Translations under genes and position numbers: made by a program
The notes under the pieces: model-generated
The model's database searches: none
Told to the model about the DNA's origin: nothing
Seen by the model: the letters and a program-made list of their open reading frames with translations, nothing else
Shown here: in pieces, positions 1 to 64,000 of the stretch
How the letters are laid out: every line of letters begins with the position of its first letter
Numbering within the stretch: the first letter of the stretch is position 1
Virus record (IMG/VR): IMGVR_UViG_3300026233_000017
Length of the DNA: 64,000 nt
Strand: one strand, 5' to 3'
Origin: a virus

Positions 1-110
1 ATTGGGCCACCTCGGCCGTTCGTGAGTTTGCGGATGCGCTGCGCAAGTACGCGGGGTATGGCAGCGGCTCCCCGGCCCCTCAAGGGCAAGAGCCAGAGGT
101 AGGTCAGTGA
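1..110 (+). CDS. 3' end of SF3/DUF5906-type helicase (partial; full copy at 41725-43362)
   Basis: Identical to 43253-43362; TGA at 108-110. Confidence 0.9.
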   Translation, partial: WATSAVREFADALRKYAGYGSGSPAPQGQEPEVGQ

Positions 111-350
111 TGCGGGCGAGTTACTCCATTACGAAGGTGCGTAACGCTGGAATCCAGCACTGGCGCGGGTTGTTACGTGATTACGCAGTTACCGATTGCG
201 CACACATGCATGCATGTGTGGGCGAGTGCGGGCGCATGCATGGGTGTGCGTGCATGTGTGTGCACGACATGCGTAACCACGTAAATGCGTAACTCGCTAG
301 GCGTGGCGCGGGTTTCGTGTTTACGCGCGCTCGTAACCGCGTAATCACTT
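107..350. other. Putative replication origin (CGTAAC iterons around alternating purine-pyrimidine tracts)
   Basis: About 12 CGTAA(C)/TTACG copies; 20-bp perfect palindrome at 201-220; directly downstream of primase-helicase genes. Confidence 0.55.
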
Positions 351-404
351 CTTTGTTTTTGAGAAGAGAGGAAGAAGAAATGGATAGGCAGGATCTGGCG
401 ACGG

Positions 405-575
405 CAGGCGGCGCGGCGACCCCGGCCCTCCCCATCGGGTATACCCCACCCCCCGGCATAGGTACTCCCGGCGCATGGAATCACGGGGGTAATTCGGCCC
501 CCGCGCGAGCGCTAGTGGCTGGTCTGGGGAAAAGTGAACGAAGTGGTGAACGCTGGGGGTCGAAGTGAACGGGCG
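405..575 (+). other. Putative cos/packaging region
   Basis: GCGCGGCGACCC (411-422) matches lambda cos GGGCGGCGACCT at 10/12; three (A/G)GTGAACG repeats at about 532-570 just before terS; lambda-type terL downstream. Confidence 0.45.
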
Positions 576-1140
576 CGTCGAGCTGGTCACGCAGGCCGAG
601 TACGCGCGGCGCCGGGGCGTGGCGAAGTCCGCCGTGGCGAAGGCCGTGAAGGAAAAGCGCATCACTCTCATCGACGGGAAGATCGACCCCGCCGTAGCCG
701 ACATCCAGTGGCAGCAGAACACGCGTGCCAGGGCCGACAGCGGGCGCGCTGGCGCGTCGCTGCCGATAGAGCAGGGGGGCGGGCAGGGTGCGTCAGAAAG
801 CGCGCCACAAGCCCAGGATTCCCAGCCCGTGGCGCCCGGCGATGACTACCAGAGCCTGCGCGTGCGCCGGGAACGGGCGTCGGTGGAACGCGAGGAGCGG
901 GAGAACGCCCGCGAGGCCAAGCTGCTGGTGTCCCGCGAGGCGGCCTGGCGCGGCGTGTTTGACGCCTTCCGCGCCCTGCGCGATGAGGCCATGGGCGTGC
1001 CCCAGCGTGCCGCGCCGCAGCTGGTGGGCCTGGCGGACTCGCGCGAGATCGAACGCATCATCCACGACGAGCTGCGCAAGGCCTTCGGCGCGGCCGAACG
1101 CCGCCTGCAGGGCGTCCTGCCAGAGGAGACCGACCAGTGA
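565..1140 (+). CDS. terS: Terminase small subunit
   Basis: N-terminal wHTH-like 'QAEYARRRGVAKSAVAKAVKEKRI', then coiled coil; overlaps terL start. Confidence 0.8.
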   Translation: MNGRVELVTQAEYARRRGVAKSAVAKAVKEKRITLIDGKIDPAVADIQWQQNTRARADSGRAGASLPIEQGGGQGASESAPQAQDSQPVAPGDDYQSLRVRRERASVEREERENAREAKLLVSREAAWRGVFDAFRALRDEAMGVPQRAAPQLVGLADSREIERIIHDELRKAFGAAERRLQGVLPEETDQ

Positions 1141-3293
1141 ATCTCGCTGACGGGTATGCACTGATGGTTCAGGCAGCGGTCGAGGGCATGCGCCCGGACC
1201 CCGAGCTGCTCTGCGACGAGTGGGCCGAGGAGTTCATGGTCCTGCCCAAGAGCGGCCCGAAGCCGGGGCGCTTCAGTTTCGACCACAGCTATCCAGCGCG
1301 TCGCGTGCACCAGGTGCTGTCGCCTGGCCACCCCTGCAAACGGGTGGTGGCGAAGGTCGCATCTCAGATGTTCAAGACGCAGACGGCTCTGAACTGGATC
1401 GGCTCGCTGATCCATCGCCGGCCGCGCAACATCCTGGCCCTCGAGCCGACGGATACCCTGGTCAAGCGCTTCTCGGCGCGGATCTCGACCATGATCCGCA
1501 GCGTGCCGGAACTGAAAGAGCGCGTGGCTGCGGCGAAGAGCCGCGACTCCCGGAATACGGTGCAGGCCAAGGATTTTCTGGGCGACGCGACGCTGTACAT
1601 GAACACGGCTGGCTCGGCCGCCAACCTGGCCGAAGTCTCCGCCCCCTACATCTACGTCGACGAGATCGACCGGCTCGAGCTGAACGTCGATGGCGAAGGC
1701 GATCCTGTCGAGCTGGCCGAGGCCCGGGCCACGCAGTACGCGAACGACGCCAAGTTTTTCTACACCTCCAGCCCGGCCATCGAGGGCTTCTCGAAGATCG
1801 ACACCCTCTTCGAGATGGGCACAAAGGAGTACTACCACGTCCCGTGCCCGCACTGCGGCGAGCTGCACGCCCTGCTGCTTGAGAACTTCAAGTATCGGCG
1901 CGATGAAGACACAGGCTTCATGGTCCGGGCTTGGTTCGACTGCCCACATTGCGGCTGCGAGATCGACGAACGGCACAAGACCTCGATGCTGCGCGACGTG
2001 GCGGCTGGCGGCCAGGCACGATGGGTCGCCACGGCCCAGGGCGATGGCGAGACCATCAGCTTCACGCTGTCGGCCTTCTACATGCCGGTGGGCGCGATCA
2101 CCTGGCTCACGCTGGCGCGCCAGTACGCGCGGGCAAAGGACCGCCTGGCGCGTGGCGATCACGAGGCCATGCAGGTGTTCTACAACACCCGCCTGGGCCT
2201 GTCGTACAAGAATTCGGAGACCGTGACCACGGCCAAACAGCTGCGCGACAGGGCTGAGAAATACCCGCTGCGCGTACTGCCCGACGCGGCCCTGGTGGCC
2301 ATCCTGACGGCTGACACCCAGCCCAACCGCTTGGAGGTGCAGATCGAGGCCTGGGGGCCTGGCCTGGAGCATTGGGTGATCGACTATATCGTCCTCAACG
2401 GCGCGCCCACCGACCCGCCCGATACGCCGGGCAGCGTGTGGCAGCGCCTGGACGAGATCCGGCGCACGCCGCTGCTTCACGCATCGGGCCGGCCCATCAT
2501 GATCAGCGCCTATGGCATCGATGCCGGTGGCGCGAACACGCAGGATGTCTACAACTACGGGTCAGCGCGCCGCACCTTGAACTGCACGGTGCTGCATGGT
2601 TCCTCGCGCCCGAACAAGCCCATCATGGGCAGCGCTCCCAGCCGCGTGGACATCGATTGGGGCGGCACCAAGACGCCCGGCGGCGTAGAGCTGTGGACGG
2701 TCGGTACCGACGTCGCCAAGGACTGGCTTTCCAACCGCATGCAGTTGGCCGAAGGCCCGGGCGCCATGCACTTCAACGATGCCCTGCCACCCGAATGGTT
2801 CGACCAGATGGTGGTAGAGCAGGCGCGTACGCGCTGGCAGAAGGGCCGCGCCATCCGCGAATGGGTCAAGCCCAATGGCGCGCGAAACGAGGCCTGGGAC
2901 GTCAGTGTCTACAACCTTGCCATCGCCCATCAGCTGGGGCTGCACAAGTGGACCCCGTTGGATTGGCAGCGGCTGCGCGACAAGCTGATCCCCCCTATCG
3001 GCGATCTGTTCGCACCTGTACCGGCGCCAGTGCCGGCCCCCGTGCTGGCGGCGGCGCCAGTGCCCGAGCCGGTCGCGCCCGTGGCGCCCGTCCCGCAGCC
3101 TGCACCTGTGCCGGTACAGACGTCTGTACACGCCGAAGCGCCAAGCCCCGCGAGCGTGGTCCTGCCGCCGCCTGCAATGCCGCCACCGGCACCTGTCCCG
3201 CCCCCGCCGCCTGTCGCGGCCCGTTCGCCATTGCCCCACGTTGCCCGCCCGGCGCCCGTTGGCCGCCGCATTTACTCAAGAGGAATCCAATGA
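1137..3293 (+). CDS. terL: Terminase large subunit, lambda GpA family
   Basis: Walker A-like 'VASQMFKT', Walker B 'YVDEID', CPHC zinc motifs, nuclease 'DTQ', 'RNEAWD'. Confidence 0.93.
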   Translation: MNLADGYALMVQAAVEGMRPDPELLCDEWAEEFMVLPKSGPKPGRFSFDHSYPARRVHQVLSPGHPCKRVVAKVASQMFKTQTALNWIGSLIHRRPRNILALEPTDTLVKRFSARISTMIRSVPELKERVAAAKSRDSRNTVQAKDFLGDATLYMNTAGSAANLAEVSAPYIYVDEIDRLELNVDGEGDPVELAEARATQYANDAKFFYTSSPAIEGFSKIDTLFEMGTKEYYHVPCPHCGELHALLLENFKYRRDEDTGFMVRAWFDCPHCGCEIDERHKTSMLRDVAAGGQARWVATAQGDGETISFTLSAFYMPVGAITWLTLARQYARAKDRLARGDHEAMQVFYNTRLGLSYKNSETVTTAKQLRDRAEKYPLRVLPDAALVAILTADTQPNRLEVQIEAWGPGLEHWVIDYIVLNGAPTDPPDTPGSVWQRLDEIRRTPLLHASGRPIMISAYGIDAGGANTQDVYNYGSARRTLNCTVLHGSSRPNKPIMGSAPSRVDIDWGGTKTPGGVELWTVGTDVAKDWLSNRMQLAEGPGAMHFNDALPPEWFDQMVVEQARTRWQKGRAIREWVKPNGARNEAWDVSVYNLAIAHQLGLHKWTPLDWQRLRDKLIPPIGDLFAPVPAPVPAPVLAAAPVPEPVAPVAPVPQPAPVPVQTSVHAEAPSPASVVLPPPAMPPPAPVPPPPPVAARSPLPHVARPAPVGRRIYSRGIQ

Positions 3294-3784
3294 CCCGCCA
3301 CGACGATCTCCACGACCCCGAAGCCCTGCGCCTGGCAGCCCCCGCGCCCGGCCAGGACGATGAGGCCGAGCCTCACGCCGACTATGAACAGCAGAACCTG
3401 GACCAGCTGTGCGAGCGCTGGGTGGCCTGGAAAGCCACTCGGCGCTTCTACGGGCCATCGCCGAGCATGGGGTCGATCCTGGGCCAGCTCAGCGGTGCGC
3501 GCACCAGGCCGCTGCGCACAGATGGGCCGAACGCTGCCTGCAGCGCTGAGCTGGCGGCCTTCCACCTGGCATACCAGTGCCAGCCGGATGCGCTGGACAA
3601 GCGGGTGTTCGACCTCTACTACGTGCATCGGGTCACGCCCGTGAAGGTCGCCGCCTCTGCGCTGGAGATCAGCCGCCAGCACTACTACCTGGTGTTGGCC
3701 TCGTTCCGAAAGCGGCTTTACTCTGCGTCACAGGCCATTCTTGAGGAATGGAATCCAGGCAATAGCGCAGAAGTCAAGGATTAA
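3290..3784 (+). CDS. Putative late-gene regulator (Q-like antiterminator, C-terminal HTH)
   Basis: 164 aa with SD AGAGGA; C-terminal sigma-region-4-like 'VKVAASALEISRQHYY'; followed by promoter-like region and terminator. Confidence 0.55.
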   Translation: MTRHDDLHDPEALRLAAPAPGQDDEAEPHADYEQQNLDQLCERWVAWKATRRFYGPSPSMGSILGQLSGARTRPLRTDGPNAACSAELAAFHLAYQCQPDALDKRVFDLYYVHRVTPVKVAASALEISRQHYYLVLASFRKRLYSASQAILEEWNPGNSAEVKD

Positions 3785-3786
3785 AG

Positions 3787-3860
3787 TGTCAGCTCTGGAT
3801 ATGACAATTTAGGCCTCGCTTTGATATGACACTTTGGCCCAAAATTGGCATCAATTCAGG
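3787..3860 (+). promoter_or_regulatory. Putative late promoter with GATATGACA direct repeats
   Basis: GATATGACA at 3798-3806 and 3823-3831; TGTCA-N10-TGACA; AT-rich island in GC-rich DNA. Confidence 0.5.
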
Positions 3861-3933
3861 TAGGTCTAAAAAATCCGCCTGAGGCAGAAAACACCCTCCC
3901 GACACCCAACCGCAGCAGCGAAAGTCGGTATCA

Positions 3934-3970
3934 GCCCCCGGTCTCCGAAAGGAGTCGGGGGCTTTGTTTT
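3934..3970 (+). terminator. Intrinsic terminator in late leader (tR'-like)
   Basis: GCCCCCG-gt-CTCC-gaaa-GGAG-t-CGGGGGC then TTTGTTTT, 14 nt before the first late ATG. Confidence 0.7.
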
Positions 3971-3983
3971 GGAGCCTTCATTC

Positions 3984-4736
3984 ATGCTTTCCATCCAACG
4001 CACGGGCGCCTCGATCGCTGACGTGATCGCGTCCGTGCGCGGTGTGCCGTCGCGCATGATCCCCTATGCGGCGGCCACTGCGCTTACCCGCTGCGCCAAG
4101 CAGGCGCAGACCGAGGATCTGCCGGCCGAGATGCGCAAGGTGTTCTCCAACCCCGTGCCCTATACGCTCAACGCGCTGCGCATCGAGCCTGCCAACAAGG
4201 ACAACCTGATGGCGCGCGTCATGGTCAAGACCGGCGCGCATGCCCCGGGCGTCGCCCCGGAAAACTTCCTGTTCCCCGAGGTCGAGGGCGGCGTGCGCAA
4301 GCACAAGGGCCTGGAGATGGCCCTGCGCTACCAGGGCGTGCTGTCGCCCACGCAGTACGCCATGCCTGGAGCAGCAGCCAAGCTGGATGCCTACGGCAAC
4401 GTCAGCGGCGCCCAGGTTCGCACCATCCTCAACGCCCTCAAGGGCATCCGCGCCGCCAGCTCCACGCGCGACCGTGCCACGGGTGCCAAGCTGCGCAAGG
4501 GCCGGCGCCTGGCCAACGACATGTTCGTAGGCCAGCCGCAGGGCGGTGTTCGGCCTGACGGCATCTGGCGGCGCGAGGGCAAGCGCCTGCGCGCCCTGTT
4601 CGTCTTCACCAGCGACGCGCCGGACTACTCGGTTCGGCTCGACTTCAGCGGCACCGTGCAGCGTGTGGCGCTGGCGCGCTTCCGCCCCGAGTTCGAGCGT
4701 GCGATCGCCGACCTGCAATCCAAAGGATCTTGGTAA
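3984..4736 (+). CDS. Phage virion morphogenesis protein (gpZ/HK97-gp10-like tail completion, tentative)
   Basis: SD GGAG, ATG at 3984; basic protein, first gene of late operon. Confidence 0.55.
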   Translation: MLSIQRTGASIADVIASVRGVPSRMIPYAAATALTRCAKQAQTEDLPAEMRKVFSNPVPYTLNALRIEPANKDNLMARVMVKTGAHAPGVAPENFLFPEVEGGVRKHKGLEMALRYQGVLSPTQYAMPGAAAKLDAYGNVSGAQVRTILNALKGIRAASSTRDRATGAKLRKGRRLANDMFVGQPQGGVRPDGIWRREGKRLRALFVFTSDAPDYSVRLDFSGTVQRVALARFRPEFERAIADLQSKGSW

Positions 4737-4978
4737 TGACTGATGCCGCCACTGAGCTGACGCAGGAGCGCGAGCGCCTGCAGTCCTATCTCGACGCCGA
4801 GCAACGCATCCTGAACTCGCAGGAGTACATGATCGGCAACGGACAGACCGCCAGGCGCAACCGCCGCGCCGATCTCGAGCAGGTTCGCGCAGGCATTGAG
4901 CAGTGCCGCGCCAATATTGAGCGCCTGCAGGGCCGGGCCGGCCGCGTGCGCCGCGTCGCTTACCTGTCGCCCCGGTAA
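4736..4978 (+). CDS. Head-tail adaptor (gpW-like)
   Basis: 80 aa directly before portal; 'AEQRILNSQEYMIG...RRADLEQVRAGI'. Confidence 0.7.
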   Translation: MTDAATELTQERERLQSYLDAEQRILNSQEYMIGNGQTARRNRRADLEQVRAGIEQCRANIERLQGRAGRVRRVAYLSPR

Positions 4979-4984
4979 ACCGCC

Positions 4985-6586
4985 ATGGAACTCAATCTGC
5001 TTGACCGCGCGATTGCAGCGGTGGCTCCGGGCTGGGCGGCCGATAGGGCGCTGTCCCGCGCCAAGATCCAGACGCTGGGGGCAATGCAGGCAATGGGCGG
5101 CGAGATGCCATCCGCCGGTTCTGCCTCTCCACGCCGCTTCTGGAGCCCGCGTCCCCGGGATGCTCGGTCGGACACGATGCGCCAACTGCCTTTCCAGCGT
5201 GGCGCCTCGCGCGAGCTGGCGCGCACCAGCCCCATCGCCGTGGGTGCCATCAACACCAACATCGACCGGGTCGTGGGCACAGGCCTGGCGCTCAGCGCGC
5301 AGCCGAATCTGGCGGTGCTGGGCTGGTCGCGCGATCGCGCGCTGGCCTGGAAAGCCAAGGTGCAGCAGGAATTCAGCCTGTGGGCCGACAGCACCGAGTG
5401 CGATATCGAGGGCAAACAGAATTTCTACCAGCTGCAGGCTCTGGTGCTGCGGTCGGCGCTGGAAAGTGGCGACTGCTTCTCGCTGCTGCCTGATGGCGAG
5501 CGCACGGCCACCCAGCCCTACGAGCTGCGCATCCAGGTGCTGGAAGCCGATCGCGTCGGCAACCCCGGTGGCAAGGCCGACAGTGACACCGTCGCCGGCG
5601 GTGTACGCCTGAACGCTCACGGTGCACCAGAGGCCTACCACCTGTACGACAAGCACCCGGGCAGCGGCTTGCCGGCAGTGGGTGGCGCGTACAGGGGCGA
5701 ATGGATCGAACGCCTGGGTCGCAGCGGTCGCCGCCGCATGCTGCACCACTTCCGCTGCCTACGCCCGGGCATGCCCCGGGGCGTGCCTTACCTGGCGCCC
5801 ATCATCGACTGCATCAAGCAGATCTCGCGCTACACCGAGGCCGAGATCATGGCGGCGGTGCTAACCGCCTACCTCACGGTGTTCATCGAAGCACCAGGGG
5901 GCAACGCGGCGCCGGTATTCGACGGCACCAGCTCGACCCACTCCGAGGCCCCGGCCGACATCGCCCTGGGCCAGGGCGCGGTCATAGGCCTGCAGCCTGG
6001 CGAGAAGGTCCAAATGGTGAACCCGGTGCGGCCGAATCCGAACTTCGAGCCCTTCATCCAGGCCGTCATCAAGCAGATGGGCATCGCCCTGGGCCTTCCC
6101 TTCGAGCTGCTGACCAAGCAATTCAACGCCAGCTATTCCGCGAGCAAGGCCGCGCTGCTGGATGCCTGGGTGTACTTCCGCAGCGTGCGCTACTGGCTTT
6201 CGCTGAGCTTCTGCCAACCCGTGTTCGAGACCTGGCTGGCCGAAGCCGTGGCCATTGGCCGCGTGCCCGCGCCGGGCTTCTTTGCCGACCCGCTGCTGCG
6301 CTGGGCCTACACGCGGGCCGCATGGCCGGGCGACAGCATGGGCAGCATCGATCCCAAGGCCGAGGTGGAGGCCTACGTCGAGGCCATCGACGCGCGGCTG
6401 ATGACTCGCGAGCGTGCCGAGTGGGAACTGTTCGGCAGCGGATGGGATGAGACCTACGACCAGAAGCTGGCCGAGTACGAGCGACTGGTCAAAGACGGAA
6501 TGCTGCCCACGCCCAAGGCCGGCGCTGCGGCGCCCCAGCAACCCAAAACAACCCCTCCGAAACAAGCCCCCCAGGAGCAGGAATGA
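4985..6586 (+). CDS. Portal protein, lambda family
   Basis: 533 aa; 'RGVPYLAP', 'LGLPFELL', 'ASYSASKAALL', 'IDPKAEV'. Confidence 0.92.
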   Translation: MELNLLDRAIAAVAPGWAADRALSRAKIQTLGAMQAMGGEMPSAGSASPRRFWSPRPRDARSDTMRQLPFQRGASRELARTSPIAVGAINTNIDRVVGTGLALSAQPNLAVLGWSRDRALAWKAKVQQEFSLWADSTECDIEGKQNFYQLQALVLRSALESGDCFSLLPDGERTATQPYELRIQVLEADRVGNPGGKADSDTVAGGVRLNAHGAPEAYHLYDKHPGSGLPAVGGAYRGEWIERLGRSGRRRMLHHFRCLRPGMPRGVPYLAPIIDCIKQISRYTEAEIMAAVLTAYLTVFIEAPGGNAAPVFDGTSSTHSEAPADIALGQGAVIGLQPGEKVQMVNPVRPNPNFEPFIQAVIKQMGIALGLPFELLTKQFNASYSASKAALLDAWVYFRSVRYWLSLSFCQPVFETWLAEAVAIGRVPAPGFFADPLLRWAYTRAAWPGDSMGSIDPKAEVEAYVEAIDARLMTRERAEWELFGSGWDETYDQKLAEYERLVKDGMLPTPKAGAAAPQQPKTTPPKQAPQEQE

Positions 6587-6897
6587 GCACTGATCTCGCC
6601 CCCTTGACCGAGTCCCACCACCACCGCCGCCGCATGGTGTTCGACCCGACGATCAACCTCGGTCACATGCTGACCTTCGTCGGCTTTCTGGTGGCCGGTT
6701 TTTCTGCGTACAGCACGCTGGACAAGCGCGTCAGCGTCACCGAGATCCAGGCCACCGTTGCCATCGAGCGCATGCGCGAGCAGGACTCGCGCATGAAGGA
6801 AACGCTGACGGACATCCGACGCGACGTCAAGGATCTGCAGAAGTCCATGAACGATGTGAACCGCTACCTGAGCAGCGGGCCGAGCAGGGGAGGCTGA
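6583..6897 (+). CDS. Single-TM coiled-coil protein (holin/antiholin-like?)
   Basis: TM 'INLGHMLTFVGFLVAGFSAY' followed by heptad coiled coil; ATGA overlap with portal. Confidence 0.6.
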   Translation: MSTDLAPLTESHHHRRRMVFDPTINLGHMLTFVGFLVAGFSAYSTLDKRVSVTEIQATVAIERMREQDSRMKETLTDIRRDVKDLQKSMNDVNRYLSSGPSRGG

Positions 6898-6901
6898 CAC
6901 C

Positions 6902-8254
6902 ATGACGCTGCACGACATGATCCTTGGCGCCTGGGCCATCGAGCCGGGCATGCTGCGGGAGATCCAGGGCATCTACGCCATGCATCTGCGCGGCGAGAAG
7001 CTGGACCTTGACGCCATCGAGGCCCGGCTGGGCCGGCCGCTGGCGCACGAACAGCAGGAGTACGAGGTCTTGCCCGGCGGTGTGGCGCTGTTGAAGCTGT
7101 CCGGTGTGATGGCCCCCAAGGCCAACCTGTTCATGCGCGTGTCGGGCGGCATCAGCACCCGGCAGGCCACGCTGCAGATCGAAAGCGCCCTGGCAGACGC
7201 GCGGGTGCGCAGCATCGTGGTAGCGATGGATACGCCCGGCGGCAACGTGATCGGCGTGCCGGAGTTTGCCCAGGCCATCCACGATGCCGGTGCCATCAAG
7301 CCGCTGGTCGTGCACGCCAGCGAGATGCTGCTGAGCGCGGGCATGTGGTCCGGCAGCGGCGCCAACGCCATCTTTGTCAGCGGCTCTGTCGTCAGCGTGG
7401 GAAGCATCGGCGTGGTGGTGGACCGCGAGTTCGACCCCTCGTCTCGCGTGCAGCAGGAAAGCATCACAGCGGGCAAATACAAGCGCTTGTCCAAGCCGAA
7501 CGAGCCCCTGTCCGATGAGGCCCGGGCCGTTGTCCAGGCGGACGTCGACTACGTCTACACGCTGTTCGTGGACGACGTTGCGCGTAACCGGGGCGTCAGC
7601 GCCGAGCAAGTTCTCGAGCACATGGCCGATGGCCGCGTGTTCCGTGGCCAGCAGGCCATCGATGCGGGGTTGGTGGACGGTGTCTCCACCCTCGACGCAT
7701 TGCTGGACCGCATGGCCGCAGATCCCACCGAGTTCGCATCGCGCCGCAAGGCCGTGATCAAGCCGGTGGCCCCGTCAGCAAGCGCCGGTGCTGCGCCCAA
7801 AGACAAAACCTCAACCCGTGATCCAAAGGAAACAGCAATGTCCGATTCCATCACGCGTGCGTCTTTCGAGCAGGACCACGCCCCCCTCTTCGCGGCCATC
7901 AAGGCCGAATTCATCGTCTTGGGCGCTGCCCAGGAGCGCGACCGCATCAAGGCGGTCCTGGCCGTGGGCGAGGGCCTGCCCGGCCACGAGGAACTGCTGC
8001 AGGGCCTGGCCTTCGACGGCAAGACCTCGGCTGCCGACGCCAGCCTGGCGGTGCTGGGCGCTGAGAAGGCGCTGCGTGCTGCTGCCATCGAGGCCCACAA
8101 GCAGGATGCGCCGCCAGCTGCCAAGGGCAGCGCCGCCCCGGCCGACAAGGGCGAAAAGACCAAGGCGCAGCAGGTCGAAGAGGCCAAGGCCGTGGCGAAG
8201 GAGCAGGGCATCAGCCTCGTCGCCGCGCTCAAGGAACTGGGCTACGCCAGCTGA
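6902..8254 (+). CDS. Prohead protease (S49/SppA-like) with C-terminal scaffold domain
   Basis: 'DTPGG', 'SAGMW', 'VGSIGVV', 'AGKYK'; internal SD plus ATG at 7838 gives a Nu3-like scaffold. Confidence 0.9.
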   Translation: MTLHDMILGAWAIEPGMLREIQGIYAMHLRGEKLDLDAIEARLGRPLAHEQQEYEVLPGGVALLKLSGVMAPKANLFMRVSGGISTRQATLQIESALADARVRSIVVAMDTPGGNVIGVPEFAQAIHDAGAIKPLVVHASEMLLSAGMWSGSGANAIFVSGSVVSVGSIGVVVDREFDPSSRVQQESITAGKYKRLSKPNEPLSDEARAVVQADVDYVYTLFVDDVARNRGVSAEQVLEHMADGRVFRGQQAIDAGLVDGVSTLDALLDRMAADPTEFASRRKAVIKPVAPSASAGAAPKDKTSTRDPKETAMSDSITRASFEQDHAPLFAAIKAEFIVLGAAQERDRIKAVLAVGEGLPGHEELLQGLAFDGKTSAADASLAVLGAEKALRAAAIEAHKQDAPPAAKGSAAPADKGEKTKAQQVEEAKAVAKEQGISLVAALKELGYAS

Positions 8255-8291
8255 GCGCCCGGATCGTCAACCCCCTCACTAGGAGCACAAC

Positions 8292-8663
8292 ATGCCCTCC
8301 GGGAACATTTCCACTCTGACCCTCACCGTGGTGGCCAGCGCCGCCGTCTCGGCCGAACGCTTCGTCACGCAGTCCGGCGGCTATCCCGCCGCCGGCGGCG
8401 TTGCCTTCGGTGTCACGCGCACCAGCGCAGCCCAGGCCGGTGATCTGCTGCCCGTCGATGTGCAGGGCACTTCCATCGTCGAGGCGGGCGCTGCCATCTC
8501 CCTGGACGCTGCACTCATGGTCGATGCGCAGGGCCGCGTCGTGCCTTTGACCGTGGGCAGCAAGAGCCCTGTGGCCCGAGCGCTCGGCACAGCTGCCGCA
8601 GCGGGCGAGCGCATCGAGGTGCTGCTGGTTCCGTCCGCCGGCCTGGTCAGCGCTGCCGCCTGA
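8292..8663 (+). CDS. Capsid decoration/cement protein (DUF2190-like)
   Basis: Small Ala/Gly beta-rich protein between protease and capsid; SD AGGAG. Confidence 0.75.
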   Translation: MPSGNISTLTLTVVASAAVSAERFVTQSGGYPAAGGVAFGVTRTSAAQAGDLLPVDVQGTSIVEAGAAISLDAALMVDAQGRVVPLTVGSKSPVARALGTAAAAGERIEVLLVPSAGLVSAAA

Positions 8664-8699
8664 TCCATCCCATCCCTGAATCACTCTCTGGAGAAACTC

Positions 8700-9638
8700 A
8701 TGCCGCAACCCAACCTTTCCGATCTCCGCGTCGTCGATCCCATCCTCACCGAGGTGGCGCGGGGCTACGGCTCGCCAAATGCCAAGATCGCCAGCATTCT
8801 GTTCCCCATCGTGCAGGTCGGCCAGCGAGCCGGCACTATCCTGGTTTTCGGCCCTGAGAGCTTTCGCCTGGTGAACACGGCACGTGCGCCCGGTGCAAAC
8901 ACCAAGCGCATCCAGCTGGGCTATGCCAAGGGCAAGTACTCGCTGGTGGATCACCGCCTGGAAGGCCAGGTCCCCATCGAGAATGAAGAGGAAGCACAGG
9001 CCGTTCCCGGCATCGACATGGGCGCCATGGCGGTCAACACGGTGCAGGACGTGATGGCCAATGAGCGCGAGAAGCTCGCCGCCGATTTGGCTCGCAACCC
9101 TGCCAACTACCCCACGGAAAACAAGACGGCCTTGTCCGGCTCCAGCAAGTGGACCGACCCCAACAGCAACCCAGCCGAGGATGTCAACGAGGCCAAGGAA
9201 GTGATCCGCAAGAAGATCGGCAAGAAGCCGAATGTCATGACCGTTGGCCCCCGGGTGTTGTCGGCGCTGCGCAACCACCCCAAGATCCTGGACCGCATCA
9301 GCGTGACGGTGGACCGCGTGCCGGCGACCATCGAGCAGTTGCAGCGCCTGCTGGAGATCGACCGCATCGTCGAAGGCGAAGCCACCTACTACGAGGGCAG
9401 CGAATTCAAGGACATGTGGGGCCTGGACGCCATCCTGGCCTACACCACGCCGGCCTCGATGCAGCAGCGGGGTTCGCCGAACTACGGCTACACGTACCAG
9501 CTCAAGGACCGTCCCCAAGTCGAAGAGCCGTACTTCGACAAGAACACGCAGACGTGGTACTACCCCGTCTCCGACGCCTACAGCCCCGAGCTGGTCGGCG
9601 CCACAGCGGGCTTCCTGTTCCAGGGCGCGGCAGCGTAA
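8700..9638 (+). CDS. Major capsid protein
   Basis: 312 aa in the expected position, strong codon bias, 'DPILTEVARGY'. Confidence 0.85.
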   Translation: MPQPNLSDLRVVDPILTEVARGYGSPNAKIASILFPIVQVGQRAGTILVFGPESFRLVNTARAPGANTKRIQLGYAKGKYSLVDHRLEGQVPIENEEEAQAVPGIDMGAMAVNTVQDVMANEREKLAADLARNPANYPTENKTALSGSSKWTDPNSNPAEDVNEAKEVIRKKIGKKPNVMTVGPRVLSALRNHPKILDRISVTVDRVPATIEQLQRLLEIDRIVEGEATYYEGSEFKDMWGLDAILAYTTPASMQQRGSPNYGYTYQLKDRPQVEEPYFDKNTQTWYYPVSDAYSPELVGATAGFLFQGAAA

Positions 9639-9643
9639 CGGCC

Positions 9644-10078
9644 ATGCCGAAGTACACCGTACTGTCGCCCGTCAAGCATGACGGGAAGCGCCACAGCGTG
9701 GGCAGCCCCATCACGCTCAAGGCCGACGAGGGCGCGGCCCTGGTCGCGCTGGGCGTGCTGGAGGACCCAGCGATCGACGCAGCCCGTGCTGCAGCCGAGA
9801 AGGCCGAAGCCGCGCGCCTGGTGGCCGAGAAGGCTGCTGCGGAGCAGGCCGAAGCCGAGCGCCAGGCAGCCGAGAAGGCTGCTGCGGAGCAGGCCGAGGC
9901 CGAGCGCCAGGCTGCCGAGAAGGCTGCTGCGGAGCAGGCCGAAGCCGAGCGCCAGGCTGCCGAGAAGGCTGCTGCGGAGCAGGCCGAGGCCGAGCGCCAG
10001 GCTGCCGAGAAGGCTGCTGCGGAGAAGGCCGAAGCCGAACGCCTCGCTGACGACAAGGCCAAGGGCGGGAAGGCCTGA
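9644..10078 (+). CDS. Head-associated protein with EAK-rich helical repeats (lambda FI-like position)
   Basis: ATG at 9644; 'MPKYTVLSPVKHDGKRHSVG', then 15-aa repeats. Confidence 0.75.
   Translation: MPKYTVLSPVKHDGKRHSVGSPITLKADEGAALVALGVLEDPAIDAARAAAEKAEAARLVAEKAAAEQAEAERQAAEKAAAEQAEAERQAAEKAAAEQAEAERQAAEKAAAEQAEAERQAAEKAAAEKAEAERLADDKAKGGKA
9824..10040 (+). repeat. 45-bp coding tandem repeat, about 4.8 copies (AEKAAAEQAEAERQA)
   Basis: Units start at 9824, 9869, 9914, 9959, 10004. Confidence 0.95.
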
Positions 10079-10080
10079 CC

Positions 10081-10416
10081 ATGCTGGACCTCGACCGCGA
10101 CCTGCGCGAGGTGTTCTACGGCGACGACTTCGCCCTGACGTTCTCCATCGAGCGACAGGGCGCAGTCGTGGGCTCGGCCGCAGGGATTCTCGGCGTCATA
10201 GACGACGAGGCCCTGGATGGCCGGGTCTTCGCCGCAGAGAGGACGCTGCGGCTGCCCTCGATGCACGAACTGCTCGAGCGCGATGTGCTGATCATGCTGG
10301 CCGATGAGCCCACCATCGGCGTGCGGGTCGGCGACCGTTTTCGAGTACTGGCCGAGCCGAAGCGCGTCAACGATGGATCTGAGATGGAGGCGCTGCTGGG
10401 CAGCGTGCAGCCATGA
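10081..10416 (+). CDS. Head closure/head-tail joining protein (FII-like)
   Basis: 111 aa, position, beta-rich. Confidence 0.6.
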   Translation: MLDLDRDLREVFYGDDFALTFSIERQGAVVGSAAGILGVIDDEALDGRVFAAERTLRLPSMHELLERDVLIMLADEPTIGVRVGDRFRVLAEPKRVNDGSEMEALLGSVQP

Positions 10417-10874
10417 GCCAGCCCCATCCTGACGTGCTGCGCTATGGCGCGCCTTTCGTGATCGGACGCACCATCTACCAGGCGCTGCAGGCCGCCCCAG
10501 GTCTGCAGGGTGCTGTGTTGCGCGACAACCCCTTGGCCGCTGCCGACCTGAAGACAGGCGGGCGGGTGCTGTTCGTGGAGGACCAGGCGGACAAGCCCAG
10601 GGGCGATCAGCCCGGCCAGCGTCCCCGACGCTCCTACGGATTCTCCCTCGGTGTCATCAGCCGGGTGGAAGCCGCACGCGAGCAGGCCCATGCCGACTAC
10701 CGCGTCGCCAAGCGTGCCGTGCTCGAGTGCATGCCGCTGCTCACGCAGATGGGCATCGAAATCGAGGGCGGCGGCATGGCCGAGGGCGAGGTGCGCTACC
10801 AGCTCGAAAACATCGACGTGGGCGGGGCGCTGGTGCTGGGCCTGTTCACGCTCGCCTACCGCGATCCGACATAG
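10413..10874 (+). CDS. Tail terminator-like protein
   Basis: 153 aa directly before tail tube gene. Confidence 0.55.
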   Translation: MSQPHPDVLRYGAPFVIGRTIYQALQAAPGLQGAVLRDNPLAAADLKTGGRVLFVEDQADKPRGDQPGQRPRRSYGFSLGVISRVEAAREQAHADYRVAKRAVLECMPLLTQMGIEIEGGGMAEGEVRYQLENIDVGGALVLGLFTLAYRDPT

Positions 10875-10897
10875 GCGTCGGATCGATTCAGCAGATT

Positions 10898-10926
10898 GCC
10901 CGCCTTGAGCGGGTTTCGTTTTTTTT
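10898..10926 (+). terminator. Terminator-like hairpin before tail tube gene
   Basis: GCCCGC-cttga-GCGGGT then T-rich run; preceded by 8-bp hairpin 10863-10884. Confidence 0.5.
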
Positions 10927-10940
10927 GGAAGGAAATCACC

Positions 10941-11717
10941 ATGTCCACCACAGCACGTGCCATCCTGGCCGGGGGCCTTGTCTCGCTCAACATCTGGAAT
11001 ACGGCCGCTCAGGCCTATGACGGTTTCGGCGAATCGCTCGACGCCGACAAGTTCGAGATCAAGCCCAATTTCGAGGAGAAGGTCTCCGAATCCCGCTCCC
11101 ACCTCGACTACGGCCAGGCCCGGGCGTCGGTGGTGCTGCCCAAGCCCACCGAGATCACCGTCGAACTGTCGGCCGCCAGCGTTGCTGCCATGGCCATGCA
11201 GTTCCAAGGCCTTGTGGAAACGGTCACGCAGGGTTCGGGCACGCTGACCGACCAGAACTTTGTTGTCAGCGCCGTGGGCGTTTGGCTGCCTGTGGGTAAA
11301 CGCAATCTGAGCGACCAGGGCTTCGCGGTCAAGCCCGCAGGAGCTGGGGATGACTATGTCCTTGGCACCCACTACGAAGTCAACTGGCTGCGCGGGGAGA
11401 TCCGCATTCTGGCAACGAATGGGGCGCCTGCGAAGGACGACACGGTACGGTTGACAGGCACCTATGCTGCTGTGGACGGCAAGAAGATCCTGGGCGGACG
11501 TGTTACCCAGGTGCGCTGCCAGGCCCGCTTCGACGGAAAGAACATGGTGGACGGCTCGCCGATCGAGGTGGACGTTCACGAATGCGTGCTGGGCGCCAAC
11601 AACGGCTTCGACTTCCTTGGCTCGGACTACTCGGCAATCACCCTGACCGGGAAGATCGTCACGCCGGCGGGCAAGACCGAAGGCTACGAGGTCCGTTTCC
11701 CGACCGCAGGCGACTGA
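10941..11717 (+). CDS. Major tail (tube) protein
   Basis: SD AAGGA, ATG at 10941; typical siphovirus tube size and position. Confidence 0.8.
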   Translation: MSTTARAILAGGLVSLNIWNTAAQAYDGFGESLDADKFEIKPNFEEKVSESRSHLDYGQARASVVLPKPTEITVELSAASVAAMAMQFQGLVETVTQGSGTLTDQNFVVSAVGVWLPVGKRNLSDQGFAVKPAGAGDDYVLGTHYEVNWLRGEIRILATNGAPAKDDTVRLTGTYAAVDGKKILGGRVTQVRCQARFDGKNMVDGSPIEVDVHECVLGANNGFDFLGSDYSAITLTGKIVTPAGKTEGYEVRFPTAGD

Positions 11718-11900
11718 TCAGCGGCGCGGTGCAGACGTCTGTACCGCGCCCATCAGCAGCAGCACCGGCCATCCCACCACCACGGTGGCGATGGCCCCGG
11801 CGCCGATCGCCATCAGGCGCTCGGAATCCAGCCACAGGCCCAGCAGGGCCAGCGGCAATCCCGCGCACACCAGTGCGATGCACCAGATCAATCCTCTCAT
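11718..11900 (-). CDS. Small two-TM membrane protein, antisense (moron-like)
   Basis: 60 aa 'MRGLIWCIALVCAGLPLALLGLWLDSERLMAIGAGAIATVVVGWPVLLLMG'; fills the tube-TMP gap. Confidence 0.55.
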   Translation of the reverse strand: MRGLIWCIALVCAGLPLALLGLWLDSERLMAIGAGAIATVVVGWPVLLLMGAVQTSAPRR

Positions 11901-11922
11901 CACCTGACCTCTGAGCGCCAAC

Positions 11923-14900
11923 ATGGCTGACCCAAAGATCAAATACGACATCGAAGCCGCCGTCAAGGGCGAGGCCGATGCCGAGCAACTGGCGAAGACG
12001 CTGCGGGATGTCGGGGATGTGCTCGAGGGCGATCTGCAGAAAAGCGCCCAGGACGCAGCCCAGGCCCTCGAGGCGCTGGGCGCCAAGCAGCGGGCGCTGA
12101 ACGAATTCGGGGCACTGAAGCTGCAGACGCAGTCTCTGTCGCAGGAGTTTGAAAAAGCCGTCTCCACCGTCGATCGCCTGGGCAACGAGCTGCAGGAAGC
12201 GGGCGGCAAAACGCAGACACTCGCCACCGCCGAGAAGACAGCAACGACTGCCACCCAGCAGGCCCAGGCCGAACTGCAGCGCAAGAAAGACGCCCTCAAG
12301 GCCGTGCGCGATGAGACCACGGGTACAGCCAGGCGCACGGACGACTACCGCAATACTGTTGCGGGCCTGAAGGACGGCATCAAGGCTGCGACCGCCGAGC
12401 TGAAGTCTCAGCAGGCCGGCCAGCGCGAAGCGGCCCAGGCGGCGACTACGGCGCAGAACGCCGAGGCTGCCCTGCGCAAGGAATATGACCTGGCCATCGG
12501 CAGCGCCGCGAAGCTGTCGAGCGAGCTGCGCGTCAAGAACGGCACACTGGCCGCCGTTCGGGACCAGATGCAGGCCGTGGGCCTGAGCACCACGAACCTG
12601 ACTGCTCAGGAGCGAAACCTGCAGGGCGCTGTCCAGCAAGTCCGCGAGGCCGTGGCTGCAATGGCGCCGGCCTACCAGCAGGCCGCTGCAGCATCGTCGC
12701 AGTCCACCCAGGTGCAGGCAGCGAACCAGCGCACGCTGCGCGAGGGCATGTCATCGATCAGCGCGCAGCTGCAGCGCATCCAGCAGATCGCCACGCTGGC
12801 GATTGGCGGTGGCTACTTCGGGGGTCTGATCAAGGACGTGGGCGCGACGGCCGACGAATTCAAGAACCTCGAGGCCCGTGTCAAGCTCGCCACGGGTGAA
12901 GGCCCACTGTTCGAGAAGTCCTTCGGCGGCGTGCAGCGCGTGGCCCTGGCGACAAACAGCTCGCTGGAGGAAACCGGCAACCTGTTCGCGCGCCTGACCA
13001 AAGCCTCGCAGGAGGGCGGCATGGCTGCAGCCGCCGCGCAGGAGCGGGCGCTGCGCCTGACGACCACCATCAACCAGGCCACGCAGCTGTCGGGCGGTGC
13101 AGCCGAGTCCGCCAAGGCTGCGCTGACACAGCTGATCCAGGGCCTGCAGTCAGGTGTGTTGCGCGGCGAAGAATTCAACTCGGTCATGGAGCAGGCTCCG
13201 CGCCTGGCCGAGGCGCTGTCCAAGGGCCTGAACGTCACCACGGGCGAGCTGCGGGAGATGGCCGGGCAGGGCGCCCTGACGGCGGAAACCGTCATGAAGG
13301 CCCTGGAGGGCCAGGCAGATGTCGTGGCGCGCGAGTACGGCAAGCTGCCGCCCACCGTGGGCCGTGCCCTGCAGAATCTTTCCACGCAGTGGACCCTGTA
13401 TGTGGGCGCAGCCGACAAGGGGCTGATCAGCAGCACGAACGCTGCAAAGGTCATCGACGCCCTGGCCGGCAACCTCGACATCCTGGTCAACACGCTGACG
13501 ATGGCGGGCAAGGTCTGGGGCGCCATGCAGATCGCCAAGATCGCCGAATGGTTTGCAGGCTGGGCCGCCAAGACGATCGCGGCCACCCAGGCGGTCGAGG
13601 CCAATAGCGTGGCCACGACCGCCAACACGGCCGCGCACCGTGCCAATGCCATCGCTGTCAACGCCAGTGCGGCGGCCCAGGCTGCAAACGCTGCGGCCTC
13701 CGCCACCAGTACCGCCGCCCAGACAGCGAATGCCAAGTCCTGGGGTGAGCTGGGCAATGCCCTCAAGGGCGTGAATGGCAGCCAGGGGGAGTTGCAGCGG
13801 CAGACGGCGCAGACCACGGCTGCCCTCGACGCATCGGCGGCAGCCAAGGGACGCTTTGCTGCAGCAGCGGCCTCGGCAACTGGAAATGTGGGCCTTTTGG
13901 GCCGAGGCGTGGGCGCGCTCACCGGCCTGCTGGGCGGCCCGCTGGGCTTGGGCGTCGCGCTGACGTTTCTGGCGCCGGAGATTCAGCGCCTGGGCGTGTG
14001 GTTGGGCGAGACCGCTGCAAAGGCCATGGGCTACGGCAAGTCGCTGGAAGAGGCCGAGCGCCAGTCGCGCCTGTCTGAGGAAGCCGCCAAGCAGCATGCC
14101 GAGGCGCTACGCCGCCAGGCTGTGGCCCTCGAGGAAGTCCGCAACCGAAGCTTTGACCTCAGCAAGGAGTCGACGGGACTGATCGGCCAGTTTGACAAGC
14201 TGCGCAAGGAGGGCGATACGGCGGCCGAGGCCATCGCAAAGATCGGTAAGGATTTTGATCTGGGATCGGCGCCGGGCATCCGCAACGCCTCGGCCGTGCT
14301 GGACAAGCTGGTCGCGGACGGAAAGATCAGCGCGAGCGAATTCCAGGGCGCCTGGGCCAAGGCGCTGGACGGGCAGGATCTCATGAAGTTCGAGATCCTT
14401 GCGCGCCAGGCCTTTGCCACGGCGGGCAGCGAGGCCAAGAAGCTAGGCAAGCAGATCGAAGACGCCATCAAGTCGGGCGCCTCTGAGGAAGTCGTCAACG
14501 GTCTGCGCCAACGCCTGCAGGGTGCCCTCGCGGCGGCCACGCGCGAGGGTGAGCGCGTGGCCGAGATGATGGACAACGTCCTGCGGGCAGCCGTGCAGCG
14601 CACGGGGCTGGAGTTCACGGCGCTGGAGGGCGGCATTGGCAAGGCGTCGCGCAGCGCGCTGAATGATCTTGATGTCGTGATCCGGGGTCTCGACCGCCTC
14701 AAGCAGCAGGGTATTGACACCGGCCGCGTGCTCGAGGCCAGCCTGGTCAAAGCCATCAACACCGCCGACAGCCAGAAGGCCCTCGACGAGGTGCGCGTGC
14801 GCGTCGAGCAGCTGCGCAAGGTCCTGGGCGACAAGGTGGCGGACGGACTCCTCGACCAGGCGAAGACCAAGGCGGTGGAATTGTCCGATGCCCTGGACAA

Positions 14901-15846
14901 GGCCAAGCCCGGCATCAACAGCCTGCGCGAGGCCATGAAGGCGCTGGGCGTCACGTCCGATGAGGCGCTCAAGCAAGTGGCGACCAGCTCACGCTCTGCC
15001 TTTGATTTCATGGTGTCCTCCGGCAAGGCGAGCGCGCGGGAGCTGAGTGAAGGCTTCAAAAAAGCGGCCGAAGATGCGATCGCGGCAAACAAGGGTATTG
15101 CGCCCGAATGGGTCAAGTCGGCAGCTTCAGTACGCGGCTTCAAGATTGAGGTCGACGATGCGGGTCGCGCGACCCTCAAGTCAGTCGGGGACATTGGCCG
15201 TTCGGCCAAGTCGGCCGGCGATCAGTTCAAGGATCTGGGGCGCACCGCTGCAGACGTTCTGCGCAGCATGGGCATCGAGGCAGACAAGGTCTCCGACAAG
15301 GTCCAGCAACTGGTCAAGCAGGGGCAGATGCTAAGCGCAGCCTTCCAGCAGAGGCAGGACAACCGCAACCGCGAGCTCGACGACTCCAAGTACATGAACA
15401 GGGGCACAACCGCTGCCCAGGATCTTGTGCCCACGTTCAACAGCCGGGAGGAGGCCGAGGCCTGGAAACAGGCATGGCTGGAGCAGTACGAGCGCGACAA
15501 CCCGTTCCGTACAACGGCTGGTCAGTTGGGCAACTACATGCGCGATCTCACCATGTTCGAGTTTGACCGGGAGCTTGACGCGCTGAAGATCCGCGAAGCC
15601 ATGGAGACCGCCAAGAAGAAGGCCGAAGGCGGGGCTGGTGGCGGCGGTACTGGCGGCGGTGGGGAAGGCGGCGGCGGTAGTGGTGGTGGTAGTGGCGGGC
15701 GCATCGACCGCATCGTGAACATCTACATCGGCAACAGCATGGCCTACCCCGTTCCCACAAACCTGACGGGCCAGCAGTCCATCGAGGCGCTGGCCCGTGA
15801 GGTGCTGCGCGTGATCGAGCAGCAAAAGATCCAGTTGGGAGCCTGA
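11923..15846 (+). CDS. Tape measure protein
   Basis: 1307 aa, Ala-rich helical; 'QLIQGLQSGVLRGEEFNSVMEQAP' tape-measure domain; Gly-rich C-terminal linker. Confidence 0.93.
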   Translation: MADPKIKYDIEAAVKGEADAEQLAKTLRDVGDVLEGDLQKSAQDAAQALEALGAKQRALNEFGALKLQTQSLSQEFEKAVSTVDRLGNELQEAGGKTQTLATAEKTATTATQQAQAELQRKKDALKAVRDETTGTARRTDDYRNTVAGLKDGIKAATAELKSQQAGQREAAQAATTAQNAEAALRKEYDLAIGSAAKLSSELRVKNGTLAAVRDQMQAVGLSTTNLTAQERNLQGAVQQVREAVAAMAPAYQQAAAASSQSTQVQAANQRTLREGMSSISAQLQRIQQIATLAIGGGYFGGLIKDVGATADEFKNLEARVKLATGEGPLFEKSFGGVQRVALATNSSLEETGNLFARLTKASQEGGMAAAAAQERALRLTTTINQATQLSGGAAESAKAALTQLIQGLQSGVLRGEEFNSVMEQAPRLAEALSKGLNVTTGELREMAGQGALTAETVMKALEGQADVVAREYGKLPPTVGRALQNLSTQWTLYVGAADKGLISSTNAAKVIDALAGNLDILVNTLTMAGKVWGAMQIAKIAEWFAGWAAKTIAATQAVEANSVATTANTAAHRANAIAVNASAAAQAANAAASATSTAAQTANAKSWGELGNALKGVNGSQGELQRQTAQTTAALDASAAAKGRFAAAAASATGNVGLLGRGVGALTGLLGGPLGLGVALTFLAPEIQRLGVWLGETAAKAMGYGKSLEEAERQSRLSEEAAKQHAEALRRQAVALEEVRNRSFDLSKESTGLIGQFDKLRKEGDTAAEAIAKIGKDFDLGSAPGIRNASAVLDKLVADGKISASEFQGAWAKALDGQDLMKFEILARQAFATAGSEAKKLGKQIEDAIKSGASEEVVNGLRQRLQGALAAATREGERVAEMMDNVLRAAVQRTGLEFTALEGGIGKASRSALNDLDVVIRGLDRLKQQGIDTGRVLEASLVKAINTADSQKALDEVRVRVEQLRKVLGDKVADGLLDQAKTKAVELSDALDKAKPGINSLREAMKALGVTSDEALKQVATSSRSAFDFMVSSGKASARELSEGFKKAAEDAIAANKGIAPEWVKSAASVRGFKIEVDDAGRATLKSVGDIGRSAKSAGDQFKDLGRTAADVLRSMGIEADKVSDKVQQLVKQGQMLSAAFQQRQDNRNRELDDSKYMNRGTTAAQDLVPTFNSREEAEAWKQAWLEQYERDNPFRTTAGQLGNYMRDLTMFEFDRELDALKIREAMETAKKKAEGGAGGGGTGGGGEGGGGSGGGSGGRIDRIVNIYIGNSMAYPVPTNLTGQQSIEALAREVLRVIEQQKIQLGA

Positions 15847-15850
15847 CCTC

Positions 15851-16270
15851 ATGAGCATTTATTTGTCCAACGGCGCCCAGGTGCTGGAGCTGCCGCGTGA
15901 CCTGATCTGGGTGGATGAGCTGACCTGGTCGAAGGTCTCTCAGAAGACCGAGCGCGGCATCTTTGGCACGCTGGTCATCGATGCCATGGCCCGCAACGGG
16001 GGCCAGCCGATCACGCTTCAGGGCGACGGCGATAGCGCGTGGATCTCACGCGCCACGCTGCGCACGCTCAAGGCCTGGTCCGGCATTCCCGGGCTGCGCA
16101 TGACGCTGCGCATCCTGGCCGAGGAATTCGAGGTCGTCTTCGACCACGGTGATGCCGAGCAGACCCGCGCCATGGCGATGCAGTCGGTCATCGAATACAG
16201 CGATCCCGAAGACGAGGACTACTACTGCAGCCTTGTGCTGCGCTTTATCGAAGCGAGCGAAACCCTATGA
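15851..16270 (+). CDS. Distal tail/tail tip protein
   Basis: 139 aa directly after TMP. Confidence 0.6.
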   Translation: MSIYLSNGAQVLELPRDLIWVDELTWSKVSQKTERGIFGTLVIDAMARNGGQPITLQGDGDSAWISRATLRTLKAWSGIPGLRMTLRILAEEFEVVFDHGDAEQTRAMAMQSVIEYSDPEDEDYYCSLVLRFIEASETL

Positions 16271-18129
16271 CCATCAAAGACGGCGACATCCGCCTGCTCG
16301 AATCCAAGGTGATGACCGATGACGCCAACGGCGGCGGCGGCCCCACGGGCAATGTCATCCCCTGGGGCAAGAGCAATGGCGTCTTCGAGGACATCACCGA
16401 GGTCGACCGGGCCGGCGGCGACGTGTCCATCCGCCAGGTGCATGCGGCGGTGCAGACCCCGACGACCGAGCCGCTCATGGACACCAACATCATTGTCTCG
16501 GCCGTGCCCAACGACCCGAATGTGTCCATCACCATCGCGCCCTGCGGCGTGTTCGCGCGTCGTTCGGAGATCGCTGCGGCCATCGCTGCCTACCTCATCC
16601 CAGGCACGGAGTGGGGGGGCTATCTGCTGGAGAACCACGTCCAGGGCCAGGCTTCAATCAAGATATTCCACCGGCCCGGCACGCCGGCGCCGACCATCGG
16701 CCGCACGCTGATCCTCGTCTACAACGAGGGGCTGGCCAGCCAAGTGCTGCAGTACGTGCGCGTGCTGCGCGCCGAGACCGAGACCCTGCAGTTCAGCTAT
16801 TCGTCCAGCGGTGGCTACACCGACTACACGGCCAGTGTCACTACGTGCGAAATCACCCCCAGGCTGCGCAGCGCCTTCCCCGGATCACCGCCGAACCGGG
16901 GCTACGCGATGGACGCCAGCAAGACCCGCATTCGGGACACCACCGTCGCGGATGCGGCCAGCTTCTACGGCGCCCAGCCGGTGACGGCGGCTGTGCAGCT
17001 GGGCGAGAGCATGCTACGCGTTGCCAGCATCTACACCCAGCTGGTGCCCAACTCCCGAACCGAGACCGCGGCACTGGACCAGCGCCCGGCCGGCGTGCGA
17101 GAACTGGTACTCGCAACCTCGCCGCGCGAGATCCGCGTGCCCAATGCGCCGCACACGCGCCGCATCAAGGTCGGCCAGGAAAACCGCAGTTTCAGCTGGG
17201 TGGCCATCCTCAAGCCATTTCCGGCGCCGAACACCCTGGTGGTCTCGTTCCAGGTGATGGGCGTCTGGTACACCGCATCCGACAACGGTCAGGGCGAACT
17301 GACCGGCTCGGCCGTGGGCACTGTCAACTATGCGAACGGCTCGGTGTCCGTGACGCTGCCTGCGCTGCCTGATGTGGGCAGTTCCATTATTTTCCAGTGG
17401 GGCGAGGCCTCGGCCTTCGTCAACCGCTCCAGCGCCACGGGCTGGCGGCTGCCCGAGCACGCCATGCGCCTGCCGCACCAGGGCATCAAACCGGGCTCTC
17501 TGGTCATCAAGTGGACCTCAGGCGGCGTGCTGCGCACGGCCACGGACAATGGCCAGGGCGACCTGCAGGGCGCGGCCACGGGTGAGATCAACTACGCCTC
17601 GGCCGCGCTGCTGCTGCGCCCGCAATTCATGATCGACGCAGGCGGGCAGTTCGCCATCGAGTACGACTATGCCGTGACGGTGAGTAAGAACGTCTCGGTC
17701 GTCCTCGACGCAGGCGGCTACGGTGCGATCACCTTGGACACCATCCCTGCGCCCGGCACCGTGTCCGTGGGATGGATCACCGTGCGCAATCTCTCGGCCA
17801 GCTCCGGCGCCTCATCCGGTGGCACTTCGGCCTCCAAGAACGGCGGCAGCGGCAAATTCAGCTACCTGCCCCAGGTGCCCCCGGCGCCTGCGCCCGTCAT
17901 CACCTCGCGCGTGCCGCTGTCCGATGGCTCGACCACGGGCAAGTACATGGCCCAGGGCGGGGCGCGAGCCAGCGGCGGGTCCGTTTACATCGAGGTCGGT
18001 GCCACCAGCTCGCCCACGGGCAACCAGTACGTGCCGCCCGATGTCGATGGCGTGGTCTGGACGGATGCCGAGTACACGGCGGGCGTCAAGTCCATCGGCG
18101 GTGTGGAATACCGGCGCTGGGGCGCCTGA
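16267..18129 (+). CDS. Tail tip protein, N-terminal part
   Basis: 620 aa with DNGQG..G..NY repeats. Confidence 0.75.
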   Translation: MTIKDGDIRLLESKVMTDDANGGGGPTGNVIPWGKSNGVFEDITEVDRAGGDVSIRQVHAAVQTPTTEPLMDTNIIVSAVPNDPNVSITIAPCGVFARRSEIAAAIAAYLIPGTEWGGYLLENHVQGQASIKIFHRPGTPAPTIGRTLILVYNEGLASQVLQYVRVLRAETETLQFSYSSSGGYTDYTASVTTCEITPRLRSAFPGSPPNRGYAMDASKTRIRDTTVADAASFYGAQPVTAAVQLGESMLRVASIYTQLVPNSRTETAALDQRPAGVRELVLATSPREIRVPNAPHTRRIKVGQENRSFSWVAILKPFPAPNTLVVSFQVMGVWYTASDNGQGELTGSAVGTVNYANGSVSVTLPALPDVGSSIIFQWGEASAFVNRSSATGWRLPEHAMRLPHQGIKPGSLVIKWTSGGVLRTATDNGQGDLQGAATGEINYASAALLLRPQFMIDAGGQFAIEYDYAVTVSKNVSVVLDAGGYGAITLDTIPAPGTVSVGWITVRNLSASSGASSGGTSASKNGGSGKFSYLPQVPPAPAPVITSRVPLSDGSTTGKYMAQGGARASGGSVYIEVGATSSPTGNQYVPPDVDGVVWTDAEYTAGVKSIGGVEYRRWGA

Positions 18130-18150
18130 TCAAAACAAGGGAGAAAAACC

Positions 18151-20040
18151 ATGGCAGGAGTTTCCTCTGGCATCGTCTTGCAGACCACCAAGACATCGGC
18201 CAGCTCATCGTCCACGCACAGCCGGTCCAGCTACCAGACCAGCAAGACCCAGGACACAGTGCGCCACCTGTTGACCGATGACGGCCAGGGCACGTTCGGC
18301 CCGGACGGCACCATCAACTACCCGGGCAAATTCCTGAACATCAAGTTCGTCCAGTTGGACAGCAAGACCGAGGGCTACAACAGCGATTACGAGAACGCCC
18401 AGAGCTTCGAAGAAACCACCATGGGTGGCGGCGGCAGCGACCCCAGCCTCTCCACGGTGTCCAAGGGCGGCGACCGCAGCGACACCACGGTCAGTGAGGA
18501 GCTGCTGGCGGCCAGCACGGTGACGGTGACCTATGCCGAGGACTTCGCCAGTGCCCAGCACCACGTCATGAACTTCACGCCCGAGCCGGTGGTGCTGGAC
18601 CTGTGCCCCTACACCACCGACTACATCGTGCCGGGCAGCGTGCGCTTCCGCTGGATGGGCCACGTCTACGAGGACTACGACGGCGTGCTTGTGCGCGACC
18701 GTACGTCCAGCTCGCTGGGCATCGTGGCCGGCGCGCTGGACTACTCCAGTGGCGTGGCGCGCATCTTTGACTATCTGGTCGACGGCCCAGCCACGGACCT
18801 GGTGGTCGAGAGCCTGTGGACCGTGCGCCAGAACTGGACCACGGCCAGCATCTTCATGCGCACGGCCGCCGCGCCCATCAAGCCCAGCGGCTTTGTCATG
18901 AACCTGTCCGATGCCACGGGCGAGCAGATCACGGCCTCGGCCGGCATCGACGGCGTGATCTCCGGCACGCACCTGCGCGGCAAGATCGACTACCAGAGCG
19001 GCGTGGTCGAGCTGCAGTTTGGCGACTACGTGCTGGACACCTCGCTGACCGCTGCCCAGAAGGCCGAATGGTGGTACTCGGCAGACGACATCGGTGCAGT
19101 GCAGCCGAACCGCATCTGGCGCCCCTGGCCCGTGGACCCGACCACGCTGCGCTACAACAGCGTCAGCTACTTCTACCTGCCGCTGGACGCGGACGTCATC
19201 GGCCTGGACCCCGTGCGCCTGCCGCCCGATGGCCGCGTGCCCATCTACCGCGTGGGCAGCTACATCGTGATCGGCCACACCGGGACGGTCGGCCCGGTCA
19301 CTGTGACCAACGGCCAGGTCATCAACTGCGGCCGAGTGCGGCTCTCCCGTGCCTATGTCCTCGGCGCCGATGGCCAGCGTATCCAGCAGGGCTGGAGCGT
19401 GGATCTGGAGGCCGGCAAGATCACCGTCAGCGACATTACGGGCTGGGCCCAGCCCGTGACGTTCCAGCACCGGATCGAGGAGATGGCACGCGTCAGCGAC
19501 GTGCAGATCAACGGCATGCTGGCGATCACCAAGCAGCTAAGCCATGAGTTCCCCGTGGGCAGCGTAGTCTCCAGCGCGCTGATGGCCGGCACGCTGCGCG
19601 CCCGCGTCAGCCAGATGTTTGACCAGGCCACCTGGACCAACAAATGGCAGGACACGGTCGATGGTCCCGAGGCCCTGGCCAGCTACAACGACACCATCGC
19701 GCCCCTGGTCGTCACCAATGCCGGCGCGTTGCCCGAGCGCTGGATGTGCCGCTTCACCAGCGCGACAACCTTCGAGTTCATCGGCGAGCACGTCGGCAAC
19801 CTGGGCACAGGCTCCACAAACGTGGACTTCGCTCCCATCAACCCGATCAGCGGCGTGCCCTACATCACGATCCGCGCCCTCGGCTGGGGCCAGGGTTGGA
19901 GCGCCGGCAACGTGCTGCGCATCAACACCGAAGGTGGCATTGCCCCCCATGCCCTCATCCGCACCGTGCAGCCCAGCGAGGCTGTGGCAGACGACTACCA
20001 GTTCGAGCACCTGGTGCGCGGCAGCGTCGACCGTCCCTGA
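18151..20040 (+). CDS. Tail tip protein, C-terminal part (same frame as previous ORF)
   Basis: 629 aa; own SD GGGAGA; continues the DDGQG..G.INY repeat. Confidence 0.75.
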   Translation: MAGVSSGIVLQTTKTSASSSSTHSRSSYQTSKTQDTVRHLLTDDGQGTFGPDGTINYPGKFLNIKFVQLDSKTEGYNSDYENAQSFEETTMGGGGSDPSLSTVSKGGDRSDTTVSEELLAASTVTVTYAEDFASAQHHVMNFTPEPVVLDLCPYTTDYIVPGSVRFRWMGHVYEDYDGVLVRDRTSSSLGIVAGALDYSSGVARIFDYLVDGPATDLVVESLWTVRQNWTTASIFMRTAAAPIKPSGFVMNLSDATGEQITASAGIDGVISGTHLRGKIDYQSGVVELQFGDYVLDTSLTAAQKAEWWYSADDIGAVQPNRIWRPWPVDPTTLRYNSVSYFYLPLDADVIGLDPVRLPPDGRVPIYRVGSYIVIGHTGTVGPVTVTNGQVINCGRVRLSRAYVLGADGQRIQQGWSVDLEAGKITVSDITGWAQPVTFQHRIEEMARVSDVQINGMLAITKQLSHEFPVGSVVSSALMAGTLRARVSQMFDQATWTNKWQDTVDGPEALASYNDTIAPLVVTNAGALPERWMCRFTSATTFEFIGEHVGNLGTGSTNVDFAPINPISGVPYITIRALGWGQGWSAGNVLRINTEGGIAPHALIRTVQPSEAVADDYQFEHLVRGSVDRP

Positions 20041-20057
20041 TTATTTGGAGATCACCC

Positions 20058-21242
20058 ATGGCATCCCTTGTCGATACCAGCGTCAAGCACTTTCTCTCGA
20101 CCATGTACGGCGCGCCCGTGCAAAACGGCCAGGCCGGCAGCAAGATCGCCGTGCTCGATGCCTGCCTGGTCACGGGCTTCGGTCTGCGCGCGGCCACGCG
20201 CATCACGGTGGCGGCTGGCGTGGCCACGGTGGAGTTTTCCGTGGGCGCTTCGCAGCCTCCCGCGCCAGACAGCGTGCTGCTGATCGCAGGCGCCGCGCAG
20301 GCCCTGCTCAACGGCGAGCAGCGCGTGACCGAGTCGGCCAGCGGCGTGTTCAAGTTCCGCACGGCGGCGCCCGACAGCGTGGACAACGGCACGGGCATCA
20401 CGTTCAAGTTCGCGGCGCTGGGCTGGGCCAAACCGTTTTCTGGGACCAACCAGGCCGTGTATCGCTCCACCGATCCGCAGAGCTTGGGCATGTACCTCTA
20501 TGTCGATGACCGGACCACGACCGCCGCATCCATGCGTGGCTACGAAAGCATGTCGGCCATTGATACCGGGACCGGACCGTTTCCCACTGTTGCACAGCGT
20601 TCCGATGGCTGCTGGTGGGCAAAAAGTGGCTCTGCCAATGCCACCGCCACGCGCTGGCTGGTTGTGGGGGACAGCCGCTTTTTCGTCGACAACACTGCGC
20701 CGGCCACTTCTTCCACTGCGACCAGCACGGCCGGCGGGACAAGGGCCTTTGGCGATCTGTTGGCGCTGCGCCGGACGGGGGATGCATACGCTTGTCTGCT
20801 TTGCGGTGGTACATCTCAGGGAAACGTGACCGGCGGGCCCAACAATGGCAGCCTCGATACGGCATCTACTGGTTGGTACTTTTTGCCAAGGGCCATGACA
20901 GGGCTGGGAAGCAGCGTAGCCCCGGATCTCAGGAGCTACGCGGGAAGTGTGAACGCAGGTTCTGGCGCCGACTCCGGGTTGGGGATTTTTCCGAGCGATG
21001 TAGACGGTGAGCTGAAGCTCTCGCAACTATATTTGAGCAATGCTCCCGGAACAGTTAACACTCCGCGGGCGGTCGTCCCGGGATACCGGTATGTCCCACA
21101 GTCCCAGGTTGCCCAGTATTTCGAGCGCGACTCGACTCTGATCGAGGCAGTCAGCGGGCGGCGCTTGTTGGCGCTTCCGCATGGGTCCTCTGGCACGCCA
21201 GTTGGCTATGGCTTCATCGATATCACGGGGCCTTGGCGCTAA
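20058..21242 (+). CDS. Tail fibre/receptor-binding protein
   Basis: 394 aa, Ser/Thr/Gly-rich; distal two thirds has atypical codon usage. Confidence 0.7.
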   Translation: MASLVDTSVKHFLSTMYGAPVQNGQAGSKIAVLDACLVTGFGLRAATRITVAAGVATVEFSVGASQPPAPDSVLLIAGAAQALLNGEQRVTESASGVFKFRTAAPDSVDNGTGITFKFAALGWAKPFSGTNQAVYRSTDPQSLGMYLYVDDRTTTAASMRGYESMSAIDTGTGPFPTVAQRSDGCWWAKSGSANATATRWLVVGDSRFFVDNTAPATSSTATSTAGGTRAFGDLLALRRTGDAYACLLCGGTSQGNVTGGPNNGSLDTASTGWYFLPRAMTGLGSSVAPDLRSYAGSVNAGSGADSGLGIFPSDVDGELKLSQLYLSNAPGTVNTPRAVVPGYRYVPQSQVAQYFERDSTLIEAVSGRRLLALPHGSSGTPVGYGFIDITGPWR

Positions 21243-21247
21243 CGGGT

Positions 21248-21640
21248 ATGGCTGAACTGTCTTATCCAACCAGCCTCCTCCTGCCCACGGCAGTTGTGGG
21301 CGTAGGCGGGCGAGAAATCTACCAGGGGGCATATGTGGTCCAGCGCCCTGGAGCGAGTCAACTGGACTACGTGCTGGGAGGCAACGGCCTGGGCCGCGTG
21401 CGCGGTCGCACCGTCGAGCAGGAAGACAAGAACAGTCCCAAGGTGCCCGTCTCGCGCCGTGTGCGGCTGTACCGCGACCGCGACGGCCTGCTGATCCGCG
21501 AAGCCTGGAGCAACGCCCAGGGCGACTACGAATTCGCGCGCATCGACAGCACCACCGCGTACACCGTACTCAGCTACGACCATGAGGGCGACTTCCGCGC
21601 CGTGGTGGCCGACCGCGTCACGCCGGAGGCCATGCCATGA
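21248..21640 (+). CDS. Tail fibre-associated protein (prealbumin-like beta fold)
   Basis: 'RRVRLYRDRDGLLIREAWSNAQGDYEF'. Confidence 0.65.
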   Translation: MAELSYPTSLLLPTAVVGVGGREIYQGAYVVQRPGASQLDYVLGGNGLGRVRGRTVEQEDKNSPKVPVSRRVRLYRDRDGLLIREAWSNAQGDYEFARIDSTTAYTVLSYDHEGDFRAVVADRVTPEAMP

Positions 21641-22056
21641 CACTGCGCGGCGTTGAAATCACCATGGCCGCGAACGAGGCCCGCTTGCAGGGCCTGCGCG
21701 ACCTGCTGCTGGACGTGGGCTCGGGCACGGCCTGCGTGCGGTTCTTCGCGGATGCCGAGCGGCCTGCCTTCGGCGAGCCCTCGGCCCTGCCCATGTTGGT
21801 GGAGCTGCCGCTGGCCAGGCCCTGCGGCGAGATCGTCGCCGGCCGCCTGCGGCTGTTGGCCCGCGATGCAGCAGGCGCCATGATCCTTGAATCCGGCATT
21901 GCGACCTGGGGCCGCATCGTGTCGGCCAGCGGCGCGCTGGTTCTCGACGCGGATGTGTCGATCGAAGGCGGCGACGGCCAGATCCAGATCCCGGACAGCA
22001 CCCAGCTCTATGCCGGCGGCTACCTCACGCTGGCCCCGACCAGCTACATCGAGTAG
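21637..22056 (+). CDS. Tail-associated protein
   Basis: 139 aa, ATGA-coupled within late operon. Confidence 0.6.
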   Translation: MTLRGVEITMAANEARLQGLRDLLLDVGSGTACVRFFADAERPAFGEPSALPMLVELPLARPCGEIVAGRLRLLARDAAGAMILESGIATWGRIVSASGALVLDADVSIEGGDGQIQIPDSTQLYAGGYLTLAPTSYIE

Positions 22057-22059
22057 CCC

Positions 22060-23955
22060 ATGGCGATCATCGAGCTGATCTTCCGTCGCCCGCTAGCCGG
22101 TGGTTCGCCCAACGAGCTGGTGTTCGGCAATGAGGACGATTCGGGCTCGGGGCAGGACGCGGTCGCGCGGGCGGCCATCCGCCTGCCAGGCGCCCGCGTA
22201 GGCATCCGTGCCCTGCGGCGCAAGACCGCTGCCACTGCCATCCGGCTGCCTGGCGCGCGGGTCGCGCTCGGCGCGGTCTACCAGACGCGCACCGACCGCC
22301 CGGCCGTGGGCGGCACGCTGTCAGGGTTTGAAGAGGCAGCAGCTGCGCGCGGCGCCCTGGTGTCGGTCTACCAGCAGTCGGCCGTGGCCAGCAGCACCAC
22401 GCGCATCGGTGGCGGGCAGGCCATGGCTGTCGGCGCGGCCACCGTGCACCACTGGCAGGACTCGCAGCGCCTGCGCCTGGACACGCGCCAGGGCATGGGC
22501 AACGCCCTGGCCGTGGCGGGCATCACCGCCCAGGCCTGGCAGGAAGCCATCCGCGTGCACCTGGCCACGCGCCAGGGCATGGACAACGCCCTGGCCGCTC
22601 AGACGGCTGTGCTGCAGCGATTCCAGGAAGCCATCCGCGTGCGCCACGCCACCGTGCAGGCCTTCGGCGACGGTCTGCAGCGGGGCGCCTGGCACACCAG
22701 CAGCATGGGCGACGCCCTGCAGCTGGCCGTGGTCATGGGCGGTGCGCGGTATCAGGACGCCATGGTGCCGCCGCCGGGCATCACGCCGGGCCGGCCGGTC
22801 GATCCGCCCAAGCCGCCGCCGTGCTATGTGCCGCCGCCCGGGGGCGCCGTGGAGCTGGTGTTTGCGCAGGCCTGGACGGGCAGCACCGAGCTGGTCTTTT
22901 TCTGCTGCAAGGGCGGCGTCAACCCCGAGCCGCCGCGCTATGTCATTCCGCTATTAAGGGTCTACATGACTGTCCACACCATTGATGCGGTGCTGCTGCC
23001 CAGCTTGGAGCGCGTGCCGCTGCAAACCATCAGCATCACCACGAACGACGACGAGTACGGCTGGACCATGACGGCCTCGGGCAAGCTTTCGCTGCTGGAC
23101 CAACTGGCGCCACGGCAGGGCGTGCCGCAGCAGATCCGCGTCACCATCGATGGCATACAGTGGGTGTTTCTGGTCGACCCACCATCGCGCACGCGCAAGT
23201 TTGGCGAACATGCTGTGCAGCTCACCGGCCGCAGCATCACCTCGCTGCTGTCCGCGCCTGCGTTTGCGGATACGGACTGGACCAGCGCCGTGCCGCGCAC
23301 TGCCCAGCAGCTGGTGCTCGATGCGCTCGACCTCACGGGCATCGGCCTGGATTGGCAGATCGACGACTGGCTGGTGCCCGAGAACGTGTGGAGCCACAGC
23401 GGCACGCCGTTGTCGGTGGCCCAGCGGATCGCAGAGGCTGCCGGCGCCGTGGTGCGCAGCCACAGGTCGGAGCCCCGGCTGCAGATCGCACCCCGTTTTC
23501 CCCATCTTCCGTGGGCCTGGGCCGGTGCGCCTGCAGATGTTGTCATGCCTGGGCAGATCATCACCGCCGACAGCCTGCATCCGGCCCAAGCGGCCCACTT
23601 CAATGCCGTCTACATCGCGGGCACGGCGCCGGGGCGGCCGTTGGGCCATGTCACGCGTGCAGGCTCTGCGGGCGACCGGCTCGCCCCGCAGATCACGGAT
23701 GCGCTGATCACTGAGGTAGTCGCGGCCCGGATGCGCGGGCAATCCGTGCTGGCCGCGTCGGCGATCACGCACCAGCAGCCCATCACGGTGCCTCTGCTCA
23801 CAGGCGGCACCCGGCCTGGGCTGATCCTGCCTGGCTACCTGATCGAAGTGCAGGAGCCTGAGGAGACCTGGCGGGGGCTGGTACGAGGCATCACTGTTTC
23901 GGTCGACGCGCCGTCCATCCGTCAGGCCCTCGATGTCGAAAGGTCTATCGCATGA
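22060..23955 (+). CDS. Tail tip/baseplate hub-like protein
   Basis: 631 aa with about 11-aa W/F-periodic repeats, Pro linker and C-terminal hub-like region. Confidence 0.65.
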   Translation: MAIIELIFRRPLAGGSPNELVFGNEDDSGSGQDAVARAAIRLPGARVGIRALRRKTAATAIRLPGARVALGAVYQTRTDRPAVGGTLSGFEEAAAARGALVSVYQQSAVASSTTRIGGGQAMAVGAATVHHWQDSQRLRLDTRQGMGNALAVAGITAQAWQEAIRVHLATRQGMDNALAAQTAVLQRFQEAIRVRHATVQAFGDGLQRGAWHTSSMGDALQLAVVMGGARYQDAMVPPPGITPGRPVDPPKPPPCYVPPPGGAVELVFAQAWTGSTELVFFCCKGGVNPEPPRYVIPLLRVYMTVHTIDAVLLPSLERVPLQTISITTNDDEYGWTMTASGKLSLLDQLAPRQGVPQQIRVTIDGIQWVFLVDPPSRTRKFGEHAVQLTGRSITSLLSAPAFADTDWTSAVPRTAQQLVLDALDLTGIGLDWQIDDWLVPENVWSHSGTPLSVAQRIAEAAGAVVRSHRSEPRLQIAPRFPHLPWAWAGAPADVVMPGQIITADSLHPAQAAHFNAVYIAGTAPGRPLGHVTRAGSAGDRLAPQITDALITEVVAARMRGQSVLAASAITHQQPITVPLLTGGTRPGLILPGYLIEVQEPEETWRGLVRGITVSVDAPSIRQALDVERSIA

Positions 23956-24182
23956 TCATCAATCTCTTCCGCCGCCTGCAGCGGCTGCAAACCGAGCCAC
24001 CAGTCCTCTATGCCACCCTGGTGGCACGCATCGGTGCCACGGCCCGCGTGGAGTTCCCGGGCGGTGGCACGTCCATCGTCAACAACCCCCTCGAGATCGA
24101 GGCAGGCACGCCTGTGTTCGTGCGCGGCGGCGCCGTGACGGGGCCGGCCCCGGACCTCGTCTACACCCGGATCGACGTCTAG
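23952..24182 (+). CDS. Small tail tip (spike-like) protein
   Basis: 76 aa, last tail gene, followed by terminator. Confidence 0.6.
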   Translation: MIINLFRRLQRLQTEPPVLYATLVARIGATARVEFPGGGTSIVNNPLEIEAGTPVFVRGGAVTGPAPDLVYTRIDV

Positions 24183-24202
24183 ATCCGTATCCGCTTTTCA
24201 GC

Positions 24203-24236
24203 GCCCGCCGCGTGGCAACACCGGCGGGCTTTTTTG
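24203..24236 (+). terminator. Intrinsic terminator between tail and lysis genes
   Basis: GCCCGCCG...CGGCGGGC then TTTTTT. Confidence 0.75.
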
Positions 24237-24260
24237 TGTCCTGAAGAAATGGAGTCCCCT

Positions 24261-25256
24261 GTGAATCCCCTCAAGCGTTGGCGGTGGTGGGCCGTGCTGG
24301 CCTTGCCTCTGGCTGTGATCGTCATCAACTCCCTCGGTCCCAACGGCTGGCGCGAGCCCGTGGTGCGGCTGCTGTGGCTGTCGTGGACCGCCGTGGCAGT
24401 GGCCGTGGCTCTGAGTGCGTCCAAGGCCATGGCCGACTATGCCCACGGCCGCGATGCATGGATCAAGGCCCTTGAGCATCCCATCGGCGCCGGGCTGGCC
24501 TTTCTTGCGCTGTGCGTGCTGCGTGGCGCCATGGTCGTGGCCATCGTCTGGGCATCGATGACGCAGTTTGCCCAGGCTGGCGAACTGCAGGCGCGCCAGC
24601 CCGCCGGCCTGGCCAGGGCCGAGGCCATGGCGCCGATGATCGTCGACGAGATCAACGCCCATTGGCCCAAGATCCCCCGCCGCAGCTACCTGGGCGCGCT
24701 GTTCGAGCAGGAGTCCTGCCGATCGCTCACGCACTCCATGTGCTGGTCTTCGACCGCGCGTCTCAAGACCTCGCGGGAAGAGGGTGGCGGACTGGCCCAG
24801 CTCACGCGCGCATGGACTAAGAGCGGCGCCCTGCGCTTTGACAGCCTGGACGAAGTGCGGCGCATGGCCCCATCCGCCCTCGAGGATCTGGATTGGCAGT
24901 CGGTCTACGAGCGGCCCGAGCTGAGCGTGCGCGCGGCGATCATCAAGCTGCGCGGCTGCGATGCGCGCCTGCAGGCGCTGTCGCCAGACCTTGATGCACT
25001 GGTGCGCGTGGCCTTCTGCGACGCGGCATACAACGGCGGCTGGAGCCACCTCCAGCAGGACCGCCAGCTGTGCACGTTGCGGGCAGGCTGCGACGCCGAC
25101 CAGTGGTTCGGCCACGTCGAGCTGCACAGCGTCAAGAGCCGCGAGAAGTGGCAGGGCTATGGCCAAAGCGCCTATGACATCAACCGGGAGCACGTGCGCA
25201 ACACCGTGCCGCTGCTGTCCAGGCGACTGAAGTACTTGCCGTGGCTGGGGGTGTAG
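24261..25256 (+). CDS. Endolysin: SLT-type lytic transglycosylase with N-terminal 3-TM holin-like domain
   Basis: SD GGAG plus GTG at 24261; three hydrophobic helices; SLT motifs 'EQES', 'GLAQ', 'AYNGG'. Confidence 0.8.
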   Translation: MNPLKRWRWWAVLALPLAVIVINSLGPNGWREPVVRLLWLSWTAVAVAVALSASKAMADYAHGRDAWIKALEHPIGAGLAFLALCVLRGAMVVAIVWASMTQFAQAGELQARQPAGLARAEAMAPMIVDEINAHWPKIPRRSYLGALFEQESCRSLTHSMCWSSTARLKTSREEGGGLAQLTRAWTKSGALRFDSLDEVRRMAPSALEDLDWQSVYERPELSVRAAIIKLRGCDARLQALSPDLDALVRVAFCDAAYNGGWSHLQQDRQLCTLRAGCDADQWFGHVELHSVKSREKWQGYGQSAYDINREHVRNTVPLLSRRLKYLPWLGV

Positions 25257-25258
25257 CC

Positions 25259-25777
25259 ATGCTCGAAGCCATCAAGTCCAAGGCCTGGCAGGCCGGCGCC
25301 CTGGTGCTGGCCGCACTGCTGGCCCTGCAGACCTGGCGCCTGCACGGCGAGCAGCTCGCCCACCAGCGCCTGATCGCGGCCCAGGCCCAGCAAGTGGCCG
25401 GCCAGGCCGTCGCGGGTCTGACCTTGGAGCGAAAGCTCGCCACATCCGAATCCACCCACGCAGCACAAACCCAGGAGGCATCCGATGCATTCACCCAGGC
25501 CCGCCCTGCGCGCGACGCTGTTGTGCGCGCTGATCTCGACCGTGTTGAGCGGCTGCGCCTCGCCGCCGAACGCAGCGCAGCCACTGCCCGGGCGCAAGCC
25601 CAGGCCAACGCCGCTGCCGGCCGCGATCTTGCAGATCGATACGGCGCCCTCGCTCAGCACGTTGCAAGCGGGGCAGCAGTGGTTGCAGGACTCCGAGCGG
25701 ATCTTGCACGTCGAGACGATGAGGTAGTGCTGCTGCGCACCCAGATCGACGTCGACCGGGGCCTGCTGGCCCCCTGA
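25259..25777 (+). CDS. i-spanin (Rz-like)
   Basis: N-terminal TM followed by Ala-rich coiled coil, after endolysin. Confidence 0.8.
   Translation: MLEAIKSKAWQAGALVLAALLALQTWRLHGEQLAHQRLIAAQAQQVAGQAVAGLTLERKLATSESTHAAQTQEASDAFTQARPARDAVVRADLDRVERLRLAAERSAATARAQAQANAAAGRDLADRYGALAQHVASGAAVVAGLRADLARRDDEVVLLRTQIDVDRGLLAP
25485..25727 (+). CDS. o-spanin (Rz1-like lipoprotein), fully embedded in +1 frame
   Basis: SD AGGAGG at 25473-25478; lipobox LSGC; Pro-rich mature part. Confidence 0.85.
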   Translation: MHSPRPALRATLLCALISTVLSGCASPPNAAQPLPGRKPRPTPLPAAILQIDTAPSLSTLQAGQQWLQDSERILHVETMR

Positions 25778-25788
25778 AAAAAAGAACG

Positions 25789-25888
25789 AGGCGACCGGGT
25801 CGGTGCTGTAACACCGACCAAGCCGCCGAACCCACAGAACGCGCCTGTGAGCCCAGCCGAGGCCCCGTCCACCTGTACAGGCGGGGGC
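25789..25888 (+). ncRNA. Candidate structured leader upstream of DNA methylase
   Basis: Three hairpins: GGTCGGTG/CACCGACC, CACAG/CTGTG, CCCCG..CCT-gtac-AGG.CGGGG; no ORF. Confidence 0.35.
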
Positions 25889-25913
25889 AATATATCAAAC
25901 TCTGGAGCCCATC

Positions 25914-26708
25914 ATGGCGAACCCTATCGTCCCCTGGCTTGGCGGCAAGCGCCGTCTGGCCGATGTCATCGTGCCCCGTTTCCCCCCGCACAAGTGCTAC
26001 GTCGAGGTCTTTGCAGGAGGCGCGGCGCTCTATTTCATGCGCCCGCCGGCCGAGGTCGAAGTCATCAACGATATCAATGGCGAGCTGGTCAATCTGTACC
26101 GGATCGTGCAGAGGCACCTCGAAGAATTTGTGCGCCAGTTCAAGTGGGCGTTGTCCTCGCGCGAGGTCTTCAAATGGCTGCAGATCACACGGCCGGAAAC
26201 CCTGACCGACATCGAGCGCGCGGCGCGTTTCTACTACCTCCAGCACCAAGCCTTCGGCGGCAAGGTTTCCGGTCAGACGTGGGGCACGGCCACGACCGCG
26301 CCCGCCCCCACGGTGAATCTCCTACGGCTCGAAGAGGATCTGAGTGCGGCCCACATGCGGCTGCATGGTGCCTACATCGAGCGCCTTGATTGGCAAGACT
26401 GCATGAAGCGGTACGACCGGCCACACACGCTGTTTTATTTGGACCCCCCGTATTGGGAAACCGAGGGGTACGGCGTGCCTTTCCCCTGGGCGGAATACGA
26501 GGCGATGGCCGACCGCATGCGCAACCTGCAGGGCAAGGCAGTGCTGAGCATCAACGACCATCCGGCCATTCGGGAATGCTTCGCTGGCCTGCACGTCGAG
26601 GTCGTGCCGATCACGTACATCGTGGCCGGCGGCGGCAGCGGCGTGCAGCGCACCGAGCTGGTCTACAGCAGTTGGGATCGTGCTGCGGAGCCCGTCGGGC
26701 TGTTTTGA
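25914..26708 (+). CDS. DNA adenine methyltransferase (Dam/D12 class), orphan
   Basis: 'PWLGGK', 'EVFAGG', 'NDIN', catalytic 'DPPY'. Confidence 0.92.
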   Translation: MANPIVPWLGGKRRLADVIVPRFPPHKCYVEVFAGGAALYFMRPPAEVEVINDINGELVNLYRIVQRHLEEFVRQFKWALSSREVFKWLQITRPETLTDIERAARFYYLQHQAFGGKVSGQTWGTATTAPAPTVNLLRLEEDLSAAHMRLHGAYIERLDWQDCMKRYDRPHTLFYLDPPYWETEGYGVPFPWAEYEAMADRMRNLQGKAVLSINDHPAIRECFAGLHVEVVPITYIVAGGGSGVQRTELVYSSWDRAAEPVGLF

Positions 26709-26722
26709 CTTTTGCGGCCGAG

Positions 26723-26932
26723 TCAACCCTCTGGGCACCACTCCATTGCCCAATCCAAAGCATCTTCAGCTGTGGGGTACGGCCCATCAAAGGCTTGGAT
26801 GCCGCGCTCGTTGTCCCAGAGGGTGCCGGACCAGCGCCGGGCGGCTGGAAATGGTAGGTGGCTGTAGTCCACTACGACGGCATACCAGCCGGGGTGGACT
26901 GGCACTCCATCCCAAGTGAGTCCGTCAGGCAT
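26723..26932 (-). CDS. Hypothetical protein (SOS operon gene 3), Trp/acidic-rich
   Basis: 69 aa, overlaps upstream stop by 8 nt. Confidence 0.55.
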   Translation of the reverse strand: MPDGLTWDGVPVHPGWYAVVVDYSHLPFPAARRWSGTLWDNERGIQAFDGPYPTAEDALDWAMEWCPEG

Positions 26933-27092
26933 GACGCACCGGCAGGATCTGCACCGGCCCTAGTCCACTATGCACGACTTGGCCGCCGGGTCCAAAAACG
27001 ACGAACCAGTCGGGCGCCTGCTGTTCTATTCGGTACTCTTCCGGGCGGCCAGGCAGTAACTCCTCCTCTGGCCTGCCAAACCAGGGGTGCAT
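26925..27092 (-). CDS. Hypothetical protein (SOS operon gene 2)
   Basis: 55 aa from ATG at 27092. Confidence 0.5.
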   Translation of the reverse strand: MHPWFGRPEEELLPGRPEEYRIEQQAPDWFVVFGPGGQVVHSGLGPVQILPVRHA

Positions 27093-27138
27093 ACGCAGAA
27101 TCGTCGGATAGATCAGCGGCGGATGCATAACTGGCTCC

Positions 27139-27594
27139 TCAACGGGTCATGGGCATCTCGCGCCCCTGTTCGGCGTACCACCGCTCAGCGACGCTGGGTG
27201 TTTCGGAGCGGGGTGGCATGGTCTCTGGTAGCTTCGGCGAAAACCGAGCGGCGTCGAACTGTGCAAGGGGCGGCCCATCGACTGATGGACAGGGTCTGAT
27301 CAGCCACACCTGCTCATATTCAGCAATACCCGCATCGGTGCGGGCGCATACGTGGCCGCGCCATAGCATTGCATCTCCGAGGATGTCCAGAAGCACTGGC
27401 TCCCACAGGTGTGGACCCGGGACCATATGCGTGCTCCACTCAACCCACAGCGCCGCCTCTCGCATGCTGCGTCGGTTGTTGTTGGACCGCCCGTTCAAGT
27501 AAGTGATGCGCAGATCCCCCCGGACGGGAGCTGGCCAGTCTTTAGGCGCCAGACGGAGGCCAGCGCGACGGAGTTCGATGATTTCGCAGAACAC
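27139..27594 (-). CDS. Hypothetical protein (SOS operon gene 1), probably leaderless
   Basis: 151 aa; GTG abuts the SOS box, 6 nt downstream of a TATATT -10. Confidence 0.65.
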   Translation of the reverse strand: MFCEIIELRRAGLRLAPKDWPAPVRGDLRITYLNGRSNNNRRSMREAALWVEWSTHMVPGPHLWEPVLLDILGDAMLWRGHVCARTDAGIAEYEQVWLIRPCPSVDGPPLAQFDAARFSPKLPETMPPRSETPSVAERWYAEQGREMPMTR

Positions 27595-27609
27595 TGTTTG
27601 AATATACAG
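27594..27609. promoter_or_regulatory. LexA (SOS) box
   Basis: CTGTTTGAATATACAG fits CTGT-N8-ACAG; lies between divergent genes, one of them SRAP. Confidence 0.85.
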
Positions 27610-27676
27610 TGTTTTTTTGATGCTCGAAAGTTAGCATGTACTCCTGACAATCCCGGATGGTCATCAGGAGGTCATC

Positions 27677-28369
27677 ATCTGCAACCGATACAACACCCCA
27701 CGCGAGACCGAGATCGAGCGCGTTTTTCGGATCGGCCGACAGGCGCCGAACAGGTGGTGGAAGCCACACGTTACGCCGCTGGCGTTGGGGCCGTATATCA
27801 AGCCCGGTGGCGAGATTGAGGTGGGGCAGTGGGGGATGATCCCGCGCAGCTCTCCCACGCGCCGGCCGACTACCCGCGACGGGACGCCCATGTCAACGAA
27901 CAACGCCCGGCGCGAGACCATCGCGAAGTCTTGGACGTACGCGCCTGCATGGCGAGCCGGCCAGCGCTGTCTGATCCCCGCCGAGTCGTGGATCGAGCCG
28001 TATTGGGGCCTCGGGTCGCGCAATGTGTGGTGGTCGTTCCAGCGCGCGGACGGGCAGCCGGCGGCCCTGGCCGGGCTCTATAGCGAATGGACGGACCCGG
28101 AGACCGGGGAGCTTGTCCCGAACTACACCATGATCACGCAGCCTGCAGACGGCGACCCAGTGCTCGCGCTGATGCACCGGCCCGGCAAGGAAAAGCGCGG
28201 CGTCGTGATGCTTGAGCAGCAGGACTGGGATGCCTGGCTGCACGGAACGGCCGCCCAGGCTGATGCGCTGATCAGGCTGCCGCCGCTCGGCGTGCTTCGG
28301 AGCGGAGCGGAAAAGCCCGAGGATGAGAATCTGCTGCCCTCAGACCAACTAGCGTTACTTAAACAATAA
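27677..28369 (+). CDS. SOS response-associated peptidase (SRAP/HMCES/YedK family), ATC start
   Basis: (I)CNRYN N-terminus, 'NNARRET', 'RCLIPAESWIEP', 'ALAGLY', 'MH...KRGVVML'; AGGAGG 5 nt before ATC; no in-frame ATG upstream. Confidence 0.8.
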   Translation: MCNRYNTPRETEIERVFRIGRQAPNRWWKPHVTPLALGPYIKPGGEIEVGQWGMIPRSSPTRRPTTRDGTPMSTNNARRETIAKSWTYAPAWRAGQRCLIPAESWIEPYWGLGSRNVWWSFQRADGQPAALAGLYSEWTDPETGELVPNYTMITQPADGDPVLALMHRPGKEKRGVVMLEQQDWDAWLHGTAAQADALIRLPPLGVLRSGAEKPEDENLLPSDQLALLKQ

Positions 28370-28408
28370 CTAGACGCGGTTCTTTCTCGATTTTGTGAGG
28401 TCCTCTTG

Positions 28409-28510
28409 TAAGTTATTGATGTAAAACGATGAGAATGGATTGCAAATCCGGTTAGACCAGTTCGACTCTGGTTCGCGCCTCCAAGAATATTAAAGAAAAT
28501 CAAATACTTA
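28409..28510. promoter_or_regulatory. Inverted 12-mers flanking att core (putative integrase/accessory binding sites)
   Basis: TAAGTTATTGAT (28409-28420) and reverse-strand TAAGTATTTGAT (28499-28510), 10/12 match. Confidence 0.5.
28437..28483 (+). other. attP core = 3' half of tRNA-Cys(GCA)
   Basis: GGATTGCAAATCC anticodon arm, T-arm GTTCGAC, acceptor 3' GCGCCTCCA; 5' half absent. Confidence 0.88.
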
Positions 28511-28511
28511 T

Positions 28512-28533
28512 AAGGCCCTTCGGGGCCTTTTTT
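28512..28533 (+). terminator. Terminator supplied downstream of restored tRNA
   Basis: AAGGCCC-TTCG-GGGCCTT then TTTT. Confidence 0.85.
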
Positions 28534-28659
28534 CATTTCCGGCACGATTCAATATAGGCTCAATCGATCTCAAACCGCGCAGAAACTGCGGTCGAACCAC
28601 GCCTAATTTGCATAGTTTGTCGATGAGGTGAGTACACTCCGGCCGAACTTCACAGGGAG

Positions 28660-29874
28660 GTGAGTTTGTCGAGTGTGCGCAAAACGCCCCGAGGGCGATA
28701 TGAGCTGACGATTCGCAGCAAGCTGCTGCCGAAGCCGGTCTATATGACGTTCGACGACCAGGCCGAGGCTGAGCAGTACGGCCAGCAGGTCGACCAGCTG
28801 CTCGCTGCCGGGGTGGTGCCGGCGGGCCTGGTGCAGCAGACGGCTTCAGCCCCGAAGCCCACTGAGCGGCTGCGATTCGTGCTGGTGGCTTGGATCAACA
28901 CAGGCCAGCCGGCGGCCACCGACATCCCGGTCCTCGAGCTGCTGGTCGATGAGGTGGGCAAGGTGCTGATCGCCGACCTCACCTACAAATGGGCCGAGGC
29001 CTGGGTGCGCAGCCTCAAGCTGGAGCGCAATTTCTCGCCGGGCACCATCCGCAAGCGCGTGGGCTCTCTGTCACGCTGCCTGGATTGGTGGCTGCGGCAG
29101 CATCCCGACGCCATGGTGGGCAATCCGCTGCGTCTGTTGCCAAAGGGTGCGGCCACATACACCCCGAAGGACCGGGCCGACATCGAGGCGCTCAACGCTG
29201 CGGCCGGGGACCAGGCCAGGCCCAAGGTTGCCAAGGAAGATGTCCAGCGCGAGCGGCGGCTGCTGCCTGGCGAGCTGGAGCGCATCGAACGGGTGCTGGC
29301 CGGCGAGCGGCGGCCGGACCGCGAGCGCACCATCAAGCTGGACGATGCGCCAGCCCTGCGCGCAATGTTCCTGCTGATCCTGTACACCGGACTGCGGCTG
29401 CGCGAGGCCTATACGCTTCGGCGTGGGCAGTTCGGCCTGGCGACGCGGGTCATCCGCGCCAAGGCTAGCAAGCAGTGGCACGGAAAGGTCAAGTACCGCG
29501 AGGTGCCCATTCGGCCCGAGCTGCTCGGGGTGCTGGAGGCCTACCTGCAGGCCCTGCCGGATGATGGCGAGCAGCAGCTGGTGTTTCCGTGGTGGACGGG
29601 GGAAGAGGATGCGCAGGAGCTGGCCAGGGTCTCGTCGCGGCTGTCCAATCGGTTCGCCAGCCTGTTCAGCTATGCGCAGTGCGACGGTCTGACGGAGCAC
29701 GACCTGCGGCATGAGGCGACGTGCCTATGGTTCGAGATGCGTACCAAGACAGGGGACTGGATGTTCCGCGAGGCAGAGATTCACCGCATCATGGGCTGGG
29801 CGCCTGGCAGCAAGATGGCTCAGCGGTACGCCAGCTTCCGTGCGGAAGATCTGGCGGCCCGGATGTGGTCTTAG
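28660..29874 (+). CDS. int: Tyrosine integrase
   Basis: 'YTGLRLRE', 'HDLRHE', 'MGW', 'QRY'; SD GGAGG; adjacent to attP. Confidence 0.93.
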   Translation: MSLSSVRKTPRGRYELTIRSKLLPKPVYMTFDDQAEAEQYGQQVDQLLAAGVVPAGLVQQTASAPKPTERLRFVLVAWINTGQPAATDIPVLELLVDEVGKVLIADLTYKWAEAWVRSLKLERNFSPGTIRKRVGSLSRCLDWWLRQHPDAMVGNPLRLLPKGAATYTPKDRADIEALNAAAGDQARPKVAKEDVQRERRLLPGELERIERVLAGERRPDRERTIKLDDAPALRAMFLLILYTGLRLREAYTLRRGQFGLATRVIRAKASKQWHGKVKYREVPIRPELLGVLEAYLQALPDDGEQQLVFPWWTGEEDAQELARVSSRLSNRFASLFSYAQCDGLTEHDLRHEATCLWFEMRTKTGDWMFREAEIHRIMGWAPGSKMAQRYASFRAEDLAARMWS

Positions 29875-30248
29875 CAGCCGGCCGCAGCCAGCGGCGGCAG
29901 GGGAGGTGGCACGCGCCGTTGGCGGCCACGCGGCTTGGGGGTAGCGGTTGGCAGGAGTACTGCCGGCGGTGCGACCGCAGGGGCTGCAGACGCGGCCTGT
30001 GCGGCCTTGCCGCGCCGCTGAGCTACGCCGCGTGTTGCCTCCAGTTGGGCGCGCCTTGCGGCCGCTTCTTCGAGCGCCATTTCATTCAGGCGCTCGAAAA
30101 GGGCCTGGCGCGGAATGATCCAGCCACGGCCCACTTTGAGGCCGGGCAGGTCTCCGCACTTCAGGCGCGCCGAGGCTGTTTCCTCGTCGCAGTCGAACAT
30201 CGCGGCAAGGTCTTCGACTGTGAAGATTTCAGTGTCAGCGCTGGTCAT
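29871..30248 (-). CDS. xis: Excisionase-like HTH protein
   Basis: 'FTVEDLAAMFDCDEETASARLKCGDLPGLKVGRGWII' MerR-like HTH, convergent with int. Confidence 0.75.
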   Translation of the reverse strand: MTSADTEIFTVEDLAAMFDCDEETASARLKCGDLPGLKVGRGWIIPRQALFERLNEMALEEAAARRAQLEATRGVAQRRGKAAQAASAAPAVAPPAVLLPTATPKPRGRQRRVPPPLPPLAAAGC

Positions 30249-30648
30249 CGCTGCGTGCCTCCAGTGCGTGTTCTGGGACGTTGAAAAACTGCAGGCGACC
30301 CTTCCATGGCACGAAGGGCATAGGTCGGCTGTCGCGCAGGACAAAGCCAAAGCTGCCCTCCTGTTTCCACTTCGACGTGCTGTGCTCCACGCAGTCCACG
30401 ATGCGGGTCCAGCCAACCAAACCGCCCCGCTGCAGCTCCTCGTACGCAGGAAGCCCGCTGGCGGGAAGCATGCCGGCGTTGCCCAGCTCCTCGGTGATCT
30501 GGTCGTAGTAGGCCCGGGTCATCGTGAGGCCGGCGTGCACCAGCACGTTGCCGCGAAACGTGGTGTTCCAGTCGCGGTTTTCGATATCCTTGTGACCGTG
30601 GACGATGAGCCAGGCCCAGGGTTGGCGGATGCTCAGTGCGGGGATCAT
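30235..30648 (-). CDS. ASCH domain protein
   Basis: 'ALSIRQPWAWLIVHGHKDIENRDW', 'KGRLQFF'. Confidence 0.88.
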   Translation of the reverse strand: MIPALSIRQPWAWLIVHGHKDIENRDWNTTFRGNVLVHAGLTMTRAYYDQITEELGNAGMLPASGLPAYEELQRGGLVGWTRIVDCVEHSTSKWKQEGSFGFVLRDSRPMPFVPWKGRLQFFNVPEHALEARSDDQR

Positions 30649-32450
30649 GCTGCTTTCCTCAGTGCTGCTCGGCTGTTCCAGTTCGCCGCGATGACGGCTC
30701 TGCCCAGCGATGGCGGCACGGCGTTGCCGCACATGCGCACCTGGGTGGTTTTGGAGAAGACGCGGCCGTCGTGCCCACGGTCGATGACATAAGTGCGGGG
30801 GAAGTCGTTGGCGTTGTAGAGTTCGCGCGGCGTGAGCATGCGCAGCTGGATGTCCACGACCACGTAGGGCGTGCCGCGCAGCCAGACCGTGACCAGTGCC
30901 AGCCGATCTTTGGTGGTGCTGGTGGCCATGGGCTCGCGCAGCTCGCCGAGCTGGCCGCCCTGGCCGTAGTAGCGGATCAGGAATGCAGCCACGCGCAGTG
31001 CACCGACCTCTGCCTCGGGTGATAGGTGGTACTCGACCAGTGCGTGGTGTTCCGCGCCGGCAGTCACTGCGGGCACTGGCTCCCGCATTTCCTTGCCGAT
31101 GCAGTTCCTGCGCATCGTGGTCAGGTGGGCGGTGACGACGCGCTGCTGCGATCCGCTGGCCGTGCTGGTGGTCATCGGCGAGCGGGCATCGTGGGCCGGC
31201 GTGGCATTGAATCCGCCGTTCGCCTGTTCGACAAATGCGGCCACGGCTGCGAACTTGCCAGCGCCCACCACGGTGCCCATGGGCTGCTCCAAGTCCAGCG
31301 CGCGAGGGGCCTGGCCATCAAGCTCGCCGTAGCCCATCTGCACCATGGTGCCCACGGCCAGCGCCTGACCGCCGCCGCTGGCCGTCACGGTGCCCACTGG
31401 CTGGTGCACATCCTTGGCCCCGTAGCTCCAGCGTGGCGCGTCCGGCGTGCCCTGGCCGTGGCCGGCCTGCACCATCACAGGGGCAGCAACCGCATGCGAT
31501 CCACCACGCGGCCAAGCCGTGACAGTGGACAGCGGGTCTTTCGCGCTGGACAGTCCATGCCGTGACCAGTTTGCAATCTGCACGATGAACGGGTCCGCAC
31601 TGTCCAGCACGTACCGCTTCATGCCGTGGGCGATGCGCCGCATCGTGGCATCGGCCAGCGGCTTGTCGCGCTCGAAGATGCTGCGGCCCTGGATGTTCCA
31701 GTCGATGCACTCGGCGGCCGACCGCCAGCGCTTCTGCCCCTTCTTCGGTTCCTTGAAGTGCGTGGGCTCGGGCCATTGGATGGGCGCGCCGTCGCAGCGG
31801 GCCACCATGAACAGGCGGCTACGCGTCGTCGGGGCGCCGTAGTCAGCAGCGCAGAGCACGCGCCACTCCACGACATAGCCCAGGCGCTCCAGCGCTCGCA
31901 CGAACGCTCGCCAGGTGCGGCCGACATGCTTGGGGTCGGGCACCAGGTGCTGGTCGTGCACCGGCACGCGCTCGCCGGGTGCGGCCACGGTGCCGTCCAG
32001 TTTCACGACTCTGCGCGTCTTGGGGCAGCGCTTCGCAATAAGCGGCCCCCACAGCAGGATCTGCTTGACGTTCTCCAGCGTGATGATGCGCGGACGCTTC
32101 ATGCCTGCCCAGCGCACGCCGATCCAGGCCAGGCCGCGCAGCTTCTTGGAACGCGGCTGGCCGCCGCGCGCCTGGCTGTGATGGGTGCAGTCTGGCGACA
32201 TGTGCAGAAGGCCCACCGGCCGGCCGCGCGTGGCCTTGCGCGGGCAGACCTCGAACACGTCCTTGCGGTAGTGCTCAGTCTGGGGATGGTTCGCTTCGTG
32301 CATGCTGCACGCATCGCTGTCGTGGTTGACGGCGATGTCCACATGTCGCCCGATGGCCTGCTCGATGCCCTCGGACATGCCGCCGCCGCAGGCGAATTCG
32401 TCTACGACCAACTCGTCTTCGAGGCCCAGGATGAATTGGGGGTTTTGCAT
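30645..32450 (-). CDS. DNA cytosine-C5 methyltransferase, orphan
   Basis: 'DEFACGGG', 'SPDC', 'ENV', 'R.R.F', 'GNAV'. Confidence 0.9.
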   Translation of the reverse strand: MQNPQFILGLEDELVVDEFACGGGMSEGIEQAIGRHVDIAVNHDSDACSMHEANHPQTEHYRKDVFEVCPRKATRGRPVGLLHMSPDCTHHSQARGGQPRSKKLRGLAWIGVRWAGMKRPRIITLENVKQILLWGPLIAKRCPKTRRVVKLDGTVAAPGERVPVHDQHLVPDPKHVGRTWRAFVRALERLGYVVEWRVLCAADYGAPTTRSRLFMVARCDGAPIQWPEPTHFKEPKKGQKRWRSAAECIDWNIQGRSIFERDKPLADATMRRIAHGMKRYVLDSADPFIVQIANWSRHGLSSAKDPLSTVTAWPRGGSHAVAAPVMVQAGHGQGTPDAPRWSYGAKDVHQPVGTVTASGGGQALAVGTMVQMGYGELDGQAPRALDLEQPMGTVVGAGKFAAVAAFVEQANGGFNATPAHDARSPMTTSTASGSQQRVVTAHLTTMRRNCIGKEMREPVPAVTAGAEHHALVEYHLSPEAEVGALRVAAFLIRYYGQGGQLGELREPMATSTTKDRLALVTVWLRGTPYVVVDIQLRMLTPRELYNANDFPRTYVIDRGHDGRVFSKTTQVRMCGNAVPPSLGRAVIAANWNSRAALRKAA

Positions 32451-32452
32451 GG

Positions 32453-33253
32453 TCAAGGCTTCACTTCGCCTGCTGCCAAGGCTGCGTCACGGTCCAGGCG
32501 CTCCAGCTCGGCGATGATCAGCGCGCCAGATTTCACCAGCTCGCGGCGGCGATCACCCGGCTTGAACGAGGTGGGAAGCCAGCTAAGGGGCCAGAGGCCC
32601 ATGTCGTTGGCGTCGAGCGCAAACCGAGTGAATGGAGGGGTTGCGTACCAAGCTGCTGCGAGTGCGAGTTCGGAACCCTGATACACGTCGTCATGCTTGG
32701 TGGAGCAGCCTTCAGCGCTCACTTGGCGGCGGCGCTCGTCGATCACATCACGCTCGGCTTTGCTCCTCAGCGTCCGGCGTGTAACCACTGCCGGCTCAGC
32801 GGGCGCAGCAGGCGTCTCAGGGCTCGCAACCTGGGCCTTGGCCGATAGCTTGATCAGTTCCTCGGCCAGCTTTTTGATCTGGTCGAGCATGGCCGTCGCG
32901 TCCACGCTGAAGCCCGGTGCGGAGTGGCGGCTGGGCTCGGTCTGTGCGTCGACGCGCGCCGGGGGGCAATCTGTGGGCGCGGGCTTAGCAGGTGCTGTCT
33001 GGATGGCGAGACGCAGTTCGGCCACGCGGTCATCCATCCATCCGTCCCGTGACAAAACGGCGAACAAGCCTTTCTGCCGAGACCATTCGGCGATGACGGC
33101 CTCGCAGGCCGCCACTAAGCCATGGGTCTCAGCACATGCAGAAGGCGCCGTGGCCAGAGCTTCCTTCCACACGATGTTGGCGTTATTGCGGTGCATATGG
33201 CAGTTGAAGCCGGCCAGGAAGAAGTGGCTGTCACGATCAGAAGTTGTGGTCAT
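32453..33253 (-). CDS. Conserved phage hypothetical protein
   Basis: C-terminal 'DVIDERRRQ...DD...ELALAAA..WP..W..FKP..RRELVKSGALIIAELERLDR' module recognisable from temperate phages. Confidence 0.65.
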   Translation of the reverse strand: MTTTSDRDSHFFLAGFNCHMHRNNANIVWKEALATAPSACAETHGLVAACEAVIAEWSRQKGLFAVLSRDGWMDDRVAELRLAIQTAPAKPAPTDCPPARVDAQTEPSRHSAPGFSVDATAMLDQIKKLAEELIKLSAKAQVASPETPAAPAEPAVVTRRTLRSKAERDVIDERRRQVSAEGCSTKHDDVYQGSELALAAAWYATPPFTRFALDANDMGLWPLSWLPTSFKPGDRRRELVKSGALIIAELERLDRDAALAAGEVKP

Positions 33254-35403
33254 TGGCGTGCCTCCTGTTGCTCGGTATTGATGATTTCCAGCTCGGTGTA
33301 GTCGGCGCTCAGGTTCCAGCGCTCGGCCGCGTCCAGGGCGTCTTCGTTGAGCAGGTCGACCTCGGGATCGATGGGCAGCTCGATCAGCCACGCGCGGTCG
33401 CCGAGGCGCTCGGTGACCATGGCCAGGCGTCCCCTGGTGGGCAGGAGCTTCTTGCCGGGTCCGCGCAGGTCGACGCGGATACGGACCTGCTGCAGCGGTT
33501 CAATAGAGTTGGGCGTGGTGACCTCGGCGGCGGCCATCGCGTCGGCGATCGCGCGGCTGGCCTCTGAGGCAGTGGCCTTGCCCTTCTTGAGTTTGGGTGT
33601 GGCCTTGTCTGTGGGTGCTGCCTTGCCTGCGCGTGCGGCGGCCTCGGCTTTCATCTCGTCTTGCACTTGGCTTTGGATCGACTCGAGATCCACGTTGGAC
33701 AGGTCCACCAAGTCCTCGAGGAGTGGATCTCCCTGGTCCAGGCCGAGGGTGCAGCCCATCATGAGCATGTACTGGATCTGAGCGGGTAGATCCTGCTCCG
33801 CGAGATCCTCCAGGGCATTCTCTAGATCCATTTCTGCCCGACCATCCTTGCCGTCCACCTGGAACATGCGGTACAGGAGGCGAGGGGGGGTCTGGACGGC
33901 CAGCAGTTTCAGGATCTGCAGGGCAATGCGGCTGGGAATATGGTCCAGCCCTTCGGGCAGGCACTGCAGGAGCCCGTCGATCGTTGCCTCCGCCGCGCGC
34001 TCGCGCCAGCGCATTTCGTACTCGCGCTGCAGCGCTTCCCGCGTGGGCTCGGCTGGTGGCTCGGCCTGGGCCTTGGCCGCCGCCTGGCGCTCGCCCTTGA
34101 CCTTCACGGACGCGCTGGCGGTGTGCGTTGCCACAGCCTCCACCAGGTTGCCGCTGGGCGCCTCGATCAGCACCACGCTGGCCGCCGGAACGTCCTGGCC
34201 GAGCACCTGGCGCACGGGCGCGCTGCTGCCCTGGCTGGGCTTGTCCAGCAGCAGGTAGCCGCGTGGCGCACCGTTCTCGCTGGGCATGATGTCGCGGGCC
34301 TGGCGGCCGGTGATGATCTGCTGCCCGCGCTGCTGGGCCTGGGCTTTGACGCGGTCGAAGTGGGCCTCTTTTTTGTCGGCAAAGCAGGCGGTGTCAGTAC
34401 AGACGTCTGCATCGCTCTTGTCCCATAGCTCGGGAGACGCGCCTGTGTGCTTGGGGCAGACCGTGCACGCGCCGGCAGCAGGGCACAGGGTCGCGTCGTC
34501 GAGCGCGAAAGGGGCCTGGTCCAGCTTGAGCATGTAGCTGCGGCGTGCCAGGTCCAGCGCGTTGCGGTAGCTCATGGGGCCGTTGTCAGGGCCGCCGGTG
34601 AGCACGCGCTGCGTGTACTCGGCCTGGATGGCCTGCGTGGGCCGCTGGGCCACCAGCAGGGCCACGCTGCGCGTGAGCGTGCCTGCCTTGAGGCCGGTGA
34701 TGGCCTCGGGGCACAACGTCAGCAGACGCAGGGACTCGAACACATGGGTGCGGCTCTTGCGCAGGGCCTCGCCCGCTGTGTCGGCATTCATGCCGTGGTC
34801 TTCGACCAGGCGCTGCACGCCCAGGGCTTCGTCCAGCGGGTTGAGGTCAATGCGGTGCAGGTTTTCGATCAGCTGCATCAGCTGGGCCTGCATGTTGTCC
34901 GCATCCCGCTCGACGATGGGGACGGCACGCAGGCCGGCGATCTGGGCGGCGCGGTAGCGGCGCTCGCCGGCGATGATTTCGTGCGTTGCGTGGCGCGTGG
35001 CCGCGTCCTCGAAGGTGTCCTGCAGGCGCTCGGCCGGCAGGCGGCGCACCAGCAGTGGCTGCAGCACGCCGTACAGCTTCATGGTGGCGGCCATGTCGTG
35101 CAACGCATCGTCCTCGACCACGCGGCGATTGGTGCGGCTGGGCACGATCTGGATGATGGGCAGCGTGGGGTGCTGGCTGGCTGCATCAGCGGGGCCGCGA
35201 TCGTTCACGACCTCGAAGGCATCCATGGGCAGGTTGACAAGGCTGTCGCCCACGGCGATCTGATACTGGCGCCCGCCGGGCGTCTTACCGATCACCTTGC
35301 CGCGCTGGCCGGCCTGGGGGTGGGGCTTGCCACCCTTGCCAGTGGCCTCGGCGCTGATGACGACATCGCGGTCGATCAGGGGGTCTTTACTTTTGGGAGC
35401 CAC
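33250..35403 (-). CDS. Large ParB/Spo0J-domain protein
   Basis: 'GVLQPLLVR', 'IIAGERRYRAA', 'ENLHRIDLNPLDEA'; Cys cluster. Confidence 0.85.
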   Translation of the reverse strand: MAPKSKDPLIDRDVVISAEATGKGGKPHPQAGQRGKVIGKTPGGRQYQIAVGDSLVNLPMDAFEVVNDRGPADAASQHPTLPIIQIVPSRTNRRVVEDDALHDMAATMKLYGVLQPLLVRRLPAERLQDTFEDAATRHATHEIIAGERRYRAAQIAGLRAVPIVERDADNMQAQLMQLIENLHRIDLNPLDEALGVQRLVEDHGMNADTAGEALRKSRTHVFESLRLLTLCPEAITGLKAGTLTRSVALLVAQRPTQAIQAEYTQRVLTGGPDNGPMSYRNALDLARRSYMLKLDQAPFALDDATLCPAAGACTVCPKHTGASPELWDKSDADVCTDTACFADKKEAHFDRVKAQAQQRGQQIITGRQARDIMPSENGAPRGYLLLDKPSQGSSAPVRQVLGQDVPAASVVLIEAPSGNLVEAVATHTASASVKVKGERQAAAKAQAEPPAEPTREALQREYEMRWRERAAEATIDGLLQCLPEGLDHIPSRIALQILKLLAVQTPPRLLYRMFQVDGKDGRAEMDLENALEDLAEQDLPAQIQYMLMMGCTLGLDQGDPLLEDLVDLSNVDLESIQSQVQDEMKAEAAARAGKAAPTDKATPKLKKGKATASEASRAIADAMAAAEVTTPNSIEPLQQVRIRVDLRGPGKKLLPTRGRLAMVTERLGDRAWLIELPIDPEVDLLNEDALDAAERWNLSADYTELEIINTEQQEARQ

Positions 35404-35632
35404 GGCTGGCCTCCTTTTCGTTGAGTTGCTGCACGCGCTCGGCGGCTACCTTGCGGCGCGCGTCGAGCAGCTCGGTGGGCATGGGGTCGAATTGATCGCA
35501 CTGCGTTGTGGCCGCGAACGTGTGGCCTGGTGCGTACCGCTTGCCGCAGTGGGCGAAGCCCAGGCGCACCATGCGGGCGTCGCTGGTGTCGGGCTGCCAG
35601 TGCGAGCAGGCCCTGCAGGCGGGCTTGCTCAT
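35387..35632 (-). CDS. Small Cys-rich (possibly Zn-binding) protein
   Basis: CxxC..W...C...C; coupled overlaps. Confidence 0.55.
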   Translation of the reverse strand: MSKPACRACSHWQPDTSDARMVRLGFAHCGKRYAPGHTFAATTQCDQFDPMPTELLDARRKVAAERVQQLNEKEASRGSQK

Positions 35633-35916
35633 GAGTGCCCCCGGGGGTACACGCGCTTGCCGCTGATCAGGCTGGGCAGCTTGAAGGCGTCCATGGCGCC
35701 CGGGTGCACGGAAGGCTGCAGCTCCGTTGCCACCAGGGTGCCCTTGGTGGTGCTGGCCCGGATCGGTTGCTCGCGCACGGGGGTGGTCACGCGCTCGCGC
35801 ATGCGGCGTTGGCGCAGCGCCTTGGCGGATGGCACAGGCTCTTGCGCAGAGTCGATGGCACGGCGATTTGTGCCAAAGCCGGCGCCGTGGTTGATGGGGG
35901 TCAGGGCGGGTTTCAT
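35629..35916 (-). CDS. Hypothetical protein
   Basis: 95 aa, ATGA-coupled. Confidence 0.55.
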   Translation of the reverse strand: MKPALTPINHGAGFGTNRRAIDSAQEPVPSAKALRQRRMRERVTTPVREQPIRASTTKGTLVATELQPSVHPGAMDAFKLPSLISGKRVYPRGHS

Positions 35917-36212
35917 GCTAGATCCTTGCGGGGGCTGGCCGTGGAAACGGCGCGGATGAGTTGGGCCAGGCAGTCCATGCGCTGCCAGGTGAAGCGGGGG
36001 GCGGTTGTGTACAGCTCGGCCTGCTGGCCCTTGAGCTGGCGCGCCAGCGTCATGGCGGCATGGCTGCTGCTGGCGGTGCTGTCTGGGTAGATGTGCCGGG
36101 CATGCACGGCCTGGCCGTCCTGCGTCTTGAGTTCGACCTCGAGCACCGGTCGGCCATCCGTGGTGGTGCGGCAGACACAGGCGGTGACCTGGCCTTGAAT
36201 GCGCAGCTCCAT
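35913..36212 (-). CDS. Hypothetical protein, possible SSB/PriB-like OB fold
   Basis: N-terminus 'LRIQGQV...RTTTDGRPVLEVEL' resembles SSB strands 1-2. Confidence 0.4.
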   Translation of the reverse strand: MELRIQGQVTACVCRTTTDGRPVLEVELKTQDGQAVHARHIYPDSTASSSHAAMTLARQLKGQQAELYTTAPRFTWQRMDCLAQLIRAVSTASPRKDLA

Positions 36213-36214
36213 GG

Positions 36215-36370
36215 TCAGCCTCCGGTGAACAGGTGGATTGCCGAGGCGATGAAAGGGCCTGCGATCAGAGCCGCAGCAATGGCTGCCAGGGCCTGCAGTT
36301 GACGGCGCACGATGCGTTGATGCCGGCGATTGGGGTGCGGCCCATCCAGTTCAATGTGCGGCTTGCTCAT
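36215..36370 (-). CDS. Small C-terminal-TM protein
   Basis: 51 aa. Confidence 0.5.
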   Translation of the reverse strand: MSKPHIELDGPHPNRRHQRIVRRQLQALAAIAAALIAGPFIASAIHLFTGG

Positions 36371-36501
36371 GGCTGCACCCGGATGGCTGATGCGCTGTGC
36401 GCGCGGTGGAAGCACTGCGCCAGGATGACGGCCAGGCCGCCGCTCAAGTAGGCGCCGGTGAACGTGCGGCCGGCGACGCGAACGCGGTAGATGTTCACCA
36501 T
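36367..36501 (-). CDS. Small hypothetical protein (not in ORF track)
   Basis: 44 aa MVNIYRVRVAGRTFTG...; ATGA overlap; fills an operon gap. Confidence 0.45.
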   Translation of the reverse strand: MVNIYRVRVAGRTFTGAYLSGGLAVILAQCFHRAHSASAIRVQP

Positions 36502-37352
36502 GGCCGCACCTCGGTCAGGTTGCCGTAGCAGTCCGGCACCATGTGGATGTTCTCGGACCTGTACAGCCGGCCATGAACAAAGGATGCCGCCGTCCCGATG
36601 TAGAAGGGGGCGCAGACACCTGCGTGGTATCGGTACACGACGAAGGCCTCCAGCTCATATGCCCCGAGGGCGTCGTATTCTTCGCGGACCTTGGCCTGGT
36701 AGCCTTTGGCGCAGTACTCGATCGTGATTGGCAGGGCACCGTGCGCAGGCAGGAGCGTTTTGCATTCCAGCGGGTGGGGCAGCTCGTAGGGCGGCTCGAC
36801 GCCGTTGTTCTCGTCGATGTCGGCCTGCAGCTCCTGCAGCGCATCGCTGGCCGGCCGGAAGATCGGTGGCAGATCGAACAGATCGCGCGTCTTGGGGAGC
36901 CGGTCCGGGTCTGCCAAGGCCTCCAGCTCGGCCAGGCTGAGCGTGGTCATTGCAACGCTGTCGTCGAAGAACGATTTGCCATCCCAGCGCGCCAGGGCGC
37001 CGCCATACACCCATTCGGCTGTGTGTGCGTAGGCCTCGCTCTCAAGCTTGGCGATTTCCGCTTCAGTGCCGTAGAAGAGGGTGGGGCGCTCAGAGCCGCA
37101 GCCGAAGAATAGGCTCTTGGGCATCACGCCACTTTCGCCGTGGCCCACGCTGAAGTAGTCGTCGGTCAGGTAGATGGGTGTGGCATAGGCTTCATCCATC
37201 AGCACGCCGTGTGCATGCCCGGGCTGGCTGATGCTGTGCGAGAGCGCGGCGAGGATCTGCGCGGCCTGTTCCATGCTGCTGACCTGTATGTCGGCCGGCC
37301 TCTCCTGGTGGTGGCCGCATTCCCACTCGGTGAAGTGCAGTGTGAGGTTCAT
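36495..37352 (-). CDS. Acidic hypothetical protein
   Basis: 285 aa from ATG at 37352, coupled to upstream stop. Confidence 0.6.
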   Translation of the reverse strand: MNLTLHFTEWECGHHQERPADIQVSSMEQAAQILAALSHSISQPGHAHGVLMDEAYATPIYLTDDYFSVGHGESGVMPKSLFFGCGSERPTLFYGTEAEIAKLESEAYAHTAEWVYGGALARWDGKSFFDDSVAMTTLSLAELEALADPDRLPKTRDLFDLPPIFRPASDALQELQADIDENNGVEPPYELPHPLECKTLLPAHGALPITIEYCAKGYQAKVREEYDALGAYELEAFVVYRYHAGVCAPFYIGTAASFVHGRLYRSENIHMVPDCYGNLTEVRPW

Positions 37353-37984
37353 GCTGCGCCTCCAGCGACCGCGTGCTCCAGCAGGAAGTCCTGGTCCAGT
37401 TGGTACTGCCTCAAGTACTCCCCGAAATCGACAGCGCCGCCACGGCCGCGCCAGTGAATCAGTTCGCGGAACAGCGCGGGCGAGCTGATGGCCGTTCGGG
37501 CTGTGTCGATAGCGAAATAACGCCGATCGTCTGTGCCGAGCGGGTTGGCATCGCTCGTCACGAAAACGAAATTCAGGCGATTGAGTTCCACGCGGGGGCT
37601 GCGGCCGTTCGCGTGGGTGCGCAAAGCGGGCTGGCTGATCAGGGCTTTGAGCTGGGCCCGCTGTTCCTCCAGTTTCGGGATCTCGTCGAGCCGCACCAGG
37701 CGCTTGCCCGACAGGAATCCATTGATGTGTGAGGTGAGAAGGTCCACGTGGCCCAGCGGCAGGTAGGCGGCGCCGTGGATCAGCGCCATGGCGTCCAGCA
37801 GCATGGCCGTGCCGTTCCCGCGCGGGCCGCGCAGCACCATGGCTTTGGTGAGCTTGCCGTCGGGGTGCTGCAGCGGGTAGGCAAGCCAGGACAGCAGCAG
37901 GCTGGCGGTGATGGGGTTGGGCTGGCCGCCGGGAGCGCTGGTGAGGTGCTCCACCAGGTTGAGCATGGGCTGGACGGTGCTCAT
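37349..37984 (-). CDS. Degenerate paralog of the phage SF3/DUF5906 helicase ATPase domain
   Basis: Aligns with 41725-43362 (VQPML.LV..LTS, WLAYPLQHP, LKALI, DRRY); Walker A is GNGT instead of GAGK. Confidence 0.85.
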   Translation of the reverse strand: MSTVQPMLNLVEHLTSAPGGQPNPITASLLLSWLAYPLQHPDGKLTKAMVLRGPRGNGTAMLLDAMALIHGAAYLPLGHVDLLTSHINGFLSGKRLVRLDEIPKLEEQRAQLKALISQPALRTHANGRSPRVELNRLNFVFVTSDANPLGTDDRRYFAIDTARTAISSPALFRELIHWRGRGGAVDFGEYLRQYQLDQDFLLEHAVAGGAA

Positions 37985-38223
37985 GCTGCACCTCGCAGGC
38001 CCAGCTCCTCGCGGATGCCGGCAACGCTGGTCGTCGCAATCTGGGTTGCGTCATGGGCGCGCGTGATGTCGATGGTGACGCGCACGACGTCGACCTGGCC
38101 GCGCAGCTTCTTCAGCAGCAGGCCGACATCGGTTTCTTGGTGGGGATCGTTCTCGAAGCCGGCGACGAACTGCTCGGCCTCTTGAAGCGCTTCATGGAGC
38201 GCGAGAAGGGGGGCAAGGGACAT
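37981..38223 (-). CDS. First gene of PL operon, hypothetical
   Basis: 80 aa, SD GGAGG. Confidence 0.65.
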   Translation of the reverse strand: MSLAPLLALHEALQEAEQFVAGFENDPHQETDVGLLLKKLRGQVDVVRVTIDITRAHDATQIATTSVAGIREELGLRGAA

Positions 38224-38257
38224 GGAACCTCCAGCGCCCGGAATGGGCGTGGAGGCG

Positions 38258-38332
38258 ATTATTTCCCCGGTGGGTAAAGTTGTCTATACCCTCTGGGGAA
38301 AGTTGTGGCTTTCTACTCAGCCCTTTGGGGAA
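38258..38332 (-). promoter_or_regulatory. PL promoter and OL operators
   Basis: TAGACA-17-AATAAT on minus strand; operator-like 15-mers at 38263, 38286, 38318. Confidence 0.75.
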
Positions 38333-38796
38333 GCTTTCTCAGCGTTCGCAGCCATCCTTACCGTTGCGTCGCTCAAGTCCGCCAGCATCAGACTCATCTC
38401 TTTCCCCACTCTGGCAAAGATGAACACCAACAAGCCACCAGCGATGCCTCCGATCGCGGCAGGAAATCCGGCCCGCATGGAAAGCGACAACCCGCCGAGC
38501 AGGATCAGGACTGCGAGAACGACGCCGCACCAGTAGAGCAGGTTGGCTACGGCCCTGAACGTGGGATAGATGCTCGCCGCGCGCAGGGTGTCCACAAACT
38601 CTGCTGGGTCTACGTCGGTGCCATCACCCGCTGTTTGTTGACGGATGGGGGCTACAGGCACGGCACGCCGTGGGGCCTGGGTCTGCGCAACCGCTTCCAC
38701 CTTGCTGTAGATGGCGCCGCAGTGAGGGCATGCCAGGGTGGTTGATGGATCGATAGAAGCGGTCTGGCCGCACTTTAGACATTGCTTTGAGATCAC
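38317..38796 (-). CDS. Zn-ribbon plus two-TM membrane protein downstream of cI
   Basis: CxxC...CPHC at N-terminus, two TM helices; SD GGAGGAGG. Confidence 0.75.
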   Translation of the reverse strand: MISKQCLKCGQTASIDPSTTLACPHCGAIYSKVEAVAQTQAPRRAVPVAPIRQQTAGDGTDVDPAEFVDTLRAASIYPTFRAVANLLYWCGVVLAVLILLGGLSLSMRAGFPAAIGGIAGGLLVFIFARVGKEMSLMLADLSDATVRMAANAEKASPKG

Positions 38797-38856
38797 CTGA
38801 CAACCTCCTCCCGGTTCCGTTGTTTGAAGATATAGATCCTGGCTGAAGCGCGCTTT

Positions 38857-39276
38857 TCAGGCTGCGCTTCTATGGCTTTTTGTGAGGGCGTCTGCCTCCC
38901 GTGTCTCCACTACAGCTTGCACGGTAGCGTTGAGTCGTATCCAGTCTTCCCGCGTAAGCGCGTCAAGCCTGGCTCGGGCGATTGTGAAAGGCCAATCAAC
39001 TGGTGCGGATTGCGCGGGCTCCTGCTCGCGTTTGTGCACGTTGTCCATCCATCCGACCTCGAGCTGCAGCTTGTCCTCCATCTCCCGCGCCATGGGGCTG
39101 CCCATGTTGTAAGGCTTGCCTCCCCGGTCGTGCCTTACGTTGGCGTTGAGTATTCGGGTGAGCGTGGCGGTCTCGTTCCGGGCATAGCCCAGCTTCTCGC
39201 AAAGGTTCGCCATCCCGGCGTGCTGGTCGACCAGCACTTGCAGGTTGGCGCGCCTAATTTCTTCAACAGTTCGCAT
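38857..39276 (-). CDS. cI: Immunity repressor (CI-like HTH, no S24 domain)
   Basis: 'EEIRRANLQVLVDQHAG..LCEKLG....LTRIL...MGSPMAREMEDKL..GWMD'; divergent from cro. Confidence 0.8.
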   Translation of the reverse strand: MRTVEEIRRANLQVLVDQHAGMANLCEKLGYARNETATLTRILNANVRHDRGGKPYNMGSPMAREMEDKLQLEVGWMDNVHKREQEPAQSAPVDWPFTIARARLDALTREDWIRLNATVQAVVETREADALTKSHRSAA

Positions 39277-39289
39277 CCGGGCGATTCCA

Positions 39290-39357
39290 CTGTCCACGGG
39301 GGAAAAAGAAAATTCCCCAATGGGTCTTGCGTTACTTTCCCCATTGGGGAATAAAAT
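39290..39357 (+). promoter_or_regulatory. OR operators and PR promoter
   Basis: Perfect TTCCCCA-T-TGGGGAA at 39337-39351, variants at 39313 and 39290; TTGCGT...TAAAAT. Confidence 0.75.
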
Positions 39358-39364
39358 GCGCGCC

Positions 39365-39637
39365 ATGGACCTACTCAAATCTTGGTTGACCGGCGGGAGA
39401 GGGCGTTGCGCCGGGTTGGCGCGCCACCTCAACGTCTCGCCCTCGTTCGTGAACAAGATGGCGAACGGCGAGCGGCCCATCCCTGCCGAGCACGGGGCTG
39501 ACATTGAGAAATTCACCTTGGGTGCGGTCTCCCGCCCAGCGATGTTCCCTGTGCGGTGGAAACGGATCTGGCCCGAGATGTTGGATGCTGCGACGCAGGG
39601 CGCGGCCGCTCTTGACGTCGGGGATGGCAATGCATAG
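39365..39637 (+). CDS. cro: Cro/YdaS-family regulator
   Basis: 'LARHLNVSPSFVNKMANGERPIPAEH..IEKFT.GAVSR..MFP..W..IW'. Confidence 0.85.
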   Translation: MDLLKSWLTGGRGRCAGLARHLNVSPSFVNKMANGERPIPAEHGADIEKFTLGAVSRPAMFPVRWKRIWPEMLDAATQGAAALDVGDGNA

Positions 39638-39851
39638 GCCCATCACCCGCCGCAACATGTTGGTTGCTGTACTTGCGATGTCGTGGGTCAGGACAGCCAG
39701 GCCGACCCACGCACGTGCGCCCATCTTCCCGGCTCTCGCCAGCGACGTCGCTGCGTTGGACGCCGTCAGGCTCTCCGATCGCTGGATCGATTGGCGCGCT
39801 ACGCGCCCGACCCACTCACTGCCGCCCCGTGCAGCCCGGTCAGCAGAGTAG
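39630..39851 (+). CDS. Possible small ORF after cro
   Basis: 73 aa overlapping cro stop; conflicts with the antisense gene. Confidence 0.25.
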   Translation: MHRPITRRNMLVAVLAMSWVRTARPTHARAPIFPALASDVAALDAVRLSDRWIDWRATRPTHSLPPRAARSAE

Positions 39852-40035
39852 CCGTGGCCACATCTCCTTCTTTTTCCGCTGCCGCGCCGAAGGTGGCAAG
39901 CGCTTCCGCGAAGCGCCGCTGCTCGGCCGCCGGCAAGTGCTGCACGGCCAGCATGGTCAGCGCGCCCAGCGCCGCCTCGATGGCGTCGATGCGCTGCAGG
40001 GCCTCCTCGAGGCGCAGTGGTGTGTTGGCCGGCAT
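39799..40035 (-). CDS. Antisense helical protein between cro and CII-like gene
   Basis: 78 aa, SD AAAGGA, phage-like codon usage. Confidence 0.6.
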   Translation of the reverse strand: MPANTPLRLEEALQRIDAIEAALGALTMLAVQHLPAAEQRRFAEALATFGAAAEKEGDVATATLLTGLHGAAVSGSGA

Positions 40036-40136
40036 GGGTGTGTCCTTTCTTGGTTTCGTGGTTGCCAGGGGCGTGTTCCGCCCCGGGCGCATTTTCCGCC
40101 CGGCGCCCGTCATGGGCCTGGGCGGCTTTTTCTTGC

Positions 40137-40180
40137 GAGGTTTCGGTGCATGGGTTCATGCACCGAAGTCTCTTTTTTTT
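40137..40180 (+). terminator. tR1-like terminator
   Basis: 11-bp perfect stem (16 with wobbles) then T8. Confidence 0.7.
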
Positions 40181-40194
40181 GCCTCGTCGAGGCA

Positions 40195-40231
40195 TTCCGA
40201 ACGGTTCCGAAAGATTCGGAACCGTTCGGAA
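40195..40231. repeat. 17-bp perfect inverted repeat
   Basis: TTCCGAACGGTTCCGAA-aga-TTCGGAACCGTTCGGAA. Confidence 0.9.
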
Positions 40232-40272
40232 CGGGGCCGGAAACCGGCCGGATCACAGTAGAGAGGTGACCC

Positions 40273-40662
40273 ATGGATGACGATGAAATCCTGATGTATG
40301 ACGATGAGTTAGACGCGGCCAAGGCGGCCGTGCAGCGCCTGGGCGGCGCCAAGAAGGTGGGCGAGATGCTCTACCCGGAGAAGACGCCCGAGGCCGCCGC
40401 GCGATACCTGCTGGATGCGCTCAACCCCTCGCGTTCCGAGCGGCTGAACCCGGGCCAGGTGCTGTTACTGATGCGCAAGGCGCGCGAGATCGGCTTCCAC
40501 GGCCTGGCGGCTTTCTATATGCGTGGCGCTGGATATGCCCCTCCAGTGCCGCTGGACCCTGTCACCGAGACAGCGCGCATGGCGCACGCACTGGAGCGTG
40601 TCATGGGTACAGCGCTGCAGATCGCAGCTCAGCTCCGGCAGATGAACGGGGGCAAAGACTGA
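40273..40662 (+). CDS. CII-like regulatory protein
   Basis: 'GGAKKVGEMLYP...LLDALNP...ERLNPGQVLLLM'; position after cro. Confidence 0.65.
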   Translation: MDDDEILMYDDELDAAKAAVQRLGGAKKVGEMLYPEKTPEAAARYLLDALNPSRSERLNPGQVLLLMRKAREIGFHGLAAFYMRGAGYAPPVPLDPVTETARMAHALERVMGTALQIAAQLRQMNGGKD

Positions 40663-41732
40663 TGGACAACTATCAGGACGTCCTGCACCAGATGGAGCAG
40701 TTCGGTATCGAGCTGCGCGATCGGGACCGCAGTGTCATGCCAGACCGCATCCGGGCCGGCCGCAAGACGACTTGCGGCGCCGGTGGCAAGGACTGGTTCA
40801 AGATGTACTTGTTCCGGCCCGATGCCGGCGGAGAGTATGTGGTTGGCGCCTTTGGCACCTACCGCCGGGGCGGCGACTGGCAAAAGGTCGAGGTGGATTG
40901 GGCGCCGCTGTCCGAGGCCGAGCGCGCTCGCCAGGCGGCCCACCGCAAGGCGCTTGCCGAGGCCGCAGCCACTGAGCGTGCCCAGGAGATCGCCAACGCT
41001 GCTGCCGAGGCCATCGATATCTGGCGCAAGGGTGTGCGCGTGGGCACGACGCCCTATCTGGATCGCAAGCAGGTGCAGGGCGAGGCCTTCCGCGCGCTCG
41101 ATCGCCAACTGTCCCTGCGCTGGCCTTCCCGCAAGCACGGGGAGGAAGATGTGGTGGTGCGCCTGCCCGCAGGCACCACGCTGCTGCCCCTGGTGCGGCC
41201 GGATCTGCCACGCGACCAGGCGCTGCGCGGCCTGCAGTTCATCCGCCCCGATGGCGTGAAGATCTACCTACGGGCCTTCGACAAGCCGGGCTGCTGCATC
41301 CGGCTCGGCGATATCGACGGCACTAGCACTGCGCTGCTGATGGTGGTAGAGGGCTATGCCACGGGCCTGACAGCCCGCATGGCGGTCGACCGCGAGCACC
41401 CTGTGTTCGTGGCCCTGGACGCGGGCAACCTGGCCGAAGTGGTGCGCGTGCTTCGCGGCCTGTACCCGTCCACACGCATCCTGATCCTGGCCGATGACGA
41501 CTACATGACCCGGGACAAGCGCACGGGCGCGCTGATCAACCCGGGCCGCACGGCCGCTGCCCGCGCCGCCAAGGCCACGGACGGTTGCGACCTGGTCTGG
41601 CCCATCTTCAAGGCCTCGACACGGGGGCCGAAGGATACCGACTTCAACGATCTGCACGTCCTCGAGGGCCTGGACGTGGTGCGCCGGCAACTGGTGGGCG
41701 TGGTCGAGGCGATGGCGAGGCGGTATGGCTGA
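40662..41732 (+). CDS. TOPRIM-domain DNA primase
   Basis: 'YLDRK', 'GLQFI', 'VVEGYATG', 'VALDAGNL', 'LADDD', 'DFNDLH'. Confidence 0.88.
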   Translation: MDNYQDVLHQMEQFGIELRDRDRSVMPDRIRAGRKTTCGAGGKDWFKMYLFRPDAGGEYVVGAFGTYRRGGDWQKVEVDWAPLSEAERARQAAHRKALAEAAATERAQEIANAAAEAIDIWRKGVRVGTTPYLDRKQVQGEAFRALDRQLSLRWPSRKHGEEDVVVRLPAGTTLLPLVRPDLPRDQALRGLQFIRPDGVKIYLRAFDKPGCCIRLGDIDGTSTALLMVVEGYATGLTARMAVDREHPVFVALDAGNLAEVVRVLRGLYPSTRILILADDDYMTRDKRTGALINPGRTAAARAAKATDGCDLVWPIFKASTRGPKDTDFNDLHVLEGLDVVRRQLVGVVEAMARRYG

Positions 41733-43362
41733 GCACACCGACGACATCAACGCGGGCGGGGCCTCGTTTCCGCCACTGCCGCCACCGCATGCGACCGAAG
41801 AGTCGCATGCTTCGTCGGCTCTCGGCGCGCCAGCGCCGCTGGATAACTCTGTCGTGCACGTCGACTTTCAGGCGGGCGTGCGCGTGCCGGGCGAGGCGCA
41901 GGCCGAGCCATCTTCTTCGCGCCCCCGCCCCCCCAAAGTAAGCGCAGCTGCGCGCGACTCTGGGGATGGGGGTGGCAAGGCCGATCCGCCGGTGCAGGGC
42001 AAGAAAAAAGAGAAGACGGTCGATTGGGGGAAGTTCAACCACCTGGCCGAGAACTTCGTGCTGATCTACGGTACCGACACCGTCTGGGATGGTGCTGAGC
42101 GGTTGATCATGAAGATCGCCAACATGGGCCACGCCCATGGCGCCGACATGGTCCGCATGTGGAAGGCCAGCGAGAAGCGCAAGACGGTGCGGCTGGAGGA
42201 CGTGGTGTTTGACCCGACCCTCAAGGTCGATCCGGCCAACAGCGTGAATCTCTACGACGGTATGGCGATGGTGCCAAAAGAGGGTGACGTCCAGCCCATG
42301 CTTGAGCTGGTCTCGTTTCTGACAAGCCGCGCCACTTCTGATGAAGCCGATACGGGCGACATCATGCACTGGCTGTTGTGCTGGTTGGCCTATCCACTCC
42401 AGCACCCTGGCGCCAAGCTGCGCACGGCCGTGGTCATGCATGGCGATGAAGGTGCCGGCAAGAACTTCCTGTTTGACATCATGGTCGCGCTGTACGGCAA
42501 GTACGGCGCGCTGGTTGGCCAGGATGAACTGGAGGACAAGCACAACGATTGGCGCAGCTGCAAGCTGTTCGTGGTGGGCGACGAAGTGTCCAGCCGGGCC
42601 GAGCTGGTCCACAACAAGAACCGGCTCAAGGCGTTGATCACATCGCCCACGGTGCAGATCAACCCAAAGCACCTGACCCGGCGCGAAGAGAAGAACCACA
42701 TGAACATCGTGTTTCTCTCGAACGAGCTGCAGCCGCTGGCCCTGGACAACTCGGACCGGCGCTACCTGGTCGTCTACACGCCCAGGGCGAAGGACTTCGA
42801 GTATTACAAGGCGCTCGGCGAATGGCGAGACAACGGCGGTATCGAGGCCTTCTACCACTACCTGCTGAACTACCCGCTGGGCGACTTCCATGCGTATGCC
42901 CCGGCCCCCATGACTGACGCCAAGTCGGCACTGATTGCCATCAACCGCAAGAGCCCTGAGCTGTTCTGGTCGGAATGGCAGGCGGGTGAGCTGGATCTGC
43001 CGTATCACTCCTGCGCCGTCACCCAGGCTTATGCCGCCTACCTGAAGTGGTGCCAGCGGACTGGAGACCGCTACCCCTTCCCCCAGAAGGCGTTCACGCC
43101 CACCGTGATTCGGTTTGCGGAGGGGCAGGGCCAGCCAATGCGCTCGAAGCCCATGAACGTTGTGCGGCCTGGTCAAGCCAAGAAGACCGAGCGCATGTTG
43201 TTGGTGACGGAGCCGATTCTGGGCGAGGGCGAGCAGCGCATGACTGAAGGCGATTGGGCCACCTCGGCCGTTCGTGAGTTTGCGGATGCGCTGCGCAAGT
43301 ACGCGGGGTATGGCAGCGGCTCCCCGGCCCCTCAAGGGCAAGAGCCAGAGGTAGGTCAGTGA
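41725..43362 (+). CDS. SF3/D5-like (DUF5906) replicative helicase
   Basis: Walker A GDEGAGKN, Walker B VVGDE, motif C FLSN, DRRY. Confidence 0.88.
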   Translation: MAEHTDDINAGGASFPPLPPPHATEESHASSALGAPAPLDNSVVHVDFQAGVRVPGEAQAEPSSSRPRPPKVSAAARDSGDGGGKADPPVQGKKKEKTVDWGKFNHLAENFVLIYGTDTVWDGAERLIMKIANMGHAHGADMVRMWKASEKRKTVRLEDVVFDPTLKVDPANSVNLYDGMAMVPKEGDVQPMLELVSFLTSRATSDEADTGDIMHWLLCWLAYPLQHPGAKLRTAVVMHGDEGAGKNFLFDIMVALYGKYGALVGQDELEDKHNDWRSCKLFVVGDEVSSRAELVHNKNRLKALITSPTVQINPKHLTRREEKNHMNIVFLSNELQPLALDNSDRRYLVVYTPRAKDFEYYKALGEWRDNGGIEAFYHYLLNYPLGDFHAYAPAPMTDAKSALIAINRKSPELFWSEWQAGELDLPYHSCAVTQAYAAYLKWCQRTGDRYPFPQKAFTPTVIRFAEGQGQPMRSKPMNVVRPGQAKKTERMLLVTEPILGEGEQRMTEGDWATSAVREFADALRKYAGYGSGSPAPQGQEPEVGQ

Positions 43363-43602
43363 TGCGGGCGAGTTACTCCATTACGAAGGTGCGTAACGCT
43401 GGAATCCAGCACTGGCGCGGGTTGTTACGTGATTACGCAGTTACCGATTGCGCACACATGCATGCATGTGTGGGCGAGTGCGGGCGCATGCATGGGTGTG
43501 CGTGCATGTGTGTGCACGACATGCGTAACCACGTAAATGCGTAACTCGCTAGGCGTGGCGCGGGTTTCGTGTTTACGCGCGCTCGTAACCGCGTAATCAC
43601 TT
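43359..43602. other. Putative origin (copy 2)
   Basis: Repeat of 107-350. Confidence 0.55.
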
Positions 43603-43816
43603 CTTTGTTTTTGAGAAGAGAGGAAGAAGAAATGGATAGGCAGGATCTGGCGACGGCAGGCGGCGCGGCGACCCCGGCCCTCCCCATCGGGTATACCCCA
43701 CCCCCCGGCATAGGTACTCCCGGCGCATGGAATCACGGGGGTAATTCGGCCCCCGCGCGAGCGCTAGTGGCTGGTCTGGGGAAAAGTGAACGAAGTGGTG
43801 AACGCTGGGGGTCGAA

Positions 43817-44392
43817 GTGAACGGGCGCGTCGAGCTGGTCACGCAGGCCGAGTACGCGCGGCGCCGGGGCGTGGCGAAGTCCGCCGTGGCGAAGGCCGTG
43901 AAGGAAAAGCGCATCACTCTCATCGACGGGAAGATCGACCCCGCCGTAGCCGACATCCAGTGGCAGCAGAACACGCGTGCCAGGGCCGACAGCGGGCGCG
44001 CTGGCGCGTCGCTGCCGATAGAGCAGGGGGGCGGGCAGGGTGCGTCAGAAAGCGCGCCACAAGCCCAGGATTCCCAGCCCGTGGCGCCCGGCGATGACTA
44101 CCAGAGCCTGCGCGTGCGCCGGGAACGGGCGTCGGTGGAACGCGAGGAGCGGGAGAACGCCCGCGAGGCCAAGCTGCTGGTGTCCCGCGAGGCGGCCTGG
44201 CGCGGCGTGTTTGACGCCTTCCGCGCCCTGCGCGATGAGGCCATGGGCGTGCCCCAGCGTGCCGCGCCGCAGCTGGTGGGCCTGGCGGACTCGCGCGAGA
44301 TCGAACGCATCATCCACGACGAGCTGCGCAAGGCCTTCGGCGCGGCCGAACGCCGCCTGCAGGGCGTCCTGCCAGAGGAGACCGACCAGTGA
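43817..44392 (+). CDS. terS: Terminase small subunit (copy 2)
   Basis: Repeat of 565-1140. Confidence 0.8.
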   Translation: MNGRVELVTQAEYARRRGVAKSAVAKAVKEKRITLIDGKIDPAVADIQWQQNTRARADSGRAGASLPIEQGGGQGASESAPQAQDSQPVAPGDDYQSLRVRRERASVEREERENAREAKLLVSREAAWRGVFDAFRALRDEAMGVPQRAAPQLVGLADSREIERIIHDELRKAFGAAERRLQGVLPEETDQ

Positions 44393-46545
44393 ATCTCGCT
44401 GACGGGTATGCACTGATGGTTCAGGCAGCGGTCGAGGGCATGCGCCCGGACCCCGAGCTGCTCTGCGACGAGTGGGCCGAGGAGTTCATGGTCCTGCCCA
44501 AGAGCGGCCCGAAGCCGGGGCGCTTCAGTTTCGACCACAGCTATCCAGCGCGTCGCGTGCACCAGGTGCTGTCGCCTGGCCACCCCTGCAAACGGGTGGT
44601 GGCGAAGGTCGCATCTCAGATGTTCAAGACGCAGACGGCTCTGAACTGGATCGGCTCGCTGATCCATCGCCGGCCGCGCAACATCCTGGCCCTCGAGCCG
44701 ACGGATACCCTGGTCAAGCGCTTCTCGGCGCGGATCTCGACCATGATCCGCAGCGTGCCGGAACTGAAAGAGCGCGTGGCTGCGGCGAAGAGCCGCGACT
44801 CCCGGAATACGGTGCAGGCCAAGGATTTTCTGGGCGACGCGACGCTGTACATGAACACGGCTGGCTCGGCCGCCAACCTGGCCGAAGTCTCCGCCCCCTA
44901 CATCTACGTCGACGAGATCGACCGGCTCGAGCTGAACGTCGATGGCGAAGGCGATCCTGTCGAGCTGGCCGAGGCCCGGGCCACGCAGTACGCGAACGAC
45001 GCCAAGTTTTTCTACACCTCCAGCCCGGCCATCGAGGGCTTCTCGAAGATCGACACCCTCTTCGAGATGGGCACAAAGGAGTACTACCACGTCCCGTGCC
45101 CGCACTGCGGCGAGCTGCACGCCCTGCTGCTTGAGAACTTCAAGTATCGGCGCGATGAAGACACAGGCTTCATGGTCCGGGCTTGGTTCGACTGCCCACA
45201 TTGCGGCTGCGAGATCGACGAACGGCACAAGACCTCGATGCTGCGCGACGTGGCGGCTGGCGGCCAGGCACGATGGGTCGCCACGGCCCAGGGCGATGGC
45301 GAGACCATCAGCTTCACGCTGTCGGCCTTCTACATGCCGGTGGGCGCGATCACCTGGCTCACGCTGGCGCGCCAGTACGCGCGGGCAAAGGACCGCCTGG
45401 CGCGTGGCGATCACGAGGCCATGCAGGTGTTCTACAACACCCGCCTGGGCCTGTCGTACAAGAATTCGGAGACCGTGACCACGGCCAAACAGCTGCGCGA
45501 CAGGGCTGAGAAATACCCGCTGCGCGTACTGCCCGACGCGGCCCTGGTGGCCATCCTGACGGCTGACACCCAGCCCAACCGCTTGGAGGTGCAGATCGAG
45601 GCCTGGGGGCCTGGCCTGGAGCATTGGGTGATCGACTATATCGTCCTCAACGGCGCGCCCACCGACCCGCCCGATACGCCGGGCAGCGTGTGGCAGCGCC
45701 TGGACGAGATCCGGCGCACGCCGCTGCTTCACGCATCGGGCCGGCCCATCATGATCAGCGCCTATGGCATCGATGCCGGTGGCGCGAACACGCAGGATGT
45801 CTACAACTACGGGTCAGCGCGCCGCACCTTGAACTGCACGGTGCTGCATGGTTCCTCGCGCCCGAACAAGCCCATCATGGGCAGCGCTCCCAGCCGCGTG
45901 GACATCGATTGGGGCGGCACCAAGACGCCCGGCGGCGTAGAGCTGTGGACGGTCGGTACCGACGTCGCCAAGGACTGGCTTTCCAACCGCATGCAGTTGG
46001 CCGAAGGCCCGGGCGCCATGCACTTCAACGATGCCCTGCCACCCGAATGGTTCGACCAGATGGTGGTAGAGCAGGCGCGTACGCGCTGGCAGAAGGGCCG
46101 CGCCATCCGCGAATGGGTCAAGCCCAATGGCGCGCGAAACGAGGCCTGGGACGTCAGTGTCTACAACCTTGCCATCGCCCATCAGCTGGGGCTGCACAAG
46201 TGGACCCCGTTGGATTGGCAGCGGCTGCGCGACAAGCTGATCCCCCCTATCGGCGATCTGTTCGCACCTGTACCGGCGCCAGTGCCGGCCCCCGTGCTGG
46301 CGGCGGCGCCAGTGCCCGAGCCGGTCGCGCCCGTGGCGCCCGTCCCGCAGCCTGCACCTGTGCCGGTACAGACGTCTGTACACGCCGAAGCGCCAAGCCC
46401 CGCGAGCGTGGTCCTGCCGCCGCCTGCAATGCCGCCACCGGCACCTGTCCCGCCCCCGCCGCCTGTCGCGGCCCGTTCGCCATTGCCCCACGTTGCCCGC
46501 CCGGCGCCCGTTGGCCGCCGCATTTACTCAAGAGGAATCCAATGA
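44389..46545 (+). CDS. terL: Terminase large subunit (copy 2)
   Basis: Repeat of 1137-3293. Confidence 0.93.
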   Translation: MNLADGYALMVQAAVEGMRPDPELLCDEWAEEFMVLPKSGPKPGRFSFDHSYPARRVHQVLSPGHPCKRVVAKVASQMFKTQTALNWIGSLIHRRPRNILALEPTDTLVKRFSARISTMIRSVPELKERVAAAKSRDSRNTVQAKDFLGDATLYMNTAGSAANLAEVSAPYIYVDEIDRLELNVDGEGDPVELAEARATQYANDAKFFYTSSPAIEGFSKIDTLFEMGTKEYYHVPCPHCGELHALLLENFKYRRDEDTGFMVRAWFDCPHCGCEIDERHKTSMLRDVAAGGQARWVATAQGDGETISFTLSAFYMPVGAITWLTLARQYARAKDRLARGDHEAMQVFYNTRLGLSYKNSETVTTAKQLRDRAEKYPLRVLPDAALVAILTADTQPNRLEVQIEAWGPGLEHWVIDYIVLNGAPTDPPDTPGSVWQRLDEIRRTPLLHASGRPIMISAYGIDAGGANTQDVYNYGSARRTLNCTVLHGSSRPNKPIMGSAPSRVDIDWGGTKTPGGVELWTVGTDVAKDWLSNRMQLAEGPGAMHFNDALPPEWFDQMVVEQARTRWQKGRAIREWVKPNGARNEAWDVSVYNLAIAHQLGLHKWTPLDWQRLRDKLIPPIGDLFAPVPAPVPAPVLAAAPVPEPVAPVAPVPQPAPVPVQTSVHAEAPSPASVVLPPPAMPPPAPVPPPPPVAARSPLPHVARPAPVGRRIYSRGIQ

Positions 46546-47036
46546 CCCGCCACGACGATCTCCACGACCCCGAAGCCCTGCGCCTGGCAGCCCCCGCGCC
46601 CGGCCAGGACGATGAGGCCGAGCCTCACGCCGACTATGAACAGCAGAACCTGGACCAGCTGTGCGAGCGCTGGGTGGCCTGGAAAGCCACTCGGCGCTTC
46701 TACGGGCCATCGCCGAGCATGGGGTCGATCCTGGGCCAGCTCAGCGGTGCGCGCACCAGGCCGCTGCGCACAGATGGGCCGAACGCTGCCTGCAGCGCTG
46801 AGCTGGCGGCCTTCCACCTGGCATACCAGTGCCAGCCGGATGCGCTGGACAAGCGGGTGTTCGACCTCTACTACGTGCATCGGGTCACGCCCGTGAAGGT
46901 CGCCGCCTCTGCGCTGGAGATCAGCCGCCAGCACTACTACCTGGTGTTGGCCTCGTTCCGAAAGCGGCTTTACTCTGCGTCACAGGCCATTCTTGAGGAA
47001 TGGAATCCAGGCAATAGCGCAGAAGTCAAGGATTAA
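46542..47036 (+). CDS. Q-like regulator (copy 2)
   Basis: Repeat of 3290-3784. Confidence 0.55.
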   Translation: MTRHDDLHDPEALRLAAPAPGQDDEAEPHADYEQQNLDQLCERWVAWKATRRFYGPSPSMGSILGQLSGARTRPLRTDGPNAACSAELAAFHLAYQCQPDALDKRVFDLYYVHRVTPVKVAASALEISRQHYYLVLASFRKRLYSASQAILEEWNPGNSAEVKD

Positions 47037-47235
47037 AGTGTCAGCTCTGGATATGACAATTTAGGCCTCGCTTTGATATGACACTTTGGCCCAAAATTGG
47101 CATCAATTCAGGTAGGTCTAAAAAATCCGCCTGAGGCAGAAAACACCCTCCCGACACCCAACCGCAGCAGCGAAAGTCGGTATCAGCCCCCGGTCTCCGA
47201 AAGGAGTCGGGGGCTTTGTTTTGGAGCCTTCATTC

Positions 47236-47988
47236 ATGCTTTCCATCCAACGCACGGGCGCCTCGATCGCTGACGTGATCGCGTCCGTGCGCGGTGTGCC
47301 GTCGCGCATGATCCCCTATGCGGCGGCCACTGCGCTTACCCGCTGCGCCAAGCAGGCGCAGACCGAGGATCTGCCGGCCGAGATGCGCAAGGTGTTCTCC
47401 AACCCCGTGCCCTATACGCTCAACGCGCTGCGCATCGAGCCTGCCAACAAGGACAACCTGATGGCGCGCGTCATGGTCAAGACCGGCGCGCATGCCCCGG
47501 GCGTCGCCCCGGAAAACTTCCTGTTCCCCGAGGTCGAGGGCGGCGTGCGCAAGCACAAGGGCCTGGAGATGGCCCTGCGCTACCAGGGCGTGCTGTCGCC
47601 CACGCAGTACGCCATGCCTGGAGCAGCAGCCAAGCTGGATGCCTACGGCAACGTCAGCGGCGCCCAGGTTCGCACCATCCTCAACGCCCTCAAGGGCATC
47701 CGCGCCGCCAGCTCCACGCGCGACCGTGCCACGGGTGCCAAGCTGCGCAAGGGCCGGCGCCTGGCCAACGACATGTTCGTAGGCCAGCCGCAGGGCGGTG
47801 TTCGGCCTGACGGCATCTGGCGGCGCGAGGGCAAGCGCCTGCGCGCCCTGTTCGTCTTCACCAGCGACGCGCCGGACTACTCGGTTCGGCTCGACTTCAG
47901 CGGCACCGTGCAGCGTGTGGCGCTGGCGCGCTTCCGCCCCGAGTTCGAGCGTGCGATCGCCGACCTGCAATCCAAAGGATCTTGGTAA
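47236..47988 (+). CDS. Virion morphogenesis protein (copy 2)
   Basis: Repeat of 3984-4736. Confidence 0.55.
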   Translation: MLSIQRTGASIADVIASVRGVPSRMIPYAAATALTRCAKQAQTEDLPAEMRKVFSNPVPYTLNALRIEPANKDNLMARVMVKTGAHAPGVAPENFLFPEVEGGVRKHKGLEMALRYQGVLSPTQYAMPGAAAKLDAYGNVSGAQVRTILNALKGIRAASSTRDRATGAKLRKGRRLANDMFVGQPQGGVRPDGIWRREGKRLRALFVFTSDAPDYSVRLDFSGTVQRVALARFRPEFERAIADLQSKGSW

Positions 47989-48230
47989 TGACTGATGCCG
48001 CCACTGAGCTGACGCAGGAGCGCGAGCGCCTGCAGTCCTATCTCGACGCCGAGCAACGCATCCTGAACTCGCAGGAGTACATGATCGGCAACGGACAGAC
48101 CGCCAGGCGCAACCGCCGCGCCGATCTCGAGCAGGTTCGCGCAGGCATTGAGCAGTGCCGCGCCAATATTGAGCGCCTGCAGGGCCGGGCCGGCCGCGTG
48201 CGCCGCGTCGCTTACCTGTCGCCCCGGTAA
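47988..48230 (+). CDS. gpW-like adaptor (copy 2)
   Basis: Repeat of 4736-4978. Confidence 0.7.
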   Translation: MTDAATELTQERERLQSYLDAEQRILNSQEYMIGNGQTARRNRRADLEQVRAGIEQCRANIERLQGRAGRVRRVAYLSPR

Positions 48231-48236
48231 ACCGCC

Positions 48237-49838
48237 ATGGAACTCAATCTGCTTGACCGCGCGATTGCAGCGGTGGCTCCGGGCTGGGCGGCCGATAGGG
48301 CGCTGTCCCGCGCCAAGATCCAGACGCTGGGGGCAATGCAGGCAATGGGCGGCGAGATGCCATCCGCCGGTTCTGCCTCTCCACGCCGCTTCTGGAGCCC
48401 GCGTCCCCGGGATGCTCGGTCGGACACGATGCGCCAACTGCCTTTCCAGCGTGGCGCCTCGCGCGAGCTGGCGCGCACCAGCCCCATCGCCGTGGGTGCC
48501 ATCAACACCAACATCGACCGGGTCGTGGGCACAGGCCTGGCGCTCAGCGCGCAGCCGAATCTGGCGGTGCTGGGCTGGTCGCGCGATCGCGCGCTGGCCT
48601 GGAAAGCCAAGGTGCAGCAGGAATTCAGCCTGTGGGCCGACAGCACCGAGTGCGATATCGAGGGCAAACAGAATTTCTACCAGCTGCAGGCTCTGGTGCT
48701 GCGGTCGGCGCTGGAAAGTGGCGACTGCTTCTCGCTGCTGCCTGATGGCGAGCGCACGGCCACCCAGCCCTACGAGCTGCGCATCCAGGTGCTGGAAGCC
48801 GATCGCGTCGGCAACCCCGGTGGCAAGGCCGACAGTGACACCGTCGCCGGCGGTGTACGCCTGAACGCTCACGGTGCACCAGAGGCCTACCACCTGTACG
48901 ACAAGCACCCGGGCAGCGGCTTGCCGGCAGTGGGTGGCGCGTACAGGGGCGAATGGATCGAACGCCTGGGTCGCAGCGGTCGCCGCCGCATGCTGCACCA
49001 CTTCCGCTGCCTACGCCCGGGCATGCCCCGGGGCGTGCCTTACCTGGCGCCCATCATCGACTGCATCAAGCAGATCTCGCGCTACACCGAGGCCGAGATC
49101 ATGGCGGCGGTGCTAACCGCCTACCTCACGGTGTTCATCGAAGCACCAGGGGGCAACGCGGCGCCGGTATTCGACGGCACCAGCTCGACCCACTCCGAGG
49201 CCCCGGCCGACATCGCCCTGGGCCAGGGCGCGGTCATAGGCCTGCAGCCTGGCGAGAAGGTCCAAATGGTGAACCCGGTGCGGCCGAATCCGAACTTCGA
49301 GCCCTTCATCCAGGCCGTCATCAAGCAGATGGGCATCGCCCTGGGCCTTCCCTTCGAGCTGCTGACCAAGCAATTCAACGCCAGCTATTCCGCGAGCAAG
49401 GCCGCGCTGCTGGATGCCTGGGTGTACTTCCGCAGCGTGCGCTACTGGCTTTCGCTGAGCTTCTGCCAACCCGTGTTCGAGACCTGGCTGGCCGAAGCCG
49501 TGGCCATTGGCCGCGTGCCCGCGCCGGGCTTCTTTGCCGACCCGCTGCTGCGCTGGGCCTACACGCGGGCCGCATGGCCGGGCGACAGCATGGGCAGCAT
49601 CGATCCCAAGGCCGAGGTGGAGGCCTACGTCGAGGCCATCGACGCGCGGCTGATGACTCGCGAGCGTGCCGAGTGGGAACTGTTCGGCAGCGGATGGGAT
49701 GAGACCTACGACCAGAAGCTGGCCGAGTACGAGCGACTGGTCAAAGACGGAATGCTGCCCACGCCCAAGGCCGGCGCTGCGGCGCCCCAGCAACCCAAAA
49801 CAACCCCTCCGAAACAAGCCCCCCAGGAGCAGGAATGA
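48237..49838 (+). CDS. Portal (copy 2)
   Basis: Repeat of 4985-6586. Confidence 0.92.
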   Translation: MELNLLDRAIAAVAPGWAADRALSRAKIQTLGAMQAMGGEMPSAGSASPRRFWSPRPRDARSDTMRQLPFQRGASRELARTSPIAVGAINTNIDRVVGTGLALSAQPNLAVLGWSRDRALAWKAKVQQEFSLWADSTECDIEGKQNFYQLQALVLRSALESGDCFSLLPDGERTATQPYELRIQVLEADRVGNPGGKADSDTVAGGVRLNAHGAPEAYHLYDKHPGSGLPAVGGAYRGEWIERLGRSGRRRMLHHFRCLRPGMPRGVPYLAPIIDCIKQISRYTEAEIMAAVLTAYLTVFIEAPGGNAAPVFDGTSSTHSEAPADIALGQGAVIGLQPGEKVQMVNPVRPNPNFEPFIQAVIKQMGIALGLPFELLTKQFNASYSASKAALLDAWVYFRSVRYWLSLSFCQPVFETWLAEAVAIGRVPAPGFFADPLLRWAYTRAAWPGDSMGSIDPKAEVEAYVEAIDARLMTRERAEWELFGSGWDETYDQKLAEYERLVKDGMLPTPKAGAAAPQQPKTTPPKQAPQEQE

Positions 49839-50149
49839 GCACTGATCTCGCCCCCTTGACCGAGTCCCACCACCACCGCCGCCGCATGGTGTTCGACCCG
49901 ACGATCAACCTCGGTCACATGCTGACCTTCGTCGGCTTTCTGGTGGCCGGTTTTTCTGCGTACAGCACGCTGGACAAGCGCGTCAGCGTCACCGAGATCC
50001 AGGCCACCGTTGCCATCGAGCGCATGCGCGAGCAGGACTCGCGCATGAAGGAAACGCTGACGGACATCCGACGCGACGTCAAGGATCTGCAGAAGTCCAT
50101 GAACGATGTGAACCGCTACCTGAGCAGCGGGCCGAGCAGGGGAGGCTGA
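49835..50149 (+). CDS. TM coiled-coil protein (copy 2)
   Basis: Repeat of 6583-6897. Confidence 0.6.
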   Translation: MSTDLAPLTESHHHRRRMVFDPTINLGHMLTFVGFLVAGFSAYSTLDKRVSVTEIQATVAIERMREQDSRMKETLTDIRRDVKDLQKSMNDVNRYLSSGPSRGG

Positions 50150-50153
50150 CACC

Positions 50154-51506
50154 ATGACGCTGCACGACATGATCCTTGGCGCCTGGGCCATCGAGCCGGG
50201 CATGCTGCGGGAGATCCAGGGCATCTACGCCATGCATCTGCGCGGCGAGAAGCTGGACCTTGACGCCATCGAGGCCCGGCTGGGCCGGCCGCTGGCGCAC
50301 GAACAGCAGGAGTACGAGGTCTTGCCCGGCGGTGTGGCGCTGTTGAAGCTGTCCGGTGTGATGGCCCCCAAGGCCAACCTGTTCATGCGCGTGTCGGGCG
50401 GCATCAGCACCCGGCAGGCCACGCTGCAGATCGAAAGCGCCCTGGCAGACGCGCGGGTGCGCAGCATCGTGGTAGCGATGGATACGCCCGGCGGCAACGT
50501 GATCGGCGTGCCGGAGTTTGCCCAGGCCATCCACGATGCCGGTGCCATCAAGCCGCTGGTCGTGCACGCCAGCGAGATGCTGCTGAGCGCGGGCATGTGG
50601 TCCGGCAGCGGCGCCAACGCCATCTTTGTCAGCGGCTCTGTCGTCAGCGTGGGAAGCATCGGCGTGGTGGTGGACCGCGAGTTCGACCCCTCGTCTCGCG
50701 TGCAGCAGGAAAGCATCACAGCGGGCAAATACAAGCGCTTGTCCAAGCCGAACGAGCCCCTGTCCGATGAGGCCCGGGCCGTTGTCCAGGCGGACGTCGA
50801 CTACGTCTACACGCTGTTCGTGGACGACGTTGCGCGTAACCGGGGCGTCAGCGCCGAGCAAGTTCTCGAGCACATGGCCGATGGCCGCGTGTTCCGTGGC
50901 CAGCAGGCCATCGATGCGGGGTTGGTGGACGGTGTCTCCACCCTCGACGCATTGCTGGACCGCATGGCCGCAGATCCCACCGAGTTCGCATCGCGCCGCA
51001 AGGCCGTGATCAAGCCGGTGGCCCCGTCAGCAAGCGCCGGTGCTGCGCCCAAAGACAAAACCTCAACCCGTGATCCAAAGGAAACAGCAATGTCCGATTC
51101 CATCACGCGTGCGTCTTTCGAGCAGGACCACGCCCCCCTCTTCGCGGCCATCAAGGCCGAATTCATCGTCTTGGGCGCTGCCCAGGAGCGCGACCGCATC
51201 AAGGCGGTCCTGGCCGTGGGCGAGGGCCTGCCCGGCCACGAGGAACTGCTGCAGGGCCTGGCCTTCGACGGCAAGACCTCGGCTGCCGACGCCAGCCTGG
51301 CGGTGCTGGGCGCTGAGAAGGCGCTGCGTGCTGCTGCCATCGAGGCCCACAAGCAGGATGCGCCGCCAGCTGCCAAGGGCAGCGCCGCCCCGGCCGACAA
51401 GGGCGAAAAGACCAAGGCGCAGCAGGTCGAAGAGGCCAAGGCCGTGGCGAAGGAGCAGGGCATCAGCCTCGTCGCCGCGCTCAAGGAACTGGGCTACGCC
51501 AGCTGA
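50154..51506 (+). CDS. S49 protease/scaffold (copy 2)
   Basis: Repeat of 6902-8254. Confidence 0.9.
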   Translation: MTLHDMILGAWAIEPGMLREIQGIYAMHLRGEKLDLDAIEARLGRPLAHEQQEYEVLPGGVALLKLSGVMAPKANLFMRVSGGISTRQATLQIESALADARVRSIVVAMDTPGGNVIGVPEFAQAIHDAGAIKPLVVHASEMLLSAGMWSGSGANAIFVSGSVVSVGSIGVVVDREFDPSSRVQQESITAGKYKRLSKPNEPLSDEARAVVQADVDYVYTLFVDDVARNRGVSAEQVLEHMADGRVFRGQQAIDAGLVDGVSTLDALLDRMAADPTEFASRRKAVIKPVAPSASAGAAPKDKTSTRDPKETAMSDSITRASFEQDHAPLFAAIKAEFIVLGAAQERDRIKAVLAVGEGLPGHEELLQGLAFDGKTSAADASLAVLGAEKALRAAAIEAHKQDAPPAAKGSAAPADKGEKTKAQQVEEAKAVAKEQGISLVAALKELGYAS

Positions 51507-51543
51507 GCGCCCGGATCGTCAACCCCCTCACTAGGAGCACAAC

Positions 51544-51915
51544 ATGCCCTCCGGGAACATTTCCACTCTGACCCTCACCGTGGTGGCCAGCGCCGCCGTC
51601 TCGGCCGAACGCTTCGTCACGCAGTCCGGCGGCTATCCCGCCGCCGGCGGCGTTGCCTTCGGTGTCACGCGCACCAGCGCAGCCCAGGCCGGTGATCTGC
51701 TGCCCGTCGATGTGCAGGGCACTTCCATCGTCGAGGCGGGCGCTGCCATCTCCCTGGACGCTGCACTCATGGTCGATGCGCAGGGCCGCGTCGTGCCTTT
51801 GACCGTGGGCAGCAAGAGCCCTGTGGCCCGAGCGCTCGGCACAGCTGCCGCAGCGGGCGAGCGCATCGAGGTGCTGCTGGTTCCGTCCGCCGGCCTGGTC
51901 AGCGCTGCCGCCTGA
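51544..51915 (+). CDS. Decoration protein (copy 2)
   Basis: Repeat of 8292-8663. Confidence 0.75.
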   Translation: MPSGNISTLTLTVVASAAVSAERFVTQSGGYPAAGGVAFGVTRTSAAQAGDLLPVDVQGTSIVEAGAAISLDAALMVDAQGRVVPLTVGSKSPVARALGTAAAAGERIEVLLVPSAGLVSAAA

Positions 51916-51951
51916 TCCATCCCATCCCTGAATCACTCTCTGGAGAAACTC

Positions 51952-52890
51952 ATGCCGCAACCCAACCTTTCCGATCTCCGCGTCGTCGATCCCATCCTCA
52001 CCGAGGTGGCGCGGGGCTACGGCTCGCCAAATGCCAAGATCGCCAGCATTCTGTTCCCCATCGTGCAGGTCGGCCAGCGAGCCGGCACTATCCTGGTTTT
52101 CGGCCCTGAGAGCTTTCGCCTGGTGAACACGGCACGTGCGCCCGGTGCAAACACCAAGCGCATCCAGCTGGGCTATGCCAAGGGCAAGTACTCGCTGGTG
52201 GATCACCGCCTGGAAGGCCAGGTCCCCATCGAGAATGAAGAGGAAGCACAGGCCGTTCCCGGCATCGACATGGGCGCCATGGCGGTCAACACGGTGCAGG
52301 ACGTGATGGCCAATGAGCGCGAGAAGCTCGCCGCCGATTTGGCTCGCAACCCTGCCAACTACCCCACGGAAAACAAGACGGCCTTGTCCGGCTCCAGCAA
52401 GTGGACCGACCCCAACAGCAACCCAGCCGAGGATGTCAACGAGGCCAAGGAAGTGATCCGCAAGAAGATCGGCAAGAAGCCGAATGTCATGACCGTTGGC
52501 CCCCGGGTGTTGTCGGCGCTGCGCAACCACCCCAAGATCCTGGACCGCATCAGCGTGACGGTGGACCGCGTGCCGGCGACCATCGAGCAGTTGCAGCGCC
52601 TGCTGGAGATCGACCGCATCGTCGAAGGCGAAGCCACCTACTACGAGGGCAGCGAATTCAAGGACATGTGGGGCCTGGACGCCATCCTGGCCTACACCAC
52701 GCCGGCCTCGATGCAGCAGCGGGGTTCGCCGAACTACGGCTACACGTACCAGCTCAAGGACCGTCCCCAAGTCGAAGAGCCGTACTTCGACAAGAACACG
52801 CAGACGTGGTACTACCCCGTCTCCGACGCCTACAGCCCCGAGCTGGTCGGCGCCACAGCGGGCTTCCTGTTCCAGGGCGCGGCAGCGTAA
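51952..52890 (+). CDS. Major capsid protein (copy 2)
   Basis: Repeat of 8700-9638. Confidence 0.85.
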   Translation: MPQPNLSDLRVVDPILTEVARGYGSPNAKIASILFPIVQVGQRAGTILVFGPESFRLVNTARAPGANTKRIQLGYAKGKYSLVDHRLEGQVPIENEEEAQAVPGIDMGAMAVNTVQDVMANEREKLAADLARNPANYPTENKTALSGSSKWTDPNSNPAEDVNEAKEVIRKKIGKKPNVMTVGPRVLSALRNHPKILDRISVTVDRVPATIEQLQRLLEIDRIVEGEATYYEGSEFKDMWGLDAILAYTTPASMQQRGSPNYGYTYQLKDRPQVEEPYFDKNTQTWYYPVSDAYSPELVGATAGFLFQGAAA

Positions 52891-52895
52891 CGGCC

Positions 52896-53330
52896 ATGCC
52901 GAAGTACACCGTACTGTCGCCCGTCAAGCATGACGGGAAGCGCCACAGCGTGGGCAGCCCCATCACGCTCAAGGCCGACGAGGGCGCGGCCCTGGTCGCG
53001 CTGGGCGTGCTGGAGGACCCAGCGATCGACGCAGCCCGTGCTGCAGCCGAGAAGGCCGAAGCCGCGCGCCTGGTGGCCGAGAAGGCTGCTGCGGAGCAGG
53101 CCGAAGCCGAGCGCCAGGCAGCCGAGAAGGCTGCTGCGGAGCAGGCCGAGGCCGAGCGCCAGGCTGCCGAGAAGGCTGCTGCGGAGCAGGCCGAAGCCGA
53201 GCGCCAGGCTGCCGAGAAGGCTGCTGCGGAGCAGGCCGAGGCCGAGCGCCAGGCTGCCGAGAAGGCTGCTGCGGAGAAGGCCGAAGCCGAACGCCTCGCT
53301 GACGACAAGGCCAAGGGCGGGAAGGCCTGA
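52896..53330 (+). CDS. EAK-repeat protein (copy 2)
   Basis: Repeat of 9644-10078, same repeat count. Confidence 0.75.
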   Translation: MPKYTVLSPVKHDGKRHSVGSPITLKADEGAALVALGVLEDPAIDAARAAAEKAEAARLVAEKAAAEQAEAERQAAEKAAAEQAEAERQAAEKAAAEQAEAERQAAEKAAAEQAEAERQAAEKAAAEKAEAERLADDKAKGGKA

Positions 53331-53332
53331 CC

Positions 53333-53668
53333 ATGCTGGACCTCGACCGCGACCTGCGCGAGGTGTTCTACGGCGACGACTTCGCCCTGACGTTCTCCAT
53401 CGAGCGACAGGGCGCAGTCGTGGGCTCGGCCGCAGGGATTCTCGGCGTCATAGACGACGAGGCCCTGGATGGCCGGGTCTTCGCCGCAGAGAGGACGCTG
53501 CGGCTGCCCTCGATGCACGAACTGCTCGAGCGCGATGTGCTGATCATGCTGGCCGATGAGCCCACCATCGGCGTGCGGGTCGGCGACCGTTTTCGAGTAC
53601 TGGCCGAGCCGAAGCGCGTCAACGATGGATCTGAGATGGAGGCGCTGCTGGGCAGCGTGCAGCCATGA
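53333..53668 (+). CDS. Head closure protein (copy 2)
   Basis: Repeat of 10081-10416. Confidence 0.6.
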   Translation: MLDLDRDLREVFYGDDFALTFSIERQGAVVGSAAGILGVIDDEALDGRVFAAERTLRLPSMHELLERDVLIMLADEPTIGVRVGDRFRVLAEPKRVNDGSEMEALLGSVQP

Positions 53669-54126
53669 GCCAGCCCCATCCTGACGTGCTGCGCTATGGC
53701 GCGCCTTTCGTGATCGGACGCACCATCTACCAGGCGCTGCAGGCCGCCCCAGGTCTGCAGGGTGCTGTGTTGCGCGACAACCCCTTGGCCGCTGCCGACC
53801 TGAAGACAGGCGGGCGGGTGCTGTTCGTGGAGGACCAGGCGGACAAGCCCAGGGGCGATCAGCCCGGCCAGCGTCCCCGACGCTCCTACGGATTCTCCCT
53901 CGGTGTCATCAGCCGGGTGGAAGCCGCACGCGAGCAGGCCCATGCCGACTACCGCGTCGCCAAGCGTGCCGTGCTCGAGTGCATGCCGCTGCTCACGCAG
54001 ATGGGCATCGAAATCGAGGGCGGCGGCATGGCCGAGGGCGAGGTGCGCTACCAGCTCGAAAACATCGACGTGGGCGGGGCGCTGGTGCTGGGCCTGTTCA
54101 CGCTCGCCTACCGCGATCCGACATAG
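53665..54126 (+). CDS. Tail terminator-like protein (copy 2)
   Basis: Repeat of 10413-10874. Confidence 0.55.
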   Translation: MSQPHPDVLRYGAPFVIGRTIYQALQAAPGLQGAVLRDNPLAAADLKTGGRVLFVEDQADKPRGDQPGQRPRRSYGFSLGVISRVEAAREQAHADYRVAKRAVLECMPLLTQMGIEIEGGGMAEGEVRYQLENIDVGGALVLGLFTLAYRDPT

Positions 54127-54192
54127 GCGTCGGATCGATTCAGCAGATTGCCCGCCTTGAGCGGGTTTCGTTTTTTTTGGAAGGAAATCACC

Positions 54193-54969
54193 ATGTCCAC
54201 CACAGCACGTGCCATCCTGGCCGGGGGCCTTGTCTCGCTCAACATCTGGAATACGGCCGCTCAGGCCTATGACGGTTTCGGCGAATCGCTCGACGCCGAC
54301 AAGTTCGAGATCAAGCCCAATTTCGAGGAGAAGGTCTCCGAATCCCGCTCCCACCTCGACTACGGCCAGGCCCGGGCGTCGGTGGTGCTGCCCAAGCCCA
54401 CCGAGATCACCGTCGAACTGTCGGCCGCCAGCGTTGCTGCCATGGCCATGCAGTTCCAAGGCCTTGTGGAAACGGTCACGCAGGGTTCGGGCACGCTGAC
54501 CGACCAGAACTTTGTTGTCAGCGCCGTGGGCGTTTGGCTGCCTGTGGGTAAACGCAATCTGAGCGACCAGGGCTTCGCGGTCAAGCCCGCAGGAGCTGGG
54601 GATGACTATGTCCTTGGCACCCACTACGAAGTCAACTGGCTGCGCGGGGAGATCCGCATTCTGGCAACGAATGGGGCGCCTGCGAAGGACGACACGGTAC
54701 GGTTGACAGGCACCTATGCTGCTGTGGACGGCAAGAAGATCCTGGGCGGACGTGTTACCCAGGTGCGCTGCCAGGCCCGCTTCGACGGAAAGAACATGGT
54801 GGACGGCTCGCCGATCGAGGTGGACGTTCACGAATGCGTGCTGGGCGCCAACAACGGCTTCGACTTCCTTGGCTCGGACTACTCGGCAATCACCCTGACC
54901 GGGAAGATCGTCACGCCGGCGGGCAAGACCGAAGGCTACGAGGTCCGTTTCCCGACCGCAGGCGACTGA
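54193..54969 (+). CDS. Tail tube (copy 2)
   Basis: Repeat of 10941-11717. Confidence 0.8.
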   Translation: MSTTARAILAGGLVSLNIWNTAAQAYDGFGESLDADKFEIKPNFEEKVSESRSHLDYGQARASVVLPKPTEITVELSAASVAAMAMQFQGLVETVTQGSGTLTDQNFVVSAVGVWLPVGKRNLSDQGFAVKPAGAGDDYVLGTHYEVNWLRGEIRILATNGAPAKDDTVRLTGTYAAVDGKKILGGRVTQVRCQARFDGKNMVDGSPIEVDVHECVLGANNGFDFLGSDYSAITLTGKIVTPAGKTEGYEVRFPTAGD

Positions 54970-55152
54970 TCAGCGGCGCGGTGCAGACGTCTGTACCGCG
55001 CCCATCAGCAGCAGCACCGGCCATCCCACCACCACGGTGGCGATGGCCCCGGCGCCGATCGCCATCAGGCGCTCGGAATCCAGCCACAGGCCCAGCAGGG
55101 CCAGCGGCAATCCCGCGCACACCAGTGCGATGCACCAGATCAATCCTCTCAT
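54970..55152 (-). CDS. Antisense membrane protein (copy 2)
   Basis: Repeat of 11718-11900. Confidence 0.55.
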   Translation of the reverse strand: MRGLIWCIALVCAGLPLALLGLWLDSERLMAIGAGAIATVVVGWPVLLLMGAVQTSAPRR

Positions 55153-55174
55153 CACCTGACCTCTGAGCGCCAAC

Positions 55175-58100
55175 ATGGCTGACCCAAAGATCAAATACGA
55201 CATCGAAGCCGCCGTCAAGGGCGAGGCCGATGCCGAGCAACTGGCGAAGACGCTGCGGGATGTCGGGGATGTGCTCGAGGGCGATCTGCAGAAAAGCGCC
55301 CAGGACGCAGCCCAGGCCCTCGAGGCGCTGGGCGCCAAGCAGCGGGCGCTGAACGAATTCGGGGCACTGAAGCTGCAGACGCAGTCTCTGTCGCAGGAGT
55401 TTGAAAAAGCCGTCTCCACCGTCGATCGCCTGGGCAACGAGCTGCAGGAAGCGGGCGGCAAAACGCAGACACTCGCCACCGCCGAGAAGACAGCAACGAC
55501 TGCCACCCAGCAGGCCCAGGCCGAACTGCAGCGCAAGAAAGACGCCCTCAAGGCCGTGCGCGATGAGACCACGGGTACAGCCAGGCGCACGGACGACTAC
55601 CGCAATACTGTTGCGGGCCTGAAGGACGGCATCAAGGCTGCGACCGCCGAGCTGAAGTCTCAGCAGGCCGGCCAGCGCGAAGCGGCCCAGGCGGCGACTA
55701 CGGCGCAGAACGCCGAGGCTGCCCTGCGCAAGGAATATGACCTGGCCATCGGCAGCGCCGCGAAGCTGTCGAGCGAGCTGCGCGTCAAGAACGGCACACT
55801 GGCCGCCGTTCGGGACCAGATGCAGGCCGTGGGCCTGAGCACCACGAACCTGACTGCTCAGGAGCGAAACCTGCAGGGCGCTGTCCAGCAAGTCCGCGAG
55901 GCCGTGGCTGCAATGGCGCCGGCCTACCAGCAGGCCGCTGCAGCATCGTCGCAGTCCACCCAGGTGCAGGCAGCGAACCAGCGCACGCTGCGCGAGGGCA
56001 TGTCATCGATCAGCGCGCAGCTGCAGCGCATCCAGCAGATCGCCACGCTGGCGATTGGCGGTGGCTACTTCGGGGGTCTGATCAAGGACGTGGGCGCGAC
56101 GGCCGACGAATTCAAGAACCTCGAGGCCCGTGTCAAGCTCGCCACGGGTGAAGGCCCACTGTTCGAGAAGTCCTTCGGCGGCGTGCAGCGCGTGGCCCTG
56201 GCGACAAACAGCTCGCTGGAGGAAACCGGCAACCTGTTCGCGCGCCTGACCAAAGCCTCGCAGGAGGGCGGCATGGCTGCAGCCGCCGCGCAGGAGCGGG
56301 CGCTGCGCCTGACGACCACCATCAACCAGGCCACGCAGCTGTCGGGCGGTGCAGCCGAGTCCGCCAAGGCTGCGCTGACACAGCTGATCCAGGGCCTGCA
56401 GTCAGGTGTGTTGCGCGGCGAAGAATTCAACTCGGTCATGGAGCAGGCTCCGCGCCTGGCCGAGGCGCTGTCCAAGGGCCTGAACGTCACCACGGGCGAG
56501 CTGCGGGAGATGGCCGGGCAGGGCGCCCTGACGGCGGAAACCGTCATGAAGGCCCTGGAGGGCCAGGCAGATGTCGTGGCGCGCGAGTACGGCAAGCTGC
56601 CGCCCACCGTGGGCCGTGCCCTGCAGAATCTTTCCACGCAGTGGACCCTGTATGTGGGCGCAGCCGACAAGGGGCTGATCAGCAGCACGAACGCTGCAAA
56701 GGTCATCGACGCCCTGGCCGGCAACCTCGACATCCTGGTCAACACGCTGACGATGGCGGGCAAGGTCTGGGGCGCCATGCAGATCGCCAAGATCGCCGAA
56801 TGGTTTGCAGGCTGGGCCGCCAAGACGATCGCGGCCACCCAGGCGGTCGAGGCCAATAGCGTGGCCACGACCGCCAACACGGCCGCGCACCGTGCCAATG
56901 CCATCGCTGTCAACGCCAGTGCGGCGGCCCAGGCTGCAAACGCTGCGGCCTCCGCCACCAGTACCGCCGCCCAGACAGCGAATGCCAAGTCCTGGGGTGA
57001 GCTGGGCAATGCCCTCAAGGGCGTGAATGGCAGCCAGGGGGAGTTGCAGCGGCAGACGGCGCAGACCACGGCTGCCCTCGACGCATCGGCGGCAGCCAAG
57101 GGACGCTTTGCTGCAGCAGCGGCCTCGGCAACTGGAAATGTGGGCCTTTTGGGCCGAGGCGTGGGCGCGCTCACCGGCCTGCTGGGCGGCCCGCTGGGCT
57201 TGGGCGTCGCGCTGACGTTTCTGGCGCCGGAGATTCAGCGCCTGGGCGTGTGGTTGGGCGAGACCGCTGCAAAGGCCATGGGCTACGGCAAGTCGCTGGA
57301 AGAGGCCGAGCGCCAGTCGCGCCTGTCTGAGGAAGCCGCCAAGCAGCATGCCGAGGCGCTACGCCGCCAGGCTGTGGCCCTCGAGGAAGTCCGCAACCGA
57401 AGCTTTGACCTCAGCAAGGAGTCGACGGGACTGATCGGCCAGTTTGACAAGCTGCGCAAGGAGGGCGATACGGCGGCCGAGGCCATCGCAAAGATCGGTA
57501 AGGATTTTGATCTGGGATCGGCGCCGGGCATCCGCAACGCCTCGGCCGTGCTGGACAAGCTGGTCGCGGACGGAAAGATCAGCGCGAGCGAATTCCAGGG
57601 CGCCTGGGCCAAGGCGCTGGACGGGCAGGATCTCATGAAGTTCGAGATCCTTGCGCGCCAGGCCTTTGCCACGGCGGGCAGCGAGGCCAAGAAGCTAGGC
57701 AAGCAGATCGAAGACGCCATCAAGTCGGGCGCCTCTGAGGAAGTCGTCAACGGTCTGCGCCAACGCCTGCAGGGTGCCCTCGCGGCGGCCACGCGCGAGG
57801 GTGAGCGCGTGGCCGAGATGATGGACAACGTCCTGCGGGCAGCCGTGCAGCGCACGGGGCTGGAGTTCACGGCGCTGGAGGGCGGCATTGGCAAGGCGTC
57901 GCGCAGCGCGCTGAATGATCTTGATGTCGTGATCCGGGGTCTCGACCGCCTCAAGCAGCAGGGTATTGACACCGGCCGCGTGCTCGAGGCCAGCCTGGTC
58001 AAAGCCATCAACACCGCCGACAGCCAGAAGGCCCTCGACGAGGTGCGCGTGCGCGTCGAGCAGCTGCGCAAGGTCCTGGGCGACAAGGTGGCGGACGGAC

Positions 58101-59098
58101 TCCTCGACCAGGCGAAGACCAAGGCGGTGGAATTGTCCGATGCCCTGGACAAGGCCAAGCCCGGCATCAACAGCCTGCGCGAGGCCATGAAGGCGCTGGG
58201 CGTCACGTCCGATGAGGCGCTCAAGCAAGTGGCGACCAGCTCACGCTCTGCCTTTGATTTCATGGTGTCCTCCGGCAAGGCGAGCGCGCGGGAGCTGAGT
58301 GAAGGCTTCAAAAAAGCGGCCGAAGATGCGATCGCGGCAAACAAGGGTATTGCGCCCGAATGGGTCAAGTCGGCAGCTTCAGTACGCGGCTTCAAGATTG
58401 AGGTCGACGATGCGGGTCGCGCGACCCTCAAGTCAGTCGGGGACATTGGCCGTTCGGCCAAGTCGGCCGGCGATCAGTTCAAGGATCTGGGGCGCACCGC
58501 TGCAGACGTTCTGCGCAGCATGGGCATCGAGGCAGACAAGGTCTCCGACAAGGTCCAGCAACTGGTCAAGCAGGGGCAGATGCTAAGCGCAGCCTTCCAG
58601 CAGAGGCAGGACAACCGCAACCGCGAGCTCGACGACTCCAAGTACATGAACAGGGGCACAACCGCTGCCCAGGATCTTGTGCCCACGTTCAACAGCCGGG
58701 AGGAGGCCGAGGCCTGGAAACAGGCATGGCTGGAGCAGTACGAGCGCGACAACCCGTTCCGTACAACGGCTGGTCAGTTGGGCAACTACATGCGCGATCT
58801 CACCATGTTCGAGTTTGACCGGGAGCTTGACGCGCTGAAGATCCGCGAAGCCATGGAGACCGCCAAGAAGAAGGCCGAAGGCGGGGCTGGTGGCGGCGGT
58901 ACTGGCGGCGGTGGGGAAGGCGGCGGCGGTAGTGGTGGTGGTAGTGGCGGGCGCATCGACCGCATCGTGAACATCTACATCGGCAACAGCATGGCCTACC
59001 CCGTTCCCACAAACCTGACGGGCCAGCAGTCCATCGAGGCGCTGGCCCGTGAGGTGCTGCGCGTGATCGAGCAGCAAAAGATCCAGTTGGGAGCCTGA
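55175..59098 (+). CDS. Tape measure protein (copy 2)
   Basis: Repeat of 11923-15846. Confidence 0.93.
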   Translation: MADPKIKYDIEAAVKGEADAEQLAKTLRDVGDVLEGDLQKSAQDAAQALEALGAKQRALNEFGALKLQTQSLSQEFEKAVSTVDRLGNELQEAGGKTQTLATAEKTATTATQQAQAELQRKKDALKAVRDETTGTARRTDDYRNTVAGLKDGIKAATAELKSQQAGQREAAQAATTAQNAEAALRKEYDLAIGSAAKLSSELRVKNGTLAAVRDQMQAVGLSTTNLTAQERNLQGAVQQVREAVAAMAPAYQQAAAASSQSTQVQAANQRTLREGMSSISAQLQRIQQIATLAIGGGYFGGLIKDVGATADEFKNLEARVKLATGEGPLFEKSFGGVQRVALATNSSLEETGNLFARLTKASQEGGMAAAAAQERALRLTTTINQATQLSGGAAESAKAALTQLIQGLQSGVLRGEEFNSVMEQAPRLAEALSKGLNVTTGELREMAGQGALTAETVMKALEGQADVVAREYGKLPPTVGRALQNLSTQWTLYVGAADKGLISSTNAAKVIDALAGNLDILVNTLTMAGKVWGAMQIAKIAEWFAGWAAKTIAATQAVEANSVATTANTAAHRANAIAVNASAAAQAANAAASATSTAAQTANAKSWGELGNALKGVNGSQGELQRQTAQTTAALDASAAAKGRFAAAAASATGNVGLLGRGVGALTGLLGGPLGLGVALTFLAPEIQRLGVWLGETAAKAMGYGKSLEEAERQSRLSEEAAKQHAEALRRQAVALEEVRNRSFDLSKESTGLIGQFDKLRKEGDTAAEAIAKIGKDFDLGSAPGIRNASAVLDKLVADGKISASEFQGAWAKALDGQDLMKFEILARQAFATAGSEAKKLGKQIEDAIKSGASEEVVNGLRQRLQGALAAATREGERVAEMMDNVLRAAVQRTGLEFTALEGGIGKASRSALNDLDVVIRGLDRLKQQGIDTGRVLEASLVKAINTADSQKALDEVRVRVEQLRKVLGDKVADGLLDQAKTKAVELSDALDKAKPGINSLREAMKALGVTSDEALKQVATSSRSAFDFMVSSGKASARELSEGFKKAAEDAIAANKGIAPEWVKSAASVRGFKIEVDDAGRATLKSVGDIGRSAKSAGDQFKDLGRTAADVLRSMGIEADKVSDKVQQLVKQGQMLSAAFQQRQDNRNRELDDSKYMNRGTTAAQDLVPTFNSREEAEAWKQAWLEQYERDNPFRTTAGQLGNYMRDLTMFEFDRELDALKIREAMETAKKKAEGGAGGGGTGGGGEGGGGSGGGSGGRIDRIVNIYIGNSMAYPVPTNLTGQQSIEALAREVLRVIEQQKIQLGA

Positions 59099-59102
59099 CC
59101 TC

Positions 59103-59522
59103 ATGAGCATTTATTTGTCCAACGGCGCCCAGGTGCTGGAGCTGCCGCGTGACCTGATCTGGGTGGATGAGCTGACCTGGTCGAAGGTCTCTCAGAAGAC
59201 CGAGCGCGGCATCTTTGGCACGCTGGTCATCGATGCCATGGCCCGCAACGGGGGCCAGCCGATCACGCTTCAGGGCGACGGCGATAGCGCGTGGATCTCA
59301 CGCGCCACGCTGCGCACGCTCAAGGCCTGGTCCGGCATTCCCGGGCTGCGCATGACGCTGCGCATCCTGGCCGAGGAATTCGAGGTCGTCTTCGACCACG
59401 GTGATGCCGAGCAGACCCGCGCCATGGCGATGCAGTCGGTCATCGAATACAGCGATCCCGAAGACGAGGACTACTACTGCAGCCTTGTGCTGCGCTTTAT
59501 CGAAGCGAGCGAAACCCTATGA
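59103..59522 (+). CDS. Distal tail protein (copy 2)
   Basis: Repeat of 15851-16270. Confidence 0.6.
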   Translation: MSIYLSNGAQVLELPRDLIWVDELTWSKVSQKTERGIFGTLVIDAMARNGGQPITLQGDGDSAWISRATLRTLKAWSGIPGLRMTLRILAEEFEVVFDHGDAEQTRAMAMQSVIEYSDPEDEDYYCSLVLRFIEASETL

Positions 59523-61381
59523 CCATCAAAGACGGCGACATCCGCCTGCTCGAATCCAAGGTGATGACCGATGACGCCAACGGCGGCGGCGGCCCCACGG
59601 GCAATGTCATCCCCTGGGGCAAGAGCAATGGCGTCTTCGAGGACATCACCGAGGTCGACCGGGCCGGCGGCGACGTGTCCATCCGCCAGGTGCATGCGGC
59701 GGTGCAGACCCCGACGACCGAGCCGCTCATGGACACCAACATCATTGTCTCGGCCGTGCCCAACGACCCGAATGTGTCCATCACCATCGCGCCCTGCGGC
59801 GTGTTCGCGCGTCGTTCGGAGATCGCTGCGGCCATCGCTGCCTACCTCATCCCAGGCACGGAGTGGGGGGGCTATCTGCTGGAGAACCACGTCCAGGGCC
59901 AGGCTTCAATCAAGATATTCCACCGGCCCGGCACGCCGGCGCCGACCATCGGCCGCACGCTGATCCTCGTCTACAACGAGGGGCTGGCCAGCCAAGTGCT
60001 GCAGTACGTGCGCGTGCTGCGCGCCGAGACCGAGACCCTGCAGTTCAGCTATTCGTCCAGCGGTGGCTACACCGACTACACGGCCAGTGTCACTACGTGC
60101 GAAATCACCCCCAGGCTGCGCAGCGCCTTCCCCGGATCACCGCCGAACCGGGGCTACGCGATGGACGCCAGCAAGACCCGCATTCGGGACACCACCGTCG
60201 CGGATGCGGCCAGCTTCTACGGCGCCCAGCCGGTGACGGCGGCTGTGCAGCTGGGCGAGAGCATGCTACGCGTTGCCAGCATCTACACCCAGCTGGTGCC
60301 CAACTCCCGAACCGAGACCGCGGCACTGGACCAGCGCCCGGCCGGCGTGCGAGAACTGGTACTCGCAACCTCGCCGCGCGAGATCCGCGTGCCCAATGCG
60401 CCGCACACGCGCCGCATCAAGGTCGGCCAGGAAAACCGCAGTTTCAGCTGGGTGGCCATCCTCAAGCCATTTCCGGCGCCGAACACCCTGGTGGTCTCGT
60501 TCCAGGTGATGGGCGTCTGGTACACCGCATCCGACAACGGTCAGGGCGAACTGACCGGCTCGGCCGTGGGCACTGTCAACTATGCGAACGGCTCGGTGTC
60601 CGTGACGCTGCCTGCGCTGCCTGATGTGGGCAGTTCCATTATTTTCCAGTGGGGCGAGGCCTCGGCCTTCGTCAACCGCTCCAGCGCCACGGGCTGGCGG
60701 CTGCCCGAGCACGCCATGCGCCTGCCGCACCAGGGCATCAAACCGGGCTCTCTGGTCATCAAGTGGACCTCAGGCGGCGTGCTGCGCACGGCCACGGACA
60801 ATGGCCAGGGCGACCTGCAGGGCGCGGCCACGGGTGAGATCAACTACGCCTCGGCCGCGCTGCTGCTGCGCCCGCAATTCATGATCGACGCAGGCGGGCA
60901 GTTCGCCATCGAGTACGACTATGCCGTGACGGTGAGTAAGAACGTCTCGGTCGTCCTCGACGCAGGCGGCTACGGTGCGATCACCTTGGACACCATCCCT
61001 GCGCCCGGCACCGTGTCCGTGGGATGGATCACCGTGCGCAATCTCTCGGCCAGCTCCGGCGCCTCATCCGGTGGCACTTCGGCCTCCAAGAACGGCGGCA
61101 GCGGCAAATTCAGCTACCTGCCCCAGGTGCCCCCGGCGCCTGCGCCCGTCATCACCTCGCGCGTGCCGCTGTCCGATGGCTCGACCACGGGCAAGTACAT
61201 GGCCCAGGGCGGGGCGCGAGCCAGCGGCGGGTCCGTTTACATCGAGGTCGGTGCCACCAGCTCGCCCACGGGCAACCAGTACGTGCCGCCCGATGTCGAT
61301 GGCGTGGTCTGGACGGATGCCGAGTACACGGCGGGCGTCAAGTCCATCGGCGGTGTGGAATACCGGCGCTGGGGCGCCTGA
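59519..61381 (+). CDS. Tail tip protein N-part (copy 2)
   Basis: Repeat of 16267-18129. Confidence 0.75.
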   Translation: MTIKDGDIRLLESKVMTDDANGGGGPTGNVIPWGKSNGVFEDITEVDRAGGDVSIRQVHAAVQTPTTEPLMDTNIIVSAVPNDPNVSITIAPCGVFARRSEIAAAIAAYLIPGTEWGGYLLENHVQGQASIKIFHRPGTPAPTIGRTLILVYNEGLASQVLQYVRVLRAETETLQFSYSSSGGYTDYTASVTTCEITPRLRSAFPGSPPNRGYAMDASKTRIRDTTVADAASFYGAQPVTAAVQLGESMLRVASIYTQLVPNSRTETAALDQRPAGVRELVLATSPREIRVPNAPHTRRIKVGQENRSFSWVAILKPFPAPNTLVVSFQVMGVWYTASDNGQGELTGSAVGTVNYANGSVSVTLPALPDVGSSIIFQWGEASAFVNRSSATGWRLPEHAMRLPHQGIKPGSLVIKWTSGGVLRTATDNGQGDLQGAATGEINYASAALLLRPQFMIDAGGQFAIEYDYAVTVSKNVSVVLDAGGYGAITLDTIPAPGTVSVGWITVRNLSASSGASSGGTSASKNGGSGKFSYLPQVPPAPAPVITSRVPLSDGSTTGKYMAQGGARASGGSVYIEVGATSSPTGNQYVPPDVDGVVWTDAEYTAGVKSIGGVEYRRWGA

Positions 61382-61402
61382 TCAAAACAAGGGAGAAAAA
61401 CC

Positions 61403-63292
61403 ATGGCAGGAGTTTCCTCTGGCATCGTCTTGCAGACCACCAAGACATCGGCCAGCTCATCGTCCACGCACAGCCGGTCCAGCTACCAGACCAGCAAGAC
61501 CCAGGACACAGTGCGCCACCTGTTGACCGATGACGGCCAGGGCACGTTCGGCCCGGACGGCACCATCAACTACCCGGGCAAATTCCTGAACATCAAGTTC
61601 GTCCAGTTGGACAGCAAGACCGAGGGCTACAACAGCGATTACGAGAACGCCCAGAGCTTCGAAGAAACCACCATGGGTGGCGGCGGCAGCGACCCCAGCC
61701 TCTCCACGGTGTCCAAGGGCGGCGACCGCAGCGACACCACGGTCAGTGAGGAGCTGCTGGCGGCCAGCACGGTGACGGTGACCTATGCCGAGGACTTCGC
61801 CAGTGCCCAGCACCACGTCATGAACTTCACGCCCGAGCCGGTGGTGCTGGACCTGTGCCCCTACACCACCGACTACATCGTGCCGGGCAGCGTGCGCTTC
61901 CGCTGGATGGGCCACGTCTACGAGGACTACGACGGCGTGCTTGTGCGCGACCGTACGTCCAGCTCGCTGGGCATCGTGGCCGGCGCGCTGGACTACTCCA
62001 GTGGCGTGGCGCGCATCTTTGACTATCTGGTCGACGGCCCAGCCACGGACCTGGTGGTCGAGAGCCTGTGGACCGTGCGCCAGAACTGGACCACGGCCAG
62101 CATCTTCATGCGCACGGCCGCCGCGCCCATCAAGCCCAGCGGCTTTGTCATGAACCTGTCCGATGCCACGGGCGAGCAGATCACGGCCTCGGCCGGCATC
62201 GACGGCGTGATCTCCGGCACGCACCTGCGCGGCAAGATCGACTACCAGAGCGGCGTGGTCGAGCTGCAGTTTGGCGACTACGTGCTGGACACCTCGCTGA
62301 CCGCTGCCCAGAAGGCCGAATGGTGGTACTCGGCAGACGACATCGGTGCAGTGCAGCCGAACCGCATCTGGCGCCCCTGGCCCGTGGACCCGACCACGCT
62401 GCGCTACAACAGCGTCAGCTACTTCTACCTGCCGCTGGACGCGGACGTCATCGGCCTGGACCCCGTGCGCCTGCCGCCCGATGGCCGCGTGCCCATCTAC
62501 CGCGTGGGCAGCTACATCGTGATCGGCCACACCGGGACGGTCGGCCCGGTCACTGTGACCAACGGCCAGGTCATCAACTGCGGCCGAGTGCGGCTCTCCC
62601 GTGCCTATGTCCTCGGCGCCGATGGCCAGCGTATCCAGCAGGGCTGGAGCGTGGATCTGGAGGCCGGCAAGATCACCGTCAGCGACATTACGGGCTGGGC
62701 CCAGCCCGTGACGTTCCAGCACCGGATCGAGGAGATGGCACGCGTCAGCGACGTGCAGATCAACGGCATGCTGGCGATCACCAAGCAGCTAAGCCATGAG
62801 TTCCCCGTGGGCAGCGTAGTCTCCAGCGCGCTGATGGCCGGCACGCTGCGCGCCCGCGTCAGCCAGATGTTTGACCAGGCCACCTGGACCAACAAATGGC
62901 AGGACACGGTCGATGGTCCCGAGGCCCTGGCCAGCTACAACGACACCATCGCGCCCCTGGTCGTCACCAATGCCGGCGCGTTGCCCGAGCGCTGGATGTG
63001 CCGCTTCACCAGCGCGACAACCTTCGAGTTCATCGGCGAGCACGTCGGCAACCTGGGCACAGGCTCCACAAACGTGGACTTCGCTCCCATCAACCCGATC
63101 AGCGGCGTGCCCTACATCACGATCCGCGCCCTCGGCTGGGGCCAGGGTTGGAGCGCCGGCAACGTGCTGCGCATCAACACCGAAGGTGGCATTGCCCCCC
63201 ATGCCCTCATCCGCACCGTGCAGCCCAGCGAGGCTGTGGCAGACGACTACCAGTTCGAGCACCTGGTGCGCGGCAGCGTCGACCGTCCCTGA
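61403..63292 (+). CDS. Tail tip protein C-part (copy 2)
   Basis: Repeat of 18151-20040. Confidence 0.75.
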   Translation: MAGVSSGIVLQTTKTSASSSSTHSRSSYQTSKTQDTVRHLLTDDGQGTFGPDGTINYPGKFLNIKFVQLDSKTEGYNSDYENAQSFEETTMGGGGSDPSLSTVSKGGDRSDTTVSEELLAASTVTVTYAEDFASAQHHVMNFTPEPVVLDLCPYTTDYIVPGSVRFRWMGHVYEDYDGVLVRDRTSSSLGIVAGALDYSSGVARIFDYLVDGPATDLVVESLWTVRQNWTTASIFMRTAAAPIKPSGFVMNLSDATGEQITASAGIDGVISGTHLRGKIDYQSGVVELQFGDYVLDTSLTAAQKAEWWYSADDIGAVQPNRIWRPWPVDPTTLRYNSVSYFYLPLDADVIGLDPVRLPPDGRVPIYRVGSYIVIGHTGTVGPVTVTNGQVINCGRVRLSRAYVLGADGQRIQQGWSVDLEAGKITVSDITGWAQPVTFQHRIEEMARVSDVQINGMLAITKQLSHEFPVGSVVSSALMAGTLRARVSQMFDQATWTNKWQDTVDGPEALASYNDTIAPLVVTNAGALPERWMCRFTSATTFEFIGEHVGNLGTGSTNVDFAPINPISGVPYITIRALGWGQGWSAGNVLRINTEGGIAPHALIRTVQPSEAVADDYQFEHLVRGSVDRP

Positions 63293-63309
63293 TTATTTGG
63301 AGATCACCC

Positions 63310-64000
63310 ATGGCATCCCTTGTCGATACCAGCGTCAAGCACTTTCTCTCGACCATGTACGGCGCGCCCGTGCAAAACGGCCAGGCCGGCAGCAAGATCG
63401 CCGTGCTCGATGCCTGCCTGGTCACGGGCTTCGGTCTGCGCGCGGCCACGCGCATCACGGTGGCGGCTGGCGTGGCCACGGTGGAGTTTTCCGTGGGCGC
63501 TTCGCAGCCTCCCGCGCCAGACAGCGTGCTGCTGATCGCAGGCGCCGCGCAGGCCCTGCTCAACGGCGAGCAGCGCGTGACCGAGTCGGCCAGCGGCGTG
63601 TTCAAGTTCCGCACGGCGGCGCCCGACAGCGTGGACAACGGCACGGGCATCACGTTCAAGTTCGCGGCGCTGGGCTGGGCCAAACCGTTTTCTGGGACCA
63701 ACCAGGCCGTGTATCGCTCCACCGATCCGCAGAGCTTGGGCATGTACCTCTATGTCGATGACCGGACCACGACCGCCGCATCCATGCGTGGCTACGAAAG
63801 CATGTCGGCCATTGATACCGGGACCGGACCGTTTCCCACTGTTGCACAGCGTTCCGATGGCTGCTGGTGGGCAAAAAGTGGCTCTGCCAATGCCACCGCC
63901 ACGCGCTGGCTGGTTGTGGGGGACAGCCGCTTTTTCGTCGACAACACTGCGCCGGCCACTTCTTCCACTGCGACCAGCACGGCCGGCGGGACAAGGGCCT
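63310..64000 (+). CDS. Tail fibre (copy 2, truncated by window end)
   Basis: Repeat of 20058-20748. Confidence 0.7.
   Translation, partial: MASLVDTSVKHFLSTMYGAPVQNGQAGSKIAVLDACLVTGFGLRAATRITVAAGVATVEFSVGASQPPAPDSVLLIAGAAQALLNGEQRVTESASGVFKFRTAAPDSVDNGTGITFKFAALGWAKPFSGTNQAVYRSTDPQSLGMYLYVDDRTTTAASMRGYESMSAIDTGTGPFPTVAQRSDGCWWAKSGSANATATRWLVVGDSRFFVDNTAPATSSTATSTAGGTRA

What the first reader, a model, noticed from the sequence alone, without database searches (positions are those of the whole stretch)
26723..27609. LexA-controlled, leaderless three-gene operon of unknown proteins: candidate induction switch
Seen: a consensus SOS box overlaps a TATATT -10 and abuts the GTG of the first of three coupled minus-strand ORFs (151, 55, 69 aa). 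The phage repressor has no S24 self-cleavage domain. Known: phages with non-cleavable repressors (186 Tum, N15 AntC, Gifsy, Fels-2) are induced by LexA-controlled antirepressors. Inference: one of these unannotated proteins is a new antirepressor or SOS modulator.
Basis: partly seen in the sequence, partly recalled or inferred. Interest (0 to 1): 0.72.

Follow-up and report, generated by a model that had tools for sequence, protein, structure and literature searches.

The report
SOS-controlled leaderless phage cargo operon
A temperate Delftia-type phage carries a three-gene operon whose first start codon is fused to a binding site for LexA, the host DNA-damage repressor; dozens of relatives share the layout, but sibling phages show it is swappable damage-induced cargo of unknown function, probably not the phage's wake-up switch.

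Summary
The window is a wrapped circular 43,252-bp phage genome. Its only perfect CTGT-N8-ACAG box (27594-27609) ends on the G of the GTG that starts a 151-aa gene, followed by coupled 67-aa (not 55) and 69-aa genes. All three show purifying selection. In 19 related loci (down to about 40% identity) the box sits in the same phase while upstream DNA is unconserved. No Shine-Dalgarno can fit, so a leaderless, LexA-gated transcript is the simplest reading; no TSS was mapped.

The antirepressor reading is weak. About half of the phages carrying the module have HTH-S24 self-cleaving repressors. Alleles of the 151-aa protein that are 91-99% identical sit beside unrelated repressors. Two sibling phages with the same repressor (99% and 87%) lack the operon and any perfect SOS box, and carry other cargo at that site. 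There is no similarity to Tum.

The operon often shares its operator with a divergent SRAP gene. The 151-aa protein models as a PH-like binding domain and belongs to an unnamed family of at least 157 clusters.

Best reading: exchangeable SOS-induced cargo that acts on a conserved target. Earlier notes of this scan described the same or a similar layout on other genomes. Complex prediction closed before its result could be collected.

The parts
27594..27609 (.). LexA operator (SOS box), CTGT-N8-ACAG; the only perfect one in the genome
   Evidence: Same box in the same phase in 19 related loci. Host lexA and recA carry the same motif type.
27601..27606 (-). -10-like TATATT inside the operator; it would place +1 on the G of the GTG at 27594 (inferred leaderless start)
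   Evidence: Geometry read. There is no room for a Shine-Dalgarno. Not mapped experimentally; the RNA-run contigs were uninformative.
27139..27594 (-). Gene 1, 151 aa (GTG start): PH-like beta domain (residues 1-103) plus a conserved Pro-rich and helical tail. Founding member here of an unnamed family.
   Evidence: No Pfam, PHROG, NCBIfam or PADLOC hit.
26925..27128 (-). Gene 2, 67 aa: small six-stranded beta protein that travels with gene 1 in nearly all related loci
26723..26932 (-). Gene 3, 69 aa, overlapping gene 2 by 8 nt. Found only in the close Delftia clade; elsewhere replaced by a second copy of gene 2 or absent.
27677..28369 (+). Divergent SRAP (YedK/HMCES-type) gene with an ATC in the Met1 position before Cys2, 68 nt from the operator
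   Evidence: Pfam PF02586, E 1.8e-24.. ATC-TGC conserved in 7 loci. Adjacent to the module in at least 4 clades.
27630..27639 (+). Conserved GTTAGCAT element between operator and SRAP; possible SRAP -10 (TAGCAT). Inference only.
   Evidence: Conserved in both SRAP types of the Delftia clade.
25769..28436 (.). Exchangeable cargo segment (Dam methylase 25914-26708, the operon, SRAP) between the lysis genes and the attP/integrase side
   Evidence: Homology to siblings G420 and G421 stops at 25768 and resumes at 28437. They carry other genes there.
38857..39276 (-). CI-type repressor, 139 aa (gene callers also give a 169-aa form), with no S24 domain.
   Evidence: phrog_12107. No Pfam S24. Family alignment.

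Best explanation
This is a LexA-repressed, probably leaderless cargo operon at the variable locus between the lysis genes and attP of a temperate Delftia-type phage. It is not the core lysis-lysogeny switch.

In a lysogen, host LexA sits on one operator that covers the operon's -10-like hexamer and its start codon. That operator lies just upstream of the divergent SRAP gene, so both directions are probably kept off. After DNA damage, RecA-stimulated LexA self-cleavage frees the site. Transcription then starts at or next to the GUG, and the mRNA is translated without a Shine-Dalgarno.

The products are a 151-aa protein with a PH-like protein-binding domain and a conserved tail, a co-inherited 67-aa beta protein, and a lineage-specific 69-aa protein. 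Neither modelled protein (151 aa and 67 aa) resembles an enzyme. I infer that they bind a conserved target of the DNA-damage response (host SOS or repair machinery, or SRAP-related processes), not this phage's particular repressor.

Shown: the operator, its fixed phase on the start codon across the family, coding selection, the mobility of the module, and its lack of linkage to any repressor type.
Inferred: the transcription start, co-repression of SRAP, protein binding, and the target.
For: Operator-start fusion is conserved in 19 loci with unconserved upstream DNA. It is also present in distant members L037-L039, L043/44, L047/48 and L063. The translated box appears in mis-called N-termini of further family members.

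Host lexA and recA carry the same motif type.

The module occurs in unrelated phage backbones: Aval-type myovirus, a P2-like prophage with ogr and gpD, and lambdoid-like phages. It lies at a prophage edge next to host genes in L008.

Homoimmune siblings G420 and G421 carry other cargo at the same site: a low-GC methylase plus a protein with a DGQHR sequence motif, and a protein that reads as RelA/SpoT-like (both read from the translations, no family search run). They have no homologue and no perfect SOS box.

The repressor types of carriers are diverse, and half are self-cleaving.

SRAP is adjacent in several independent arrangements. It is divergent with a 45-83-nt spacer in three groups: two Delftia lineages whose SRAPs are only 43% identical, and the L007/L032 clade. 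It is on the same strand in L045 and nearby in L043/44.

The fold is PH/RanBD/EVH1-like (Z 5-6, rmsd 2.2-3.9 A over 72-89 residues) with no catalytic signature.
Against: No expression data exist. The RNA-run contigs cannot show a start, and one of them spans the operator.

A GUG at the 5' end is a poor leaderless start in E. coli (my own knowledge), and the -35 region is weak (one search found no sigma-70 match).

This phage has a repressor that cannot self-cleave, only one LexA box, and no recognisable Ant, Rha or KilAC gene. So if it is SOS-inducible at all, the signal would have to pass through this locus.

The heteroimmune sibling G405 has swapped both its immunity region and the body of this operon, which is what antirepressor co-variation would look like. 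This is a single case.

Seven carrier records have no SRAP at all, so any link to SRAP is optional.

The target is unknown.
Confidence: 0.6

Rival explanations
1. Induction switch: one of the three proteins is a LexA-controlled antirepressor that inactivates this phage's CI, which cannot self-cleave, as Tum does in coliphage 186.
For: CI lacks S24. This is the only LexA box in the genome. No other antirepressor-like gene was found. Heteroimmune sibling G405 has exchanged both the immunity region and the operon body, while the flanks are 98-100% identical. The 151-aa alleles vary in patches. 8 of 15 carrier records show no S24 repressor.
Against: Aval and 7 of 15 carrier records have HTH-S24 repressors. 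Alleles 91-99% identical pair with different repressors. This CI type is present in only 1 of 10 carrier records. Siblings with the same CI (99% and 87%) lack the operon and any perfect SOS box; those contigs are rated 63-65% complete but align along the whole phage. No similarity to Tum.
Confidence: 0.15
2. SOS-triggered toxin, abortive-infection or cell-division-blocking pair: the 151-aa and 67-aa proteins form an effector/partner pair kept silent by LexA and released on DNA damage or on infection by another phage.
For: The locus is a hot spot that holds defence-like cargo in the siblings (methylase plus DGQHR-motif protein; RelA/SpoT-like protein). The two genes are strictly co-inherited, and two loci have duplicated copies of gene 2. 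Operator-on-start is a very tight form of repression. The 67-aa model weakly resembles a DUF2283-type small beta protein (TM 0.52, E 0.06).
Against: No PADLOC, Pfam or NCBIfam hit. No membrane segment or enzymatic motif. Distant family members stand alone without the 67-aa partner. No toxicity data.
Confidence: 0.2
3. The operator serves the SRAP gene only, and the three ORFs are expressed from elsewhere or not at all.
For: SRAP genes are linked to SOS operons in many bacteria (PMC3765255). The spacer between operator and SRAP is short.
Against: The operator keeps its exact phase on the start codon in loci that have no SRAP (L008, L018, L021-L027, L031). All three ORFs are under purifying selection.
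Confidence: 0.05

Closest known systems
Coliphage 186 SOS operon (p95, tum, orf97)
   Same: A LexA operator over the -10 of a promoter that drives a small operon of accessory proteins in a temperate phage whose CI cannot self-cleave (record U32222). Tum is 146 aa, a similar size.
   Different: No sequence relationship (hhalign probability below 1%). Tum has a leader of about 25 nt, whereas here the operator is fused to the start codon. Tum belongs to its phage's switch, whereas this module is absent from homoimmune siblings and present in phages with self-cleaving repressors.
LexA-controlled antirepressors of Gifsy/Fels-2/N15 and Sar of SPbeta-family phages
   Same: Small phage proteins behind an SOS box that turn host DNA damage into a phage response (PMC3121763; bioRxiv 10.1101/2025.11.27.690993).
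   Different: In SPbeta-family phages the antirepressors were shown to be specific to their own repressor. Here no co-variation with repressor type was found.
SRAP/YedK SOS-associated gene neighbourhoods
   Same: An SRAP gene linked to LexA-regulated genes. SRAP was already noted in temperate phages and Burkholderia prophages (PMC3765255).
   Different: The partners described there are UmuCD, ImuAB-DnaE2, DinB, Ku/ligase and helicases. The 151-aa family is not among them, at least in the passages I read.
Other SOS-box cargo of prophages (for example P1 HumD-type UmuD' cassettes)
   Same: Damage-induced accessory genes near a prophage end, sometimes beside SRAP (earlier scan notes e1-136443 and e1-1964487).
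   Different: Unrelated proteins. Those cassettes have ordinary leaders.
Leaderless phage transcripts such as lambda cI from PRM
   Same: Transcription would start on the start codon, with no Shine-Dalgarno (my own knowledge of lambda).
   Different: Here the start is mostly GUG, and the operator itself supplies the -10 and +1. The start has not been mapped.

Membership tests
LexA-controlled antirepressor (Tum / AntC / Gfo / Sar type) | LexA operator at the gene's promoter | tested here: met
   Perfect box on the start codon, conserved in relatives.
LexA-controlled antirepressor (Tum / AntC / Gfo / Sar type) | The resident repressor lacks a RecA-dependent self-cleavage domain | tested here: inconclusive
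   Met in this phage. Aval and 7 of 15 carrier records have HTH-S24 repressors.
LexA-controlled antirepressor (Tum / AntC / Gfo / Sar type) | The antirepressor is cognate to, and co-varies with, its repressor | tested here: not met
   Alleles 91-99% identical sit with different repressors. This CI type is in 1 of 10 carrier records. Siblings with CI 99% and 87% identical lack the module. One counter-example: G405 swapped both regions.
LexA-controlled antirepressor (Tum / AntC / Gfo / Sar type) | Sequence homology to a known antirepressor (186 Tum tested) | tested here: not met
   hhalign probability 0.04-0.14%. No Pfam or PHROG hit.
LexA-controlled antirepressor (Tum / AntC / Gfo / Sar type) | Physical binding to the repressor and induction on expression | not testable with these tools
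SOS regulon member (LexA-repressed gene) | The operator matches the motif used by the host's own LexA | tested here: met
   CTG-N10-CAG sites with AT-rich spacers lie upstream of lexA and recA in a Delftia and an Acidovorax genome.
SOS regulon member (LexA-repressed gene) | Induction by DNA damage; LexA binding in vitro | not testable with these tools
   Only contigs of RNA runs were available, and they were uninformative.
Leaderless mRNA | No 5' UTR or Shine-Dalgarno; -10 about 7 nt before the start codon | tested here: met
   The operator fills -15..+1, and TATATT ends 7 nt before the G. Starts lie 0-4 nt from the box in 19 loci.
Leaderless mRNA | Transcription start mapped on the start codon | not testable with these tools
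   Contigs cannot show RNA ends.
PH-like (pleckstrin homology / RanBD / EVH1) fold | Seven-stranded beta sandwich capped by a helix, matched to solved PH-like domains | tested here: inconclusive
   Model pLDDT 84. VIA-align Z 5-6.1, rmsd 2.2-3.9 A over 72-89 residues. Foldseek E 6e-3, TM 0.40. These values are below the level that excludes a common arrangement.
Known anti-phage defence or toxin-antitoxin families (PADLOC, Pfam, NCBIfam) | Profile match to a described component | tested here: not met
   No hits for any of the three proteins.
SRAP (PF02586), the divergent neighbour | Profile match, and Cys directly after the initiator | tested here: met
   E 1.8e-24. An ATC codon precedes TGC behind AGGAGG, conserved in 7 loci.

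The most novel reading that the evidence does not exclude
The 151-aa PH-like protein and its 67-aa partner are a new class of phage-borne SOS effector. They would be held off by an operator built into the start codon and, once released, would bind a conserved component of the damage response (RecA, LexA, SRAP-DNA adducts or the replisome). That would re-tune repair, mutagenesis or the length of the SOS state for the benefit of the prophage. A broad-specificity antirepressor would be a special case of this.
Probability: 0.25. Interest if true: 0.7.

Novelty: new variant of a known kind. Interest (0 to 1): 0.45.

Why it matters
SOS-controlled prophage genes decide when phages wake and how damaged lysogens behave. 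Most such small genes are unannotated.

This report defines an unnamed protein family of at least 157 clusters at 50% identity. Its close members, several distant ones, and others inferred from mis-called N-termini carry a LexA operator on or beside the start codon, and the gene often travels with SRAP. The report also gives a practical warning: 'a repressor without S24 plus an SOS box' does not by itself identify an antirepressor. Sibling phages with the same repressor lack the module.

If the leaderless GUG start is confirmed, the family would be a clean natural example of an operator, a -10 and a start codon packed into 18 bases.

Tried and rejected
There is no result.
- RNA evidence: six RNA runs hold parts of the stretch. 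Only low-depth Logan contigs were available. One spans the operator, none shows an end, and DNA carry-over cannot be excluded. Nothing was inferred.
- No match for the three proteins in Pfam, PHROGs, NCBIfam or PADLOC.
- ESM Atlas feature hits were at or below 0.87 and unnamed. BFVD Foldseek gave nothing. For the 67-aa model the best Z was 4.0.
- megablast of the locus against INPHARED phages gave no match. tblastn found only phage Aval.
- The search for related loci with the 80-member distant alignment failed because no stretch was conserved enough.
- The window's own assembly is not held.
- The sigma-70 scan found no promoter at 9/12 matches.
- Distant members L041/42, L045/46, L061, L062, L064 and L065 show no CTGT-N8-ACAG nearby. 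Their contigs are short or their hosts unknown, so this is no evidence of absence of LexA control.
- The small upstream or downstream neighbours of distant members are not related to each other, to the 67-aa gene or to the 69-aa gene. Aval gp46c is not related to the 67-aa family.
- I looked for a clamp-binding or other known short motif in the tail by eye and rejected it as unconvincing.

Full report
WHAT THE WINDOW IS

Positions i and i+43252 are identical over all 20,748 comparable bases. The window is therefore a circular 43,252-bp genome at 66% G+C, written about 1.5 times. Its layout is that of a temperate phage:
- structural and tail genes from 1 to about 24 kb, then lysis genes;
- a D12-class adenine methylase (25914-26708, plus strand);
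- the three minus-strand ORFs of the finding;
- a divergent SRAP gene (27677-28369);
- an integrase (28660-29874);
- a leftward early operon with ParB-like and cytosine-methylase genes;
- a short CI (38857-39276, minus strand) facing a YdaS/Cro-like gene;
- primase/helicase genes.

Relatives are in Delftia and Acidovorax.

THE OBSERVATION

On the minus strand the sequence reads CTGTATATTCAAACAG followed by TG. The box is 27609..27594 and the GTG is 27594..27592, so they share one base. TATATT (27606..27601) ends 7 nt before that G.

It is the only perfect CTGT-N8-ACAG in the genome. One such site is expected by chance (0.72), and one-mismatch sites are at chance level (22 against 21). The sequence alone is therefore not significant.

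The evidence comes from comparison. I collected homologues of the 151-aa protein:
- 21 clusters at 90% identity;
- 6 genomic and 25 IMG/VR loci;
- phage Aval gp47c.

In every locus that has upstream DNA, a CTGTAT...ACAG box lies in the same position. In 17 of 19 stacked loci the last G of the box is the G of GTG. In two loci an ATG follows 1-4 nt later. Information content is about 2 bits in the half-sites and near zero from -19 upstream.

More distant members keep a box nearby:
- 1 nt before the ATG in L063;
- 13 nt before it in L047/48;
- in front of a short extra gene in L043/44 and in Aval.

Many database entries of the wider family were called with an N-terminal extension 'LYIYTV...'. This is the SOS box translated in frame.

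The hosts use this operator type. Both a Delftia and an Acidovorax genome have CTG-N10-CAG sites with AT-rich spacers upstream of lexA (two each) and recA.

The three ORFs are real genes. Against four relatives, changes pile up at third codon positions. For the 67-aa gene the counts are 3-7, 5-6 and 30-36 at positions 1, 2 and 3. The second ORF is 67 aa, not 55. The longer form has a GAGGAG in front, and its first 12 residues are conserved.

LEADERLESS OR NOT

The operator occupies the 15 bases before the start codon, so no Shine-Dalgarno can be present. The only -10-like hexamer at a workable distance is inside the operator, and it would put +1 on the G. The fixed phase over sequences down to about 40% identity argues that this geometry is selected.

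That is an inference. The sigma-70 scan found no full promoter and the -35 regions are weak. A 5' GUG is a poor leaderless start in E. coli (my own knowledge). The RNA-run material consists of low-depth contigs that cannot show ends.

WHAT THE PROTEINS ARE

None of the three matches Pfam, PHROGs, NCBIfam or PADLOC.

The 151-aa protein:
- AlphaFold2 with 25 relatives gives pLDDT 84: a beta domain (residues 1-103) plus a Pro-rich tail with two helices.
- The domain aligns with PH-like folds (RanBD, PH, EVH1, Dcp1) at Z 5-6.1, rmsd 2.2-3.9 A over 72-89 residues, and at Foldseek E 6e-3. This is suggestive, not decisive.
- AFDB cluster hits are all uncharacterised bacterial proteins.
- A profile search of 1.84 billion representatives finds 157 clusters (58 at E<=1e-10). 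Most are 100-130 aa and cover only the beta domain.
- In 401 sampled genomes of the order, 5 had a match, including the seed genome. The family is sporadic, as expected of mobile cargo.
- Conserved residues (R9, G12, L15, G26, G80, Q95, W97) do not look catalytic.

The 67-aa protein models as a six-stranded beta protein (pLDDT 84) without informative relatives. It accompanies the 151-aa gene in almost all related loci at matching divergence, and it is duplicated in L010 and L013.

The 69-aa gene is confined to the close Delftia clade.

IS IT THE INDUCTION SWITCH?

The phage's CI belongs to a family of short repressors with a strongly conserved HTH domain and no S24 domain. I found no Ant, Rha or KilAC-type gene. 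Four comparisons argue against it.

(1) Repressors of the carriers. Aval's CI (gp13c) is HTH + Peptidase_S24. Of 15 IMG/VR records that carry a homologue, 7 encode HTH-S24 repressors of at least four different kinds, and 8 show none. The module is therefore not tied to phages that need an antirepressor.

(2) No co-variation. Alleles of the 151-aa protein that are 91-99% identical (L010, L012, L016, L017) sit with different repressors. This phage's CI type occurs in 1 of 10 carrier records, at 33% identity. Characterised LexA-controlled antirepressors are specific to their own repressor.

(3) Siblings. G420 matches this phage at 90-95% nt identity over nearly its whole length and has a 99% identical CI. 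G421 has an 87% identical CI. In both, homology stops at 25768 and resumes at 28437.
   - G420 carries a low-GC cassette in between: a methylase, a protein with a DGQHR motif and a 310-aa protein.
   - G421 carries a protein that reads as RelA/SpoT-like. These two gene labels are my reading of the translations; no family search was run on them.
   - Neither sibling has a homologue of the 151-aa protein or any perfect SOS box.
   - CheckV rates these contigs 63-65% complete, so a copy elsewhere cannot be fully excluded. The contigs do, however, align along the whole of this phage.

(4) No similarity to 186 Tum.

One observation points the other way. The heteroimmune sibling G405 (92-95% identical genome-wide) has exchanged its immunity region and also the body of this operon. 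Identity is 98-100% from 27561 rightwards, through the operator and SRAP, and falls to 63-85% to the left. That is what a matched repressor/antirepressor swap would look like. It is a single case at a locus that is mosaic anyway.

THE COMPANY IT KEEPS

A divergent SRAP gene lies 45-83 nt from the start codon in two Delftia lineages whose SRAPs are only 43% identical to each other, and in the L007/L032 clade. In L045 SRAP is immediately upstream on the same strand. In L043/44 it is two genes away. With spacers of 45-51 nt, the SRAP promoter must overlap or abut the operator, so one LexA dimer probably controls both directions (inference).

Seven carrier records contain no SRAP at all, so SRAP is a frequent but optional companion. 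The same 151-aa allele (92% identical) pairs with either SRAP type. That argues against a tight physical partnership.

The module also appears in a P2-like prophage, between gpD and ogr and beside a WYL-BRCT protein. In L008 it lies at a prophage edge next to host genes.

MOST LIKELY MECHANISM

LexA bound at 27594-27609 blocks RNA polymerase at the operon's -10/+1 and at the neighbouring SRAP promoter. DNA damage removes LexA. A leaderless or near-leaderless mRNA then yields the PH-like protein, its small partner and, in this clade, the 69-aa protein, together with SRAP. Because the module moves between phage types, ignores repressor type and is dispensable in homoimmune siblings, I read it as damage-induced cargo that acts by binding a conserved target. 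I give this about 0.6.

Rivals:
- true antirepressor for this phage: 0.15;
- SOS-released toxin, abortive-infection or division-blocking pair: 0.2;
- operator serving SRAP only: 0.05.

COMPARISON WITH WHAT IS KNOWN, AND NOVELTY

The module works like other LexA-gated phage cassettes (186 p95-tum, Gifsy/N15/SPbeta antirepressors, HumD cassettes), but it fails the membership tests for the antirepressor class. The protein family is unnamed in every library searched. I did not find the operator-on-start-codon design, as a family trait, in the papers searched.

Earlier notes of this scan on other genomes describe the same or a similar layout and reached similar conclusions: e1-3598065, e1-2665200, e1-3540746, e1-3760099 and e1-3273755. 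This is therefore not the first sighting within the scan. I rate it a new variant of a known kind, with moderate interest.

LIMITS

No transcription start, LexA binding or phenotype data exist.

Noticed in passing
window 1-64000: The window is a circular 43,252-bp phage genome written about 1.5 times. Positions i and i+43252 are identical over 20,748 bases.
   Followed up: yes
window 27666-27682: The SRAP gene has ATC, not ATG, in front of the catalytic Cys2 codon, 5 nt behind AGGAGG. ATC-TGC is conserved in 7 diverged loci of this SRAP type, so it looks like a genuine non-canonical start and not a lesion. This was already noted by the scan as e1-5345724.
   Followed up: partly
L004, L010, L017, L007, L032 (SRAP side of the operator): In loci with only 45-51 nt between the two start codons, SRAP starts with ATG or GTG-TGC, has no Shine-Dalgarno, and has a -10-like hexamer (TAGCAT, TACAGT, TAAAGT) 6-7 nt upstream. 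SRAP may therefore be leaderless there too.
   Followed up: no
window 25769-28436, compared with G420 (L079) and G421 (L084/L082): The locus between the lysis genes and attP is a cargo hot spot. Sibling G420 holds a low-GC (42-48%) cassette there: a methylase, a 342-aa protein with a DGQHR motif and a 310-aa protein. Sibling G421 holds a 342-aa protein that reads as RelA/SpoT-like. Both labels come from reading the translations; both look like defence candidates.
   Followed up: partly
window about 27560: There is a sharp recombination junction inside the 5' end of the 151-aa gene. Identity to sibling G405 is 98-100% to the right (operator, SRAP) and 63-85% to the left. The conserved N-terminal codons plus the operator may serve as a recombination joint.
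   Followed up: partly
L053 (G405) about 2957-5625: Sibling G405 has about 2.7 kb of extra DNA between the 69-aa-like gene and the Dam methylase. Several Delftia loci have a fourth gene of about 95 aa after the 69-aa gene. I did not annotate these.
   Followed up: no
window 38857-39366: Gene callers give the CI as 169 aa, with 30 extra N-terminal residues. In this clade the protein ends in ...RSAA, which is reminiscent of a ClpXP-type C-terminal degron and could be another route to repressor inactivation.
   Followed up: no
L022 2227-3877: In a P2-like prophage the module sits beside a double-HTH protein and a WYL-BRCT protein, between ogr and gpD. WYL regulators are linked to DNA-damage responses.
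   Followed up: no
L010 2801-3019; L013 2940-3158: A second, diverged copy of the 67-aa gene (31-34% identical, ending ...SPAPF like the distant clades) replaces the 69-aa gene.
   Followed up: no
L001 146-442 (Aval gp48c); L043 2815-2994: In some lineages a short unrelated gene is inserted between the SOS box and the family member, which gives an ordinary leader and Shine-Dalgarno.
   Followed up: partly

Follow-up and report, generated by a model that had tools for sequence, protein, structure and literature searches.

A conserved ATC codon behind a Shine-Dalgarno sequence is the probable translation start of a phage SRAP gene

Introduction

ATC is listed as an alternative start codon in NCBI translation table 11; to our knowledge, very few AUC starts are conserved in bacteria and phages, and most of the annotated ones are doubtful. 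The closest described systems are two genes of Escherichia coli, infC (IF3) and pcnB, both of which start at AUU behind a Shine-Dalgarno (SD) sequence, the near-cognate AUH codon being read by the initiator tRNA (bioRxiv 10.1101/063800). Both are characterized by low output and by IF3 discrimination (bioRxiv 10.1101/063800; PMC9723500), IF3 being known to discriminate against near-cognate starts (PMC9723500) and also against leaderless mRNAs (PMC9031893). In reporters in E. coli, as distinct from the Comamonadaceae host considered here, AUC initiates with methionine at about 1 to 2% (range, 0.02 to 3%) of the level of AUG (bioRxiv 10.1101/063800).

SRAP proteins such as E. coli YedK and human HMCES form a thiazolidine DNA-protein crosslink to abasic sites in single-stranded DNA (PMC9436759). 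For this crosslink, Cys2 must become the N-terminal residue through removal of Met1, and Met1 is gone from YedK purified from E. coli (PMC9436759). Here we describe the start region of a SRAP gene found in 64,000 nucleotides of viral DNA (IMG/VR record IMGVR_UViG_3300026233_000017), the whole of which is referred to below as the window. We consider it likely (probability, roughly 0.8) that this phage gene is translated from AUC behind an SD sequence, with low output and probable control by LexA.

Results

An SRAP gene with ATC in the place of ATG

The gene and the elements at its start are the following.

27677 to 28369, plus strand: SRAP (YedK/HMCES-type) gene, 230 codons plus TAA (Pfam PF02586, E = 1.8e-24)
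27666 to 27671, plus strand: SD sequence AGGAGG, 5 nt ahead of ATC
27677 to 27679, plus strand: predicted near-cognate initiation codon ATC; ATG at the same position in homologs, ATC in 13 distinct alleles
27680 to 27682, plus strand: TGC, codon of the catalytic Cys2, in a column invariant in an alignment with E. coli YedK

In a Pfam profile search, the product matched PF02586 at 86.9 bits, against a cutoff of 27.1; it also matched phrog_1599 (E = 2e-36), with residue 2 of the protein aligned to position 2 of the profile. Its best solved relative was 1zn6, a phage-related SRAP structure (E = 8e-29), to which it is nearer than to YedK. YedK and HMCES share with the window protein the fold family PF02586, the equivalents of Cys2, Asn75, and Glu105, and an association with the SOS response, and in an alignment that included YedK, C2, N75, and E105 (YedK numbering) were invariant columns. 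YedK differs in that it starts at ATG and begins MCGRF, and the window protein, which is 28% identical to it, has an insertion between His and the next Arg. The His lies in a conserved MHRP motif; the subfamily insertion shifts the alignment there, and equivalence to His160 (YedK numbering) is by motif only. The gene product is thus predicted, from these sequence matches, to be an abasic-site DNA-crosslinking protein of the YedK/HMCES type. Three SRAP homologs from Delftia lacustris and D. acidovorans (P0011, P0014, and P0018; 55 to 57% identical to the window protein) begin MGNRY, with Gly replacing the catalytic Cys2 in 232-residue proteins that are otherwise intact, and these variants may be crosslink-dead.

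An earlier reading of the sequence, referred to here as the original prediction, had placed the start of the gene at this ATC in the series AGGAGG, TCATC, ATC, TGC, AAC, CGA, and TAC, and the letters read exactly so, with TCATC (27672 to 27676) as the spacer between SD and ATC. It had also described the frame as closed upstream by TAG with no ATG, which was borne out and can be extended to the other canonical starts: the frame is open from TAG at 27632 to 27634, 45 nt upstream of ATC, to TAA at 28367 to 28369, and none of the 14 codons that separate TAG from ATC is ATG, GTG, or TTG. The earliest canonical in-frame start is TTG at 27785, which is codon 37 and opens an ORF of 194 amino acids. 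Finally, ATC does sit at the Met1 position of the protein, as had been claimed. Homologous SRAP proteins begin MCNRY, and at the DNA level ATG occupies the position of the window ATC; in the window, too, Cys is residue 2 right after the initiator, with ATC in place of ATG. Since SRAP chemistry needs Cys2 as the N-terminal residue, the position of the start codon is fixed, and judged by the sequence the ATC is almost certainly the translation start of the gene, behind a strong SD.

The ATC codon is kept in intact alleles under purifying selection

It is retention in relatives, rather than the local sequence, that lifts the ATC above chance. Scans of collections of genomes, viruses, and metagenomes, together with a pattern search at the DNA level, yielded 13 distinct ATC alleles with the arrangement GGAGG, 5 nt, ATC, and TGY, which came from a D. 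acidovorans isolate (MMO-42, locus L009), two MAGs (L010 and L011), IMG/VR contigs, and metagenome contigs. The pattern search was open to ATA, ATC, or ATT and found ATC alone. The alleles span two leader types, described below, and two SRAP subfamilies (232/230 and 220 amino acids) that are 43% identical. The original prediction had envisaged homologs with ATC or ATT as well as the case in which all close homologs show ATG; ATT did not appear, relatives other than the 13 carry ATG, GTG, or TTG, and close homologs are clearly not all of the ATG kind.

As fallbacks, the original prediction had named a sequencing error and a point-mutation pseudogene. We give next to no credence to a sequencing or assembly error as the source of the C at 27679, because the same ATC and context are found in L024 and L027, two independent records 99% identical to the window, and in more distant records (L009 to L011, L014, L025, L031, and L076 to L085), among them the D. 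acidovorans isolate. A start-loss pseudogene, silenced by an ATG-to-ATC mutation, is in keeping with the facts that the non-ATC relatives all have ATG, GTG, or TTG at this position and that ATG and ATC differ by a single base. It is nevertheless highly improbable. All 13 alleles are intact, full-length ORFs of 220 to 232 codons; their frames are closed by a stop either 30 or 45 nt ahead of ATC, and the stretch from that stop to ATC has no canonical start. Pairwise dN/dS among the ATC alleles had a median of 0.12 at a dS of 0.5 to 1.2, compared with 0.13 for ATG alleles, and codons 2 to 36, which lie ahead of any canonical start, gave a dN/dS of 0.15 at a dS of 0.75. Untranslated sequence at a dS of 0.5 to 1.2 would have gathered stops and frameshifts, and a pseudogene would also leave unexplained the perfect SD kept at a fixed 5-nt spacing. 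Because diverged, intact ATC alleles are under purifying selection, we rejected both fallbacks and take the ATC to be a conserved near-cognate start: the selected coding sequence is preceded by no canonical start downstream of the upstream in-frame stop, and an SD at functional distance has been kept together with the ATC.

The selection on codons 2 to 36 bears equally on the possibility that the product is N-terminally truncated, starting at TTG 27785 or a later ATG, with the upstream part untranslated. Gene finders would choose that TTG. A dN/dS of 0.15 ahead of it speaks against this choice, as do the lack of an SD ahead of TTG 27785 and the fact that the truncated form would be without Cys2, which is needed for the crosslink; a truncated SRAP product is unlikely on sequence grounds and, as an account of the locus, scarcely credible.

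A further possibility is that translation begins at a near-cognate codon farther upstream, such as CTG 27644 or ATC 27674, and that the extra residues are removed by the autopeptidase activity proposed for SRAP proteins. N-terminal tags were cut off just before Cys in crystallized SRAP proteins (Aravind et al. 2013, PMC3765255), and the SRAP frame is indeed open for 14 codons upstream of ATC. However, conservation is lacking at these upstream codons, L011 having CCT in place of CTG 27644 and other loci GTC or GCT in place of ATC 27674, and one leader type (type D, below) has just 9 open codons upstream of its ATC. At every ATC locus that we read, GGAGG is followed by a 5-nt spacer whose letters vary (TCATC, TCGTC, CCGCT, or CTGCT), as does the codon preceding ATC (ATC, GTC, or GCT). 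The fixed spacing in spite of the varied spacer and preceding codon singles out the ATC next to Cys, and the spacing suits no other codon, the 2 nt from the SD to 27674 being too short. Moreover, YedK active-site mutants also lose Met1, which points to an aminopeptidase rather than autoproteolysis (PMC9436759). Taken together, these points make an upstream start improbable, and initiation at the ATC beside Cys2 remains the preferred reading.

The other SRAP genes of the host family provided a comparison. Among 57 such genes from 301 Comamonadaceae genomes with an N terminus that could be placed, the start was ATG in 52, GTG in 4, and TTG in 1, and in none was it ATC. ATC-start alleles were likewise missing from the matches of the SRAP protein search. 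Gene callers miss or shorten ATC-start SRAP genes, with loss of the catalytic Cys. Four proteins considered as truncated calls of ATC genes were not accepted as such: P0008 runs off its contig at the C terminus, P0041 and P0081 come from short contigs and are fragments that are short at the N terminus, and the true start of P0115 is GTG followed by TGC. The nearest virus record (G001) had no match to the SRAP region, and the phage collection had no DNA match. A search of the available literature found no paper on an ATC start or a leaderless mRNA in SRAP genes.

Four leader types

Comparison of the sequences upstream of the SRAP genes revealed four layouts, with distances to the LexA box counted from the start codon.

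Type A: AAGTTAGCAT, 6 nt, ATG, without SD; LexA box at -51/-52
Type B: ATG overlapping the stop codon of the upstream gene, behind GAGGTGG; no LexA box
Type C (the window): AAGTTAGCAT, about 39 nt with AGGAGG, 5 nt, ATC; LexA box at -83/-84 in all relatives of this type
Type D: unrelated upstream sequence, CGGAGG, 5 nt, ATC; no LexA box

Two elements of the window leader are needed for the comparison of types A and C.

27632 to 27637, plus strand: -10-like hexamer TAGCAT, likely promoter element; the TAG with which it begins is the in-frame stop closing the SRAP frame
27642 to 27674 (approximate), plus strand: leader insert of 33 nt relative to leaderless type A, carrying the SD and most of an inverted repeat

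AAGTTAGCAT is invariant across the type A and type C loci. A sigma-70 consensus scan gave no match at the SRAP promoter, and our promoter proposal is based instead on the position of the motif TAnnnT in the 57 Comamonadaceae SRAP genes. The distance from the end of this motif to the start is exactly 6 nt in 24 of them, 7 nt in 4, and 8 nt in 2, and the motif was found at most once at any other offset, while an SD-like 4-mer is present in only 8. In this survey (loci L047 to L075 and L086 to L124), about half of the sampled Comamonadaceae SRAP genes therefore look like leaderless mRNAs whose transcripts start at the A of ATG. By the same geometry, TAGCAT would serve as the promoter element in the window, with the transcript starting near 27644, about 7 nt after the hexamer.

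The window gene and the leaderless genes of Comamonadaceae and of type A prophages thus have in common the gene family and the -10 element AAGTTAGCAT, and type A genes share in addition the geometry of LexA box and promoter. They differ in that the leaderless genes have ATG 6 nt after the -10 element and no SD, whereas the window gene starts at ATC behind a 33-nt leader that carries an SD. In an alignment, type A reads AAGTTAGCATCCAC, TT, ATG, TGC, and the window has an extra 33-nt stretch followed by TC, ATC, TGC. The window form accordingly looks like a leaderless layout that gained a 33-nt SD-bearing leader, with ATG changed to ATC, the direction being that suggested by the comparison.

Leader and coding sequence do not travel strictly together. 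A member of the second subfamily (L079, 43% identical to the window protein) likewise has the type C leader and ATC, and L041, which is 90% identical to L079, has the leaderless ATG layout of type A. ATC alleles are scattered on the gene tree, with 5 changes on the best tree, of which at least 2 are forced. We do not claim repeated origins of ATC from this tree, in view of recombination of the 5' module and of GGTCATCA, which types C and D have in common just before the SD region. The presence of GGTCATCA in both ATC leader types makes possible a single origin of ATC that was then spread by recombination, and such exchange of the 5' module appears to account better for the scatter.

Two other reading frames in the leader were considered and dismissed. 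A mini-ORF (ATG-TAC-TCC-TGA, 27636 to 27647) is not accepted as a leader peptide: it has no SD, its stop is lost in L011, and transcription probably begins downstream of it. An out-of-frame ATG at 27657, which opens an ORF of 60 amino acids and would require a frameshift, is missing in L011 and in type D. A search of Rfam with 27550 to 28660 returned nothing relevant, the one sub-threshold sRNA match lying at the terminator.

A LexA box at a conserved position

Upstream of the SRAP promoter lies a divergently oriented gene, with a LexA box between the two.

27594 to 27609: LexA (SOS) box CTGTTTGAATATACAG, between divergent genes
27139 to 27594, minus strand: divergent ORF of 151 amino acids, whose GTG start overlaps the LexA box

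CTGTTTGAATATACAG is the sole CTGT-N8-ACAG in the window, where 0.72 would be expected by chance. It is therefore not the pattern alone but its conserved position that supports the box: it occurs in the promoter region at orthologous loci of types A and C, and it adjoins the predicted -35 region of the SRAP promoter. We conclude from this that SRAP transcription is probably under LexA control via 27594 to 27609.

The divergent ORF, which matched no Pfam or PHROG profile, complicates the assignment. Its start on the minus strand reads TATATT, 6 nt, GTG, with TATATT at the center of the LexA box, and the ORF resembles a LexA-controlled leaderless gene. It could be the main or only target of the box, and LexA may control the SRAP gene, the divergent ORF, or both. 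In L041 (G005:C33), the place of the LexA box upstream of SRAP is taken by a variant palindrome, ACTGGTTATTTAACCAGT (CTGG-N8-CCAG), which may be a decayed or altered operator.

An inverted repeat at the Shine-Dalgarno sequence

The original prediction had the SD occluded by a hairpin. Folding gave the following arms.

27641 to 27647, plus strand: left (anti-SD) arm of the inverted repeat, CTCCTGA
27664 to 27670, plus strand: right arm TCAGGAG, overlapping the SD

The repeat is real, with a core stem (CTCCTGA/TCAGGAG) of 7 bp in the window and 8 bp in L009 and L010, but occlusion found no support. The leader folds at -17.1 kcal/mol, with a z score of only -1.0, and 28 of 200 shuffled sequences folded as well. 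In L011 the left arm is CTCCCTA, which loses 3 pairs and reduces the stem to 4 bp with no compensation, and the type D leader does not contain the stem. The features expected of an attenuator, namely, a stem stabler than chance and compensatory changes, were thus not found. Moreover, if transcription began near 27644, the RNA would lack most of the left arm, and RNA from 27644 was less structured than its shuffles (z = +1.4). Occlusion of the SD by a hairpin is therefore doubtful. Of the triple damping that had been proposed for the gene, the LexA and weak start codon layers have evidence in their favor, and the RNA structure layer is uncertain.

The gene is the last before attP in a temperate phage genome

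The window represents a temperate phage genome that is circular or circularly permuted; it consists of a 43,252-bp sequence wrapped around, with positions 1 to 300 repeated at 43253 to 43552. Downstream of the SRAP gene we found the following.

28437 to 28488, plus strand: attP core, duplicating 52 nt from the 3' part of the host tRNA-Cys(GCA) gene, with 98% identity to two Delftia genomes
28512 to 28529, plus strand: terminator-like hairpin followed by a T run (sequence scan)
28660 to 29874, plus strand: tyrosine integrase (Pfam PF00589)

In both Delftia genomes, the 52-nt match overlaps tRNA-Cys, and the window contains no whole tRNA. The copy thereby names the host genus, Delftia, and the integration site. 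SRAP is the last gene before attP, the tRNA-Cys copy lying between it and the integrase gene, and in relatives the SRAP gene is at the prophage end, beside host genes or the integrase. A gene for a D12-class N6-adenine DNA methyltransferase (PF02086) is found at 25914 to 26708, some 1 kb ahead of the SRAP gene. Elsewhere, a coding region rich in Ala/Glu/Lys-type repeats contains a tandem array (9698 to 10165, equivalent to 52950 to 53417) whose period is 45 nt.

Discussion

The ATC of this phage SRAP gene appears to be a genuine, conserved AUC start and a well-anchored addition to the known near-cognate starts of bacteria. The case is unusually clean and testable because the chemistry of the enzyme requires Cys as residue 2, which fixes the start position independently of gene finders. 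On the reading that we prefer, initiator tRNA would insert fMet at AUC, 5 nt behind a perfect SD, and methionine aminopeptidase, which takes off Met before Cys, would then strip it to expose Cys2 as the N-terminal nucleophile. The pairing of SD and ATC would keep SRAP output low but nonzero in spite of the strong SD, and LexA bound at 27594 to 27609 would repress transcription.

Compared with infC and pcnB, the window has AUC instead of AUU, and the gene is a phage accessory DNA repair gene. Its start was set by the catalytic Cys at residue 2 rather than by experiment. In infC the near-cognate start is part of the feedback by which IF3 regulates its own synthesis, and no such loop is known for the window SRAP gene.

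Since IF3 discriminates against near-cognate and leaderless starts alike, the leaderless ATG and SD-ATC forms of SRAP may share one regime. One could imagine that the SRAP genes of Comamonadaceae and their phages have been kept in an IF3-sensitive, low-efficiency mode of initiation, mostly as leaderless AUG mRNAs, and that, when a prophage lineage gained an SD leader, selection swapped AUG for AUC; this idea is speculative and, we think, unlikely to be right. If it were true, output of this suicide DNA crosslinker would be low and would rise under stress, at low IF3 activity or with an excess of 70S ribosomes. The four expression layouts of one phage accessory gene (leaderless ATG, translationally coupled ATG, and two SD-plus-ATC leaders) form a natural experiment in how the dosage of a self-trapping DNA-crosslinking protein is controlled.

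Near-cognate starts of infC itself are expected from IF3 autoregulation, as in other bacteria. Read by eye, the infC genes of Delftia and a relative (L126 to L128) seem to start at ATA behind an SD-like stretch, and that of a Paucimonas MAG (L125) seems to start at ATT behind an SD-like stretch.

What the first reader, a model, noticed from the sequence alone, without database searches (positions are those of the whole stretch)
37349..37984. Probably dead copy of the phage's own helicase ATPase domain, expressed from the opposite early promoter
Seen: the 211-aa ORF aligns end to end with the ATPase domain of 41725-43362 (VQPMLNLVEHLTS/VQPMLELVSFLTS; WLAYPLQHP in both; LKALI; DRRY; W...GG...F..YL). 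Walker A lysine is lost (GPRGNGT vs GDEGAGK), motif C Asn becomes Asp (VTSD vs FLSN), Walker B DE is kept, and the N- and C-terminal domains are missing. The ORF is intact, coupled and second in the PL operon, which argues for selection. Known: SF3 helicases are hexamers poisoned by Walker A mutants. Inference: a dominant-negative subunit (replication brake or lysis-lysogeny bias, exclusion of related phages or satellites) or a decoy for defences that sense phage helicases.
Basis: partly seen in the sequence, partly recalled or inferred. Interest (0 to 1): 0.8.

Follow-up and report, generated by a model that had tools for sequence, protein, structure and literature searches.

The report
Dead mini-copy of phage helicase motor
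This temperate phage carries, beside its working replication helicase, a small second copy of only the helicase's ATP motor that has lost its ATP-hydrolysis residues yet is kept by selection; the same arrangement recurs in dozens of related phages, which points to an undescribed family of non-enzymatic helicase look-alikes whose job has not been tested.

Summary
ORF 37349-37984 (-) encodes 211 aa that align over residues 4-196 with residues 189-385 of the phage's D5/NrS-1-type SF3 helicase (41725-43362): 37% identity, E 1e-30. It folds as a complete SF3 ATPase core (pLDDT 89.6; TM 0.77 to the NrS-1 helicase). It lacks the collar and C-terminal domains. The Walker A Lys is Thr, the motif C Asn is Ser, and Walker B DE and the Arg-finger pair RR are kept.

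It is not decaying. At least 11 distinct relatives are intact and all carry the same K-to-T change. dN/dS is 0.28-0.43, with bootstrap intervals below 1.

It is also not a one-off. Positional orthologs in sister phages lost different catalytic residues. A second clade of short copies, paired with fused primase-helicases, lost the Walker B Glu and motif C Asn but kept RR in 25 of 25. Among library representatives, 109 of 109 long proteins keep all motifs, while 25 of 26 short ones carry a lesion.

The gene is accessory, evolves fast and reassorts independently of the helicase.

The function is inferred only. Most likely it is a non-catalytic subunit mimic acting on D5-type helicase rings. Decoy, anti-competitor and unrelated new roles remain open. 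I found no paper describing this family. The scan noted the same family once before, in another genome.

The parts
37349..37984 (-). Short helicase paralog, 211 aa. It consists of the SF3 (DUF5906) ATPase core only. Walker A Lys is Thr, motif C Asn is Ser, and Walker B DE and the Arg-finger pair RR are kept.
37981..38223 (-). First gene of the leftward operon, 80 aa, joined to the short paralog by an ATGA overlap. Its N-terminal 55 aa are conserved in relatives. Its C-terminus differs between phages (76, 80 or 132 aa).
   Evidence: no Pfam, PHROG or PADLOC hit
38258..38301 (-). PL-like promoter (TAGACA, 17 nt, AATAAT) inside an operator-like inverted repeat (38262-38279 and 38284-38301) of the TTCCCC..GGGGAA type.
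   Evidence: consensus matches only, function not shown
39312..39352 (.). Perfect 13-nt inverted repeat (ATTCCCCAATGGG / CCCATTGGGGAAT) between the repressor and cro-like genes. It carries the same motif as the repeat at the PL-like promoter.
38857..39276 (-). CI-like repressor gene. The ATG at 39276 gives about 139 aa.
   Evidence: 98.6% identical in L034; relatives carry HTH_3 proteins at this position
38317..38796 (-). Zn-ribbon and membrane protein (weak DUF4282 hit) downstream of the repressor gene and upstream of the PL-like promoter.
41725..43362 (+). Full-length D5/NrS-1-type SF3 helicase, 545 aa, with all catalytic motifs intact. This is the parent paralog.
40662..41732 (+). Separate Toprim primase, 356 aa, whose gene overlaps the start of the helicase gene.
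36495..37352 (-). 285-aa gene joined to the end of the short paralog by an ATGA overlap. It is absent from every related phage fetched, so it is a window-specific insertion.
   Evidence: no family hit
33250..35403 (-). ParB_N + HTH_ParB protein, 717 aa, in the same leftward operon. It recurs beside short paralogs in other phages.

Best explanation
The gene encodes a pseudo-ATPase. It is an old, truncated duplicate of the phage's own D5/NrS-1-type SF3 helicase that keeps the whole ATPase core fold but cannot hydrolyse ATP, and in this allele probably cannot bind it. It lacks the collar domain that holds hexamers together and the C-terminal domain. It is made early, from the repressor-controlled leftward operon, while the real helicase is made from the rightward one. 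The proposed mechanism is inferred. The protein docks on a helicase protomer through the normal subunit-subunit face of the ATPase ring, presenting its conserved Arg fingers to the neighbour's ATP site. Because it has neither catalysis nor a collar, it would act as a non-catalytic cap or odd subunit that changes ring assembly or stalls the coordinated hydrolysis cycle. That would tune or limit replication by D5-type helicases. Shown here: homology, fold, loss of catalytic residues, purifying selection, recurrence and pairing with an active long paralog. Inferred: binding to the helicase and the effect on replication.
For: Paralogy: 37% identity, E 1e-30. Fold: pLDDT 89.6, Foldseek TM 0.77 to the NrS-1 helicase hexamer subunit.

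Catalytic loss is conserved: all 8 protein clusters at 68-74% identity read GPRGNGT. NrS-1 K453A is dead, and R555/R556 are trans-acting fingers.

Selection: dN/dS is 0.28-0.43, and 0 of 1000 bootstraps reach 1. Group B, which has lost every motif, still shows 0.19-0.34.

Pairing: every contig that covers both operons also holds an intact long helicase. The same holds in 16 loci of a second clade.

Pattern of loss: 109 of 109 long representatives keep K, N and RR. Of 26 short representatives, 4 keep the motif C Asn, but both Arg are kept in 23 of 26 (first Arg 23, second Arg 25). In the second clade RR is kept in 25 of 25, while the Walker B Glu survives in 1 of 25 and the motif C Asn in 3 of 25. 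Keeping the trans-acting residues while the cis-acting ones erode is what a subunit that still meets a neighbour's active site would show.

Conservation within group A is concentrated in residues 1-60 and 171-200, the segments most like the long helicase.

Subunit mixing with dead mutants poisons an SF3 AAA+ ring.
Against: No binding evidence of any kind was obtained. The gene is accessory: about 9 of roughly 45 sister phages carry it, which argues against an essential loader or timer.

Short and long copies reassort. Window against L034: long 99% aa, short 71%. L034 against L036: long 89%, short 96%. So there is no sign of co-evolution with the helicase.

Group B has lost the Arg fingers and still evolves under constraint, so the Arg-finger face cannot be the whole story. 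The RR motif could be kept for structural reasons. An isolated ATPase core without a collar may not join rings at all.
Confidence: 0.38

Rival explanations
1. Weapon against competing replicons. The dead core targets D5-type helicases of other elements that are active during the helper's lytic cycle (superinfecting or co-resident sister phages, or satellites with P4/PICI-type primase-helicases). The phage's own helicase would be spared.
For: The gene is accessory and fast-evolving, sits in a local divergence hot spot (79% nt against 94% in the flanks), and reassorts independently of the phage's own helicase. This profile is typical of conflict genes. DUF5906 helicases are common in satellites (papers listed).
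Against: No competitor or satellite was identified. The gene sits in an operon that looks repressed in the lysogen, so it cannot exclude superinfection from the prophage state. There is no obvious way for the phage's own helicase to escape.
Confidence: 0.18
2. Immune decoy. The protein mimics the helicase ATPase fold to occupy or blunt a host sensor that recognises phage replicative ATPases.
For: Avs20 senses the RecA-type ATPase domain of phage primase-helicases independently of catalysis (bioRxiv 10.64898/2026.01.04.697583), so fold sensing of replication ATPases exists. The surfaces conserved in the short copy are those shared with the long helicase. Early expression, accessory status and fast evolution all fit an anti-defence gene.
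Against: No sensor for SF3/D5-type cores is known. A faithful mimic would be expected to trigger rather than block a pattern-recognition receptor. There is no PADLOC or anti-defence family match. The strict retention of the Arg fingers is not explained.
Confidence: 0.15
3. New function unrelated to the helicase. The dead P-loop domain has become a binding module for another partner in the leftward operon, such as the coupled 80-aa protein or the large ParB-like protein, or for a host protein.
For: The gene is translationally coupled to a small upstream gene in four contexts (window; L087, L088 and L089). A 620-720-aa ParB_N/HTH_ParB protein lies in the same operon each time, and only one small gene away in L087 and L089. 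The variable C-terminus of the 80-aa protein is swapped together with the short gene. Group B fused a 180-aa unrelated extension and lost the Arg fingers.
Against: The shared gene order may only reflect shared ancestry of these phages. This reading does not explain why RR is kept in 25 of 25 second-clade members, nor why a long paralog is present wherever the contig covers both operons.
Confidence: 0.2
4. It is still an NTPase with non-canonical catalytic residues.
For: The degenerate P-loop GPRGNGTAMLLD is nearly invariant in group A, so it is under constraint. Walker B DE is kept.
Against: The Lys-to-Ala change alone abolishes activity in NrS-1 and FMDV 2C. The residue after the Lys position is Ala. 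The motif C Asn is also lost. Sister groups lost different residues, and group B lost all of them.
Confidence: 0.05
5. It is a functionless remnant on its way to loss.
For: It is absent from most sister phages, and its rate of amino-acid change is high.
Against: It is intact in all of at least 11 group A sequences and in groups B and C. dN/dS is clearly below 1. GC3 is 0.84 with normal codon periodicity. Translational coupling is conserved.
Confidence: 0.04

Closest known systems
NrS-1 phage polymerase C-terminal helicase (PDB 6K9C/6K9E/6LRB) and poxvirus D5/E5: the DUF5906 SF3 helicase core
   Same: Homologous ATPase core: profile E 4e-17 and Foldseek TM 0.77. The WL.WLA.P.Q segment before strand 1, the Walker B motif and the DRR[YF] Arg-finger motif are shared.
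   Different: The short protein has no collar (Head/D5_N) domain and no C-terminal (Tail/Pox_D5) domain. The Walker A Lys and motif C Asn are replaced. The Lys of the DNA-binding hairpin in the central channel is not conserved.
The phage's own helicase (41725-43362) and its orthologs in Comamonadaceae prophages
   Same: The ATPase cores are 37% identical. The short clade branches at the base of this helicase lineage. The two are always encoded together.
   Different: 211 aa against 545 aa. The short copy is dead where the long one is intact in 109 of 109 representatives. dN is about 3 to 50 times higher, depending on the phage pair. The short copy is accessory and lies in the opposite early operon.
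Inactive AAA+ paralogs that partner active rings: clamp-loader delta-prime (HolB), Mg-chelatase BchD, eukaryotic MCM-BP (my own knowledge; MCM-BP and BchD were also the top Swiss-Prot fold hits)
   Same: All are paralogs of an active ATPase that have lost cis catalytic residues but remain under selection. Delta-prime likewise keeps its Arg finger and donates it to a neighbour's site. MCM-BP binds helicase subunits and regulates assembly and unloading.
   Different: Those proteins are proven, stoichiometric or chaperone-type partners. Here binding is unproven, the gene is accessory, and the fold matches are only generic AAA+ similarity (TM about 0.5).
Engineered Walker A or motif C mutants of SF3 proteins (FMDV 2C, PMC2915670; papillomavirus E1 and SV40 LTag from my own knowledge)
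   Same: The same residues are hit. Such mutants poison mixed rings, and a motif C Asn mutant binds ATP and locks hexamers.
   Different: Those are full-length laboratory mutants. This is a natural, truncated, separately encoded gene.
Natural short forms of viral initiator-helicases: AAV Rep52/Rep40, T7 gp4B, HSV-1 OBPC (UL8.5) against UL9, and P4 Cnr as a regulator of the alpha primase-helicase (my own knowledge; the OBPC analogy is taken from earlier scan note e1-141297)
   Same: In each case a virus makes a second, smaller product related to or acting on its replicative helicase in order to modulate replication or packaging.
   Different: Rep52/40 and gp4B are in-frame isoforms and are catalytically active. 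OBPC keeps the DNA-binding domain, not the motor. Cnr is not a paralog of alpha.

Membership tests
Pfam DUF5906 (PF19263), ATPase domain of D5/NrS-1-type SF3 helicases | Match to the family HMM above the curated gathering score | tested here: met
   34.2 bits against a cutoff of 27.6, covering profile positions 1-114 of 114
Pfam DUF5906 (PF19263), ATPase domain of D5/NrS-1-type SF3 helicases | SF3 AAA+ alpha/beta core fold | tested here: met
   AF2 model with pLDDT 89.6 and pTM 0.87. The top 10 PDB hits are all NrS-1 helicase chains, TM 0.73-0.77, followed by PriRep1, mpox E5, vaccinia D5 and the SaPI5 primase-helicase.
Functional SF3 replicative helicase | Walker A GxxxxGK[S/T/N] with the catalytic Lys | tested here: not met
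   The motif reads GPRGNGTA. The Lys is Thr in the window copy and all 8 protein clusters of group A. It is Lys in 109 of 109 long representatives.
Functional SF3 replicative helicase | Walker B acidic pair (DE) | tested here: met
   LDEI in the window and FDE in relatives
Functional SF3 replicative helicase | Motif C (sensor 1) Asn | tested here: not met
   VTSD against FLSN. The position is S, G, T or A across group A. It is Asn in 109 of 109 long representatives.
Functional SF3 replicative helicase | Trans-acting Arg finger(s) | tested here: met
   The DRRY motif aligns with NrS-1 R555/R556
Functional SF3 replicative helicase | Collar/oligomerisation domain (D5_N) and C-terminal domain flanking the core | tested here: not met
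   The protein starts 3 residues before the core alignment and ends about 15 residues after it
Functional SF3 replicative helicase | NTPase and unwinding activity | not testable with these tools
   Requires biochemistry
Inactive AAA+ partner subunits (delta-prime, BchD or MCM-BP type) / dominant-negative subunit | Paralog of an active ATPase encoded in the same genome | tested here: met
Inactive AAA+ partner subunits (delta-prime, BchD or MCM-BP type) / dominant-negative subunit | Loss of cis catalytic residues under continued purifying selection | tested here: met
Inactive AAA+ partner subunits (delta-prime, BchD or MCM-BP type) / dominant-negative subunit | Physical association with the active paralog and an effect on its activity | not testable with these tools
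   Requires pull-down, mixed-oligomer analysis and activity titration

The most novel reading that the evidence does not exclude
Temperate phages with D5-type replicases have repeatedly evolved stand-alone, hydrolysis-dead copies of the helicase motor that keep only the trans-acting Arg-finger face. They use these copies as diffusible 'ring poisons' or mimics in conflicts between genetic elements, either disabling the replicases of rival phages and satellites or blinding host sensors of the helicase fold. This would be a new class of phage-encoded replication-interference proteins derived from the target enzyme itself.
Probability: 0.25. Interest if true: 0.85.

Novelty: new variant of a known kind. 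Interest (0 to 1): 0.62.

Why it matters
Catalytically dead paralogs that regulate their active relatives are well known in cells, for example in clamp loaders, ORC, MCM-BP and pseudokinases. None has been described for phage SF3/D5-type helicases. NCBI sources name these proteins simply 'primase-helicase family protein'.

This work shows a reproducible rule: short stand-alone copies are dead, long copies are intact. The rule holds across two clades and dozens of phages, and the trans-acting Arg fingers are selectively kept. That gives a sharp, cheap hypothesis to test, namely that the short protein binds and modulates the hexameric helicase.

If confirmed, it would reveal a natural inhibitor or modulator design for D5-type helicases. 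This enzyme class is shared by poxviruses, ASFV, satellites and many phages. It would also add a new category to phage accessory early genes.

If instead the protein is a decoy or an anti-competitor weapon, it would open a new chapter in phage-host or phage-phage conflict.

Tried and rejected
1. Complex prediction of the short protein with helicase residues 95-420 gave no verdict. It counts neither for nor against binding.

2. RNA evidence for expression.

3. The window's own assembly is not held, so no whole-genome search was possible.

4. GenBank phages. There is no close relative by DNA. The best protein hits with 'hypothetical protein' labels (Moraxella Mcat1, Enterobacter Mulvp2) turned out to be long genes of 2664 and 2310 nt, presumably primase-helicases, not short forms.

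5. An Atlas lead suggested that the 180-aa C-terminal extension of group B might be a remnant of the helicase's Pox_D5-type C-terminal domain. hhalign against the long helicase's C- and N-terminal regions gave probabilities of 1.8% and 0.3%, so the lead was rejected.

6. PHROGs has no family for the short form, only long primase families. PADLOC has no match.

7. Literature searches used the terms DUF5906, inactive helicase paralog, pseudoenzyme plus phage plus helicase, and SF3 dominant-negative. None describes this family.

8. One origin for all short forms is rejected as unproven. The tree needs at least 3 changes of the short/long label.

9. Co-evolution of the short and long copies is rejected, because their identities are discordant between phage pairs.

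10. Several contig look-ups for second-clade members returned contigs of only 1-2 kb. These show complete stand-alone genes but give no wider context.
Full report
WHAT THE WINDOW IS

The 64-kb window is a circular phage genome of 43,252 bp written about 1.48 times. Positions 1-20748 equal 43253-64000 with no mismatch.

The finding lies in the immunity and early region. On the minus strand the order is:
- a CI-like repressor (38857-39276);
- a Zn-ribbon membrane protein with a weak DUF4282 hit (38317-38796);
- a 94-nt gap;
- an 80-aa ORF (37981-38223);
- the 211-aa ORF of the finding (37349-37984);
- a 285-aa ORF (36495-37352);
- several small ORFs;
- a 717-aa ParB_N/HTH_ParB protein (33250-35403).

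On the plus strand the order is a cro-like gene, a 129-aa ORF, a Toprim primase (40662-41732) and a 545-aa helicase (41725-43362), followed by the terminase genes.

CHECK OF THE OBSERVATION

- BLASTP aligns residues 4-196 of the short protein with residues 189-385 of the helicase: 37% identity, E 1e-30.
- Both proteins match Pfam DUF5906 above the gathering score. DUF5906 is the ATPase domain of poxvirus D5 and of the phage NrS-1 helicase (PMC9611036).
- The Walker A motif reads GPRGNGTA against GDEGAGKN. Motif C reads VTSD against FLSN. Walker B DE and the DRRY motif are kept.
- The helicase's first 188 and last 160 residues have no counterpart in the short protein.
- ATGA overlaps couple the gene to both neighbours.
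- The only sigma-70-like promoter match in 36300-40400 sits just upstream of the 80-aa ORF. It lies inside an inverted repeat of the same TTCCCC..GGGGAA type as the perfect palindromes between the repressor and cro-like genes.

The description 'second gene of a repressor-controlled leftward early operon' is therefore reasonable. No expression data could be obtained.

IS IT A REAL, FOLDED, DEAD ATPase CORE?

An AlphaFold2 model built on a 48-row alignment has mean pLDDT 89.6 and pTM 0.87. Its ten best PDB matches are all chains of the NrS-1 helicase hexamer (TM 0.73-0.77). PriRep1, mpox E5, vaccinia D5 and the SaPI5 primase-helicase follow. A sequence profile also finds NrS-1 at E 4e-17.

In NrS-1, Lys453 of the Walker A motif is the residue replaced here. 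K453A abolishes NTPase activity completely. Arg555 and Arg556 are the equivalent of DRRY. They are finger residues thought to reach the neighbouring subunit's nucleotide, and their mutation lowers activity 7- and 15-fold (PMC7102993).

In the SF3 protein FMDV 2C, single Walker A, Walker B or motif C substitutions each abolish ATPase activity. The motif C Asn mutant still binds ATP and locks hexamers. Mixing dead with active subunits depresses activity more than linearly (PMC2915670).

With both the Lys and the Asn gone, and Ala after the Lys position, the window's protein is very probably unable to hydrolyse ATP and probably unable to bind it. This step is inferred from homologs and was not measured.

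IS IT KEPT BY SELECTION?

- A search of 5.8 billion proteins finds eight clusters of 209-212 aa at 68-74% identity. All are intact and all read GPRGNGT.
- Five viral contigs carry the same gene.
- Nei-Gojobori dN/dS between the four distinct DNA sequences available is 0.23-0.48. For the three divergent pairs it is 0.28-0.43, with bootstrap 95% intervals of 0.19-0.64, and none of 1000 resamples reaches 1.
- GC at codon position 3 is 0.84 against 0.45 at position 2.
- The helicase itself shows dN/dS of 0.016-0.14. The short copy is therefore constrained, but much less tightly than the helicase.
- Conservation within the group is concentrated in residues 1-60 (41 of 60 invariant) and 171-200. These are the segments most like the helicase. 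The middle of the protein drifts, including the loop that carries the Lys of the DNA-binding hairpin in NrS-1.

EVOLUTIONARY SETTING

In phages whose helicase is 68-95% identical to the window's by tblastn, the same slot holds three very different versions of the gene. The slot lies after the DUF4282 gene and the 80-aa ORF, and before conserved small ORFs and ParB.

- Group A (the window and L034-L038): the Lys is Thr, the motif C Asn is lost, and DE and RR are kept.
- Group B (L039-L041): 46% identical to A. The Lys is Gln, DE has become DK, RR is lost, and a 180-aa extension of unknown origin has been added.
- Group C (L004/L043 and L045): 33% identical to A. GKS is kept, Walker B is degenerate, the motif C Asn is Gly, and RR is kept.

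A tree puts A and B together with full support. A, B, C and four further short proteins form one all-short clade (SH-aLRT 94) that branches near the base of this helicase lineage. This indicates one old duplication followed by independent erosion of different catalytic residues.

The gene is also a local divergence hot spot. Against L034 the flanks are 94% identical in DNA and the helicase 99% in protein, but the short gene is 79% identical in DNA and 71% in protein. L034 and L036 show the opposite pattern: the short copy is 96% identical and the helicase 89%. The two genes therefore reassort and do not co-evolve.

Only about 9 of roughly 45 distinct sister phages whose fetched flanks cover the slot carry a short copy. 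It is an accessory gene.

A GENERAL RULE

An exhaustive HMMER search of 1.84 billion representatives returned 150 relatives. I read the catalytic columns from an HMM alignment.

- All 109 proteins of 450 aa or more keep the Walker A Lys, the motif C Asn and both Arg.
- Of the 26 proteins of 290 aa or less with full domain coverage, 16 keep the Lys and 4 keep the Asn. Only one (P0016) has every motif. The first Arg is kept in 23 and the second in 25, so both are kept in 23.

The short proteins that are not in the window's clade form a second clade (SH-aLRT 96), plus two stragglers.

Scanning viral contigs with that second clade gave 25 distinct short proteins:
- 22 keep the Lys;
- 1 keeps the Walker B Glu, which is Gly in 21;
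- 3 keep the motif C Asn;
- all 25 keep RR.

In 16 loci a fused primase-helicase of 900-1000 aa with intact motifs lies on the opposite strand 4-9 kb away.

Contig look-ups for other short members show complete stand-alone genes in the same kind of leftward operon, with a repressor, a DUF4282 protein, a small coupled ORF and a large ParB-like protein. One of these contigs also shows the matching primase of the rightward operon.

The window's gene is therefore one member of a recurrent class: stand-alone, hydrolysis-dead copies of a D5-type helicase core, paired with an active long copy in the opposite early operon.

HOW IT MOST LIKELY WORKS

In SF3 rings the ATP site is shared. Walker A, Walker B and motif C come from one subunit and the Arg finger from the next. 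The short copies lose the first set in many different ways and keep the second almost without exception. That is the signature of a protein that still meets a neighbour's active site but no longer runs its own, as clamp-loader delta-prime does (my own knowledge).

My best reading, at confidence about 0.38, is a non-catalytic, collar-less subunit mimic. It would dock on protomers of a D5-type helicase and alter ring assembly or stall coordinated hydrolysis.

Three results count against a simple 'brake on its own helicase':
- the gene is accessory;
- it reassorts against an almost invariant helicase;
- group B has lost the Arg fingers yet remains constrained.

I therefore give real weight to three rivals:
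- a weapon against the D5-type replicases of competing phages or satellites (0.18);
- an immune decoy (0.15). Fold sensing of phage replicative ATPases independent of catalysis is documented for Avs20, although for RecA-type cores, not SF3 cores;
- a new role with another partner, such as the coupled small protein or the ParB-like protein (0.20).

Residual activity (0.05) and decay (0.04) are unlikely.

COMPARISON WITH WHAT IS KNOWN

By homology the protein belongs to the DUF5906 domain family. It fails three defining features of a functional SF3 helicase: the Walker A Lys, the motif C Asn and the flanking domains.

Its closest functional analogs are:
- inactive AAA+ partner subunits (delta-prime, BchD, MCM-BP). 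MCM-BP and BchD were, perhaps by coincidence, the top Swiss-Prot fold matches;
- laboratory dominant-negative SF3 mutants;
- natural short forms of viral initiator-helicases (AAV Rep52/40, T7 gp4B, HSV OBPC).

None of these is a separately encoded, dead, motor-only paralog in a phage.

Five literature searches found no description of this family. NCBI sources name members 'primase-helicase family protein'.

An earlier first-stage note of this scan saw the same family in another genome (e1-3598073). Earlier follow-ups described motor-less mini-copies of MCM-like helicases in T1-like phages. Partial helicase paralogs may therefore be a wider theme in phages.

VERDICT

- Novelty: a new variant of a known kind.
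- Interest: 0.62.

Noticed in passing
window 1-64000: The window is a 43,252-bp circular phage genome written about 1.48 times. Positions 1-20748 repeat exactly at 43253-64000, so every feature below 20749 appears twice.
   Followed up: yes
window 36495-37352 (-): A 285-aa gene is coupled by an ATGA overlap to the end of the short helicase copy. It is absent from all eight related phage loci compared, whose sequence continues directly with the equivalent of window ~36500. It has no Pfam, PHROG or PADLOC match. It looks like a moron-type insertion.
   Followed up: partly
window 37981-38223 (-); L034 7606-8004; L039 7771-8001: The first gene of the leftward operon has a conserved N-terminal 55 aa but a C-terminus that differs completely between phages (80, 132 or 76 aa). 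This variable part is exchanged together with the short helicase copy.
   Followed up: partly
L039 8598-9140, L040, L041: Group B short copies carry an in-frame 180-aa C-terminal extension with no detectable homology to the helicase's own N- or C-terminal domains, or to any family searched. Its dN/dS is 0.34-0.44.
   Followed up: partly
window 33250-35403 (-); L087 3851-5791; L088 5446-7614; L089 4952-6808: A large (618-722 aa) ParB_N + HTH_ParB protein recurs in the same leftward operon as the short helicase copies. In two contigs only one ~70-aa gene separates them. Its role in these phages is unknown.
   Followed up: no
window 37790-37984 (first 65 codons of the short gene): Synonymous divergence is 3-5 times lower in the first 65 codons than in the rest of the gene (window-L034 dS 0.16 against 0.75-0.84; window-L037 0.33 against 0.87-1.10). 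This suggests either a recombination joint inside the gene or an extra constraint on this stretch of DNA or RNA.
   Followed up: no
window 39312-39352 and 38262-38301: Operator-like palindromes of the type TTCCCC-N-GGGGAA occur as a perfect 13-nt inverted repeat between the repressor and cro-like genes, and as an imperfect one around the -35 of the leftward promoter.
   Followed up: partly
model m72cbcd32413c (window 37349-37984): Among reviewed UniProt structures the best fold matches are MCM-binding protein and the Mg-chelatase 67-kDa (BchD) subunit. Both are themselves inactive AAA+ paralogs that partner active rings. The TM-scores are only about 0.5, so this may be coincidence.
   Followed up: no
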